From the NCBI GenBank assembly GCA_023920165.1, contig CP089274.1, forward strand, positions 5,518,001-5,582,000: a DNA stretch of 64,000 nt, written 5' to 3'. The translations under genes were made by a program, and so were the position numbers. Each line of letters starts with the position of its first letter. The first letter of the stretch is position 1. Positions 1 through 64,000 of the stretch are shown one piece after another. The DNA is from Curvularia clavata (taxonomy: Eukaryota). The notes under the pieces are model-generated. The model was not told where the DNA came from and did no database searches. It saw nothing but the letters and a program-made list of their open reading frames with translations.

Positions 1-3000
1 CGGCGAAAACTTTCCCAGGCCCATGTTGTAAAACGTCATGACACGGAATTTTCGGTAATAACAAATGCAAGGTCTTCTCGATTAGTCGACAATACAGACC
101 CGCTCGTCGTTCGCATATCATGAACGGTGCGCTTACTTACACGTGCTGTTGTACATGGTCTCCTGATACATCCGTTTCTGCTACAGGTCCGGCAAAGCCC
201 TGCGCATTGGAACAGTCTGTGAGTCGTCCGAAGTCAGCTCCACTGGTTCCTGAGTCAGAAAATAAATATTCCTTCATTTCCATACATCCTTCTCCTCATG
301 GCTCTAGCCGCCAAACTTGCTTCATGGATCCGCATATATTTATTCGTGACGCGCACATATATTAGCATCTTTACGACGACTCTTAGAAGGCATCCCGCGC
401 CGCCACTCTTTTCCGGATGCCTCGTGGGGGGCGACGGCCCGGCGATGCTGCATATGGTATATTGAGCGCTTTTTGCCTTGTGCATACGCGCCCGGCGATG
501 CTTGCATGGAATGAATGTAGTTGAATGCAACATAGCTTCTATCTGCGGAACAAGAAGCCGTAAGTATGATACAACTAGGTATAATGCCCTTGCTAGTAGA
601 GTACGCAGCAACCACGATCCCTCTTCACTCCCGCCCATTTAGAATCGGAGGGTGTGCTAACAAGTAGATCAGATCGTGGTGGGTGAGCGGCAGAGTCGAT
701 GATTCGAGCATTGCGGTTCGTATCTGTACGCCACAATTACGATTTGAATGATTAGACTGCTAGCATGATAGTACCAGCGACACAACTTTCACATGCACAT
801 CTTTTGACCGTCGCAAACTAGACTCAAATCCAAGTTTGAATTGTACAAGCAGAACACCCATCGGTCAAACTGCTGCCGTTGTCATCATCCTCATCTCGTT
901 AGCTTGGATGCCGGATTCTCCCAACAGCAGCATACTACTCTTCCCCATCCGGCATCACCATGTATCTTCTCGTTCACATGACTCTGCGTGTTCAGTCTCT
1001 ACAACTATCATCCTCGTATTCAATCTAGTAAAAATAGGCGCGTGTATGCTCAAAAAAAGAATATGCAAAGCATTTGTCATTCTTCAGCCACTGAGGCCAG
1101 CCACTTCCCACGATATTGCTCACACGGGAAGGGTGTTTTAAACTTTCGCGCTATGTTGCGCACCAACGTACAAAATATACCAGCCCATCCCAGGAACCAC
1201 CCGCCCATTGCTTCCCACTCGCCTTCACGACGGGCAGCAGAGAGATCTGATCAACCTCAGAGCCTGGATAATCGCAGTATGGTTACGGGGCTTGCCGCAC
1301 TTTTTATTTGCATCTTCTTCGTCATTCCGATCTCAATGCTTGTCAAGGCTTTTAGACCAAACACCCGTCTCTGTGCACTTGCCGTGTGGGCACGTCTCCA
1401 CGGCTGCACCCGAGCGCCGCAAAGCTGAACACCTGGATCTTCCCTCTTTTTCCGTCTTTCTATCTCTTCATCATTACGACCCTCTTTTTCTTAGACAATA
1501 AATGCGGGGTGAAGAGACGAACGCGAAATACCCGTCGCTACACACTCGTCATAGTGAAACTCTATCGAGCCCCTTTCATTTCTGTCTTTCCCATCCCCAC
1601 AAGATCCGCTGATTAGCGCTTCTCCCAGTGATAAGGAACGTTTGTGGTTTCGTTTGTCCCACACCCACATCTAACCCACACATGTACCTTTTCTTTTTGA
1701 TCCAAACCAAAGAAAAGCCAAAGTGGACGCGCAAACTGACTGAATTGGTTACTTGCGTCGCCTTTGCTTTTTCGTCATCTCTCTTGTCCCTTTCGCTTCT
1801 CCAAGCGAGGTCAAACAAGGTTTACATGCTAGGTAAGAATCGACAGGTTCGATGTCCCGAGCCGCGCACGCATACACAGATACGCAGATTGCCCGATCAC
1901 CAAACTTTCGCACAGCAACTCTGCCGAAGCCCGCACAAAGCCCAGACCCAGTTCGAAGTCGTCTGTAGAGCGAGTGGGGGAAAATTTCCCCCAATCTCCC
2001 CATGGCACAACTTCGGATGATGTGCGCACTTTTTTATCCACTCGTCCAAAAGCGGTTCGCAGCAGGATCATTCATACACACACAACAGGGCTCGGTCCGT
2101 TGCCGGGCTGATCATGATCCGGGATATTTTATTTGCTTCCTACCTTCTTTTGTGTGGACGCGCATACAACATAGTGCCCTAATAGCCGCTCGGAATTCAC
2201 AGCCTTGCTATATGTACGGAACTATAGAACGGGCAATACTACTAAGTGAAAAAAATTATTATCGAAACAAGAAACTGTAATCAGAAAAGGGCATTCCTTG
2301 CCGTGCTTACTTTGCGCCCCCTCTCACTCATACACGTCAACTCCACTTTCTCTGGAATGATGACGATAATTTTGGTGTTTTCCTTCCCGCACATCGGCTA
2401 CAGGTAAGCGCGCTTTCAAGTCATCGAGGGTGGAAAAGAGTTGCGCACCAGCGGGGTCTAGGTGCCGTTTTGCTGAACTTTGTCGGTGTCTCCGGTCTGT
2501 GGGCAGCTGGAGACTGCAGCGCCCTTGGTTCAGCTGTCGAGTCGTGGGCTGAACGCCCTACGCTTCGGCTGTGAGCTGTAGCTTGGTTGCCCTTACATGG
2601 AGAAAATGTGGTTCGGGGCGCCCCTTCAAAGTGGGGCTGCAGGTCCCTCAGCCGACTGTGGCGGACGCTATGTACGCCTCGTCTTTCGCGTGCGTAGCGG
2701 AGAGCCAGACACACAAACAACATGTGCTGCTAGACCTCTTGGTCTGCAGCTGTGGCTGCTATCCGTCGCGTTAGCAAGTGTAGGCTTGGGCGTTGGTTGA
2801 CATTCAACGTCCACTGGGAAGATGCATGACAGGCGTGACGGTGGTTTCACTTTGTTCTTTGGTACGGTACCAGCTTAGCTTCTACCAAAGTAAGGGACTA
2901 CATTCTACAAGTAGATGATGACATGGCAAGGTGAAGTAGGTCTAGTATGTTACTAGAGAAAAAAAAAACAATGTTGGCCATTGAACACCAGATCCTTCTT

Positions 3001-3102
3001 TCTTTGGTGTATAGTACAAGGCAGGTAATCCGAACTACATCTCCTTTGTTACTCAGGAAACTGATTGATTTTACACAAAATGTCGCGGTTTTTTCCATGT
3101 GC

Positions 3103-6100
3103 TTAGACTAGACTCAGCTTCACCTTCCTCTTGCCAGTGCTTTCTTCAAGCTCATCTGTGATCCTGACAGTGACCTTCTCGAACAACTCAACACTTCGCT
3201 TGATGTCACCCTTGATGTTGAGTACATAGTTCTCAGCATCAAAGTCAGCCTCCGGTTCGGGAGTTGCAAGATCCCTCAAGCGAATCAGGCTCTCAATACC
3301 AAAGCGTGGTACAAATACCACAAAGCCGTTGGAGAAGATCTTCATAATGAAGCCCTCTTCGTTGATATCCTTGCCCTTGAGCGCTTGGCCGACGTAGTAC
3401 TCAATCGAAGCTCGGCCAGCCATTTGAGCGTTGCGATGGCGGACGTTGATGTTTTTGCACACGGCTTCAAGTTTGGCTTTTGATTGCAGACTAGCATCCA
3501 GTTGCTCGTATTCAATTGCAGCGGCAAGCTGACGATGCGCTTCAAGATCAGCGTAGCGACGGATGGGGGATGTAAAGTGCGTGTAGATCTCGCTGGCTAG
3601 GCCGTAATGCCTGAATTCCGGATATGCTTGTGTTCCTGCGCAAAAGTATTCTGCGGACATCATGCAGCGTGTAGCCATGATCCTGACCAGGGTGTTGAAG
3701 AAAGGATTGTTAGGGTCGACACATTTGTCGAGCGAGTCAGCCAGAGCCTTGGAACTGTCCGTCTTGATCTCCATTCCCTTCTTCACCCTCAGTTGATTGT
3801 CAAGCTCTTCAAAGTTTGTCTTGGGCGGGGCCGCGTGACGACGCAACAAAGCGGTTTGTGGGAAGGCTTCGTAGTTCTTCGCAGCCACACTGGTGTTGGC
3901 GAGCAACATGAATTCCTCTACGAGCGAGTTGGTGTCAAGATGTTTCTTGGTCTGCACATCTGCTGGATCTGAAGTCTCTGATTCTGTTCGGACCTTGACC
4001 TCTGGCGAAGAGAGGTTGAGTGCTCCTGCATCCATTCGCTTTTGCTTTAGCTTCTTAGAGAGCATGAGCAGTGTTCGCATGCCTGTTGTTAGATCATCAG
4101 TCTGTGACTGATCGTCTATCCGGATCTGAGCTTGTTCGTAGCTGAAAGCCTCTCTTGAGCGAATGACAGACTTTGTGAAATGAGAAGAAATGATATCAGC
4201 GTTCTCATTCATTTCCCAAATTACAGAGAAGGCATAACGCTCAACGTATGGCTTCAAAGAACACAGATCTGTTCCAAGAAGCATCGGAAGCATGTCTATG
4301 CGCTTGTCGACCAGATATACAGTCGTTCCACGCTGACTAGCTTCCTTGTCCATTGCATTGTTCGGCTTGACAAAATGTGATACATCCGCGATATGAACGC
4401 CGACCTGGTAGTTCCCGTTTGGCAGTTTGTGGGCGTGGAGAGCATCGTCAATATCAACACAACCGACGGGATCAATAGAACAGACCAAAAGATCACGGAG
4501 ATCCTTGCGTCCTCTCCAACCCGGATCGTCCATATTAGCGGGTACCTTCCAGTCATGGCCTTCGGCGGGCAGACAGTCCAGAACCGTCTTAGGGAAAGGC
4601 TTGTATTGCACGTCCCACTCCAGTAGCAAAGCTTCAGTTTCAGCGCCCTTGGATTCGAGCTCGCCAAGTGATCGAACAAAGTGACCAACTGGGTACCGCG
4701 AATCGCTCTCCCAAGAATCGATGGTTGCCAGTACGCGCTGTCCGAGAAGCTCGCCAGCCTGTCGTGTTCGTATGCGGATCTTGGGTATGCGTTTGTCCAT
4801 CGGAACAAGGAAGACCGTTTGTTGCAGTCTGCTCGATTTCGACGAGGAGCGAACCGAGTCGCGATCAATGTGGCCCACATATTGTCGCCAGTTGCGTTTG
4901 ATGATACCCACAACTCGCGCAGTCGGCTGCGGTCGTCCTTCTGTCGTTTGACCGTGAACCCGCTTTACTTCTTCTTGCAATGCTCGCCGTTCCCTCTCAG
5001 TGATGACGTTCTCGCCTTCTTCTGCTTCAGCGTTGTCATTCTTGTTCACCGTCTCTTCTTCAATAATTTTTGTAGAAGGCGCTTTCCACTGATCTTGAGG
5101 CAACACTTCTACTACCACAACGTCGCCAGAAACTGCTCGATTACTGTTCTCACGTCCTAGGATGAGAAGTGATTTGTCGAAAGCGGGAACGTGTACAGAG
5201 CCTTCAAGGTAGTTGTATGGGGAAACGTTGAAGATGCCCTGATGTAAGGTGCCAGCTTTTACACCAGTCATCATTTTTGAAACCGTGTAGTGTTCGGGGT
5301 AAAAGACTTCTGCCTTTTTTGATCTGACTTCGCGCTGTTCCTGTGCAGCACTAATCATGTCCAGAAGTTCGTCAGAGTTCTCCAAACCGGAAACAAAGTC
5401 AGATACTAAATAAAAAGGTCAGTGCTATTCCACCATGGTTGCGACTACGACTCACGTGTCATGCCAGGGACATTCTCATTCTTGGCTTTGCGCAGATTGT
5501 CTCTATCGTCTGTAATCATGACGACAGTAGGAATGCGAGTCTGCGTCTTGCTTCTTTTTTTGACAGCGTCGGTGATGTGTTCGTTGTACCATTTTACGGC
5601 TCTGCGCACAGCACGGTCATTGCGGTCATTGATTGTCTCTCCAGCCTCTCGGGCTGTATATGTCTCTTGCCTGAACTCGTTGAAGAAGACATAGAAACGC
5701 TTTCCCTCGTTCTTGGTCAAAGAGATCAAGCGGTGATACAGTGGCAGTGAGCGGTTCTTAACCTCTTCAAGCACAGTCTGTAAAACGATCACATCATGGA
5801 AACCGGTTTCAACTTCAAACAGATCCATTCCAGTGAGAAAAGCATTCGTATCCGGAACAAGGTATTGGCCATTAGGAAAATGCTTTGATCCTGCAGGTGT
5901 ATCGGACAGCACAAAAGGTGATACTGAAAACGGTTAGCCTTGGAATGCACGTGAGTAGCTGTGGACGGCAAACCTTTCTTCGAGTAATCGGTGGGCGCAA
6001 TCTCCAGACATGGTCTGCATAGGTTCGACGAGCAAGGGATATCCTGCCGTAGATAGAGCTCTCTCACGATTTTCTGAACTTTGCCGCTTTTGGTTGATCG

Positions 6101-6175
6101 CACATAGACTTTGCTGGAAAGATTCGCCTCGCCGCGCTCTGCAGCGGTCGACCGCTTGAGACTAAAGTACTCCAT
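3103..6175 (-). CDS. DIS3: Exosome complex exonuclease Dis3/Rrp44 (PIN + cold-shock + RNB + S1)
   Basis: Exons 6175-5974, 5923-5456, 5405-3103 with GT..AG introns 5973-5924 and 5455-5406 restore one frame. Motifs: VRELYLRQDIPC, PIN 'VPDTNAF', RNB 'SIDPVGCVDIDDALH' and 'HFTSPIRRYAD'. Confidence 0.97.
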
Positions 6176-6410
6176 GGCTATGCGACCGCGGGCGCGTGGA
6201 TGTACTGGGCAGGTTGTGAGGACGTTGTGGGTGTGGTTGTGGTTGTACCGTAGTCCGCGAAAGATTGATGCCAAGACTCGCAAAGGTGGGCCATGCTCAA
6301 GCTAGCTAGCTCCACGCCAGATGACGGAGCTTGGTGGGCCCTCGTAGCAACAGCTCCCCAACTTCAGAGCTCCAGCACCGCCCAACCGCCGCTCCATCAG
6401 GACGCTCACC

Positions 6411-7970
6411 ATGTCTTCGCTGGACCCGCCCACGTACCTCACCTCGATCCAGAATAATATCCGTGCCCGCCCCATATCCTGGGAGGGCGCCGTGCGGGCA
6501 AAGACCATCACAGATGCCGACCTCAAGAAGATCAAGTCCATCGACAAAGTCCGCAAGGAGCAGCGCAAACAGACCATCGAGGCCGACATCCCGGGCTTCG
6601 TCGCCTTGCTAGCAGGTGGAAATGGATCGCAGAGTATCTTCGAGGCGGCCGCGAAGCGTCAAGATATCATTCACTACATGCTGGTCCTACTAGGTGACAT
6701 GATTGACGGTAGGAATGCTATCATTCCACTGCATGCAACGTGAAGCTCATGGCGACAGATATCCCCGCACTCACATCAGCCCTGGTTCAGCACCCGACGC
6801 CCTACAAGCCATTCCTACCGCTGCTTAAAGCTTCCTCCAATAACGAAGACCCTGTGCCACTGCTCACATCCTCGGTGTTATCTGGTCTTTTGTCGCATGC
6901 TGTCACCCAGACATCCAAGAGCAACCCCCAGCTCGATGAAGCACTGGCCCAGCTCTTCACATACCTCTCTACACTGGCAAAAGCTTCGGATGCCGGCCTG
7001 CAGGACATTGCTGTGCGCGAATACTCCGCTGTGTTGCGTAGCAAGCGTTCAAGGCACATTTTCTGGGAGCACAGGAAAGAGACACTGAATCCTCTCTTTG
7101 ACATCCTGCGAGCTGCGGCTGGATCTGCCAAGGACACTGATTCGACCCTCTACAGCGGTAATGCCAGCGTTCGCAGTACAGCAGATGGTGGTATCTCAGG
7201 TGGTGTTGGACTTCAGCTGCTCTACCATGTACTCCTTGTAATCTGGCAACTCAGCTTTGAGGGCGAGCTTGTTGGAGACGGTCTTCAAGAGTACGTAATA
7301 GTCCTAACCAATCTCTACATTGGCTGACAGTCGCAGTGAGCATGACATTGTCATCCTTTATACACAGCTCCTAAAGGTCTCGCCCAAGGAGAAAACTACG
7401 CGCCTGCTCCTCTCCACGCTTCTGAATCTTTTGACCACAAACCGCCAGACTTTGCTTCCTACCGCAGTCCTTGCCCGCTTGCCTTCTCTCCTTACAAGCT
7501 TGAAGTCGCGTCATCTGACTGATGAAGATGCGCTTGAGGACCTACAGTCGCTAAACGAGCTGCTCGATGAGTACACCAAGACGCAAACTACCTTTGATGA
7601 ATACTCAGCCGAGCTCCACTCCGGTCACCTTCGCTGGTCTCCACCCCACCGTAACCCCACTTTTTGGCGGGACAACGCACGCCGCATCTTGGAAGAGAAC
7701 AAGGGCGAGTTACCAAAGAAGCTTGCCGAGATCCTGTCAAAGAACTGGGAGAATGACAAGCAGGTTTTGGCAATTGGATGCAACGATGTTGCTTGCTTAG
7801 TAAAAGAGGTGCCGGAAAAGAGACAACAGCTTGAGAAGTTGGGATTGAAGAGCAGAGTTATGGAGTTGATGCAAGAGGCAGATGAAAGCGTACGGTGGGA
7901 GAGCTTGAGGGCTGTTGGAGAATGGCTCCGCTACAGCTTTGAGTCCAAGACGGAGTTGCCAGTCAGGTAA
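6411..7970 (+). CDS. VMA13: V-type ATPase subunit H
   Basis: Exons 6411-6708, 6759-7290, 7337-7970 (introns 6709-6758, 7291-7336). Motifs: 'QNNIRARPISWEGAVRAK', 'QLLYHVLLVIWQLSFE', 'LRWSPPHRNPTFWRDNA'. Confidence 0.96.
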
Positions 7971-9020
7971 CATGTTTAAATGGTAGTGTTTCGTGGGCAG
8001 TAAGAGACGTGGGCAAGTGCTTCCCTTGAGCATCTTCAGCGGTTAGACGGTGTATATGAGAGTGCTCTGGCTAGCAGATGCTTACGCATTGCACGTTGAT
8101 GTGTCTTATTTCGTACAGTTACAGTGCAGTATACCAGTACCCAGCATGTCTCATCAACGCCCCTCTGGCCCTGTAGCCTCTATCCCTCTTTTAGCACATG
8201 GTGACTGTATTCATGCCACAAGACCTTGATGTAAGTAAACTAGCAATTGTTTTCCTTACTGCCATAGATATGGCAATGATCGCTCGCAAATGGCCATTTG
8301 GATCAACGTAGGTCACTGCGTGACAAGACACCACAGACACTCGCCAACATAGTAAACTCTACAACAGGCCATAAGAGAAGAAACTCTGCGAATAGCGGCT
8401 TTAGGCTATATAGTCTATTATCCCCCGTTGGCGTTGAAAAATAGGTTCTACTCACCGTGTAATACAACAATCTAGTATGAGCGCCATGCAACTGCCTTGC
8501 TTTGGCCGGCAGTAAGTGCGTCAGAAGCCTACGCATCTTGTTGGAAGTTTGTCAGCTTGCATCTGGCTATATCTTCACTCTATCTTGAGCACCATAGCTA
8601 CTAAGCTATGGGAGTCGGCCCTTCTCACTAGCTTTATGGCTGTCTTATACGAACAGGTTCGGCAAAGCGGACTTTACGTCGAAATTGGTCCGTCTGGGGA
8701 TAGTAATGGCACCTGCACTGGCGGTGGTCAGCTTATTTTGTCCGGATGTGGTACGAGTATGGGATACAATAGGGTACTGATGACTGCGAGTGGGGACGTC
8801 TAGATGCTGCGGAAGTTATGTATAAGGTATTGCCCTCACGACCTATCTCCACCCAGCACAAGTGACAATAGTAACCTCAAAACGCAATATTCTTAGGTGC
8901 ATTGAATCATTTCCTTTTCCTAGTTCAGTGCCCATTATCGGCTTCCTATATCGACCTACACCACCTCCATTCTCTCTTCTCAACTTAATATTATTATCCG
9001 AATACTTTCTAGCGTTCATT

Positions 9021-9821
9021 ATGGCTCATCCAAACCACCTCCAGGACGCGCACGTCCTCGTCTTCGGCGGCACATCCGGCATCGGCTACGCCATTGCCAA
9101 CATGGCCCTCTACAACGGCGCCCACGTCACAATCAGCGGCTCCAACACGTCTAAGCTCGAGGCCAGCCTCGTCTCACTGCGCTCTAACTACCCTTCCCTC
9201 TCCCAAACCAAGCTCGACGGCTTCGCATGCGACCTGTCCGACACGCCCAATCTCGAGGCCAATCTGCGCGAAGTGTTTGAAAAGGCAACGCAAGGAGGGC
9301 AGAGAAAAGTAGACCACATCACCATCACAGCAGGCGGGGCACCCAGCCTGGTTCAACTCGCAGACGTGGAAATCGACCACAACATAAAGCCAATTAACAT
9401 GCGCCTCCTCAGCTGCATTTTGATCTCTAAGCTGCTCGCTAGCAATCCCGGACACTACATGCCAATCTCTTCCCACAGCAGCTTCACACTCACATCCGGC
9501 AGCAACACGTCCAAGCCGCGACCTGGATGGTCCCTTGAGGCAACCTGGGGCGCTGCGATGGAAGGGCTGACGCGCGGGCTGGCTGTTGATTTGAAGCCGA
9601 TTCGAGTGAATTGCGTGAGTATGTATGCAGTTGACACGCCGCTTCTTCAGGCGGTGAAGGAGCATGGCGGTGAGGGTGTGATTAGGGAGTTGGTGGATCA
9701 GACGTTGGTGGGGGAGCTTGCGAGGCCGGAGAGTACGGCTGAGGCGTATGGGTGGTGCATGAGGGATAGGTATGTGACGGGGGTGGTGGTAAGCACTGAT
9801 GGGGGGAGAATGTTGTGCTGA
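9021..9821 (+). CDS. Short-chain dehydrogenase/reductase (atypical fungal subfamily)
   Basis: Intronless ORF from ATG 9021. Rossmann motif 'VLVFGGTSGIGYAIA', plus 'LAVDLKPIRVNCVS' and C-terminal 'YVTGVVVSTDGG'. Confidence 0.9.
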   Translation: MAHPNHLQDAHVLVFGGTSGIGYAIANMALYNGAHVTISGSNTSKLEASLVSLRSNYPSLSQTKLDGFACDLSDTPNLEANLREVFEKATQGGQRKVDHITITAGGAPSLVQLADVEIDHNIKPINMRLLSCILISKLLASNPGHYMPISSHSSFTLTSGSNTSKPRPGWSLEATWGAAMEGLTRGLAVDLKPIRVNCVSMYAVDTPLLQAVKEHGGEGVIRELVDQTLVGELARPESTAEAYGWCMRDRYVTGVVVSTDGGRMLC

Positions 9822-9869
9822 TTGAGTTGAACGAGGCGTAGGTTAGAGGTCGTTTTAGGAGCATTGATG

Positions 9870-10520
9870 GTCTGAATTTTATAGGAATAGATCTAGTGTC
9901 GACTTGACTCTTTGCACTTTGTGCTTATTGTTTCTGATAACAAGGACGTACCTATTCGCTTCTTATACTTGTCTTTTTGCAAGTTCCTCATCAACTCTTA
10001 AAAATAAAATAGAAATGAGTCTATTGTAGATAGATAAGAAAAAAAATACACTATAAGCTTTTATTGAGGTGTAGCGCTCTTTGCCAAAATACATGGAGCT
10101 AGTTAATTAGGCTCTAGAAGATCAAAAGGCAAGATAGATAAATTTGTAGTTACTGATACTCTGCTCTCTAGTCTATAATATATATATCGTTGCTAGAGTA
10201 ACTAGTTATCTTCAGTAAAATAGACCAAGTACTATAGATGGAGACGCGACGTATTTCTATGCACAAAAGTACTTCTTAGTGGCTAAAGACTATAAGCTTG
10301 GTAAGGAAATTAGATTATTAAAAGTAGAATCTTAAATGGAATTAATATAAGGCTTCTAATGTTAAGACTCTTGAGGGTAGTTTTTGCGGATGAAGTACTA
10401 GGGCGATATAAACAGCGTCTCTGCAAGCAACTATCGTATTATAGCTATACTTATAACTTAAATTGAATAAACTAGGTTATAAGGGCTTGATGTCTATTAC
10501 TACATACTAAGTGAATGTTG
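9870..10520. repeat. AT-rich, TpA-rich block consistent with a RIP-degenerated repeat or gene relic
   Basis: Visibly AT-rich against GC-balanced neighbours, with abundant TA/TAG/TAA and no ORF of 60 aa or more in the ORF track. RIP indices were not computed. Confidence 0.55.
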
Positions 10521-11459
10521 CGATCGTGTACGATTAAAGAGTATCTTGATTGGCAAGGGGGGTAATCGTGTACGATGGATGGCTCGCTTCGCAATGGGTT
10601 ACTACACTTCTCCTGGTCGCAATACATCCTAATTTTCATTGCAGGTGTTGCTCCAAGGTCCTAACAAAGTTTTTTTTTCGCTATGAGTGAGAAGACCTTG
10701 TAACTGATATCGGTTTCCATCTTCAGAAAATGCGTGGAGATCAAAGATAGACCGGGGATTTCTCAGTCGCCTAAATGCAACACAGTTTTTGTTTTACTGA
10801 GAATGACATTGTAAGTAAGATGCTTTCTTGGTACTGTGCATGATTTCGGGTATCACTTGTGCTCTCTTTTGTGTTGAGTTTCTGAAGTGACTGATTGGTA
10901 TGTTCAATTCTGCTATGTGGACACATGCAACTGAATGTGGGCTTATTAGGACTGGGTCACGCTCAATGGAATTATGATCAGTGAACATATGCGAGGGGTT
11001 TGGTATAGGCGTGGGTATCTGGGCGAGTTGCGTGCGGTGTTTACTACATGGAGTGGTGAGAGTATTACCACCGCTATGTCTGTCAGCCCCATATGAGCCA
11101 TTCCTCTCATCCATATGCCATTATTATCACTTTTTTGTAACCTGGTGTATATACAATGTAATATTGGAGATATACCGCCAACCAGTCCTCCCTCCTCAGC
11201 GGTCGCAACGACGACAATACTGGGTGCCGAAACACCGAACACGAGTTAAAAAGCCGCAATTACATTCATATTGCGGACAGGATGATAGGAAATGCTCTTA
11301 TAACGCAGTATTTTCGTCGTCAATAATGGATTAAAAAGCTAGGAGGGCTTCTGTTGGAGCAATAAACGCTGAAGAGGCTGGATTGGTTGATTTTCTTGGC
11401 CTTTTTTTGGCGATGGAGGAGAAGTACAGGGAAGGGTGAGTGCGATGTCCTGTAAACAT

Positions 11460-12770
11460 TTCTACTGTTTGACCCACATACCGTTACGGCCAAAAATATG
11501 AGTACAAACTTGACTCTCTAATACTCCTACTTTTTCTAACACCTCGCGAGTAACGACAGAAGCCCCTCTAGCGTCCATGTCATCTAATAAAAGATGGCGC
11601 CACATTTTTCCAAACACATTCGCATGAGAGGACGCTGCCGCAGCCAAAACCTAGTCATCTAAATTTTGGGCGGTACTTGCATCTCTCCTACTTCCCTACA
11701 TACTAGTAAGCCACATCGGTGTAAATTTTCTTTTAGTTCCATGGGTAGTCACATGCACAGCGCATTTTCTCCACTGAGAAGCTACCCCACTTCTCTCCCA
11801 GATACTTCCAGAGAGCAGGAAACAAAGTAAGGGACTGGGCTTGTTTCAGTTGTTTTGATACTCGGCTAGCCATGTGGCCCTATAGCCTGTCCCACGAAGG
11901 CGGAGTTCGGCATAGCGTTGCAATATTTGTTTGTTGCCGCGAAAAGAACAACTTTGCATGCGGCATTCGGGGTCTTTTGCTTCTGCCGTGGAGATCACGT
12001 TCACGGATGATCTGGAGATCGGTATCTCCACATTCGGTTGCTCCCGGTTCTATACTCATATCCAGGTACCCGTGTTGGTTGCTGAGGCGCTCCCCAGGTT
12101 ATGGATCAGCGTCATGTTGCATCGACGAAGCGGTATAGGGCTGTTTCATGTTCAGCTAGGTTTTTGAAGTGGTGATTCGCCAATGGCTTGGAGAAAGCAA
12201 TACCAAGGTGCAGTAGCCTCGATACTCGACTTCACCGGTCGTGCCGGGCGCCGAGTGCCGTGGTAATTTGTGATAATCCTCTGTGTTAGGCCCAATCCTT
12301 CGTTGGGTACTTAACTTGTTAAGCTAACGAGCTTAGTTTTGCAGTATGCGTTACGTGTCATCATTTCTCATGTTCTCCGGTTCAGCTTGCTGCAACTATC
12401 CATATAGGTCTGCAGTCATCGTCATCTTTGCATGTATGCAAGGTACCGGATAGATCCAGAGCCCTGGTTCAATGTTGCGATCGTTTCATGTGCTGCAAAC
12501 GACCGCTTGGTACGAACCATGGACTTGGCAAACGTCATGTTTCTTTTTCAGAATCTTAATTTCCCAATTGCAGAGATCGAGATCTCTCCTCGAGTTCCAC
12601 AACTCGTCTGTATCGTGAATACCACATTTGTGCTTTTGCAATGATCGTCAACTGGTCTAAGTTGAAATAGGAGACTTTTACGGCAGTGGCTGAGGTGTGT
12701 GCTTAGGGTGGTCAAAGCAGACTTGTGGCGGACGCCATGCCGCAGTCAAGGAGAGTTTTTGAAGGAGGTT
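11460..12770 (-). pseudogene. Possible heavily degraded Ser/Thr protein kinase relic
   Basis: Broken minus-strand translation gives 'EIKILKKKHDVCQVHGSY' (~12563) and 'GLWIYPV' (~12460), resembling kinase subdomains III-V. 'RHLLLDDMDAR...IFG' (~11600) resembles subdomain XI. Multiple stops and frameshifts; no HRD or DFG motif recognisable. Confidence 0.3.
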
Positions 12771-14410
12771 GGGGGTCCGCATCTGGCCCGAGAGCAACCC
12801 ACTACTGGATACTCTGGTATCTAGCAATGATGTGAGCATAGGCCATCAGAAAGGAAAAGTTACCCGTGTACCCTGTGACACTGGCTGCCGATTCATTCTG
12901 TCTTGTTAGGTCCAGAGTGCAGTCCGTGTTGCCATGACGCAACCACATGTCTATCCCTACACAGACCGCTGGGAGATCAAACCCTCAGGATACAGACGCG
13001 AACCACGGGAAAAGAAAAGAACAGAGGAACGTCAAGTGTCATGTAGCGAGTTCGTCCCAAGGCCATGACCTCGTGAAACACGAGACGGAAGAATCTAGTA
13101 CGATTTTTCATCGGCGACGTAAGAACACCAAGCTGTACCCAAGCTTCCATGGTGGAAGCTCCAGATTTCCCATCTAAATTAGCCCCCCGATCGAGATACC
13201 GATCTGGCATAGTCTCCACATGCTTGACAGGCCAAAGGTGGACAAAATCAGCAGTCCAATAAACTTGACTCGGTGTCCTGATCCTATCTCTCTCACCGAT
13301 GAGGTGCGGGGAAACAATCTCTCACGGACTCGCGAAGTTACGCCATGCACAAGCGACCTCAACATGGCGTTTTTCCACTTTAACGCATTGGCAAATCATC
13401 CGTCTTACTGGAGTGCCAGTGGGCCGACGGCACAAATTGAGTTACGGCATCTGAGCCGGCCCGGCGACATCAGGAAAAAGAAGGGAGAGTAGGCAGATGA
13501 TCAGGACTAGAAGCCCAGCCTCAACAATAGCACGTGCATGGTCGTGACTCACCTGCATACTCTGCCCGGCGTGCATTACCCTTTCCACCCTAGACCCTTG
13601 AACAGCATTGTCATCATCTGTCAGAATGCCATAGTCCTTCTTTGGGGCGCAGAGGAGTGGGGCGGCGGGTAAAGTACAATCGTCAAGACCCCAGGTGCGG
13701 GCGGTGTTGTGCATGACGGAGGCGTTGGCCAGCCATACACAGAGCGCGGACGCCAACGCAGGGTATCTGTATGGAGGACTGGGAGCAATGTTTTATGTAA
13801 GCAGGCTTGTGTTACGAGAGTGTCAGCACTAGTCCGAGTTGAGACGCCAAGGTAGTGGTGTCTATGCTGGTCCGTTCCTCACAGTGTCTGGTTAATTGAG
13901 ATGTGGAACAGATCCTCGGAAAATGATGGGTTCTCAACCTCCTGTATCAAAAATAAGGCCTATATAAATGAATGTGGAGGCGGTGACGAAGTACGAAGTG
14001 GCTGGTGCTGCAATGTGCCAAATGAAGAACGGACAGTTGACTGGGAGTAACCTCTGATTCTTAATCTTGGCTTGTGATATTATCATATGGCAGAAGGGCC
14101 ACAGATAAAATACGCTCAGAATAAAAAGATTAACATGACCGCTAATTCTTCAAGTGCTTAAGTCTTTACTGTAATTATGTACTCACTTGGCTCAAACGAT
14201 GACAACACTAATGCTATAAAATCTGATGTGACAACTGTACACTGTAGGGCCGATAAATAAATCTAAAACTCTTTCACGACTACATAGACAAGCAAAAACC
14301 CACTTCTATCGAACGACACCAAGAGGTCCATGGTCTCGGCGCCGAAGTTTTATTGAAGCAACGTTATATGCTCCGTTGAATGTCTGAGCATCAAGTTACA
14401 GAAAAGAGAG

Positions 14411-14417
14411 TATAAAA
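14411..14417 (+). promoter_or_regulatory. TATA box of the small secreted peptide gene
   Basis: TATAAAA 84 nt upstream of ATG 14495, whose context is ACA-ATG (A at -3). Confidence 0.5.
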
Positions 14418-14494
14418 GGATGGCCAGCTTTACGTAGGAAATGGACATTATCAAGTGCATACATTTTTTTCTGTAGCAGTATAATTTTGCAACA

Positions 14495-14798
14495 ATGAAG
14501 TCTCTCACCCTCACCGCCCTCACCGCCCTCGCGACATTCGCCTCTGCAGCACCCGGCGTCCAAGTCGCAGAGAATATCGACATGGATGCCATCGCCGCAA
14601 GACAAGTACCTGTGCCTTCGCCAGAAGGCTGCGCTGTTTGCTTCCATCCCGACTCACCCGAGGGCAAGCGTCCCTGCCCTGCTGGCCTGATTCGCAAAGT
14701 TCAAGTACGTGCTTCTTCTGTCAAGATGAAGTAAAAAGAATCTCCATATATGCTAACTTGATATTTCTTAGGGCAGCTGTTCAGCTTGCTGCAAGTAA
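14495..14798 (+). CDS. Small secreted cysteine-rich pre-pro-peptide (78 aa, 6 Cys); candidate effector or antimicrobial peptide
   Basis: Exon 1 14495-14704; intron 14705-14771 (GTACGT...GCTAAC...TAG); exon 2 14772-14798 encodes GSCSACCK*. Hydrophobic signal peptide MKSLTLTALTALATFASA, acidic pro-region ending IAAR|Q. Confidence 0.85.
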
Positions 14799-15991
14799 TG
14801 ATGGCAAGATCGAAGATGCTGGCTTGACTCTGTGTGAGGCTTAGTGCTGCTCTTCACGGCGACCAGGGGTACTGCCTGATCGGCCTTTGCAGTATACAGA
14901 CTTGGAATTTCACTGCAGAGAGACATTCGTCTTTGCTAATAATAGATGATCTTCTGACTATCGACTTGACTTTTCACCGTGCCATGCAATATCTGTGTCA
15001 TCCCACTATCCTAAAAGCCATGATAGTCCTATCCCCCCTTGCTATAAAATCACCTTGCAAGTTGAAAAAAAATCAAATCTTACACAACCACCTGACCAGA
15101 CTCACACCACACGTAATCCAATATCGATAGACGACGTCAACGCCTTTTCTGCATATAGCAAGTAATCGAATGTGGGGCCATATGTAGTCATACAGAACTT
15201 CCCACTCAGCCACCTTACCAATCCAGCCCCGGCTTAAGTCCAGGGATAAGGTGGCGTGTACATTTGCCTAATCAGTCTCTTCCCTTGCGCTAGAAGGCAG
15301 TGTAGATGACTGATGGAAAAATTGGGGCGCATGCGGGCAACAAGATGCAGGGTATCTTTCCCTTACCTACGGGAGAGAAAAAGACCAGCCCTGCTTCCGC
15401 AAATAAAAAAAAAGGACCCCGAGCATACCTTGCGTTACCGACACGAGAAGTCAAGAAGAAAAGGCGCGGAGAAACTATACTCTGACGGATGCATAGAGAA
15501 GGGAAAGAGATAGACCCAGCCACAAGCGCAAGTCTTACACCGACCGTCAGGCCTGTATTACGTATCTCGCCAGCGCGCCATCCGCTACCATTTGCACGGA
15601 GTCTCGCTCCGATTACCCAAAAAAGCAAGCCAGCAACTCTACTAAGCGCGTCTATGAGAAAGGAGAAAAGAAGCAAAAACCGATAATGACAGCAGCAAGG
15701 AAGAAAAAGTAAAGCAGGAGTGCTGGCGCGCGTGCGCGCAGGGCAGATCGGCCGAGAAAGGTGCCGGGAAGGAAGCACAACAACGGTCGGATCCATGGCA
15801 GTGCAAAAGAGAGGAAATTAAGTTCGAGGAAATGCAGTCATTGGCTCGATTTCGTGCATTCTGGGCCGAAAGGGCGCGCGAGAAAAAAAGCAAATACCAT
15901 GCACATGTTACATACTAGACTGGAAAAGAAGAAGACATGTGCGTACTGGTACCGTACGTTGAGCCGCACACCCACCCGCCACTTAAGAGGT

Positions 15992-16019
15992 AGAGAGAGA
16001 GAAAGCGAGAAAGAGAGAG
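15992..16019. repeat. Imperfect (GA)n microsatellite
   Basis: agagagagagaaagcgagaaagagagag. Confidence 0.7.
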
Positions 16020-16470
16020 TTGTCATCGACGCACGTCCCCAATCCGTCGCGCTGGCCAGGAGAAGATCCCAACAGTATGCGCAAAAGAAAAAGAGAGGGC
16101 CATTTGTGAAGATACTTTGGTAACTACAAAGTTTACATTTTTTCTTTTTCTGTCATTCATTTCCAGCTCCGAGGGTAAATTGTAGCCAATGACATTGCAC
16201 CACGAGCCCAGAAAAAATCGCACTTGATAGAGTTGCGCCGGGACTAAGAAAAGGATACTAATGTACAAAATACGCTATGAGATTAAAGTTTCGGGGCATG
16301 AGCGGGCGCGCGCGAGATAGCAAAGAGTGAAAGAAAAGAATTGAGCAAGCTTGTTGCTTGCATGCCATTGATGTGACATGTTGAATAGCCGAAGGAGTCC
16401 AGGGCCCGCCATTGGGGGAGGGGGGATTGCGCAAGTGTCGTCGATGTATGCATGGCGTAGGCATGGATGG

Positions 16471-16498
16471 GGCATGGCATGGCATGGCAAGGCATGGC
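16471..16498. repeat. (GGCAT)n pentanucleotide microsatellite, about 5.5 copies
   Basis: ggcatggcatggcatggcaaggcatggc. Confidence 0.8.
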
Positions 16499-17907
16499 CA
16501 CATGTAGGTATGGTCTGAGCGGCAGCGCTGCCGTCCGCCTCCCGCATTCCGAACCTGTTCCACGATCGGGTTTGTGTGGGCTGGAGGTGTGGGTTGCGAG
16601 AACCCATGTACCATGCTCGCCGCGCTCCCACTCCCTCGCGCTTGGGACGCAGGTTGCTTTCCCCCCCCCTTCCCCATGGCCTGGCCCCGTCGAACATGCG
16701 ATGTCGTGGCACTGCGCTTATCTGCACGACACATGTTGTCCATATGCCGATCCCTATCAACAAACCCAGTCTCGATTTGTGAGACGGTCAGATTCTGGGG
16801 TGCAGATGGTGAGACGACCTTGGTCTTCCTTTGAACCGCCACTTTGCCGGCAAACAACCCCATCTGGCTGCCCCTCCGCCGCAGACGCTGCTGTGCGTGC
16901 CTAGGCGCAGATAGGCACATGTCCGCCCATATCAATACGAAAACATACATGCTATCTCGCGCAAAATGGGGTGATATTACTATTAAGGGAAGGATGCAAA
17001 AGGCCTCCAAGCTATGTGTTTCGAGCCCCAAGTAGTGCCTGTCTAGACGTTCCTTGAATGTACCCCCTACCCTCCTCACCCCCATGCCCCAGCATAGTGT
17101 ACCTTCCCTCCAATATACCATGATGCCTACAACCGTAAAGCGGTACCAAAACACAAAACAAGGTGCGGGGGAATCTGAGGGGAATCTTGTGCAAAGCTAT
17201 AACTAAACCACCACTAATGACACGGATACACAACGGGGGGCAGCTAATAGTACTCGGAAAAAAAAAGGGCAGAACAAGGGTAGGAAGAATAAGAAGCAGC
17301 AATCTGACCAAAAGCGGCGCCACCTGTGATGCAACAAAGATTACTCTTCCAGAGTGTCCGGTCGTTTGTCCTGCTTGCACAAATATCCATGCAATTACCA
17401 CCAAGCCGCAAAGAGAAAAACTGGGGACGTCCACTCAATGCCACACACTGCGGCATCAACGGACTGTTGCGAATATGGTCGCGGAATAGAAGGTGCGTCT
17501 CGAAGTCGCAAATGTACGGAATGGAGCGGGGCTCCGGATAGAGAAGATATGGTTCCCCCATACCGCCGGATCCGTGATGCTTTTGTGTCATCGTCGTTGT
17601 CTAGCGTGCTCGTTACCAGCTCGTGTGTCGTAATGTCATTGTCGCCGTTGAGTGGGGAGCCAAGTGGGGCACAGGATAGAATGAGCGTAGTGTACAAGAT
17701 GAGACGAAAAGCAAACAGTAGGGGAAATTCGTAGCGGCGCATGCTTGGCGTGCATGTCGTCAGTTAGTCAATGCTCAGGGCCTTGCAAGACTCATGCCGA
17801 CTCGGACCGGACAAAGTGGGCGCCCACCAAATTGCCAGTCCCTCAAAATGGGCTTTGAATGGCAAGCCTGCAATACACCTGAGGCGCCTCGGCTGGTCGG
17901 TATTCTC

Positions 17908-20092
17908 CTAGTAAGATGACCATCCTCCCTGTTGTGGAGCCTGTGGTGGCGCCCAGCCAGGCATACCGGGTTGCTGAGCGGCGCCACTCTGCTGTTGCAT
18001 GAACTGGTGAGGGCTCGGACTAGGCTGATACGGGTTTTGGCCCATTGACTGGTACCCAGCGTCTCCGCCAGGCATAGAGTTACCCATGGCGCCCATGGTC
18101 TGGTATTGCTGTACTGGAGTGCCGTGCATCGAGGCGCTGCTTTGGGCATGGTGGAGCTGTGGCGAGGCATGCATCTGGGATTGTTGCGGAAGGGGCGACT
18201 GCTGGGGAGGGCGCTGCGCGTATTGCTGCATGTTGTGCTGCTGGGAAAGTGGAGATGGTTGCGAAGGTCCTTGCCACATGTGCGATGGTGGGTAGCCGTG
18301 GCCTGCATTCTGTTGAACACTGGGGAGCATACCGCCAGGTCCCATACTCGAAGCATTCATACCCTGAGGCATGCCGATGCTCGGTGGCCGACGGTGCATC
18401 TGGTCTGGTCGGAGCGGAGTGTGCTGCTGAGACATGGGTGATGGTACCATGTTGTTTGGAGGCATGGTCTGCGGGCGGTACGGCGTAGCACCCATGGGCT
18501 GGCCCGGCCTTTGTGGTGTCTGCGCTGGCATGCCATACTGGCTCCCTGGCATGGTCACAGCTGTCGAAGACATGCGCGGCGACTGAACAGCTTGCGAAAC
18601 TTGGGGAGCGTGCTCTCCCTCGGCGGTTCCCGGACGGGTTGGCTGCACTGGCGGCTCATGGGGCCGTGTCCAGATGTCATTCAAGTAGTCTTTTCGGTGC
18701 TTGCGCTGCTGTTCCAGCTGCTTGTTGACTTCAGCTGTTTGTGCTGCTGCATTGAGGATTTCGCCGGATGGGCTCGGCCTCGTGATGTCTTGGTACGGGG
18801 TACCCTGCATTTCGTGCCGCGGACGCTGAACGCCACTGTAGTCGCGAGGCTGAAGGTCCGCGGTGGGCCGCTGGCTGTATGCATCTGGAGTTGTTGTCGG
18901 CATGCTTCCTGGGGCGGGGTTCAGACCACCAAATGGCTGCAGAGGGTTAATGGCAGCGCCCAAGTAATCCTGGTTGTTTCCTGTGTATGCTCCAGTGTGA
19001 GCAAAGGCCATGGCGTTGGCATGGTTGGCTTCAGCAGCGGCGGCTTCTCTTGCCTTTGCTGCGCCGGGCCTCTTTTCTCCCGCAGCATCTTCTTCGGTAA
19101 AGCCTTGTTTCCTGGCTTTGCTCTCCCAGTAGTCGTCGCGTACGCGTCGTCCGTTGACAATCAGTCTGCTGCCAAACTGTCTGAACATGGAGCGCGCAGT
19201 TACAATGGCAATCTGTCTGGATCGGTAAGAATACGGCAGAATTTCTTGGTGGATCAGGTCGTCCTTCTCGGCCTGTGTGGCAATGATCTTGTAGAGGGAT
19301 CGGTTCTTGTTGAAGAGCAGATACGAGTCTCGGTATCCTAGGACGCGCGCACATTCCGTGGCGAGCATGAAAAGCTTGTCGGCGCGGTTAGGAACGAAGA
19401 AAGTACGGCAGCGATATTCGCGCCCATCGAGCGGGTGGCCGGTTTGCGTAACCTTTCGCTCTCCCGCCTCGTCGATTTCGCGAGGGATATACTCGTCGCC
19501 TTCGGCATTGAGTTGGTCAGTTGTGTGGTCGCGCACGGTCGGCAGCGCTTTGATGACGGTAGGCTTGGCAGGTGTCGCTTTGGCGGGTGGCGACGCTTGA
19601 GGAGGAGAAGTCTTGGGCAGTGCTGTCGCCTGCAGCTGGGGAGTTTGCACAGGCGGCGCGGCGGCCGAGTGCTGCGAGGGGGTCTGCGGAGGCTGGGAGC
19701 CACGGTTAGGTGAGCCGCCATAGGGCGGGCGGGCGGCGGTGTTGCCCTTTGACGGGCGGCCGCGACTGCGCTTGTTGTTTGGGGTGTCGTCGCCCTGCAG
19801 CTCGTAGCTGGCCTCGGGGGAGCGACTGCGCTTCAGGCCGCGCGATGGCTGCTGTTGCTGTGCGACCGACTGTGGCGGGCCGGAGAAGACATCTGATGAA
19901 GGGTCAACGATTGCTTCGCGGGAGGCTGCGTCGGATGTAACAGACGCGCACGCCAGTAGATGGGGAGGGAAGGGAAGGGCAGGGCAGTGCATGGCAGCGG
20001 GAAGGTGAGGGGAAGGGACGCGAGGACTTACGCGACGGGTCAATGGTGCCTGCGGGATCCATGACGCCGTTTCCAATGCCACCATTTGACAT
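17908..20092 (-). CDS. NPL6: RSC chromatin-remodelling complex subunit Rsc7/Npl6 (Rsc7/Swp82 family) with Q/P-rich C-terminus
   Basis: Core 'GREYRCRTFFVPNRADKLFMLATECARVLGYRDSYLLFNKNRSLYK...RSMFRQFGSRLIVNGRRVRDDYWE'. Proposed exon 1 20092-20032 (MSNGG...), intron 20031-19893 (GTAAGT...TTGAC...CAG), exon 2 19892-17908. The start is less certain. Confidence 0.88.
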
Positions 20093-20425
20093 GATTTGTA
20101 TGGGGTGTTGCACATGGACTGAGTACATCCAGGCGGCGCAGGAGCGACCGAGCTCGAGGGAAGCTTCCGTCGAGCGTCGTGAAGCTCAGGGAGTTGTCTA
20201 GGTTGGTTGGGGGTGGTGGTGGGGGGTTCAGGGCTAGGCGCACAAAGGGTGGCTGTGGTTGGGGGCGGTCATGTGCTAGTGGGTGGATGGAAGAGGCGAC
20301 GAGGTGAAGGTTGAGTTTGGGCGGTTTGGCGGGTGGGGCCAAGGCTTGGGACAAGGCAAGGGCACAGGCACGCGCTTTTCGTGTTTGGCAAACAAAACCA
20401 GCGCGAGGCCCAGCTCAAGTAAGAA

Positions 20426-20427
<2 letters not shown>

Positions 20428-20457
<30 letters not shown>

Positions 20458-20466
20458 TGATGATGG
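20428..20466. repeat. Compound (GAC/GGC/GAT)n trinucleotide repeat upstream of NPL6
   Basis: cgacggcgacggcgacgacgacgacgacgatgatgatg. Confidence 0.75.
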
Positions 20467-20814
20467 GAACGGGTGGCACAGCACAGCCCAGGGTTGCGGA
20501 GCGGAGGAATATGTAAAGAGGCACGGGTTGGCGACGGCGACGGTCCGCGCGTGCTGATCGATAGAAGCTAAGCAGGCGTTAAGTTTGCGTTTCAGGTGTT
20601 GGCGCAGAACAAAAGTGCGCGCGCAGGGTTGTTGCGGAGCGCGATCAGTGCTCTTGTCGTCGTGGACAGGCGCCGGCGACGGTGGAGCAAAAGGAACGCC
20701 ACGTGAGATGCAACCCAAGCCGTGGTGCGAGCAGCCGCTGTAAGGGTGACTTGCAGCACACACACTCGCTGGGTTGCTGGCTAGGGCGCTGGGGCGGGAG
20801 CGCACGCACGTACG

Positions 20815-20829
20815 CACACACACACACAC
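20815..20829. repeat. (CA)n microsatellite
   Basis: cacacacacacacac flanked by GCAC repeats. Confidence 0.8.
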
Positions 20830-23800
20830 GCGCAGCAGCACGCACGCACTCACCCAAGGCAGGACGGGATAAACGAACGGCTGGAGGGGAAGCAGACGAA
20901 CCTTGGGGGAGGGGGGAGCGGGTGTGACGAGGGTGAATGGCGACGGCGATGGCGACAGGGAGCACCAGGCGATAGATATGGGCGGGCGATTGGCGTGGGT
21001 AGCGTGCTGGGCGCGGCTATTCTGGCCGACAGTCAAAAGAGAGGGCGTTGATGGTACCTGTGGAAGGCCGGGACTGGCAATTACGAAAGATGGGCGAGGC
21101 CCAATGTGATATGCTCCCAGACCCCAGCAGCTGACGGCCCGCACGGCGGAGGCCAGAAGACGTCGTCTAGCGGGCAAATGGCAGGCAATGACGACGGCGA
21201 CAATGAGAGGCATGAGAGGCGCTGCAATGTGATAAAAAGTGGCTCCCAAGGCCCTGCACGAGCCGGTGGCTTTTTCGCTGCGCTGCGCTGCGCTGCTTCT
21301 TCGACAACGGAGCCGATCAGGATTACTCGCATCATGCTGCGAGATAGCGACCACTAGCTTGGATCTTCTCTCCCACAGCCTTGGCCAAGCATCCGAGCCC
21401 GTCCTCAGCTGCTCTGCCCGCCAGCTGCCTATCACGGCGCCCTCGGGGCCCTGCCGACCAGTTCGCCTCCCTGCCTGTCCGCCAGTGGGCGCCTCTCTGT
21501 CCACCTGCTTTGTGCTGATTGCCCATAGTCCCAGTGTCAGCAGGCTGCCGCCGAATCATTCACCCTGGCCTACCCATGGGCCTGCAGCCAGCCCAAGACA
21601 GACTACCCTGGCGGGCGTGCATTGGCGGCCGCAGTCATGCATCTACCTTTCTGCTTCTATCCATCAAGCCGTATCGTCTGACTTCCCAGGCCCAGAGCGA
21701 ATCCTCGTCAAGCCGCTTCAACTTGCCGCAGTAGCCGAATCCGGAAGCCCAAGTTTATTGCTGTGGACCGCTTCCAAATCCGCCGCACCGTTCGCTCCTA
21801 CTACGCGCTGTTGCGTCAACCTTCCTTCCTTTCCTGCTGCCTGCCTGCCTGCTCATCGTATTCCCGCCAACCCGTCCCAGTCCGTTCTTTGCAACCTGTG
21901 CTGATCGCCGACCTTGGGATGCGTAGGTATTGCATTTTCCTCTAGCAGTCCCTAGCCGGCGGCGCCGTCGTCGTCTACGCATAGCGCCTTCGGCCTCTGC
22001 TGGCCTATGAGCTGCCATGGAGCCGCCAGCTCTCCAAGCGATTCCATGACTCCGGGATTGCTGCTTGCCGTTCGGCCCAAGCTCCCCACTTCCAACGCTG
22101 GGACTCATGCCAAATGCCATTCCCCATTCCTGCATGGTCAAAAAACTAAAAGGGCCTCTCTTTTGACTCGACGATCTGTTCCACAAAGCGACCCGCTCTC
22201 CCGCCGCACAAGGCCTCTTTCAACACTACCCTGCGCTTTGCTTGCCCGTGCTGTACCCGATTCCCCACCCTGCTACCTGGTCCATATCTGACCGTACAGC
22301 CTTTCCGCTCCTCGCGTCACGGTCCTAGCGGGGTTCTATTACGCCATGCCTGGCCCTCGCTCTCTAACCAACCTGGCCCGTGCTCTTTTTGACGTCCACA
22401 TGGCCTGAAACTGCGCGAAGTAACAATCAAGATATTCCAGCACTTCTTAACCGCGCAGCCTTCCCAAAGCCAGCATCATAGACTATGATCCTTTGCGCGC
22501 TACGGCCTCTTATCCCGGCCAACGCGCTCCTAGTCGCGTTGCCTGTCCATGTCTCCCTTTCCTCAACGCGTTTCCCGGAGCCTGTGCTACTACTACTGTC
22601 AAATGTCTTAGACCCTGAAGCAAAGACTTTGTCATCTGCCTTTTACCCTGCAGGGTCTTGCCACTAATTTGGAAATGTTACCTCTCTTTCGTCCGCTGAG
22701 TAGTATTCCCATCCGAACTCGGTCCCTCCTCACGGGGGGGCCCTGGAGAAACAATATGCCAAACCATCCTGGTTGGTGGCTAATATCTCTGTCATCGTTG
22801 AGTGATTTCCACACGGCCGCGCCGTCGCTTATATCCGCACCCTTTCGTACTCTGCAACTACTTCAAGACTAGAACATGAAATCCATCCATGGACCTCATC
22901 AGACTTCCCATGCTCGCAATCCAGCTTTGTCTCTCTCGACCTGAGGGCAAAATTCCGCCACCGACACCTCTTGCCTGATCACCACGTCCTTCTTTGTTGA
23001 GCTGGTCCAAGGCTTGGACTACTACGCTACTAAACCCGTACACCGCTGTCATGACATCTGTAGCGCGCGCGTTGCAAGGATTAGTTGAAACATTTCTCTG
23101 CAAGTCCAAGTCATAGGCTCAATCGACTGCTTGGCGGGGCAATGCGATGGAGCTAGGATAGATGCTTGATCATCATATGACAGCTGTATCCACTGTCCTG
23201 GATCGCAACATTAAGATAGACCAAACAACCACACTGGGCTCCCATGGCCACTCTTGACTGGGATTGTGGCTGACGGATGCAACCGTCGTACGTCCTGTGC
23301 AATCGGTTTGTTTTCGACATTTTGTTTCATAATTCCGAGCTATTGGGATCGTATCGACCGGGCCACTTAACGACGGAGTGCCCGCGCTCTTGCCACAAGG
23401 AAACGGGGCCCCAGAAGCCAAACATAGGTTTGGCTTCCGTTTTGGCTTCGGTATGCCAGCCGACTGCAGCGGGGTCGTGCAGCTCTAGCGGTGAAAGTGC
23501 GTCTCTTTTTTTTTCTTCATTCTTCTTCGGCTCCTAGAACACCGCAGCAAAAAAGAAAATCCCTCCAGCATGAATACACTAGCCCGTGCAAGCCTGCTCT
23601 TTTCAGACGTATTCATTCGCGTGGCACTGCCGCATCCGACTCTTGATGGTGATCTTAGTAGAGATGCTTTTGTTGCCATGCTGTCTAGACTTCCAAATTT
23701 GTCCATGTCTTGATGTTTGAAACGAGCAACACAAGCAGACTCTGAGCTAGCGCTTTTCGGCATCTTCCCGAGGATTCGCGACATCGCGGCCGCGGCCGCG

Positions 23801-25664
23801 TATGCACAATGCTCGAGCAGAATCTAGTTCCTCTTCGGGCCTTCACGTAACCCTGCAGTCTGGAGGTATCCTTGTCCGTTGCGAGTTGCATGCTAGACTT
23901 CAACTACACTCGAATGATGCTGCGATCCGCTCCAAAGTGGGGAAGTGCGGCGAGGCTGCATCAACGAGAAATGTAGTGGCGACCAATCACCAAGCTAGAC
24001 CAACGGTCTTCTCGATGAAGAAGCGGTCAGGTGCTACTGGCTACGTGAAGGGCTTGACCAGACCGGGGCCGTTATCGCATTTACCCATCCATGACCATCA
24101 TATGATCACATGCAACAACGCCCGCGAGCATGTCCCAGGGAGAGCATAATGGCTGTTGAGGCTGGTCGTTTCTAACGTAGCATCGATGCGGAATATTCGT
24201 TAGTTCTGCCTCTGGCGCTTCACTGCAACTGACGGGTCCTAAACGAGGGTCACTCGTGCATAACCTTTCATGGGTAGACCGCAAAGTGTAGGAATCCCTG
24301 GATTCTCGTGACCACTCACAGCATAGCCAGTCTCGTTACCACTCTTGCCCAGATGACAGAAGGAAATGTCAAGGGCGCTCACAATGCTCCTCGGTACCAA
24401 GATTTGATATTGACTCTTGGGTTCCGATCGTGTGTAAAGACAGGGACACAATCACCTCTGCGCCGCCAATAGGGCACAGGGCTGAGCCAAATGTTGCGAC
24501 TGTAGATCAACGAATCTCCGAAACAGTCCCCTTTGGTGCATAGGTCCTTTTTTCTGACAGGTCATCATCGGTCTGTGTCATGTCAAAGCTGACCACTCAC
24601 AAGAATGGACTTGAGCAAATCTCGGAAAAAAGCAAGATTTTTAACTCTCGCTCTTGATCAGCAGCTCATCGTGGCTGGGTTCTGCATGTCTTGCTCGGAG
24701 TGACGGCTTGCAGTGCACCAGTCCACAGAATGGTAAAAGTTCCGCGGAGCTGCATCATTCATAAACAATACCTTGATGAGAGTGACGATGTGAGAGACAC
24801 AGACACTCAATGTTTGCATGCCACTGCAACGTGTCCTCGGGATTCTGGTCTAGTCATGCGCCGTACAGCCGTACAACCGTACAGCAAAGCAGTTACGCGT
24901 CATTCCGAAGGGAAAACAACGTAAAGCGCCAAGCGGATTAATATCTCAATGACGAGAGATATGATCATGCCATTAGATTGGGTCATGCTGATGCGAGACT
25001 TCCGGTGGGTGGACAAGAAAACAGAAACTGTTGAGAATAGCAGCGAAGAAAGACGGTGAGAGGAAGCTGCGGCAGGTGCTGCGGAGGTGTTGAGGAAGGT
25101 GCTGTGGACCACGAATTTCCGGCGTCGTGAAGAGAAGGACACGAAGACGCAGGCAATCAGCTGAGCACCATGACACGGAGCAATTGCGCTTAGGTTGAAC
25201 CTTGAAAGTATGCAGAGTCGATGCTGCGGAAGTGTGTGCAAGTACATGACGCGTCAGTACTTACCTCGAGCAAACATTGTTTGTCACGTGGCTGCTACTA
25301 TCAACGTGAATGGCGTCTGTTCTCAGAACTTGTAAATTCATGGATATTCGGGGTATGAAAGCACCTGCCGGATGCAATCTTGACTTTCAATGCCCTCGGA
25401 CTTCACAATTCAAGGAAGCTCTGCCACGGTTTCGATGTTAGATTTCTATTCATTATCTTTGCGTGTGGGAGCTACCTACACCAACCAGGTCCCATGAGAA
25501 TCATTACTCCTGCTGTTAAAACGCCATGAAAACACCATCGAGCCCAAACGCCCCAACCGCCGGTATCGTGTGCACTGGGCTAAAACTTCTTGCCCTAAAC
25601 TGTAAATATGCTTACCAGAAAAGCAATTATACTTGAGATCCAAAGAAGCGACCCACGACGAGGC

Positions 25665-26422
25665 CTATTTCCTGCCAGGCGCAAGACCAGGAACCGCGCT
25701 GAAGCGCTCATCACGCTCAGTCTTGAAAAGAATCTGACACCAGAACTCCTTGGAGTCTTCGTCAAACCAGTACCAGAACTTGCCTTCTCTCCTGTCGATA
25801 TCGCGAGACTGCAGCTTCACTGCGACTGTCTCATAAGGCTCTCCCGCAAAAATTATGTACTGGTAGTTTGGGTCCGGCTCTTCTACCCTCTGCTCATATG
25901 CACTCATGATGCGGACCTTGGGGGTGATGCCTGGAGTGAGGTCTGGAAATTGGAACTGAAACAGCAGCCCGTTTTGGCGCGTGTTCGGGTCGCGTACTTT
26001 TGTGATGCGATATCCAGGCCGTCCGATCTTGATGACGTTCTTCTTGGGCACTACGCCTGCAAGCAGCCCTTGCTGGCCAACATCGTCCCTCTTTCCTTCT
26101 CTCTGCTCCTTCGCGGCACGGCGCGCCAAGTTTGTCTGATGCTTTCGTCCTTGTGTATGTGCGAGGTAGGAGCCATCGTTCTGATGGACGGTCAAACAGA
26201 GACGGCACTCGAAGCTACCAACATGGTTCTTGAAGAAGTATGGGTCCTTGTCAAGGTCGATTGTCTCGAGCGCGAGCTTACGGAGACGCTCTCGTCGGTC
26301 GGCATTCGTTGCGGACTGTGAGGCGACACCTCCGCCACCAAATTTAGAGCCTGCACGATTCTGTGAGGGTCAGTAGCTGCTTCTCAACTTTTTTGTGGCA
26401 AGGAGTGTACCTGGTAATCCAT
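25665..26422 (-). CDS. PRP11: Splicing factor 3a subunit 2 (SF3a66/SAP62/Prp11)
   Basis: 12-nt first coding exon 26422-26411 (MDYQ), intron 26410-26361, then NRAGSKFGGGGVAS. U1-type Zn finger 'ECRLCLTVHQNDGSYLAHTQGRKHQTNL' and 'KIGRPGYRITKVRDP'. Confidence 0.96.
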
Positions 26423-26621
26423 GCTTAATCGCTGTTAGAGACACTTGTTGATCAATCCAAAGAGTTATGAGGCGTTTTTGAATACTTTACTCTTGCGCGA
26501 CTTGTGCTTGTTGGGTGTATGGGTTGTAAGTGAGGCGCGTCGGTGATGTATGTGCATGTCAAGAACTCTGGAGAGGCGGCGATCAGGTACCGCGCTAACG
26601 CTCTAAGTCTCCACTTGCAGT

Positions 26622-26629
26622 GTCACGTG
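26622..26629. promoter_or_regulatory. GTCACGTG (Cbf1/bHLH E-box-type motif) in the divergent PRP11/TBCE promoter
   Basis: Exact RTCACRTG match near the middle of the 418-bp divergent spacer. Function is inferred only. Confidence 0.3.
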
Positions 26630-26840
26630 CACATCTGCCTTGATACCTTCTTGCAACGTCCATCAAGGTTTACCTCAGCTAGGCTACACTGAATCCGGGA
26701 TCAAAATTAGCCTTTTTAAAGAAAATTCAAACAAGATCCACGAATGCGCCGGTGCATCAGACAGCGAAAGCCCTGCGGAATATCATAAAAATCACACAAT
26801 TATCTCAACGTTGCTTAGGTAGTCGATATCAGATTCAGCC

Positions 26841-28673
26841 ATGGCAACGGACATATATCCCGGAAAACGCCTTTCCTACTCATCTCATCTCTGCACCGTT
26901 CGTTACCACGGCCCCGTCGAAGGTACCACCGGCACTTGGCTTGGAGTAGAATGGGATGATCCCACTCGCGGGAAGCACTCAGGCTCGCACCAAGGCACTC
27001 AGTACTTTACATGTCTGAATCCCTCTCCCACGTCCGCATCATTCATACGCCCAACCCGCAAGCCAGATCCACCACGATCCTTTGTGAAGGCACTCAAAGC
27101 AAAGTATGCGTCTGAAGAGGAAGAACAAGAAGAAGGAGGCTCATACGTGAAAGTTGTATTTAATCTTCAAGCACCTCAACAGCCACAGGAGAGAAAGCCA
27201 GTGCTCTTCAATGGGAAACCCGCAGAGGAAATTGGATTTGACAAGATCAGGAAGCAGCTGGCCCAGCTATCGGAGTTGAAGATTATTATTTTAGATGGGC
27301 TGTGCATGTATCGTCCAGAAGCACGGGGTACGAAATGGATAGAAGGTGGCGAGACGAGCGATGTAAAAGATGCCTGTCCAAAAGCCATCGAATTGGATCT
27401 CAGCAGAAATCTTTTCGAGGAGTGGAGAGAGGTGGCCGCAATTTGTGAACAGCTCCCAGGACTGAGAAGTTTGAGGGTTGAGTAAGTACTTATCTATACC
27501 CTTCTCTTTGCATATGACTTAGAAATTGAGCTAAAACGATACAGCGGTACGCGCTTCCGAGATGCTAACCTCACGGATATGGAGCAAGAAAGATGCCGGA
27601 AAGCATTTACAGGCATAAGATCTTTGAAGCTTGAAGACACACTCCTTCCCTGGGCCGATATAGCACGACTCACTTATCTACTCCCCTCTCTCACCACATT
27701 TTCTGCCTCCAGTAACCTCTACACAGCACTCACGTTACATACGCCTAATCCAACAATTGTCGATCTGACACTAGAGGACAACCGCATCACTTCCCTCTCT
27801 TCCATCGAATGCCTGTCGAAACTACCAAACCTCCAACGGCTGATTCTGAAATCAAACAAAGTTTCAGAAATAGCAAGCGCTGGCGCAGCACCACCGCTAT
27901 TCCCCAAGACAGTACGAGAAGTTGATCTCTCGTTCAATGAGATAACAACATGGAGTTTTATCGACCAACTCGTCCACGTATTTCCCGGTCTCCAGAGCTT
28001 GCGAGTCTCGCACAATCCCCTGTATCAATCACTCCAAGCGCCAGACGGTCGTACATTGACTGCAGATGATGGATACATGCTTACGCTCGCGCGACTGGGG
28101 CAGATTAAGACATTGAATCATAGCCCAATCACCGAAAAGGAGCGGCTAAACGCAGAGTCGTATTATCTCTCCTTGATAGCAAAGGAGGTGCAGTTTGCAC
28201 CTGAGAACCTGCGTGAGCAGATTTTGAAAAGTCATCCCAGATACAACTGGCTGTGCGAGGAGTACGGCGAACCCGATATCCAGCGTTCCGCCAATGCTGT
28301 GAACCCAAACTCGCTAGCGGCCCGGCTGCTTCGCATCAAGTTCTACCTTGCAGCTTCGCCGTGCGACGTCTTCGAGACTGAGATTCCAAAGGGCAGTACC
28401 GTATACACTACCCTTGGAGTTGTTGGCAAGTATTACAGCATCAAGCCCATCAGATGCAGGTTGGTTTGGGAAACGGGCGACTGCATGTCTGTACGAAAGT
28501 CGGCTACAGAAATAGTAGACGATGATTGGGATTCCGACGACAGTGAGGCGGAAATGGGCATGGAGCGCGTCATGCGGGAAGTGGAAATTGTGCCTGGTAC
28601 GAGGTCGATTGGGACATGGGTTGACGGAACAGAGGCCACTATCAGAGTAGAGGTCCAGCCAGAGATCCTCTGA
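26841..28673 (+). CDS. PAC2: Tubulin-specific chaperone E (CAP-Gly + LRR + ubiquitin-like)
   Basis: CAP-Gly 'TVRYHGPVEGTTGTWLGVEWDDPTRGKHSGSHQG', LRRs (LDLSRNL, LILKSNKV, VDLSFNEI). Intron 27482-27544 joins the two ORFs in frame. Confidence 0.93.
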
Positions 28674-28724
28674 ATGCTGCTTTTGTGCCATATGGGGTTC
28701 CAGACACTAGACTCCGTTTGAGCT

Positions 28725-29671
28725 TCAGCGAAACCACCAGTTTACCTAGCAGTCACAGTTAGCGTGTGGCACTGATAATTAGGCAGTGAACCTACAGAAG
28801 CATTTGCACCCTTGCCAACCCCCCTAACTGCATGCCACCATCCTAAAGGAACATACAGCGCGTCCCCACTCGTAAGGGTCGTCTCCCATCCCTCTTGCCC
28901 ATCCAAAAGGGACTTATCTTCACCCCACACGGCCGCCTCAAGACCCTCCATTTCCTTCCCTTGCATCATCTCTGCACCCCTCATGTTTGCATCACCAGCA
29001 GCTCCCCGTATACGCCGCGATACCCGCTCAAAAACACTCCTACCAAGCTCAGGCCTCATGATCCTGAACTTCTTCTTGCCCGCCAACTGTACAAACAAAT
29101 TCGGATTCGGATCGCGATGCAGCGGAGTCCGAGTCGGTGGGCTTCCCATCCATAGGCTTGAAGCATAAATGTCACCTCGAGCTTTCAAGTGAGAGAGGAA
29201 GGCCACAGGCGTGGGTAAGTCCTTGTTCAGTTCTGCCGGGAGGTCTTCTAACGAGTGTTGTGCGAGATAGAGCCTTAGGTCCTGTTCTCCTGCCGCGCTG
29301 ACATGTGCTAGCAAAAGGGAAAAAGGCGCTTCAATGCGATCAAATGCCTCGTTCTCAGGGCGTCCGATGAATGGTCGCGTGACTTCCAGTGTTACCATTG
29401 CGTCGCCATGCTTTTCCAGATACGCCATATTTAGTTCTTGAGGGTAGCCCGAAGGCTCATTGCTCGAATTGAACCATCTTTCTCTCGCTGGATAACCTGC
29501 AAACGCGGATCTAAAGACTGCGGGTTTATTTGCGTCGAAAGCGGGTGTGCTGAATCCCGAGGCTTCATCGATGTACTCTAGTGCTTCCACCGCGCCGAAA
29601 CGCCTCGATACGGACGAGCACGATCGCACAAACGGTTTCGTGGAGTACACCGGTCGCAAGAGTCGAAACAT
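28725..29671 (-). CDS. JmjC/cupin-8 2-oxoglutarate/Fe(II) oxygenase with putative mitochondrial presequence
   Basis: ATG 29671; 'YLAQHSL', 'LWMG...TPLHRDPNPNLFVQLAGKK', 'GDALYVPLGWWHAV'. Intron 28795-28746 gives the family-typical end 'NASVNWWFR*'. Confidence 0.9.
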
Positions 29672-29834
29672 GTCGGATTGATTTTTGCGAGTGACGGCAT
29701 CGTTGGTTCTAGCACACGCGCGAGAGCTTGACACGCTCTCACGTTACCCCACACGCCCCGCCAAACCCTTCCCTTCCATGTAAACTTTACGTCTGTCTTC
29801 ACAACCAAACCCAAGCTCCACACACAGCACCATC

Positions 29835-30398
29835 ATGGCCTCCAAGCAAGGCGGCCAAGGCGGCCAGAGTAAGTACCTTTCTCTCACGCCCCGATTGGCA
29901 GCAGGGCGTCGAAAAAAGAAGAGCCATGGCTAACAACTCATTGCGCCAGTCGAAATAACATCGCTCCCCGTACCTCGCCTTCAAGAACTCAAAACGCAGC
30001 TCGACGCCGAACTCACCCACCTCTCCAACTCGTTCCAATCCCTGCGCACCGCGCAATCCAAATTTAAGGACTGCCTAACCTCCATTTCCACCGGTCTTAC
30101 TCCCGCTACAACCAGCAAGCCGCTGCTAGTCCCCTTGACATCTTCGCTTTACGTCCCCGGCAAGCTTACGGACCACGAGCACGTACTTGTGGATGTGGGC
30201 ACGGGGTTCTTTGTTGAAAAGGATATTGCGGGCGCCAAGGATTTTTATGAGCGCAAGGTCAAGGACTTGGGGGACAGTTTGAAGGATCTAGAGGCTGTGG
30301 TGCAGGGGAAGGCGCAAAATGTTAGGATGGTGGAGGAGGTGATTCGCTTGAAGGTTTTGAATGCGCAGGAGAGCAAGGGAGAAGAGCAAGGGAACTGA
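29835..30398 (+). CDS. GIM5: Prefoldin subunit 5 (alpha)
   Basis: Exon 1 29835-29868, intron 29869-29949, exon 2 to 30398. Motif 'LVPLTSSLYVPGKL...VLVDVGTGFFVEK'. Confidence 0.95.
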
Positions 30399-30701
30399 AG
30401 GGTATAGATTTATGAAGGATATAGTTTATGGGGAGGACGGAACTGTTCAAGAGCGGATACTCCATACCTAAAACTGGGCAACTTGAGGTGAAATGCTCAC
30501 ACCTACAAACAACATAACCGCATAGACGGCAGAAACGGCCACGATTAGATGGTCGGAACAAAGGCACGAATTAGTATGGTATGATAAGCTATCTGGCTTC
30601 TATTTCAGTGCCTTCTTACATCAGGCTGCCAAATCTAAAGACAGAATGCATACCTGCCTGACGCACCGGTCTCTTCTATCGCGTCGTATCGGCTCTACCT
30701 C

Positions 30702-32854
30702 TTAAATATCAATGCCTCCTGCTGTATCTGTGTCCGAACTGACCACAGCCGAAACCTCAAGCAATTTGGCTATGAGGATGCCGATGCCGCCGCGAGGGGA
30801 AGTTTGAGCTGCTGCACCAAGACTGAGACTACCCATGTCCAAATCGTCTTCGTTGGTGACATTGGTGGCATTGTACGAAGATTGGCCGTCGTCTGGGAGG
30901 AACGTGGTGACGGTATCGCCCCATTTAGCCTTGCGACCCATAGGGAGGTGCTCTAGCTCTGAAAGGTGATTTGCCCACTCTGCGTGACGAACGGCAAGAC
31001 TCCACACAGGTAGTTTCTGTGTCGGATGCCATATACGCATCAAATCGACCTTGAAGTAGGTGTTCTTGATCCCGAATGAGTAGATGGCAGTCAGACGTCC
31101 AGTCTGTACGTGTTTGCTGACAGTTGATGTGGTATCCCACTCGGCAAAAGCCTCAGCAGACTGGTGCTTGTAATCAGGTCGTAGCCTTACTTGCTTGGCG
31201 AACTGAGTCAAGACGGGCGAAATACTCTTGGAGAGTACGGGAATCATGGATTCCAGCGAAAAGTGCCATCCCCGACTCCTTGTCGACGTTAGCTTAGCTT
31301 TTTGCTGATACGGGAACTACTTACTCTCCTAGTTCCAACAGATTGATGTCCATATTCTTCCTAGGAGCTTTCGCACCCTGCTCCAGTCGGAAGAAACGTG
31401 GTGGAGACTTTTCATACACCCCTTCGTTATCGCGAATCCAGTCGACTTGGATTACAATCAGACTGCCTGAAAGAGTCGGATCAGTGGTCGGCTTTTGGAC
31501 GGAGGGCATTGGCCTTCCAAAGGAGCGGGTGGGTTCATGTGATGATGAAATGTCGCTACTCGGATCACGGAATACCCATGTTCCTCGAAGCATGGGGCGA
31601 GTCTCATTAAGAGTGGGAGGTATATAACTCGAGCAGGTAGTAGGCTTCGTTGGCTCAAAAAGATCGTCAGCTGCGCAGAGAGACCTCCACATCCGAATGC
31701 CGGTTGTGTCGTTGGTCAGCCTGTTTTTGTTAGCACCATATTGTGGCAAATGGAGAGGACGATTCCTTACCATCTTTTGTTGTCCAGTAAAATCGAGGTA
31801 TCAATTGACTTCAGGAAGAGTTCCTTATCGTGCTTCGTCCCAATATCCTCGTCACCGATATGTTTGGAGCGGATGGCTAAACAGCCCAGACGGATGGCCA
31901 TATCGTAGGTTCCCTTTTTGTGCCGGACAGACTCGAGAGCTTCTTGAAATGCATGCTCAATACGCGATAACTCTGTGGGATGTAGTGCCTCTCTGCGGAA
32001 GCTGCCAGGAAGGTTCATCATGGCACTAGGGAGGAGACGAGGTACAACCGGGTCTTCAAATTTTGGCCACCATGAACCAGCCCGCTCGAAGACAACGTCT
32101 ATACCCTCTTGGTCATCAAGCACAATGGTAAGTGAGTCGTGAGTACCCATCTCTTCATCCTTGACTTTCTCAATCATCGTGTTAAGATGCTCTTCAGCCG
32201 CTGCAAGGTTCGCAGTATCATAGGCCTGCACCTCTATCTGCCAGTCACTGCTGCTGTTTCCTTGGAGAGTGATATAGACTTCGTCACCAGTTCTGATGGC
32301 GTCCAGAACCTCCAATTTGTTGTTAAAAACATCACGAGGCGAGATGCCGCGGTCGTCAAGGTCTTTCGGCCAGCGTACAACTGTCTTTATGTGTGTGTGA
32401 ATTACAAATAATTGTAGCGTGATTCGAGAATACGTACCATGAGCAAAGGCTGCTCACACGGGTGAGGTTGAGGGGGTGAGCCCTTGAAGACTTGTTTACG
32501 CTCATGCTCCAGCGCTTCGAGCTGCTCGGAGTACCATTTGTTCGCGTCGAATGCCGGCATCTTCGCCCATGCTGAGGACTCTTTGGATTTACCGGGGGCG
32601 TTTGTGATCCACTTTTGGATGTACTGAGTAGCCCTTTCTAGGCCCGCGCCTGCACCGAAGATGTCAAACTGGGAGATAATACCTCCATCTTGGCCCCGTT
32701 GGTACTCCCAGTGTGGGAGTATCGTACAGCCTGTTTTGAGGTTGACATCGTTGACGAGCGTGTCTCGCTCCCTGACACGGCTAGGGCGACGAAATTCAGG
32801 TGGAACAGGTAAGACCCTGCTAGGCCTCTTTCCCTTCAGGGCATTTTGATCCAT
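30702..32854 (-). CDS. Uncharacterised 4-exon protein; N-terminal part weakly KH-like
   Basis: Exons 32854-32438, 32384-31771, 31720-31325, 31278-30702 splice four ORFs into one frame. Introns 1 and 3 need AAG acceptors. No family assigned with confidence. Confidence 0.8.
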
Positions 32855-33195
32855 TATTGAGAGAGGAGGCGCTGTGCCTTGCGAGTCCGTGACTGGGCGG
32901 CTGACTTTAAATTTTCAGGATGGAGTGACAGGCGGTTTGGCAGCGGCATGTATTTTATAGTATTGTGGAGATGAGGTGAGGCAGTTTGAGAAAGAAGGAA
33001 CAAACGGACAGTGACGTCCTGCGAGTGAAGCGCACGTGCACTCATCAGATACGAACTTTGTGACAAAATCAGGCAGCTGCAATCTCTGTCAATCAAAAAT
33101 TCGAGTAAAGGAAATGTCTCAAAATGAGCATTACAAGGTAGAATTCTCAGCCAACAGCTACTTAGTATGCTATCGTCTACGAGCAGCATGGCGGG

Positions 33196-33540
33196 TCATT
33201 GCCGAGTCGGAACTGTAAGACCAACGATATGGGCGGGAATATCGGCGCCGTCTAGAGATGGCTCGCTCCCTTCTCTGAGAGATTCACCATGAATGTTTTT
33301 ATCTGTATTTTGCCAGTTCGCAAATACAGTGTACGGCGCCCCGTGTATCTGGTCGGGGAGAGTATCCCGCAGGTATGGCAATTCTTGCAGGAGAGCCACC
33401 ACATCCTCCGTCTTAGCGAAACCTTCCCATACATTAGGCGGAATACTCGACCAGTCGCCCTCGGGTGGTTCCAGCACATCGGACCCATCCAGGTAGTCAC
33501 GGACTGCCGCTACTGTCCCCTCGCGCGAGTAGCTAATATC
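33196..33540 (-). pseudogene. Truncated relic of a widespread fungal hypothetical-protein family (YSR..AAVRDY..EPPEGxW..LLxxLPY..IVGLT)
   Basis: Reads DISYSREGTVAAVRDYLDGSDVLEPPEGDWSSIPP...LLQELPYLR...IPAHIVGLTVPTRQ*. No in-frame ATG seen nearby, premature TGA, and TpA-rich flank at 33600-33900. Confidence 0.5.
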
Positions 33541-34215
33541 GATTCTAAGTATGCTGGTATGTTTGGAGAAGTTGTGTGTCTAGTGTTGTGCATGGATGCC
33601 TAAAGTTCTGAGGCAGGATAATGAAGGTTAAATAGATACCTACTGTACCGCAAGCTTGGGTCGAGGGGTTCTATCGTGTATTGCTAAGAGGGCTATCTTA
33701 GGACTGCTTGCCTCGCCTAACTAATGTGATAGGCTTAGCTAACGATGTAACCACCTTAGCGTAAGCCACTTGGCCAGTGTAGAGGCTCAGATTGTTCTTC
33801 CTTGATGGTTACAGGAGGTGAACATAATTAAAGTAAACTGGTGCCTATTCTGTATGACATTTGACCGAATATTAGATTCATTTTTTGCTTAATCATTTGA
33901 GCAACATGTTCTTTTTAGAATGTTGAGCCACTTTGTGTTTCTCATCCATGTATGGTGGGCTTTTTGTTTTCATAGACGGAGTGTTCAAGATCAAGCGCAG
34001 TTGTCGGTGCACGGACGCGGAGATGCTGGGGTTGGCTCCGATCCATTTTCTGAGCCTCACGCAAAGTCGCTGGAGGGAAACCACTTGAGAGCGTCATAAC
34101 GCGCATTGTACCTCTCACAGCCGGTGTAACCATTGAGCAGTGGCACCAATCCCTCCTTGCGACTCGAGGCCTACATACACGGAACCGACAGATTGCCCTG
34201 CGTTCCTTTTTCGCC

Positions 34216-34926
34216 ATGGACGCAGTACCCATTTCGAAGAAGTTGATCGCCTTTGGCAGCAAGAAGATCTACCTGTACGTATGCCCACTCTCCATGCACA
34301 CGAGATGTATTAAGAATTGACCAATCCTCAGTCCTAAGTTCACAGTCGCACTCGTCCGAACACCGAAGCTGTCCCCCTACCACGCACGCTTCCTTGTCCC
34401 GCTCGACTTTTCAAAATATGATTTGCGCGACTACCTTTACCATGCTTACAACGTCCGATGCTTCAATATCCGCTCATACGTGAAGCAAATGCCCGTACGA
34501 GACACACGAGAGCAGCCACGACATTGGTTCCGCCCGGAATCGCAAAAGTACATGACGGTGGAGATGGAGCAGCCGTTTGTGTGGCCAGAGGTGCCTGACC
34601 TGGAGCCGTGGGGCCAGAAGGAGAAGCAGAACGAGATTGAAGACGCGGCAAGGACGAATGGTGCGGTGGACAACCGCGACAAGCGGGAGGCTGCGAGGAA
34701 ACTACGGGAACAGGTACAGAAGTTGCTGTACAAGGATGTGGCGCGTTCAGGCAAGAGCCAGGCATTGTCAGAGGAGCAGAACGCACAGGACTCAGAAGCA
34801 CAGGCAGCGAGGGAGAGTGAAGAGAGGATGCTGAAGCGCATGTCAAGAATAAAGCTCTGGGAGAAGGAGCGCACAGGGAAGGCGGTGGAGAGCGACAACC
34901 GCAAGAATTACGCCATCAAGGCGTGA
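34216..34926 (+). CDS. MRP20: Mitochondrial ribosomal protein uL23 (Mrp20)
   Basis: Exon 1 34216-34274 (MDAVPISKKLIAFGSKKIYL), intron 34275-34331. Then PKFTVALVRTP...FLVPLDFSKYDLRDYLYHAYNV...KYMTVEMEQPFVWPE. Confidence 0.92.
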
Positions 34927-36728
34927 TTTGGTTTAGTGCTACATATACGTGCTTGTACCATATGCATTGAGCCGCAGAGGAGGGCATCAAACACTGTATA
35001 ACATGAAAAATGGCCATGACTGCAGACGACATTGTAACACGTGCCGCGTGTGTTGCAATATCACACATGTCCTTCAATTGTGAAGTGAATATGCTCAGGT
35101 CAAAATCATCCAAAGCTGTGAGGAATCTACTGTGCAAGATACAACGATGAATCACCAGAATCATGACGCATCACGTGACACATGGTCTGGTTTGACTAGA
35201 GCAATGGGCTCATTCTCACAGACAGGACAGCTAGTTACTAGACATGGTATTCCTACCCGCAAAATGTGTTTTTTCCTGTTGTCATGCTCACCAAGAGGAA
35301 TATAAAATGATACGAGCCATTGGCTACATTGGAGTTACATAACAGACGTGGCAGTTGGCGTCTGAAGGCCAGAGGAAGAGCAAATCGATAGCTGGAGAAG
35401 CTGGTGCTGCTGGGGTGACGGTGCTTCCACGGTAAAATGATGTGCCTCAAGCGAGGCCATCGGATAGCATGGAACAAAGCTAGAATCCCTGTGCGCTATG
35501 GTGTCATAGAATGGGTTCCGAGACTGTTAATGGGCCGATAGAGCGAGATGATTACACAAACCGGGCTCGCGCGACGTGTTCCTGAGTGGTGCGGTAGGGT
35601 CCAACGCCTAGTACCCGTGGGCGCTAACACCATCTCGTGATTAAAGATTGGTTCCTGGAGTGAAGCAGGACGACATGGCCCCACGGGTTGCAGAGCCAGA
35701 AGCCAAAGGCCAGCTTTGGGCAGCACTGAATTTTGCATCAGGCAGCGTCTGGCAGCGTCTGGCGGCCATGGTCCTGGGCCATGTCGATGTGTCAGCCCAC
35801 AGACTGACAGGTCTATCCTCGCATGTTCGCTGAAGTTCGCGCGCTACCACGAGCGCGAACCAATGGGACGCATCTCACGTGGTGGTTTGTACATCGCACC
35901 CCTACACATGCTGCTCGATGCTTCGTCATCGGGCCTGGCCTGATGAGCTGCGAGGGTGCAGCGCCAAAACTTGGAACTGTGGCTGGAAAGCTGGGGGACC
36001 TGGAGGCATGAGGCAGCACAGCCTTGGGAGCTGAGGGTAAGGCAGAATGGGCGTCGTAGTGAACGAGCAGTCGGTAGTGTAAGCTGCGCAGCAGAGACAC
36101 CGCCGGTCAAAGGGCGGATATGGCCGGGTGAGGGGCTGAGACGGGCGCGACAGGCGTAAGGGGCATGGCGGGCGTGAGTTCGCAGTGGGCGAGGCGTCGT
36201 CGGTCACAGAAGCGGAATCCGGTCGTGGTCAGGCAGGCGTCATTACGTCACAAGCCAGGCCCTGTGCACTAAAGGCACTGCCCACCTCGCCCAGCGTCAA
36301 GACAACGGTAATCTCTACGCCACCCCACCTGGCACCAAAACACATCCTTGGGTCCCAAGCACCTTGTACAGTCATCATCGCTGCTCCTCGGCCGTCCATC
36401 TTCCCGCCTGCCGCCGCCAACCTGTTAAATACAACCGCCTGCCGGTGCCTTGCGCGCCTCGACACCCTTCCCCCCACCCACCTTGTCACGTCACTTCGCA
36501 GGCACCCTCTATTCTTCATTACACCCGCCTTCCACAACATAGACTTGAGCTGAAAGCCAAGCGAGACTGTTCTGAGCACCACGCTCTTCGGTACGCCTAC
36601 TGCGCCTGCCACTTGGCTCCCTCTCGTGCCCCTCGCTAACAAGCCATGCTCAGTGGACCGGACCCCTGAAAGAGAGATACACATAGAGACCAAAAGAGCC
36701 TTCGCCCATCTGGGTACAGACCACCACC

Positions 36729-38504
36729 ATGTCCGAGTACAGCTATGCGCCACCTCGGCACCGCAACCGGGAGCCAGAGTATGTGACCGAGACGACCTAC
36801 ATTGAGCGCGGCGGCCGTGGAGGCGCAGTGCGTGATCTCGTCTACCGCCCCGCTGCCCGAGAGGACAGCATCGAAGAGATCCCCCGCGACTTCCCTCCTG
36901 GCACCGAATTCAGGCAGACCAAGTACCGTGAAGAGTATGCGCCTCCTCGTCGCACTCGTTCCGTGAACCGCGGCTATGACGACGACTACTATGACCGTCC
37001 TCGTCATGACCGTCGCCGCGACCGCGACTACGACGACTACTCCGAGTATTCAGAGCGACCTAAGCCTTCCCGCCGCAAATCTATTGTCGATTCAGTCAAG
37101 AACATCGGCGAAGCGGCAGGCTTGGGAGGTATCATCGGCGCTGTCACTGGCCGTTCTCGTTCTCGCTCGCGCTCCCGTGATCGCTCCCGTTCTCGCTACC
37201 GTCGAGACGATCGCGGATACGATAGCGATAGGTACGGTTACCACGATGATCGCCGAAGCCGTTATGGCTCTCGCTCTCGCAGCCGTAGCCGAGACCGAAC
37301 CAAGGAGAAGTGGGAGCAGGCCGCCAAAGCTGCCATCGTCGCAGGTGCTGTCGAAGCCTTCCGCAGTCGCAAAGAACCCGGTCCCTGGACTGGTGCAAAG
37401 GGCCAGCGTGTTGCCACTGCTGCTATTGGCGCCGCTGGTATCGACGGTCTCATCGACAGAGACGGAAAGCACGAGAAGAGGCACGTCGCCGAATCCGCCT
37501 TGGGTGGTCTCGTTGCTTCACGCCTGGCCAACGGTTCTCGATCACGCTCTCGTGCTCGCGGACGCGACAGCTCCAGGTCTCCTTCTCGATCCCGATCTCG
37601 CTCTCGCGCCAGGTCCAGGTCCAGGTCCATCTTCGGACGCTCTCGTTCCCGCGGACGCTCCCGCTCCCACTCCGGCGACCGCAATGGTCTTGCCAAGGTT
37701 GCTGGCACTGGTGCTGTACTTGCTGCAGGCAAGGCTCTCTACGATCGTGTGCGCTCCAAGTCTCGTTCTCGTCGCGAGCGGTCCCGCTCTTCCAGCTCCG
37801 ATAGCTACGTGCCATCACGTAGGGGCAACCGCCGCTCGTACAGCCGAGGCCGCGGTATGGACGACCAGTATTCCGATGCCCCTTCCAGGACTAACACAGA
37901 TCGCAGACTAGCCGCTCCTGCAGGGGCTGGCGCAGGTGCTCTAGCAGCACAGGGCGGAGGAGAAGATCGGGGACGATGGAATGCTAGCAGCGATTCCGAG
38001 TCGTCCACCGATATGGAGGAAAGGCGCAAGAAACTTCGAGGTAAGGAGCTCCTCACTGCGGGTCTGGCTACAGTCGCCACAATCCACGCGGCCCACGGCG
38101 TATACTCTTCCATGGTCGCCTCGGAAAACCGCCGCAAACTCGTCAGCGAAGGCGAAATGTCTCCCGAAGAAGCACGCAAACGAAAATCCAAGAACATGCT
38201 CCAAGACGCCGCTGCCGTGGGTATTGCTGCGCTTGGTATCAAGTCAGCATACTCTGAATGGAAGGAAATGAACGAGCAGCGCCACAGCGTTAAGGAGCTA
38301 GAGGCCCGCCGCCGCAAGAGAAGAAAGGCCCGCGAACGACGAGAGAAGGAAGCCCGCCTCAATGCACTTGGCAACATGAATGGTCCAGGCGCTAATCCGT
38401 ACGCATATCCTGTAGCGGCCAACCAGCCCTATCCCACGTCCTACGCGGATGCCAATCCCTATGGCGCCTCCGTGCCGCCACCGCCCATGGGTGCGAGGTA
38501 CTAG
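36729..38504 (+). CDS. DUF3824-like Arg/Ser-rich fungal protein
   Basis: 591-aa ORF with RS dipeptide runs, 'QRVATAAIGAAGIDG' and 'ELLTAGLATVATIHAAHGVYSSM...GEMSPEEARK'. Probable 5'-UTR intron 36591-36653 (GTACGC...GCTAAC...CAG). Confidence 0.85.
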   Translation: MSEYSYAPPRHRNREPEYVTETTYIERGGRGGAVRDLVYRPAAREDSIEEIPRDFPPGTEFRQTKYREEYAPPRRTRSVNRGYDDDYYDRPRHDRRRDRDYDDYSEYSERPKPSRRKSIVDSVKNIGEAAGLGGIIGAVTGRSRSRSRSRDRSRSRYRRDDRGYDSDRYGYHDDRRSRYGSRSRSRSRDRTKEKWEQAAKAAIVAGAVEAFRSRKEPGPWTGAKGQRVATAAIGAAGIDGLIDRDGKHEKRHVAESALGGLVASRLANGSRSRSRARGRDSSRSPSRSRSRSRARSRSRSIFGRSRSRGRSRSHSGDRNGLAKVAGTGAVLAAGKALYDRVRSKSRSRRERSRSSSSDSYVPSRRGNRRSYSRGRGMDDQYSDAPSRTNTDRRLAAPAGAGAGALAAQGGGEDRGRWNASSDSESSTDMEERRKKLRGKELLTAGLATVATIHAAHGVYSSMVASENRRKLVSEGEMSPEEARKRKSKNMLQDAAAVGIAALGIKSAYSEWKEMNEQRHSVKELEARRRKRRKARERREKEARLNALGNMNGPGANPYAYPVAANQPYPTSYADANPYGASVPPPPMGARY

Positions 38505-39280
38505 GTACCCCCCGTGGTATCGATCTTTTTATGGTGGTCTTTTATTACGTTAGGAGTTGGAATTAGAGACAGTGTTAACTACTTCTTTTTCTCTTAATTT
38601 TCTCTCCAATAAGTTGGGGTGACAACGCGAAGAAAAGAAGGGGAAGATCTTGAGGTTAGCCTCTTATTCTTCTGTTGGCTTGTTTCCTTGTTCCTTTTCT
38701 TTCATTACCTTCTTTTCCAGAAACACATACACACTCTCATACAGATGGATACGATTTGGTTCTTGCGAGGATTCTTTTCGGCACGATTAATGACGGTTGG
38801 ACTGAATGGGCTTTTTACTGGGTTTGAAATGCGCATGATTACGATTAACGACTCCATGATGACTATGTAGATATTAAATGACACGATGAAATTTTTAGTA
38901 TAATATTGTTGACTGCTCTCCCACAAACCGTAAATTGGAAACTCAAACTGAGCTCACCCAAAAGACGAGCTATGTATCAACACAAAGATGATGAATTAAT
39001 GTTACAAGTACGGCTACTTTTTGAAGCAGAGTCAGAAGCGCTAAGAACACAGTAACAATATAGGATTATGGCAACCACAGCTAATTTTCAACTCAATTGG
39101 TTTCACCAGTGTTGAGAAAAGCTCGTTGCACCGTAGAGTGGTGTTTTTATTTGAAAAGCAGACTAGTTTACAAAACTAACTGTAGGAAACTTACGCAGTG
39201 GTTCTCAGGGGAAGCTTCTTCGGCACCAAACCCCTGAAAACAACCACAGCCTCGAAATCAAGTATTCTTTCTGCTCGTCA

Positions 39281-39387
39281 ACCTCCATCTCGACCCGCCC
39301 TTGTCAATCTTCATCTCAGATAAGCGCTTGTAAACTTCCATCTCAGACCCACCCTTGTAAACCTCCATCTCTACCCACCCTCGTTGT
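39281..39387. repeat. Degenerate ~27-nt tandem repeat, 4 copies, in the 3' flank of the F-box gene
   Basis: Units ACCTCCATCTCGACCCGCCCTTGTCA / ATCTTCATCTCAGATAAGCGCTTGTAA / ACTTCCATCTCAGACCCACCCTTGTAA / ACCTCCATCTCTACCCACCCTCGTTG. Confidence 0.8.
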
Positions 39388-39391
39388 GCTC

Positions 39392-41150
39392 CTACTGGGA
39401 CTCAGACTCAGACTCGCCACCCTCGTCTGGTTCGGACTCGCTCTCCTCATCTGGTTCGGACTCGCTCTCCTCATCTGGTTCGGACTCGCTGTCCTCATCT
39501 GATTCAGGCTCGGAATCAGGCTCGTTCTCTGCCCTCTCGACCGCCCAGAGAATGAATGGTCCAACGTAAGGCCTCTGTGGACAGTTAGTAAGTAAAACCA
39601 AATCTCGAAGGATATCTCAGAGGCGAGACGAGGAATAGCACGTACGGAGTTGTGGGATGCGAACCACCAGCGGCCCATGATGACACGATTACCAGGCAAA
39701 ACCACGCCCTCATATGCCCACAGGTCGTCCATCGCGTGGTTGAGGCCGGGTTGATATTCTTTTACCATCGTGAATCGTGACCAGCCAGGAATGTCACCTT
39801 GAGGAGGCAGAGGAGTGACCCAACCGCGAGCCCAAAAGGGGTTACCGTTGTCTACACCCCTGCTCTGGAACATGCGGTTGTCTGCGTCCACAGAGTCGAG
39901 CACCACGAAAGGGGTTGGATCCGGGAACCGACTGCGTTTGGGTTGAGCGTGGAAAGTTTGGGTGTTTCCCTCTAACGAGTACAGCGAGTTGACCTTGCGT
40001 TCGTATTCAGCAGGCCAACGTAATTCACGTCCAGAGGGGAGACGTCCCTGCTCTGCGAACTCGAACTTGATTGTCTGGTAGGACTGTTAGTGAGGATTTG
40101 CTAAAGGGCACAGGGAGTATGTCAACGCACCTGCATTTTGCCTTCTTCGATGTGATAGTCCGCATACGGTCGCCGGCCTGCACCTTCAGCTTGAAGGCGT
40201 GCAATCTGATGGTCGTGAATGTACGCGAACGTACCCCTCCAGTATTTGGTTAGGGTACGAGGGGCAGTACCTGGAGTTACGCGCCAGGCTGAGGGGCGCT
40301 GCTCCAGGGGCAAGGCACCGAACCTGTTGTAGAGAGTAAAGAGCTTTTCCACCATCATGTGATGGCGAAAGAAGTTCATGTTATGCAGAAGCCATTCAAA
40401 GTTCACCTTCGTGAAGCCACCCGTGAAGAGAGGTGCTTGTGCCCTTGACTCGTACACAGCGTACTGAGACTCGTCGAATCTCTCGAATCTGTGTGACATC
40501 TCCGGGGATTGGAGAATGAAATGGAAGCACATGAGCTTGACAGCGCTGATTACTTCTTTCTCTTTGCCAGTCGCATTCCTGGTGGCGCCAGTGCTAGACG
40601 AGAAGTTGTTAAACATCCGGCCATTACGAACGAACTCGATGAGATGAGCTTGGTTGCGGGATATGAGGCGACCTTGCCGATCCAGCTCGGTGGCACCAAC
40701 GAAAGATTCTACACTGGTTAGTACATATACTGGTTCGTTGTGGCATATACGTACCGTTAATCAAACGTCTCAACATGAGGAGAACGCGGGTCTCGTAGTT
40801 GGTAACGATTTGAGAGAAGTTGTACTTGAGGCCGGTATGGAGCATCTTAGCTCGACCTTGATACATCCGACGCCATTGGTCATTGGTATAGAAACCTTGG
40901 AAGTCGTATGTCCTGAGAAATCTACGACGCCAGAGAGATGCTTCCATAACAGCATTATTCGTAGCACGACAGGTGCTGCGAAACGCGATGAGATCTCGGT
41001 CGTCCTCAATGTATACTCCGATAAGTTGGACGATCTGCGAGATAAAATGTCAGCATCAGTCTGAGTGGGCGTCGTGGGCGGGTAGGCTCATACTTCAACA
41101 GGGAGATCCTTGAAGGATATGGTATTTGTCGAACCCTCGATGCTGGCCAT
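39392..41150 (-). CDS. F-box domain protein with acidic repeat tail
   Basis: Exons 41150-41094, 41034-40755, 40708-40131, 40074-39646, 39574-39392, all GT-AG and in frame. F-box-like 'FKDLPVEIVQLIGVYIEDDRDLIAFRSTCR...SLWRRRF'; C-terminal 'WAYEGVVLPGNRVIMGRWW...YVGPFILW'. Confidence 0.88.
39426..39497. repeat. 24-nt coding minisatellite, 3 near-perfect copies, encoding (EPDEESES)n
   Basis: tctggttcggactcgctctcctca x3 with one mismatch, plus degenerate flanking copies. Confidence 0.92.
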
Positions 41151-41224
41151 CTTGGGCGTAAGTGATGAGTGTTGAAGCTTGTTTGTCCTCTTTGACATGA
41201 TAAGAGGGTTGAAGGGAGTGCGGT

Positions 41225-41416
41225 GTAGGACAAGAGTAAAGAGAAGCAAGGCTTGTGCTTGTGCGAGGGTGTAGGACACGAGTAAAGAGAAGAAAGGCGT
41301 GTGTTTGCGTGAGGGTGTATGAGTCGAGTAGGGAGAAGGAAGCAGTGTTTGTGTTTGTATGAGGATGTAGGAGTCGAGTATACAATAGAAAAAAAGGCTT
41401 GCGTTTGTATGAGGAT
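41225..41416. repeat. Degenerate 46-50-nt tandem repeat, 4 copies, in the 5' leader/promoter of the F-box gene
   Basis: Units start at 41225, 41271, 41317, 41367: GTAGGA..GAGTA..GAGAAG..G.TTGTG.TTG....GAGG(G/A)T. Confidence 0.85.
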
Positions 41417-42407
41417 GACGCGGGGGGGAACAATTCGATTGCTCGCGGCCGCACTGATCCAGCCCACGATAAGTGTGAGGGCATAAAGGTTTGATACGCG
41501 GGGACGAGGTCCAAAGCAAACGGCCTATTCAATCTCACTGAACCACTGAGCACGTTGACAGGGGCCCCACAAGGCTCTATGTGGTTTGGCAGGGGTCTAA
41601 AAGTGTTATGGAAGATAGCAGGAGGGAGGATATCATAAATCATGGATGCCAAAGCCCGCGTCAAGCGTTGCGGACGGGTTTGGTGGTGATGGAGAGAGTG
41701 AAGGTCACAGACAGACGCACTGCTGAAGAACTGTCTGTGCTGACACCATCAGGGTACGGTAGGACGTGATGCCGCAGTTAGACACAAAGAAGAGCGGTAT
41801 GCCGTGCAGTAGTCATGGCTGAAGGCGACGATTGTCTGTTGAAAGATGAGGATCGTGTTGGGCTTGATAGAGGTCGTGATTGCTGGCTCTGCACACGGCA
41901 CCCCAGGACGGTAGAATCGACAATATCCTATCTCTTGAGTTGTATAATAGAGAAGGGCGTGCGGTAGTGTACCCTAAATGTAAGTGCCATGCCGGCATGT
42001 CTCAGAAGACAGGCCTGAGATAGTGTTGTTGAGATTTGCTTGGTGTACTGAAATAGCGGCCCAACACTGCCTAGCATAGAATCACATCACTGTAACAGCA
42101 AAAATGCTGGTGTCTGCCTCGTGCATTCAAATGGCAACTGCTGGAGTGTCTGGGACTTAGAGGGTGGCCACAAGATTGCAGTTTTGATGCCACTGTTTCG
42201 GTGTTCACCCTGCACAAGCGCACGTGGACCCACAGGGAGCATCACGCTGTCTACCCAACCACTCCAAGTAATTCAAGAAAAGCGAACGAGCTTCATTTAC
42301 AGACTGAAGCAATGATACAAGACAGGGAAAATATATACTTTCAAGGCCTTGACAAGAATGTCGCGTCACTGTCCAGTCACGCATACACAGAGCCGCCTCT
42401 GTCCTAA

Positions 42408-44002
42408 TCAAACCACAGCACCTACAACAAGCGCCCACAAAGAGACACACAGACTCTCTCTTACCCTCCATCCCCTCGCCGCCAGACTCTGCGTACCCGA
42501 TGACGAGCCTCCTCCTTCACCTGTAGGCGACGCTGCCTGTCCTTCACCCGCCACCCGACTCACATCCGCGACACCGCTCCCATCCTCCTTCGTAACCACG
42601 TAAATCTCTCCCGTAGAATCCGAACTCATATACAACCTACCCTTTGCATCCCAAGCTAGCCCCACAGGACGGAAACAACCGTCTGGACAAGCTGAAAGAT
42701 CAGGGTTGGATACTACATCGGTGGCAGCGGTGGTGCTGTTTGACGGGGCCACAGGCGAGCCGTTTCCATCAAAGGGCACGAGACTGAGCTTGTATCCTGC
42801 AGGATTTTCACGGTTCCTGCCGTAGGAAGAGAGTTAGTAAGTGCTGGGGGGCTCTCTTGTGAGCAGGAGACAAACACATACCATGAGCCGTGCATAGTCA
42901 CCCATGCGGCGGTGCCGTTGGGATTGAACTTGATATCTAGAGGGGCCATGTGGGCTTGGAACGCAAGGCGAGGGGCAACACGATCGTTCTGGCAGAAAGT
43001 GTCGTTGACAGTTGCGTTTTGGTTTCCTATAGCAAATTGTTGGCCCACCGTACCATTGTAGTCGGGGATCTCGGACGTGTTCCAAGCAGTAAAGCAGGAA
43101 GGATATCCGTAGTTGGCGCCCTGGACACTGCTTGTGGTTCCATTGAGATAGCCGTGAAAGTTCATCTCCTCGCCGGGATTATTCTCTTTGATGAGTTGCC
43201 CACTTCGATTTAGGTTGTCAACGCTGTTTTCTACAGAGTAGATGCCGCCTGTCACAGGCTCCTCAGCTATGCCGACTGAATTCCTAAGACCCCAGCCAAG
43301 AAGCATTCCGCTTGGAGCGTGCTCGTAGGCTGAGCTGGTCATGTTGTTCACGTTGAATGCTTTGATGGTAGAGACCCCCGTAGTCACATCCAAAGTCTGA
43401 AGGTCAATGTTGCCTACACTACCACGAGAGACAAGTAGCATACCGGGGACCTTCTGGGACATGAGCAGCGTACGCGTGGTATGTCCCTCATTGTCCCCCA
43501 TTCCCTGGACAATATCGCGGGAATCCGATGTGGTCTTGCCCTGCGAAGCATCATAATCCCAGGCATAGACATTGCTATGGGAAGAGGCATAAAGAGTTTT
43601 TCCATCCTGGGAAAACGCAATGCCATGGTTCAACTGACATTGTTAGTCAAACCTTGACTGCCACCAAACAAGCACACAGACAGCAGCCAAACTCACTGAA
43701 TCATCTTCCACAACATTCTGCACCTGACCTTCCACCTGCACGCACGCCCCATCGCCCGTCAAGGATAGCCTGCTAATTCCGCGGCCCTGCTCTACCACGA
43801 GCAGTCCACCCTGTTGATCGAACAACAGACTACGAGGATCCCGTAGCCCATTAGCCACAACCTCAACACGGAATCCCGGAGCGACCGAAGGCGCAGCCTT
43901 CTGTGGGGCAATGGTCTTTGCGCAGGCTGTGGCTTGCGCCTGTGCCGTTCCTACTACGACGGAGAACGCGCTCAGGCCTGTTACCCAGTGCCTCAGTGAC
44001 AT
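42408..44002 (-). CDS. Secreted glucose/sorbosone dehydrogenase-type beta-propeller (PQQ-dependent, AA12-like) with probable GPI anchor signal
   Basis: Exons 44002-43697, 43633-42882, 42816-42408. Signal peptide; 'LNHGIAFS', 'GHTTRTLLMS', 'GWGLRNSVG', 'NNPGEEMNFHG', 'AHMAPLDIKF', 'CFRPVGLAWD'; Ser/Gly linker plus hydrophobic C-terminus. Confidence 0.9.
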
Positions 44003-46049
44003 TGTTGGATAATCGCCCCCAGATGACGTGAGAACTGCAAGTATTTCGTACACAGATGGCTTGACACCCTTTTTTTTCAGCTATAGGCTCGTATAAGAGG
44101 AACCCTGGGCGCCCGACGAAAGGGATGTGGGAGCTAAGCTGCAAAAAGCAAGACACAGGATTATGCTTATCAGAGAGGAAATTTTTCTATTCGACGTTGG
44201 CTTGGTGGATTACTCGTTTCCGGTGAGCAGAATCACGATACGATATGTGTCGCGCATTCCCGTCGCCTTTGCTTAGTAGCAACGTCCAAGCCGCGGTACA
44301 CGTCATTGATCTGGCGATGATTTGAAAGGGGCGGGGTCGCTGGTTTGACTAAGGCCGCAATGTACCAAGCCATTGGACACTACGGACTCTGGATGCCGTG
44401 CACGGAACCGCGTAGCGTTGCAACGGCCGTGTCGCTCATGGTTGTGATGAGCAGCGGCGCGTTTTGGGACAAGGCTTGCCAAGTTGAAGATGATCTCGCT
44501 GCACGGCATCTGCGGCTACTTACTTGTGGGCGAATACGAAGCACGCACATGCTTGCGGGGAAAGGCGGAATCCACTTCCAAGAATGGCCTTTGGTAGGGT
44601 GCAAGAAAAGTCTTACATGTTACAAAAACAGGAATATGCAAGCCCAGAAAGACTAAGCAGGAAAGTGTTGCATGTATACTGCCGGATTTGCCGCCAATGT
44701 CGGCCGTACGGCCGAACATGCAACATCGGGGCTGTTTTCTCTGCTGCTGGCTGAATTGTCATTATAGCCCTCAGATATGGCCGTGGTGGAAATTGAGTGA
44801 GACGTGCGGTCCCCGTGCTCACTCACGGACGGGGGAAAGGGAGGCCTGCCTTGTTTTATGTATCGCATGTCAAAAATTGTGATTGCACCCGGACTGTTCT
44901 CCGCATCCTCGCCCGTCTGGTTTCCCGCTCGGGCGGATCCGAACGCGACGCGGCATGCAGAGACGATCAGCCTGATGATTCTGATTACTCTAATGTACAT
45001 GTGTACTACTTACATACTACACAGTAAGCGGACGGTACCTGCGTGCTAACAAACCCAAAATGGCATGTGAGCAAGGCGGCAGTAGCGTGTGATTCGCTTC
45101 ATCCACCTGCATAAATTAGTCCCAACAACGGCTCGGAGGCACTGGTTGACAGCATCCAGAAATGTTACCTGGACCGTGGACGAACATCGTTTGAATATCC
45201 CAGTCGGTCACGGATCGGATATAACCTGACTTGTAACAGGACAACAAAAGTGCCGGGTCCACAGCGGCTGTTTTGTGCACAGAGGGAATTTGCACGGTTG
45301 CCAGGGACAACACTCATGGTCTCGGGCCGCAGGATTCTCAGACGCTCGGTCAACTTGTAGAAATTACATCATCTTTGCAAGGGCATTGTCAAAGAGAGCT
45401 AGCGTTACAATGCTGTGTGTATTCCTGTCCTGCCAGACAGATCGAGGCCGTCGTGTATCAATGCTATGATTTTTGGACAAACTCCTAATGTGGTGCAATA
45501 GACCATAGGTCCAAGACCAGAAGGAAAAAAAGGCAACAAAGGAAACAAACAAAAGAACCCCAACCCGCTTTTTGTACATGATGCAGACTGATAAGAAAAC
45601 GGCTCGCAAATGGCGCAGCAGTAAACCTTTCCTGCTCCGTGACACTACCTCCATGATCCCAAAGGAAACTGCTTGTCCTTGATACGCCGTGGTTTTCGAT
45701 TAAACAAAATCCGAGCATACTCGATGGTTGCTCTTCGTAGCATCTGTGTCTCCTCGTACTCCGCCTGCATCCTGGCTGGGGGGTATGCTGCAAATTATGC
45801 AAAATGACATGGCAAATGCGCTATCGCTTCACGTACAGTCCCTGATCTGTACCTGAGAGTCGACAATGGCGAAAATTAATACAGGGTAATAGGTGATGGG
45901 AGCCGGTGCTCCATCGTCGCTCGAACGCTTTGATTCAAGTGGGAAAATTCCAGAAGAAAACCTCTCGTTTCTCTGCCATAACTCTTGTCCTGGGGAGCGT
46001 GGCCAGCACCAAAGAAATCATGCTCCATCGCAGGGTCGTCGTCACCAGC

Positions 46050-49000
46050 CTACATGACTGTCATGAGCTTCATCTGAGCCGCAAGATCCGCGTCTGCTTG
46101 AAACATCTTGTCACGTTGTGTTTCCTCATTCATCGGGCTTGCAAGTGGGCTCGAGTACAAGCCTTCTGCATCCCTGATAGTCTCTTTGACTTTGCGCGTC
46201 AGTGAGCTAACATATGGGACAATTCGTCGCAGTGTGGCGGTATCAAACGGAACCTTCTTTGAAGAAGGCGTGGGTGGTGTATCCAATAATGGTTCGTGTA
46301 CGCTCCTCCTCTTCTGCAGTGCTTCAATTACAGAACGTGCTTTAGCTTCAGAGTCTTTACGTGGCCGCGTGAGAGCGGCTTTGATATCGTGATTTACATG
46401 ATTAGTGTCAAAAAGAGATTGAGGTGGTGCCGGAGACGACTGAGGGGCAAAAATGTCGTCGTTTGGCGGAAGAATCGACTTTCGGGGGTGCGGCGACGGC
46501 ATGGGGCTCTTCCTAACCTCTTGCTCCGGCGTTTCGGACTTGTTTCTTCCTCTACCATGGCTGGGGCTGGGAGTAGGTTCTTCGAAACCGTCGTCGTCGA
46601 AACCAGGTGTTGAAGGTGGTGTAACATGGGCGACGTCCTGATGGCCAGCTTCCTGATCAGCAAGGTCGATCATGGCATCCACCTCTTCCCATGTGCTGGA
46701 ATGCGGTCCATCGATGATACCAAGAGCCACAGCGCGTGTGCGGTGCTCTTTGAGTTCTTCTATTAGCAGGCCCCACTCTCGTAGCAGACCAATGTTAGCT
46801 AGAACATTGTTCTGCTGCTCTTGTATACTCTTTGGCACCACCATGGACGTGCCGCTGTCTACCCTAGGCGAAGCGTCGCCCTCCTCAATTGTCTCCCCGT
46901 TCAGCTCGGTAAAGTCAAAGTCGTCGTTCCAGTCTTCGGTTACGCCTTTGCTTCCAACACCCCAGGTACCAAACTTGTTGGTGACGACTGTGTTACGCTT
47001 GCCAGTCAGGTCAGGAACCACAGGTACGCTTTGGCTGCGGGCGTGTAACCCGCTCGACACCCGTCGTCCAACCGAACGACTGCCTCTACGGTCTGCATCC
47101 TTCTTGCCGTGCACCGTCCGAGGACGTGGCGGCGTGCAGTTGCCCGAGTTCTTGTCTGCAAGCTGCTGTTCAGACCAATCAAAGATGCTGCTGCGGGTGT
47201 CTCTATCACCAAACTCTGTAGTGAGATGGTGAGGCGTAGTGGGCTTGGATGCCAGACCCGGGGGGAGACGGTGCGCGTTTAGTGCGAAATGCGACACAGT
47301 TGAGGTTGAGTGGTTGGTTGTGGGAGGATCGATCCACGGGTCTTCAGGGTCTGCCTCCTCTAGTGACCACCGGCTGCTATCGTCGTCGTCGTCGTTGTTT
47401 CCGGGTCTTGAGTCCCATTCCAAGGTACCAAGCGACAGCGGCTTGGGCATGCTCGAGGACGTTGACGAGACAGTATTGGAGAACAGCGGAGCGCCTCGTG
47501 TCCGTCCACAACTAGGCGATTCTTGCGACGAGCGGTCGGGTCGCACTGTCCGTACGGGCGTAGTGGTGTTTTCTTCTTCCTCGGCGATGCTCTGATGGCC
47601 GGCAGCACCATGGATGGTATGATCCCCAAGGGAACCTGGTGGGAGGAGATCGCGCAGAGCAGTGACCTTGACCTTGGAGGGGGGTGATTCGTCAAAAATC
47701 GTCTCTATTCGAGGGCCTCGGGCGCCGCCCGATGTACTTCTTGTTGCGCCAGTGCGCAGCGAATCAAAGCACGTTTCGCTATGGACGTCAGCGTCGTCGT
47801 CGTCGCCAAACCCTAAGCCGCGAAGTTCATTATCAGACGAGCCGACCAATGTGGAGGCTTGTTCTGAGGGGGCCATCGAGTGACGCGAGACCCGAACGCC
47901 CGATTGCGCTAGAGTAGGGGATGGTGGCGCCTGATTGGCGCCCAGTGCGGCTGAGGGACCCTCGAGGTGCTGAGGCATTGACGCCAAGCCTTCGACAGGA
48001 AGCGTGCCGGCACTCACACGACGAGCCGCCAGTGTGGGCGAAGGCGTTGCCCATGAGCCGCCTTGGAGCCCGTTGTGTGCTGATCCCACATCGGTCGGCC
48101 CGGCGGACGTAGCGATGGCGCGCCTAGCAGCAGCCAGGGCGGGTTCAGTGACATGGCGGTCGGCCTCTCCATACGACGTGCTGTGGGGTCGCCTGTTCAT
48201 CGTGCGAAGAACGGGTGCTGAGTAGACCCGCTGGCTCGCCCGGCGTGAAAGCGTCGGTCTTGATGCACCTGCGGCTGTCAAGTGCTTTTTGGATAAGGAA
48301 AGAAAGTCTGTGAAAGAGAAGCGCTTGGTCCGCGTTGCATCGTCGGCTTCATCTGTGGAGGGTCGGCTGCCGGTATGCGTGCTCTCTTTGGTAGCAAACG
48401 CGGCTATGCTAAATGGGGTTTCTGGTCGGCTCACCGAGAATATGCTGTCGCTGTCATCGCTCGAGGAATCGTCCAGTTCAGGCGTGGCTGCAGTAACTGA
48501 TCTCGCAAGCACAAGTGTAGGCAAGTGCTTGTCGTCTGGTAGTATCCTCTTGAAACTGCCTCTGAGTGTGGTCGAACCTTTCTTCTTGGTTACTGTCCGC
48601 TCTCTTGTAATCTTTGCTGTAAAATACTGCGTATATTCAAACTGACAGTCTGGGGACGGGGACGGTGAGTACACAGACTCCCTAGTCGCCGACTCGTCGA
48701 CCGTCCTCTGCGACCGCGCGTCATCGTTGCGGGCTTGGTGGGCGTACAGGGCTGCTGCTCGTTGGTGGCTTGTGGCTGGACGACGGAACGAAGGGCGGAG
48801 AGTGGCAGCGCCTTGGGGAGGTGCTTGTCCAGGTGCGCGTACAGAGGACGAGCGCTTGACTAGGCGATTTCGCGATGTGGATGAAGTAGAGGGTCTGCCA
48901 AACACGGGGGCAGTTGAGCCGTCCTGGGAGAAGGCCATTGAGCCATTGGAACATGAGACGGCGGGCGAGAGAGGCGCTGGGCTGGTAGGTCGGCTCGAAG

Positions 49001-49268
49001 ACATGGAGATGGTGGAGAAGCGCTGGATCCACGAGGGCCGTCGTGCTGGCGGGTATCTGGTCGTGTCGATTTCGGATACTGAGTGGTCGCTGGGCGCATA
49101 GCTGGCTATACCGGCCGACAATGGCGGCGCCATCACGTCGTCGCTCGTCATCCTCCTGGCGAACTGTCTCTGAGGGGGCGCATTCTGGCTGGGTCGGGTC
49201 GCAAGCGGTGCATGTTGCGAGGAAGAGGCGACAGGCGCGGTCGCGGTCGCGGGCAGGACAGCAGGCAT
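46050..49268 (-). CDS. Large low-complexity Ser/Pro-rich hypothetical protein (~1072 aa)
   Basis: Uninterrupted ORF over 3.2 kb; first ATG 49268. Structured-looking islands 'FGTWGVGSKGVTEDWNDDFDF' and 'NIGLLREWGLLIEELK'. Function unknown and start uncertain. Confidence 0.85.
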   Translation of the reverse strand: MPAVLPATATAPVASSSQHAPLATRPSQNAPPQRQFARRMTSDDVMAPPLSAGIASYAPSDHSVSEIDTTRYPPARRPSWIQRFSTISMSSSRPTSPAPLSPAVSCSNGSMAFSQDGSTAPVFGRPSTSSTSRNRLVKRSSSVRAPGQAPPQGAATLRPSFRRPATSHQRAAALYAHQARNDDARSQRTVDESATRESVYSPSPSPDCQFEYTQYFTAKITRERTVTKKKGSTTLRGSFKRILPDDKHLPTLVLARSVTAATPELDDSSSDDSDSIFSVSRPETPFSIAAFATKESTHTGSRPSTDEADDATRTKRFSFTDFLSLSKKHLTAAGASRPTLSRRASQRVYSAPVLRTMNRRPHSTSYGEADRHVTEPALAAARRAIATSAGPTDVGSAHNGLQGGSWATPSPTLAARRVSAGTLPVEGLASMPQHLEGPSAALGANQAPPSPTLAQSGVRVSRHSMAPSEQASTLVGSSDNELRGLGFGDDDDADVHSETCFDSLRTGATRSTSGGARGPRIETIFDESPPSKVKVTALRDLLPPGSLGDHTIHGAAGHQSIAEEEENTTTPVRTVRPDRSSQESPSCGRTRGAPLFSNTVSSTSSSMPKPLSLGTLEWDSRPGNNDDDDDSSRWSLEEADPEDPWIDPPTTNHSTSTVSHFALNAHRLPPGLASKPTTPHHLTTEFGDRDTRSSIFDWSEQQLADKNSGNCTPPRPRTVHGKKDADRRGSRSVGRRVSSGLHARSQSVPVVPDLTGKRNTVVTNKFGTWGVGSKGVTEDWNDDFDFTELNGETIEEGDASPRVDSGTSMVVPKSIQEQQNNVLANIGLLREWGLLIEELKEHRTRAVALGIIDGPHSSTWEEVDAMIDLADQEAGHQDVAHVTPPSTPGFDDDGFEEPTPSPSHGRGRNKSETPEQEVRKSPMPSPHPRKSILPPNDDIFAPQSSPAPPQSLFDTNHVNHDIKAALTRPRKDSEAKARSVIEALQKRRSVHEPLLDTPPTPSSKKVPFDTATLRRIVPYVSSLTRKVKETIRDAEGLYSSPLASPMNEETQRDKMFQADADLAAQMKLMTVM

Positions 49269-51711
49269 GGCGCTGTCGGGCACTCGGGGTGCTGGTGCGG
49301 CCTTTTTGGTGTTGGGGTCGATGCGAGTCTCCCGTCCAAACGACAGACCGACGGCGGATGCACCAACGACAGTGGCAGTGGCACACAGCTATATTACACA
49401 AATGCATCAGTCATGGCGCCTAGTGCAGAATGGCTATGCAGGCAGCGAGGGGAAAAGGGACGACAAGAGGGCAGCTGCGCGCTCCCGAGCAGCGAGGTCA
49501 GCGGTCCAGAGCCATATATCAAAACAAAACAAGTGCCATTGCAGCACCGTGTATCGTCGGTATACAGCGACCATGGGACGGGACAGGTACAGGCAGGGTG
49601 GTATTTACCGATGGAACAGTTTTCATTCTCGCAAAGAACAGGGCCGCCGGGGATAAGTCACTCGTCGAGGCGCCTGTGACGACAAGTCGAGCATTATGGC
49701 ATGTCAAGGAGCCTGGAGACGACGAATCGCGAGCAGCACTCTGCGGACACGAAATGGGCGAAGGCGGTCCCAGCAGAGGAAGCGGGAAGTGGGCGGCACT
49801 ACAGCTGCGAGGGCAAAGAAGGAACGGCACAAGCACCACGACGGGCTGAAGCAGAGAGGTGGAGCTCGACGAGGAGCGGACGGAAGACTGAAGAAATCCA
49901 GTGCTCGTTGCTTCTGCTGCTGGGATCTACGTACAGGGCTACCCGGTTTACATTGGGATTAGCGAGAAGCCGCCGGCGAGGGCTGATAGCGGCATGTCGA
50001 AACATAACACGGAGGCCACACAGACCTCATGCCTCACTCTGCACCGTCATAGCTCCATGCCTGGCCAGACGCGCATCCGTTGCTGGCCACTGCGTGCGTG
50101 CGACAACCGTCCCCCAGACCCAGAGCCGCCTTTGCTGCGTGCTCGCCCACAACAAGGGGAGACGCCCCATGAAGGCGTAGGGAGGCTGCTGTGGTGCCCA
50201 GTACCACCACGTTGCGTGCAGCTGCAGTAAACGACGCCTAGCGCTGCGTAGTATGCAGTAGCAATCAGGGACATAAGCAGACCGGTTCAAGGTACCCCTC
50301 GCCGTAAACAGCTACCCAAATATAGTGTACCAGAGAGCCATCCTGGACGGGCCTGATGACAGCCGGTGATTGGCAGCCGCCGATTGAACTGCGTGGAGAT
50401 ACCCCTGCAGGCCTAGTGGAGATGTTTGCTGATCGGGGCCTACTCCAGTGTCAACCGGCTTTGCTGGTAGACGATGGCGGTAGCGAGCCCATCTGATCTG
50501 GCCTAGCACACGCAGCCACCGAAGCCTCTGCATCTACAAGTACCTTGGCGGCCTTTTCGACACCATGGAGCGGCACCAGAGCCTTGGGGAGATGCAAGCT
50601 CCGATGCACGCCGAAGGAGAAGCGGTTGTATTTGTGTGGGGAGCGAAGCATATCCAAGCAAGGCGGTGGGTAATGCAGAAAGCGGCTGCTAATTCGCGCA
50701 TCCAATTGCACCCAGGGCCAGGCTCTCGCTGTCGACATCCCTGATGGCCGAAACACAGAGCACGTCAGCCCCAGAGCGGAGAAGGCGACTACGAGAGCGG
50801 GAACATGGGACGACGATTATCATCCAGACGGGACGAAGAGGCGCAGCCACCAAATAGTGTCCTAAGGGTTCCGTTGGCATTGGGTAACGTGCGCGCTGCG
50901 TCATATCTACCGTATCTAGATGGTAGCATGTCCACATCCGTGGTTTCTGTACCCTCAAGTCCAATAGACCGTCCACGACCTGCGTGTGTGCCGTGGCCAA
51001 GGCAGCGTGCCGACGGACCCTGCGAGGCTAGACAGCTGGCAAGCATGGCTGGGGAATGCTGGAATGCTGGGCGAAGAGGTCGTTATACGCAAGATCAGAT
51101 CAGAGGCCATTGTGTCTCGTGTGTGTCTCGTGCTGGACACGATGGTTATGCTAGACACGGCCATACATCTAGGTGGTTAGGTGGCTGGCTGGTGAGAGGC
51201 GGCTTCGGTGCCTGCTGCTTGCTGCACTCTGTCGGGTCAAGGCGACTGCAATGCGTCTTCTCGGTGGAGACGTATCTAAATGCAAGTATCCGGAACAATC
51301 CTGGGAGCACATCGCTGCGTGAAGCATGTCGAGAGCCGTAGTGCAGATCTGCTTGTTGCGAATCCATAGACGCATCCGTATCCGCATTCCGCTGCTGCAA
51401 GAGATAGCATGTGTTATCATGTCGCGTCTGATTGGTTGCCGCCCCTCCGCCATGGACGAATCCACATTCGGCTGCCCACGTCAAAATGTTCTTTGCTCGA
51501 GAGAACATGCCGTAGCACCGCAAATAAGCACAAAAACGCCTGCTGCCCCGCTATTCCGCCGACTATCCTGGAGAGAGTACAGTAATCCTCGCTACCAGAG
51601 TCGTGTGTTCCTGCGTGCTGCCATCCCACCAACAACGCCACCGTCCCCCATTGATTGCCGGCGACATTGACCTTGTGGGACACCCATCTCGCATCCATCT
51701 CATCGACGACA

Positions 51712-54085
51712 ATGGAGTCGGAAATCCGCACTCAGATTCCCAACATTGATCCCGTTCTGTCAGAGTATTCGGCGGGCTACCTGACGCATGCGGCTAACCA
51801 GTTCACCTCTGATTCGGACCCCAATGCCCCTTCACCGCTCGATGAAGCCGCCGCCACTGTGAGCGCACTGCTCTTATCGGCGTCTGGCGACGTCTCGACC
51901 CAGAACCAGGCGGCCATCCAGAACCTTGTTGACAAATTCGTCTCTCGCCTGAGCTCAGCCAATGGTGCCGATGGAGAGCGTCGCCAGATGGCGCCTTCTG
52001 CCAAGAAACTCGATCAGGCTATCCACGTGGGGTCATCGAAGAACATGTCCTCTACCATGGGCCTGGCTGGTGGCGCTGTGGATCTCGAATCTGCCAACAC
52101 TCGCAAAGTCGAGTCCAGGGTCGACCGCAAGAAGCTTGAGAAAGCCGAACGCAAACTGCGTGCCAAGCAGGATCGCAAAGAGTTCAAGAATGTTGAATAC
52201 GAGGCCTCGAGGCTTCTTCACGAGCCCAATGAGACTCAAAGCTACGAGGAGTTCTACATGGCCGTCAACCCGCTGCAACTGGGTGACTCTGCCAACAAGA
52301 GCAAAGACATCAAGATTGACAGCTTTGATCTTTCCATGCCTGGCCTACGTATCCTGACTGATAGTTCTTTGACGCTTGCATACGGCCGAAGATACGGTCT
52401 GGTTGGTCAGAACGGTATTGGTAAATCGACATTGCTGAGGGCCCTTTCTCGTCGTGAGGTGCCTATCCCAACGCACATTTCGATTCTCCACGTAGAACAA
52501 GAGGTCAGGACCAACCAGTTGCTCCCGCGACTACTCTAGGGCTAGCTTGCTGACTTTCTATACAGATTACTGGTGATGACACACCAGCACTGCAGGCTGT
52601 TTTGGATGCCGACGTATGGCGAAAGCATCTTCTTAGAGAGCAAGACGTACGTGATTGCTAGCCTCAACCTCGTGGACAAGGTATGCTAACGATTGATAGA
52701 AAATCTCCAAGGAACTTTCAGAGATTGAGGCAGAGCGTTCCACTCTGGCAGATACCTCTGCTGATGCTGAGAGGCTAGATAAGCAGCGTGAGGGTCTTGA
52801 CACTACCCTCAGCGACATCCACGCCAAGCTTGCAGAGATGGAGTCAGACAAGGCGGAATCAAGAGCCGCCAGTATTCTTGCTGGTCTTGGTTTCTCGCAG
52901 GAACGACAGCAATTTGCCACAAAGACCTTCTCCGGAGGATGGAGGATGCGATTGGCATTGGCGCGTGCGCTCTTCTGTGAACCCGATTTGCTGCTACTCG
53001 ACGAGCCGTCCAACATGTTGGACGTTCCCTCGATTACCTTCTTGGCAAACTATCTGCAGGGCTACCCAAGCACTGTCCTTGTTGTATCTCACGATCGAGC
53101 GTTCCTCAACGAAGTCGCCACGGACATCATTCACCAGCACTCCGAGCGTCTGGACTACTACAAGGGCGGTAACTTTGATTCGTTCTATGCCACTAAAGAG
53201 GAGCGCCGCAAGACGGCGGCACGAGAGTACGAGAAGCAAATGGCAGAGCGGGCGCATCTGCAGGCTTTCATTGACAAGTTCCGGTATAACGCGGCAAAGT
53301 CTTCGGAAGCGCAGTCGAGGATCAAGAAGTTGGAGAGGATGCCTGTCTTGACACCTCCAGAAGCCGAGTACTCTGTTCACTTCAAATTCCCCGAGGTGGA
53401 GAAGTTGTCGCCTCCGATTATTCAGATGAGCGGAGTGACGTTTGGATACTCGCCCGACAAGATTTTGTTGAAGAATGTAGATCTGGACGTGCAGCTCGAC
53501 TCGCGTATTGGCATCGTTGGCCCTAACGGTGCGGGTAAGACGACAGCATTGAAGCTGCTGATTGGCGCACTCCAGCCAACCACGGGTATCATTTCACAGA
53601 ATCCGCGACTACGCGTGGGTTTCTTTGCACAGCATCACGTCGACGCGTTGGATCTCAACGACAGCGCCGTTGGGTTCATGTCGAAGAAGTACCATGGCAA
53701 GGCTGACGAAGAGTACCGTCGCCATCTCGGTGCCTTTGGCATCACGGGTATGACGGGCTTGCAGAAGATGGCACTGCTATCCGGAGGACAGAAGTCGCGT
53801 GTCGCGTTTGCGTGCCTGGCCCTGCAGAATCCGCATATTCTGGTGCTCGACGAACCGTCCAACCACTTGGACATTGAAGCCATGGACGCGCTTTCGGATG
53901 CATTGAAGAACTTCCAGGGTGGTGTGCTCATGGTCAGCCACGACGTGACGATGCTCCAGAACGTGTGCACAAGCTTGTGGGTGTGTGATAACGGAACAAT
54001 TGAGCACTTTGACGGCACCGTCAAGGACTACAAGCGGCGGATCACAGCTCAAGCAAACGAGGTGGGTGTCGTAGCCAAACATTAG
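51712..54085 (+). CDS. GCN20: ABC-F protein Gcn20/ABCF3 (activator of Gcn2)
   Basis: Exons 51712-52503, 52566-52646, 52700-54085. Two ABC cassettes (GQNGIGKST / FSGGWRMR / LLLDEPSN and GPNGAGKTT / LSGGQKSR / LVLDEPSN), no transmembrane segments, Gcn20-type N-terminus. Confidence 0.95.
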
Positions 54086-54566
54086 AACTAGCTGTGAGAG
54101 GTGCAACACGGCAGACGGATGCAACAACAAGGCTTGCTGGCATTGAGCCCAGCAGTAGCGTAGTAGAAGGCTTCTGCAGCGTCCACAAACATGTGATGAA
54201 GTGCCTCTTTGGTGTTGTGATATCCTATGGGACGGCTTCTGTCCTCTGGTTGGGGCGAGGCTGGCGGGCGCGCTAAACCCAAAGGAGACGCCACCTGAAC
54301 TGACTACCCAGACCTCCGCGTCCAACATCGACGGCCGCTCGTCCCTCGCTCCACCTCTGCCAACCAGCACGACCCAAGCAGACACATTCACTCGCCCTCT
54401 GCCCCTTTCGCTCCCCGAGCCCGTCCACTGTCCGCACCCTCATGCGCGCTGCTGTCCCGCGCTTCATTCCACCGTGCGCTGCCGTTTAATTGACAGCGCC
54501 TATTAGCGCGCTTGCCCCTTCGCACTCCATCGCCTTGCCGTCCGATACACACGAGCTACCGGCACC

Positions 54567-56176
54567 TTGTCTCGCACGCAGGCTCCCAGCACAGACGGCT
54601 TGTCCGTAGTCACTCCTTTGCCTCCGACTTGCAGTCAGCGCTCCGCGTCTCCCTCACCGTGTACCGTCACTGCTCCCGCCCAAAGCAATCCACTATCGGC
54701 CACAGTTGGCGAATCACCGTATCCCCCTCCCTTCTCCTCCCTCTACTTCCCGCCCGACGACGCCGAGGAGAGTGACAAGTCCCAAGAATCCTCAGACGAC
54801 GATTCGCCGCCTGCATTCACTTCTGCGCCCGCCTTCACCGAGTCGTCGTCTTCGGCTGCCGCTGTAGCTGCTACCAAGGCCGCTCTTCCACACGACACCA
54901 AGGACGGCTCTAGCAGCAAGGACATTGACGACGGAGAACCGCCGCCACCCTACAGCGAAGGATCCAGTCCGCTCGAGTCCTTTACCTACGTCATGGCATC
55001 TGCAGGAGGTCCCGCGAGTATCATCACTCAAGTCTCGCAAACAAGTGCTGGGCCGCCAATTAACACGCTCGGCGCATCTGATGAGAATATTACTTTGGAG
55101 CTGAGGTGCATACCTATCTCCATCTAAAATTATTCAGAAACTGACATGGTTCCTAGGGGCACGCGATTCACTTTGTCTCGGGATGAGCTTCTGACTCTCC
55201 CTGAATTCGTCCTCCTCTCCCTCTTTCCCAATGGTCTGCTTCCCGATGGCCACATGAACTCTTATCACGAAGGGGACGTATACCCAGTCGACGTTGGTAA
55301 TCCCGTTTCTTCTTCTCCATCCCCTTCCTCCCCCTCGCTTCATCGGCCACAGTTCCCAGGATTCTCAAACATCTCCACACCCCTTCATTATACTTATCTG
55401 ACAATGTCTATTTTTCACAGTATGATCCAAACTCTTTGCAGTACATGCTGGAGTTCTTCCGCAATGTAGCTCAGACTATCCCGTCATCACCCTCCCCGAC
55501 GACGAGCCCAGAGCACACTGCCGAAGCAGTGCCCATCGAGCCCATGCACGGCTCTGCAAGAGACATGCTGCAGGACCGCGCTGGTATAATTGTTCTTCGT
55601 GAGGACCTCGACTTTTATGCCATTCCACCTCACCGAGATATCACCCAGCCGGAGATGATTGAGGTCAAGCGAGCTGCGGGCGAAGCGTTGTTACGGCAAG
55701 ACGGTATTTTCTCTGGACTGAGGAAGAGCGAGGAGCCGGGCACGACTGAGCAGCACCTTATTGAGATGTTGACTGCAGGGTGAGCACACTCTTGTGATGA
55801 TTACTGTCGTTTGCTAATGAGAAGTAGTGGTTTCAACCACGATGATCGATGGGGCCATCGTGCCGGTGAGCCCAACAAAGCCGTCATCTGCAGTATCGCT
55901 CTTGCGCGCTTGAGGACAGACATCAAGGGCAATGAGTATGCTAACAGCAACGCCGTCGGCATGGCGCAGAAGCTGCTCCTTTTCTGGAGGAAACCAGCTC
56001 GTCGCTGCTGGTGGGAGGGAGTGGAGCTTGAGAACGTTCGAGGCGTCGAGGGCAAGCTCAAGGTATGGATAAGGAGGGTCTGGACGCTGGAAATGGTACG
56101 TTTTTGCCTTTGATTGTGAGGATCTTGGATGGAATATGCTAACATCGGACCGCAGAGCGTCATTGGCCTTCGTTGA
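54567..56176 (+). CDS. WHI2: Whi2-like BTB/POZ phosphatase activator; first in-frame ATG at 54993, proposed upstream TTG start at 54567
   Basis: Introns 55106-55156, 55293-55420, 55780-55827, 56096-56155. Motifs 'LRGTRFTLSRDELLTLPEFVLLSLFPNGL', 'IIVLREDLDFY', 'EQHLIEML', 'QKLLLFWRKPARRCWW', 'RRVWTLEMSVIGLR*'. The start codon is uncertain. Confidence 0.9.
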
Positions 56177-58627
56177 AATGCCTTGGGTGTGTTGTTTGCG
56201 ACTCTAATCATTGGCGGTGTTTTTCTCTCTTCTTGCATGATGTGTCTCACTCTCAGCCATCGTTGCATGCTGACGGGAAAAGAACATCGGCTCTAGCTCC
56301 CTTGCCATCGTTGTTTCCCTAGTGTTCGTTTTGATACCTCTCTCTATATATTGGCCCCCTCCCCCAATTATCCGCCCCCTACTGGTCTGTGTAGGGCAGC
56401 GAACTTGTTGTCGCCCATCATCACCACCACCACCCCTTTTTTTCTCTCTCTCCCATAGCAAGCGTTTTGGCATCATAGGGTCTTTTCTTCCTGTTTTATT
56501 TACCTTGCGAAAATAATCTATGGACACCCAGGCACAAACACAGACACAGAGTCGTACATGTACGGTAGATATATGTATGCGTCTTTGTATATTGTCCTTG
56601 GCTTGCTGTTTGTTCGTTCCTTGCCCTTGGTACTATTGAAAGCGGGAGAAGAAGAAAAAAAATACATTTGTGCAGAGGGTGATGCGGATAGGTAGGCAAG
56701 TAAATTTTAATAATATTCTTTCTCCTAACAGCTACTTTTCTAGCTGCATGTGTGCGTGCATGACACACCCCTTGTTCTTGTGCCAGGTTTGTCGGGTCGT
56801 GTCAGTGTCATGCTGTAGAAGTTTCTTTTTCGCTTTCAGGTGTGCCAATGTCAAAATCTGCATGCATGTATGTATCTGTCTGTGCGTGGGTACATGCGTT
56901 TACGGGAATGGAAAGACAGGCATGGAGGAAAGTTTGACATGGGAATGTTGACATGGGTAGTTTTAAACGTGTGGCTGGGAAGGTTGTACGAGGCGCAAGA
57001 AAAGAAACGCGTGGGCTTTGTTTCACGTTTGCTTCTTTTTCGGTTGTGGCGTTTTTAAGTTTGTGTTTTCGTTCGCGTGGATGGAGGACTGGGGTAGGAT
57101 GGAAGGAAGAAGGAGATGGGGAGAGGCGGTGTGAGGTCACGTATACAGTAGTGTCTTGTTTGAGTGGAAGGGGACATTGGGATTCTGTTTCACTAGCGAA
57201 AAGAAGAACATAAATTAGTTGGGAATAGTCGTTTGTGTTATATATCGTGATATCTCGCATTTGTTTCATCATGCCGTTCTTAGCAGATCCGTAGAGAGAG
57301 TTGTGTGGGTAAGCTGTATATTAAAGAGTGGCAGGTGATAATCCGATGCGTGATCTAACATGAGTAGGTACAACATGTTTTTTGTGGGAATTGAGTCTAT
57401 TTCCCTCGTGATATGAATATTTTACTTTATAAGACATATAGAGGAAGATCGCCCTCTCATCTCAATGAACAGGTATCATGACGACAACGACACCTTCCTT
57501 TTTGAAAGTCAAACTGCGAAGTCACCACATGCCAAGGGAACGTACTCACATCACTCAACCACCCCAATTAACCAAATAGCAAAGAGGAAAAAAAAACTAC
57601 ATCGAAAACAACACAGCAACACGTGGTATCCGCTGCACGAAAATCGCCTCTGGGACTGCATACACTACTGTTACCCCAACCGAGAAAAGCAAAGCAAAGG
57701 AATAGGCAAAAGTAACGCTTCTGGTAATTAGCTGTCTTTCTATATATATAGAAATACTAAGACAGATGCATATAGCACAGCAGAATTGTGTAACCTATTA
57801 TACACATGCAACGTACATGTGCACGGCATGCATATTTGTATTCAGAGTGGAGAAAACATACGCTTACGTGCATGTATATGTACGCATGTAAGATTATATG
57901 TGTATGCATGTCAATATGTAGGTACGTGGGTATATGTGTAACAGTAGTAGTGATAGCAAAGAAACCATACTAGAACGAACCTGCGATATTTCCCTACATA
58001 CCAGGAAAGAAAGAAGCGTGTATAAAAAGCATGTAAATAGGCATGTGTTTGGTTGATTTAAGATTCTCTTCTATTGTTTCATTCTCAGCAATAAAGCGCG
58101 AAAGAAGGGCGTTGTAAGAGAGGAATACTACTACAAATGACATATGTAAGTAGGTGCCTGTAAACACGGCTATGGAACGATATTTCAACAAGGGTTGCCA
58201 TTGTACAGGTATCACACACCCAAGGTTGTCAGAAACGGGCCTGTGCAAGTTATTGAACACATATCAAATACACATACATTGGAAAACTTCACATGTGACA
58301 GCACTTTGGATAAACACGATAATAGCCAGAGGCGGGCATGGAGACCCGTCATTACTCTGCATTGTTCAGTCTGCTTTTATACCAGCAGATCTGTGACTAA
58401 TCCTATGCTGCGTGTAGAACCGCAGTCTATTGCACTCTTACATTGGGTATCATCCTCATCCTGACCATGGTTGAAGGGTCAAGTAGATGATATGCAAAAC
58501 AACGCCTTTTGAACAACCGGACCCCGTCGAGCCCCAGGCTCGCTATGCCGTTGAAGACAGAAACTTTTTTTCGAAGTGGTATCATAACGTCGTGTTGAAA
58601 CTTCCCAAACATGGAACAGTAAGAAAT

Positions 58628-60158
<1,531 letters not shown>

Positions 60159-60586
60159 CTAACACCTGTTGACGCTAGTGGACCCTTGGACTAAGCCCCA
60201 TATCGGCACTTTAACTGGCCCAAAACACGTCGTCGACCCCTCCAACGCAAAAGAGTCGGGCACTTTTTCCAACCGCCTGAGTGGGCGACGACACGAATCG
60301 TACTTGTCCTGTCTATCCATGGAAAAAAAATTGCCGGACACACGCCGACTGTACACCGCACCACACATACACGCAAACGCGATGCTTTTGGTTGTGGGGT
60401 CATGGAACAGCATCCACCTTGTTGAGCAGCCCACACCGCGCCGTCTTCTCGAGACTAATGCAGTAAGCCTCTGGAATTGTCACCGAAAGCCACCGAGACT
60501 AGAGTGTCCAAATTGGTAGGGAACCCATAATTATTTTCAGACCTTTCGCTATTATACCTACAAATACAACTAGCCACTCGATTCGC

Positions 60587-62059
60587 TCACGTGTAGTGAG
60601 GCACCTGTCCCTTGTCCCCCTCAGGTCCGGCCGCCAGTGGCGACACGCCGTTGCTGATCTTCTTACCAGGCATCTTGAAGTGCGGCTTCAGCGGCTCCCA
60701 ACTCTCTGCATTGTACCCTTCCTGAATCTTTTGACACGTTTTGAGGCCCCAGTCGGTTACGCCAATCATGAGACAGCTCTCGAACATGAAGGCCATGCTG
60801 CCCTCGCCCACTTTGCTGGGTTTCAAGTCGACATTGGATGCCTTTTCGTGAGTCGCAGCATCAGGACCATGGCCTGACATGACATTGTGCAGAGACGCAC
60901 CCGCCGGCTGGAAACCTCCACCAGTCTTTGCATCGTACTGGCCACCAATAAGGCCCATAAACTCAGACATGGTGTTGCGGTGGTACCACGGCGGCCGGAA
61001 CGTATCTTCAGCGACCAACCACCGAGGCGGGAAGATGACAAAGTCAGCTACCGCAGTTCCTGCGTGGTCCGACGGTGCAGTAAGAACTGTAAAGATGGAC
61101 GGATCTGGGTGATCGAACGAAATGCTCCCTATCGTGTTGAACCGCCCCAGATCGTACTTGTATGGATAGTAGAGGCCATGCCATGCCACTACATCAAACG
61201 GCGTGTGCCTCTGCTTTGCAGCATAGAGGTGGCCAGCAAACTTTGCAAGAATCTGCCACTCGGTTTCCGTGTCTTCATCAAAGTCGGCCACCGGCGCTTG
61301 GAAATCTCGCGCGTTGGCAAGACAATTGGAGCCAATGGGCCCAAGCTCAGGTAGTGTAAAGTGGCCCTGATATAGTTCTAGGATGTAGCCTCGCACAGGA
61401 CCATCAGGGAGCGTAACTCGGTAGCGAATGCCACGCGGGATTACGCAGATCTCGTTGGGGCGTACGATGAGACGGCCCAGCTCAGTCTGTATATCAAGCA
61501 CACCATGCTGTGCGACAATCAGGAAATCGCCGTCAGCCGAGTAAAAGGCCTCATTTGGCGCCATGTCCTTGCCTGCAGCATAGATAAAATATCCAACCCC
61601 AGACTTCATGGTAGGGTCACCAGCACCAGCCACAAGGTGTAGCGAGTGCACCCAGTCTACCGTCTCGTCGAGATCAAAGGGATCCCATCGAAGCTGGTTT
61701 GGGATGTAGTGTATCCGTTCCCATGGCTTGTTCTCAGGATTGGTGTTGTACGTCTTGGATTCACGGGGCTCAAAGTTGCTGTGGCCGCACGAGGGCAAGA
61801 TGCGGTAGAGCCATGATTGCTGGTTCTCGTGTCTGGGAGCTGTGAAAGCGGTGCCCGAGAGCTTCTCCGCGTACAGGCCATGCGGAGGTTTCTGTGGGGA
61901 GTTTGCGCCAATGGGGAGTGCGCCCTCTACTGCCTCTGTCCTATGATGGCATTAGTATCTGCCGAGCGGATGCAACGCTGGGGACCCGTACTCGTGGTAT
62001 GAGCCGAAACCATTCTGGTAGCGATACTTCTCTTTAAAAGAGAATTGTGTAGACGGCAT
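60587..62059 (-). CDS. hmgA: Homogentisate 1,2-dioxygenase
   Basis: Exon 1 62059-61992, intron 61991-61941, exon 2 61940-60587. Motifs '[16 protein letters not shown]', '[13 protein letters not shown]', '[19 protein letters not shown]'. Confidence 0.98.
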
Positions 62060-62656
62060 CCTGACAGTGTGTACGATGAATCAATTCAGTACGATGCTTT
62101 TGTCCAAAAAAAAGGTAGAATATGGTGTATCAGCTTAGCGGCGCACTATGGGCGTCTTGAGTCTATGTATGGCAATGAATGCGCGAAAGTGGTGAGGGCA
62201 CATCAGGCGACAGCTCGGCCATATGTTTGCTTCATGGCGCGGTAAAGAACGGCTTGCAGTTCCGTCGAGCATCGCGTCACCAGAGCACAGCGGATGGAGC
62301 GTTCATGTCGGCTTACCCCACTGGCGGGGGAGAAACAAGGGTCACCCGAAGGCAAATGACGGAACCTTTCCGAGCCTGCCCTCCCGCCTCCATCCCAATT
62401 CCGTCACCAGCCGCCAGCCCATGTACTCACTGAAGCCACGGCAACAAAAACAACAGGGCCATTGCGGGGCCGATACTTTGTGACTGGCAACGTGCTTTGT
62501 TATCCTTGCTGGTCTTGGCATGGGTATTCAGACTCCCAGCACTTCAAGGCTCCAACGCCCTGCTATACTGTCTTTCCGGTAGGTAGTCAGCGTTGTGTCA
62601 AACTTCATTTGTCTCTCTCATTACTGCCATCTCTGGTAGAAACAACACGTCAGGCC

Positions 62657-64000
62657 ATGGCTTCACTACGATCTTGGTTTAGCATCCCTCGGGGTTCTCA
62701 CTTCTCCCTCGCCAACATCCCCTTTGGCATCATCTCCACGGCTTCGTCGACAAAACCACGTGTTGCAGTGGCCATTGGTGACCACGCCCTGGATCTCGAG
62801 GCCTTTGCAGCTAACAATGGCTTCTCGGCCCTCTCTATCATCCAACCCCACCAAGCCGTCTTCTCAGAGCCCTCGCTGAATGCGTTCGCTGCACTCGGTC
62901 GCCCTGTCCACTCAGTCGTTCGCAAGTACATCCAGAGTGTATTCTCCGAAGATACCACTTACCCAGATGTCTTGAAGAACAATTCTGCTCTTCAGAAACA
63001 AGCTCTGCTACCACGCAAGGAAGTTCGATGCCATATCCCTTTCAAGATTGGCGATTACACCGACTTCTTCGCAGGCCTGAACCATGCATACAACTGCGGT
63101 GTCATTTTCAGAGGCCCAAATGACGCTCTGCAACCAAACTACAAGCATCTGCCAGTTGGTTACCATGGCCGAGCCTCCTCAGTCGTACCCTCCGGGACGC
63201 CAATTCGACGACCTAACGGCCAGATATTACTGAACCCCACGGCAGAGAAGAAGGTACCTACATTCAGCCCCTGCAGGAAACTGGACATGGAGCTTGAGCT
63301 TGGAGCCTTTGTTTGTGGCTCAAACGAGCAAGGGACGCCAATCCCAATTGAAAAAGCAGAGGAAAACCTGTTTGGTGTAGTTCTGATGAATGACTGGTCA
63401 GCAAGAGATATCCAGGCATGGGAATATGTGCCTCTGGGGCCTTTCAACGCGAAGAACTTTGGTACCACTATCAGTACATGGGTTGTGCACGCCGATGCAC
63501 TCGAGCAATTCAAGACAAAGGGCCTTGAGAATGATACTGAGATACTACCCTACTTGAGAGAGAAGAGCCAAAACACGGCGTACGATATCAAGCTCGAAGT
63601 CGACATCAAGAGTATGGCTACCTTGCAAACCCCTTGATACGAAAAGTGACTAACCCATACTAGCGGCATCGGGCAACAAAGCCACAGTGTGCAAAACCAA
63701 CGCTCGAAACCTGATGTGGTCCTTCCCACAGATGCTCACACACCACACCGTCAACGGATGTCCTTTCCAGCCCGGCGACTTGCTGGGCTCGGGCACTATT
63801 AGCGGTACCTCTCCATCTGAGTTTGGAAGTTTCTTAGAGCAGAGCAACAATGGCAAAAATGCCATTACCATCCAGGGCGACGAGAAGAGGATATTCCTCG
63901 AGGACGGCGACGAGGTGACTATCCGAGGTGTATGCGGCACAGATGAGGAGGCTCTGGTTGGTTTCGGCGAGTGTGTCGGCTGCATTGAGCCTGCTCTGAA
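62657..64000 (+). CDS. fahA: Fumarylacetoacetase (3' end just beyond the window)
   Basis: ATG 62657; 'HFSLANIPFG', 'GDYTDFFAGLNHA', 'LPVGYHGRASS', 'MNDWSARDIQAWEYVPLGPF'. Intron 63612-63663 continues into 'GDLLGSGTISG...FLEDGDEV'. Confidence 0.97.

Follow-up and report, generated by a model that had tools for sequence, protein, structure and literature searches.

Upstream near-cognate start codons give longer isoforms of yeast GRS1 (UUG) and ALA1 (ACG). In animals, PTEN-L, FGF2 and MYC are examples of non-AUG extensions, and conserved non-AUG N-terminal extensions of animal genes were reportedly described by Ivanov and colleagues in Nucleic Acids Research in 2011. Work in yeast, Neurospora, Botrytis and plant pathogens has treated Whi2 as a regulator of the stress response, TORC1 and cell fusion, and the protein models used begin at a methionine we here call internal. 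Closest to the present case is cpc-1 (the CPC1/GCN4 homologue) of the Pezizomycotina, which has near-cognate-initiated N-terminal extensions (Ivanov et al. 2017, mBio, PMC5487733).

Here we describe WHI2 of Curvularia clavata. We propose that this five-exon gene probably encodes a TTG-initiated 440-aa form plus a leaky-scanned 298-aa form. An initial annotation, made from the DNA letters, had read the locus in the same way, with a TTG start, a PPPY-bearing 142-codon extension and leaky-scanning isoforms. Comparison with relatives and RNA contigs supports that reading, and none of three contrary observations (an ATG-bearing upstream exon, a transcript starting downstream of the TTG, interrupted orthologues) was made. 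We found no published account of an AUG-less WHI2 extension in the literature searched, which included Pezizomycotina non-AUG papers (by title).

The WHI2 locus

The window is the whole stretch of 64,000 nucleotides of contig CP089274.1 that was analysed, and coordinates are positions within it. The features are:

52700-54085, + strand: last exon of an ABC-F (ABCF3/GCN20-type) gene, with Pfam ABC_tran and ABC_tran_Xtn; stop TAG at 54083-54085
54350-54566, + strand: WHI2 mRNA 5' leader; the 5' limit is a weak hint, from contigs X11 (from 54363) and X8 (from 54350)
54442-54489, + strand: short uORF, MRAAVPRFIPPCAAV and stop, in the weak context ctcATGc, 125 nt 5' of the TTG
54504-54506, + strand: in-frame stop TAG, closing the extension frame at its 5' side
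54558-54572, + strand: putative start site accggCACC-TTG-TCt; the TTG is 54567-54569
54567-54992, + strand: predicted N-terminal extension, 142 codons, ATG-free in all frames and Ser/Pro/Ala-rich
54595-54607, + strand: possible hairpin ACGG-N5-CCGT, beginning at +29 from the TTG
54720-54749, + strand: conserved motif YPPPFSSLYF
54873-54902, + strand: conserved motif TKAALPHDTK
54927-54992, + strand: most conserved block, DDGEPPPPYSEGSSPLESFTYV, with PPxY at 54942-54953 inside (PPPPY is 54939-54953)
54993-54995, + strand: internal ATG in the strong context gtcATGg; start of the putative 298-aa short form and usual annotated start
54993-56176, + strand: WHI2 core coding region; stop TGA at 56174-56176
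55105 (end of exon 1), 55157-55292, 55421-55779, 55828-56095 and 56156-56176, + strand: WHI2 exon limits from RNA contig joints
55106-55156, 55293-55420, 55780-55827 and 56096-56155, + strand: WHI2 introns, 4/4 joints in RNA contigs
56177-56691, + strand: WHI2 3' untranslated region; RNA contigs end at 56662-56691

The initial annotation had held that the WHI2 frame is open from 54507 to 54992, and that no ATG occurs in any + strand frame between 54445 and 54992. All of these coordinates hold on recheck. The open stretch comprises 162 codons and is followed by the first in-frame ATG, at 54993; the + strand ATGs 5' of the extension lie at 54119, 54191, 54196, 54227 and 54442. The long model has 440 aa, 427 of them identical to the transcript-derived protein P0001.

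The core downstream of the internal ATG resembles known Whi2 proteins. Residues 143-440 of P0001 match Bcwhi2 of Botrytis cinerea B05.10 (294 aa; E 8.7e-160; 84% identity over 97% of the core); for Exserohilum turcicum P0349 the identity is 97%. Entries named 'general stress response protein Whi2' (Diplocarpon, Ramularia, Fonsecaea) and 'WHI2-like protein P4H10.16c' also match the core, with E values of ~1e-153 to 1e-159. By these matches, the core is a member of the Whi2/WHI-2 family. Searches found no Pfam match on P0001 or WHI2 exon 1, and no PDB sequence match for WHI2 beyond one chance match (E 0.54). The BTB/POZ label of the core rests on the names of the source entries and on a paper that gives N. 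crassa WHI-2 (NCU10518) as a 297-aa protein with BTB/POZ domains (PMC6987382). The relevant part of an A. nidulans phosphoproteome lists sites S103-S111 only for AN10545/WHI2, and these do not resolve the N-terminus (PMC8399174).

Transcripts across the locus

We examined Logan contigs of four runs (X1, X5, X8 and X11). These runs are not on record as RNA, and we take them to derive from spliced RNA because their contigs lack all four WHI2 introns. Contigs of X1 and X5 follow the genome colinearly from the ABC-F gene into WHI2. The X11 contig is 2042 nt long and begins at 54363, and the X8 contig fits from 54350. A transcription start downstream of the TTG had been named as evidence against the long form; the RNA contigs instead extend at least 204 nt 5' of the TTG, as sequences that do not fix the transcription start itself. 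Four spliced metatranscriptome contigs of relatives (L019, L020, L021 and L026) have the same layout.

Could the extension be the C-terminal part of an ABC-F-WHI2 fusion? Splicing from a GT donor at 54062 (phase 0) to the AG at 54505-54506 would fuse the two genes in frame, database models of ~1220 aa imply as much, 64 of 120 longer matches are chimeras of >900 aa, and the X1 and X5 contigs span both genes. However, these spanning contigs retain 54062-54506, with the ABC-F stop and further stops. The junctions of the chimeric models differ from one annotation set to another (...AQANEAGV|APDPDG..., ...TMLQN|RACPFEL... and ...GGVLM|RACPFEL...), and some remove conserved ABC-F sequence. Moreover, stand-alone transcript contigs of ~2 kb exist, and relatives with different upstream neighbours retain the AUG-less extension. 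The upstream ABC-F gene is distinct from WHI2, the RNA contigs keeping 54062-54506 unspliced, and we consider a fusion exceedingly improbable.

Conservation of the extension

The extension had been said to read like real protein, and the pattern of substitution bears this out. When the window is compared with 13 Pleosporales-like loci, dN/dS of the extension is 0.13-0.39 in frame 0 but 1.07-3.92 when those nucleotides are translated in the +1 and +2 frames, a contrast present in 13 of 13 pairs. Differences concentrate at third codon positions (for example 25/14/53). Purifying selection thus acts on the extension in that frame only, as expected of real coding sequence, which we take the extension to be.

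A wider comparison used 80 loci retrieved by two peptide patterns, EPPPPY[ST]E and Y[VL]MA[AST]AGG[PA]. The open frame and the Met are kept in 81/81 loci (the window plus the 80); with both PPxY and Met contained in the patterns, their invariance among these loci is partly by construction. Across 67-226 upstream codons, an in-frame ATG is absent from 68/68 distinct loci, which share descent and are not independent events. The nearest named relatives of these 68 are Dothideomycetes (44), Eurotiomycetes (15), Leotiomycetes (5) and Lecanoromycetes (4), labels that are those of the nearest named proteins; Sordariomycetes, N. crassa included, lie outside this DNA-level comparison. A set assembled independently of the patterns gives the same picture: 119 of 123 representatives have both PPxY and Met, and the internal Met itself is kept in 119 of 123. 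The exceptions are P0193, in which Leu replaces the internal Met, and P0197 plus a few long models with an in-frame upstream Met. The initial annotation had proposed looking in orthologues for stops or frameshifts, for conservation of the near-cognate codon and for AUG depletion; we found no stops or frameshifts, a conserved near-cognate codon and depleted AUGs.

These comparisons indicate that the extension is not special to Curvularia clavata, being common to relatives near four Pezizomycotina classes, and that the AUG-less WHI2 layout is ancestral to a large part of the Pezizomycotina. In a near-length protein search, metagenome exon-1 fragments were the sole matches, and residues 1-160 had no match in the ESM Atlas.

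A different account would make 54507-54992 an untranslated leader conserved at the RNA level, with protein made from the ATG at 54993. 5' UTRs typically lack ATGs, and this Met is the first residue of 28 of 80 named proteins and of N. crassa WHI-2 (297 aa); the initial annotation's suggestion that many fungal orthologues are annotated in this way was right for these. Yet an RNA-level constraint sits poorly with frame-specific purifying selection and a third-position excess, with an open frame in 68/68 distinct loci, and with amino-acid motifs conserved across classes whose DNA is saturated with synonymous change. Furthermore, 54000-55200 has no Rfam match. The untranslated leader is almost certainly wrong as an explanation.

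The probable start codon

In the WHI2 frame, no near-cognate codon follows the stop at 54504 until the TTG at 54567, which has the context ggcaccTTGtct and lies 142 codons before the ATG. The context of this TTG had been called optimal. The part of that description covering -3, -2 and -1 (A, C, C) stands, and the part covering +4 does not (T, where G is preferred), so that the context rates as good but short of optimal.

Among 65 aligned rows, 35 have TTG and 2 have GTG opposite 54567. We picked 39 start candidates by requiring A at -3 and C at -2. C at -4, which was no criterion, is present in 39/39, and the contexts CACC, CACG or CACA-TTG-TC occur in 31/39. Nucleotide conservation 5' of the start codon spans just ~9-10 nt, and gaps beyond it are non-multiples of three. 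Of 30 loci with Leu at the start position, 29 encode it by TTG. TTG is never used at three further conserved Leu sites (0/56, 0/65 and 0/39; 0/160 in total), and the remaining Leu codons of the extensions are TTG in 49 of 301 cases. What is conserved at the start TTG is therefore the codon itself and not the amino acid.

The homologous place in other clades reads ACC-ACG-GCG-TTG, ACG-GTG-GAT or AAA-GTG-TCC. Eurotiomycete-like loci have G at -3 of the TTG, and two have TTC in its stead, so a nearby ACG may be the start there; the exact start codon may differ by clade. Since the conserved extension has no ATG of its own, we infer that translation of WHI2 most likely starts at the conserved TTG at 54567.

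The possible hairpin at 54595-54607 has 71.9% of cells paired, a value reached in 58 of 500 shuffles. Its covariation score is reached in 14 of 500, with an A-U to G-C double change in 4 related rows.

Public annotations and the question of an upstream exon

In 49 of 80 named proteins, the extension is preceded by unrelated, non-conserved first peptides; closely related Sclerotiniaceae models, for instance, diverge from one another up to the TLS motif. Public models are truncated or fused to the neighbouring gene, probably because WHI2 has no ATG start. The chimeras have spread wrong names onto Whi2 proteins, among them 'ABC subfamily F protein 3' and 'dipeptidyl-peptidase III'.

The 49 models bear on a further explanation, in which some transcripts gain an ATG-bearing upstream exon in frame with the extension and initiation is conventional. 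They contain such first exons, apparently invented, and RNA contigs, which drop rare variants and show presence rather than absence, could miss a minor ATG-supplying isoform. Against this, no splice joint lies within 53000-55103 in contigs of the four runs, nor 5' of 55103 in the four spliced contigs of relatives. In these contigs, an ATG-bearing exon and splicing onto the TAG acceptor at 54506, named earlier as grounds for giving up the TTG start, are both missing. The invented first peptides, moreover, are unconserved even inside one family. Conservation starts at the TLS codon and its 9-nt context and not at a splice acceptor, and the TTG is retained as a codon. We regard an upstream exon as very improbable.

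The ATG-free spacer and two proposed forms

Between the start and the internal Met, relatives have 2 ATGs in 26,772 nt, with 67 of 68 loci free of any. Dinucleotide shuffles predict 101 and codon-order shuffles 105. The window alone has 0 ATGs versus 2.6 expected, and 4.6% of dinucleotide shuffles also have none. ATG absence in the window alone is thus mildly unusual, and across relatives it is far beyond chance. The coding sequence after the Met, by comparison, contains 21-22 ATGs per 897 nt. In 59 of 68 loci, both -3 and +4 of the internal ATG are G.

This depletion leads us to propose that leaky scanning yields two isoforms, one of 440 and one of 298 aa. The WHI2 mRNA would begin at least ~200 nt 5' of the TTG at 54567, and scanning ribosomes would bypass the short, weakly placed uORF at 54442-54489. 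A fraction of them would initiate with Met-tRNAi at the TTG in its CACC context, giving the 440-aa form, whose first 142 residues would be a Ser/Pro/Ala-rich tail with conserved short motifs. Other ribosomes would scan 426 nt that selection has kept ATG-free in every frame. On reaching the ATG at 54993 (gtcATGg), these would produce the 298-aa core form annotated in databases. The sequence pattern suggests that both forms are made. In 31 of 37 relatives an upstream ATG occurs 90-160 nt 5' of the start, a modest enrichment over the 61% of background windows that have one, and no conservation of the uORF peptide was seen among relatives.

The alternative is that the long form alone matters and that the internal ATG is a conserved Met unused as a start. 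This Met lies within the protein's most conserved block and could serve protein function, and P0193 does without it, having Leu at that position. However, the 426-nt spacer lacks ATGs out of frame as well (2 versus 105 expected with codons reshuffled). Protein function leaves that lack unexplained, but scanning on to the next ATG would account for it. The internal ATG also has its strong context in 59/68 loci, and it is unlikely that every ribosome would initiate at a near-cognate codon with T at +4. We judge a long form acting alone to be improbable and favour the two forms.

Motifs of the extension

The conserved motifs of the extension are PPPFSSLYF, PPAF, TKAALPxDTK and DDGEPPPPYSEGSSPLxSFTYV. 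Of those pointed out at the outset, YPPPFSSLYF and TKAALPHDTK are located at 54720-54749 and 54873-54902, and the PPPY motif is present (PPPPY at 54939-54953) and conserved both in alignments and in the unbiased set. Indeed, the columns of block 54927-54992, PPxY included, are invariant in two alignments (A1 and A3), and PPxY[ST]E occurs in 111 of 123 unbiased representatives (PPPY in 85, PPAY in 26). An AlphaFold model of the 440-aa form, built with 38 aligned relatives, is unreliable (mean pLDDT 45.2, pTM 0.27); in this low-confidence prediction, residues 1-172 have no secondary structure and a pLDDT of 25-46.

PPxY and the Rsp5 WW domain are a textbook pair, and the motif may recruit a WW-domain (Rsp5/HulA-type) ligase. 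In the portions consulted, two yeast Whi2 papers that mention Rsp5 give no Whi2-Rsp5 link (PMC5482819, PMC9210300).

Discussion

If the two-form reading is right, the native Whi2 of many filamentous ascomycetes has a longer second form with ~140-170 extra residues, carrying several deeply conserved short motifs, PPxY among them. Constructs beginning at the ATG, or tags inserted there, would miss or disrupt the long form. A systematic annotation error, comprising truncations, invented first exons and upstream-gene chimeras, would also be explained. With a single conserved TTG and an ATG-free spacer, WHI2 would be a clean natural system in which to study near-cognate initiation and leaky scanning.

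A bolder proposal is that the uORF, near-cognate start, ATG-free spacer and strong AUG together form a nutrient-sensitive isoform switch feeding TORC1/Psr signalling. The near-cognate start would lie 75-125 nt past a very short uORF and be followed by the 426-nt spacer. Scarce ternary complex (through Gcn2/eIF2-alpha phosphorylation) or changed stringency (eIF1/eIF5) would shift ribosomes between a PPxY-bearing long form and the short core. An Rsp5-type ligase would then set Whi2 turnover or location, and translation status would thereby be fed back into TORC1/Psr signalling. The conserved adjacency to the GCN20-type ABC-F gene in Dothideomycetes would, on such a proposal, be more than coincidence. 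We regard this switch as doubtful.

How does the locus compare with known systems? The orthologues N. crassa NCU10518 and Bcwhi2 correspond to the 298-aa core; their models lack the extension, the 142 upstream residues that the gene described here would encode. The extensions of GRS1 and ALA1 serve in mitochondrial targeting and have a few tens of residues, whereas that of WHI2 would comprise 142 motif-bearing, apparently disordered residues with no sign of a presequence. The animal cases resemble the reading proposed here in having two isoforms per mRNA by leaky scanning and the same comparative signature, but they belong to another kingdom and to unrelated proteins.

In the START study, downstream structure at +17 to +32 aided CUG initiation (PMC11165317). 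The possible WHI2 stem, beginning at +29, would fall inside that range, but with 4-5 bp it is far weaker than the ~-21.6 kcal/mol structure described there.

The most similar system is cpc-1. Both genes belong to the same subphylum and have an AUG-less in-frame ORF 5' of the annotated AUG, where purifying selection acts and conserved near-cognates stand in good context; the annotations of both are inconsistent or unresolved. Initiation has been shown in vitro for cpc-1, whereas for WHI2 it is deduced here from sequence and RNA contigs. The architecture also differs: cpc-1 has several candidate near-cognates, long regulatory uORFs and an extension overlapping uORF2, whereas WHI2 has one dominant conserved codon and a very short uORF, and its spacer is strictly ATG-free as far as a conserved internal AUG.

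Reading frame and transcript

The frame of WHI2 extends well upstream of the internal ATG at 54993, the usual annotated start. After an in-frame TAG at 54504-54506 it stays open for 162 codons up to that ATG, and no ATG occurs in any + strand frame between 54445 and 54992; the + strand ATGs further upstream lie at 54119, 54191, 54196, 54227 and 54442. The window coordinates thus bear out the open, ATG-free frame described in the initial annotation, and the three motifs it named are all there:

54720-54749, + strand, YPPPFSSLYF motif
54873-54902, + strand, TKAALPHDTK motif
54939-54953, + strand, PPPPY motif

The first in-frame near-cognate codon past the stop is the TTG at 54567 (ggcaccTTGtct), 142 codons ahead of the ATG. 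Its context had been called optimal; it is good rather than optimal, because its +4 base is T and the preferred base in Pezizomycotina is G (PMC5487733, available text). Taken alone, the lack of ATGs in this one GC-rich sequence is only mildly unusual: there are 0 against 2.6 expected, and 4.6% of its dinucleotide shuffles likewise have none. The main evidence therefore comes from RNA and from relatives.

Contigs of four public runs were aligned to window positions 53000-56800. In all four runs they lack the following WHI2 introns and therefore derive from spliced RNA:

55106-55156, + strand, WHI2 intron
55293-55420, + strand, WHI2 intron
55780-55827, + strand, WHI2 intron
56096-56155, + strand, WHI2 intron

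With these removed, the frame from TTG 54567 to the TGA at 56174-56176 comprises 440 codons, and the model shares 427 of 440 positions with P0001, an ORF predicted on a metatranscriptome contig of 2043 nt. The initial annotation had raised the alternative of an upstream ATG exon spliced in frame, for instance onto the TAG acceptor at 54506. No splice joint of any kind is present within 53000-55103 in the contigs. Two of them, X1 (4770 nt) and X5 (4077 nt), are colinear with the genome all the way from the upstream ABC-F neighbour, across intergenic DNA, into WHI2; X11 (2042 nt) starts at 54363, and X8 matches from 54350, preceded by unrelated letters. RNA containing the entire extension exists, with the ABC-F stop and the in-frame TAG retained. 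Neither an upstream ATG exon nor a 54062/54506 splice is seen in these contigs, and this evidence is strong but not absolute, because contigs cannot reveal rare isoforms or true 5' ends.

The continuity of X1 and X5, from two runs, across the 420-nt ABC-F/WHI2 intergenic stretch suggests overlapping UTRs or read-through transcription; a two-gene contig is no proof of a single transcript. The WHI2 3' UTR (56177-56691, about 500 nt) carries C-rich and T-rich tracts, and the RNA contigs end at 56662-56691.

The extension as coding sequence

A profile-free HMMER search with the 162 residues against 1.84 billion cluster representatives returned 123 proteins at E <= 0.001, 46 of them at <= 1e-10. 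The best-matching stretches start anywhere from query residue 13 to 127 and all end at residue 161 or 162, except for one weak match ending at 153. Scanning JGI metagenome contigs yielded 193 relatives, and the 80 best of these were analysed with their DNA.

We compared the stretch from TTG to Met in the window with 13 Pleosporales-like loci. In frame, dN/dS is 0.13-0.39, below 1 as anticipated for orthologues; the identical aligned nucleotides shifted by 1 or 2 bases give 1.07-3.92. Third codon positions are richest in differences (e.g. 25/14/53). Alignment gaps upstream of the TTG are not multiples of three; downstream, 8 of the 13 comparisons are gap-free. By these sequence comparisons the extension is coding.

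Two metatranscriptome contigs of one organism, L026:1-497 and L019:1-545, differ by a 12-nt in-frame insertion and by a single base in the length of a T-run, which breaks the extension frame in L026, probably through assembly or sequencing error.

ATG absence in relatives

The Met motif, in a relaxed pattern, is present in the window and all 80 loci. These reduce to 68 distinct sequences, all of which have an in-frame ORF (67-226 codons, some continuing beyond the contig end) upstream of Met without an in-frame ATG; in 59 there is no ATG in any frame. The remaining ATGs sit upstream of the candidate start, with the exception of locus L078. Between candidate start and Met, 26,772 nt in total, we found 2 ATGs against 101 expected from dinucleotide shuffles or 105 from the same codons in reshuffled order, and none in 67 of the 68 loci, which share descent, so that the counts are not independent. 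The coding sequence after Met in four spliced contigs holds 21-22 ATGs per 897 nt. The conserved open frame and ATG depletion predicted for relatives are both evident here. By best BLASTP match, the nearest named proteins are from Dothideomycetes (44), Eurotiomycetes (15), Leotiomycetes (5) and Lecanoromycetes (4).

Invariance of PPxY and Met among the loci is partly by construction, because the retrieval patterns, EPPPPY[ST]E and Y[VL]MA[AST]AGG[PA], require both. Among the unbiased 123 representatives, PPxY is followed by Met in 119, of which 107 lack any other Met upstream.

The probable start codon

Among 65 distinct upstream ORFs aligned with MAFFT, 35 carry TTG and 2 carry GTG at the position of 54567; the near-cognate codon is conserved. 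An AC-preceded TTG or GTG lies 120-175 codons ahead of Met in 39 loci.

Start context counts in the 39 candidate loci
CACC-TTG-TC, 22
CACG-TTG-TC, 6
CACA-TTG-TC, 3
CACG-GTG-GA, 3
CACG-TTG-AC, 2
CACC-GTG-TC, 2
CACC-TTG-GA, 1

Anchored on the TTG, nucleotide conservation in 15 Pleosporales-like sequences extends about 9-10 nt upstream (aCCGgCACC) and is then lost, and the distance to the upstream in-frame stop varies by locus from 4 to 86 codons. The Leu codon of the T-[L/V]-[S/T/D] motif is TTG in 29/30 loci; elsewhere in the extension, TTG is used in 0/56, 0/65 and 0/39 cases at three further conserved Leu positions, and in 49/301 of all remaining Leu codons. Such codon usage indicates that TTG at 54567 is conserved as a codon.

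The identity of the start codon may vary between clades. Seven Eurotiomycete-like loci have ACC-ACG-GCG-TTG at the homologous place; three more keep the ACG with the TTG replaced by CTG (one) or TTC (two), which points to ACG as their start. Mycosphaerellales-like loci have ACG-GTG-GAT, and two loci AAA-GTG-TCC.

The three conserved extension leucines nearly avoid NTG codons altogether (TTG 0/160, CTG 1/160), perhaps to keep the spacer clear of additional near-cognate starts.

Two proposed isoforms

Protein function cannot account for a 426-nt coding stretch without out-of-frame ATGs. Ribosomes passing a weak TTG start would have to reach the next AUG, and selection would hence be expected to keep the spacer free of ATGs. 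The internal AUG is flanked by G at both -3 and +4 in 59/68 loci, and its Met is invariant in both protein alignments. Because the spacer lacks ATGs in all frames and ends at a conserved AUG in strong context, we infer that leaky scanning at this locus would yield two forms, a long one of 440 aa and a short one of 298 aa. A single representative, P0193, has Leu in place of the internal Met (SFSYLLAAAGG), and its called ORF starts precisely where the Leu/TTG is conserved (MSETRDPSDGS). Should there be an ATG at that point in its DNA, P0193 would be a natural experiment for the leaky-scanning model.

Features of the extension and its flanks

Ser, Pro and Ala abound in the extension, which has no match in a Pfam search and is without secondary structure in a low-confidence structure model. 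Its conserved parts are short motifs, the strongest being DDGEPPPPYSEGSSPLxSFTYV, whose PPxY reads PPPY in 85 of the 123 representatives and PPAY in 26. PPxY is a ligand of the WW domains of Nedd4/Rsp5 ligases. The available text of yeast Whi2 papers mentioning Rsp5 (PMC5482819, PMC9210300) gives no Whi2-Rsp5 link.

Leotiomycete-like and more distant relatives (P0198, P0210, P0228, P0230, P0237, P0241, P0372, P0426) have longer extensions (250-310 residues) with a further PPxY-type motif, SPPPQYP or SPPPRYP, some 100 residues ahead of the invariant PPxY.

Ahead of the TTG, by 125 nt, is a short uORF:

54442-54489, + strand, uORF of 15 codons in weak context (ctcATGc)

An upstream ATG 90-160 nt ahead of the start occurs in 31/37 loci, against 61% of background windows; the uORFs of relatives span 2-24 codons, and their peptides are not conserved. 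A possible stem of 4-5 bp starts at +29 from the TTG, within the range where downstream structure aided CUG initiation (PMC11165317, available text); shuffles equal its 71.9% of paired cells 58 times in 500.

Consequences for annotation

The expectation that many orthologues are annotated from the internal Met holds in part: 28 of 80 named stand-alone proteins begin there, as does N. crassa WHI-2, given as 297 aa (PMC6987382, available text), but 49 carry the extension (3 are other). The closest named protein, from Exserohilum turcicum (P0349, 297 aa), starts MASAGG. In the 49, the first peptides ahead of the extension are not conserved, even within Sclerotiniaceae:

Sclerotiniaceae model first peptides
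MYGKDATTLSNTQ...
MWSTTLSNTQ...
MPRAITLSNTQ...
MVYRNWLNTNSPKISATTLSNTQ...

Of the 120 longer matches listed, 64 exceed 900 aa and append the extension to another gene, in most cases the ABC-F neighbour, at junctions that vary between annotation sets; some of these junctions remove conserved ABC-F sequence. Truncated, invented-exon and chimeric models are the failures to be expected when a gene finder insists on an ATG start. Predictors build the ABC-F-WHI2 chimera by joining a GT at 54062 in frame to the AG within the TAG at 54504-54506, a joint that the RNA contigs do not show.

The neighbour itself (52700-54085; Pfam ABC_tran and ABC_tran_Xtn) is named ABCF3 or 'regulator of translational elongation' in source records. 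About 60 chimeric database models of around 1220 aa suggest that it stays paired with WHI2 across the Dothideomycetes.

Chimeric models are also the likely source of wrong Whi2 names (P0349, P0001, P0242-P0348, P0384, P0399, P0106): the 297-aa Exserohilum turcicum Whi2 is called 'ATP-binding cassette', many JGI exon-1 fragments 'ABC subfamily F protein 3', and 'dipeptidyl-peptidase III' is the name given to Whi2 proteins of Eurotiomycetes (295-584 aa).

Comparison with known systems

A targeted literature search, with most subscription journals outside its coverage, turned up no account of Whi2 starting at a non-AUG codon; one may still exist in print. Among described cases, the nearest is that of the near-cognate-initiated cpc-1 extensions, also in Pezizomycotina; the available text of that paper and its supplements does not mention whi-2 (PMC5487733). 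The WHI2 case stands out for how deeply it is conserved, for having one clean candidate start codon and an ATG-free spacer, and for its consequences in annotation.
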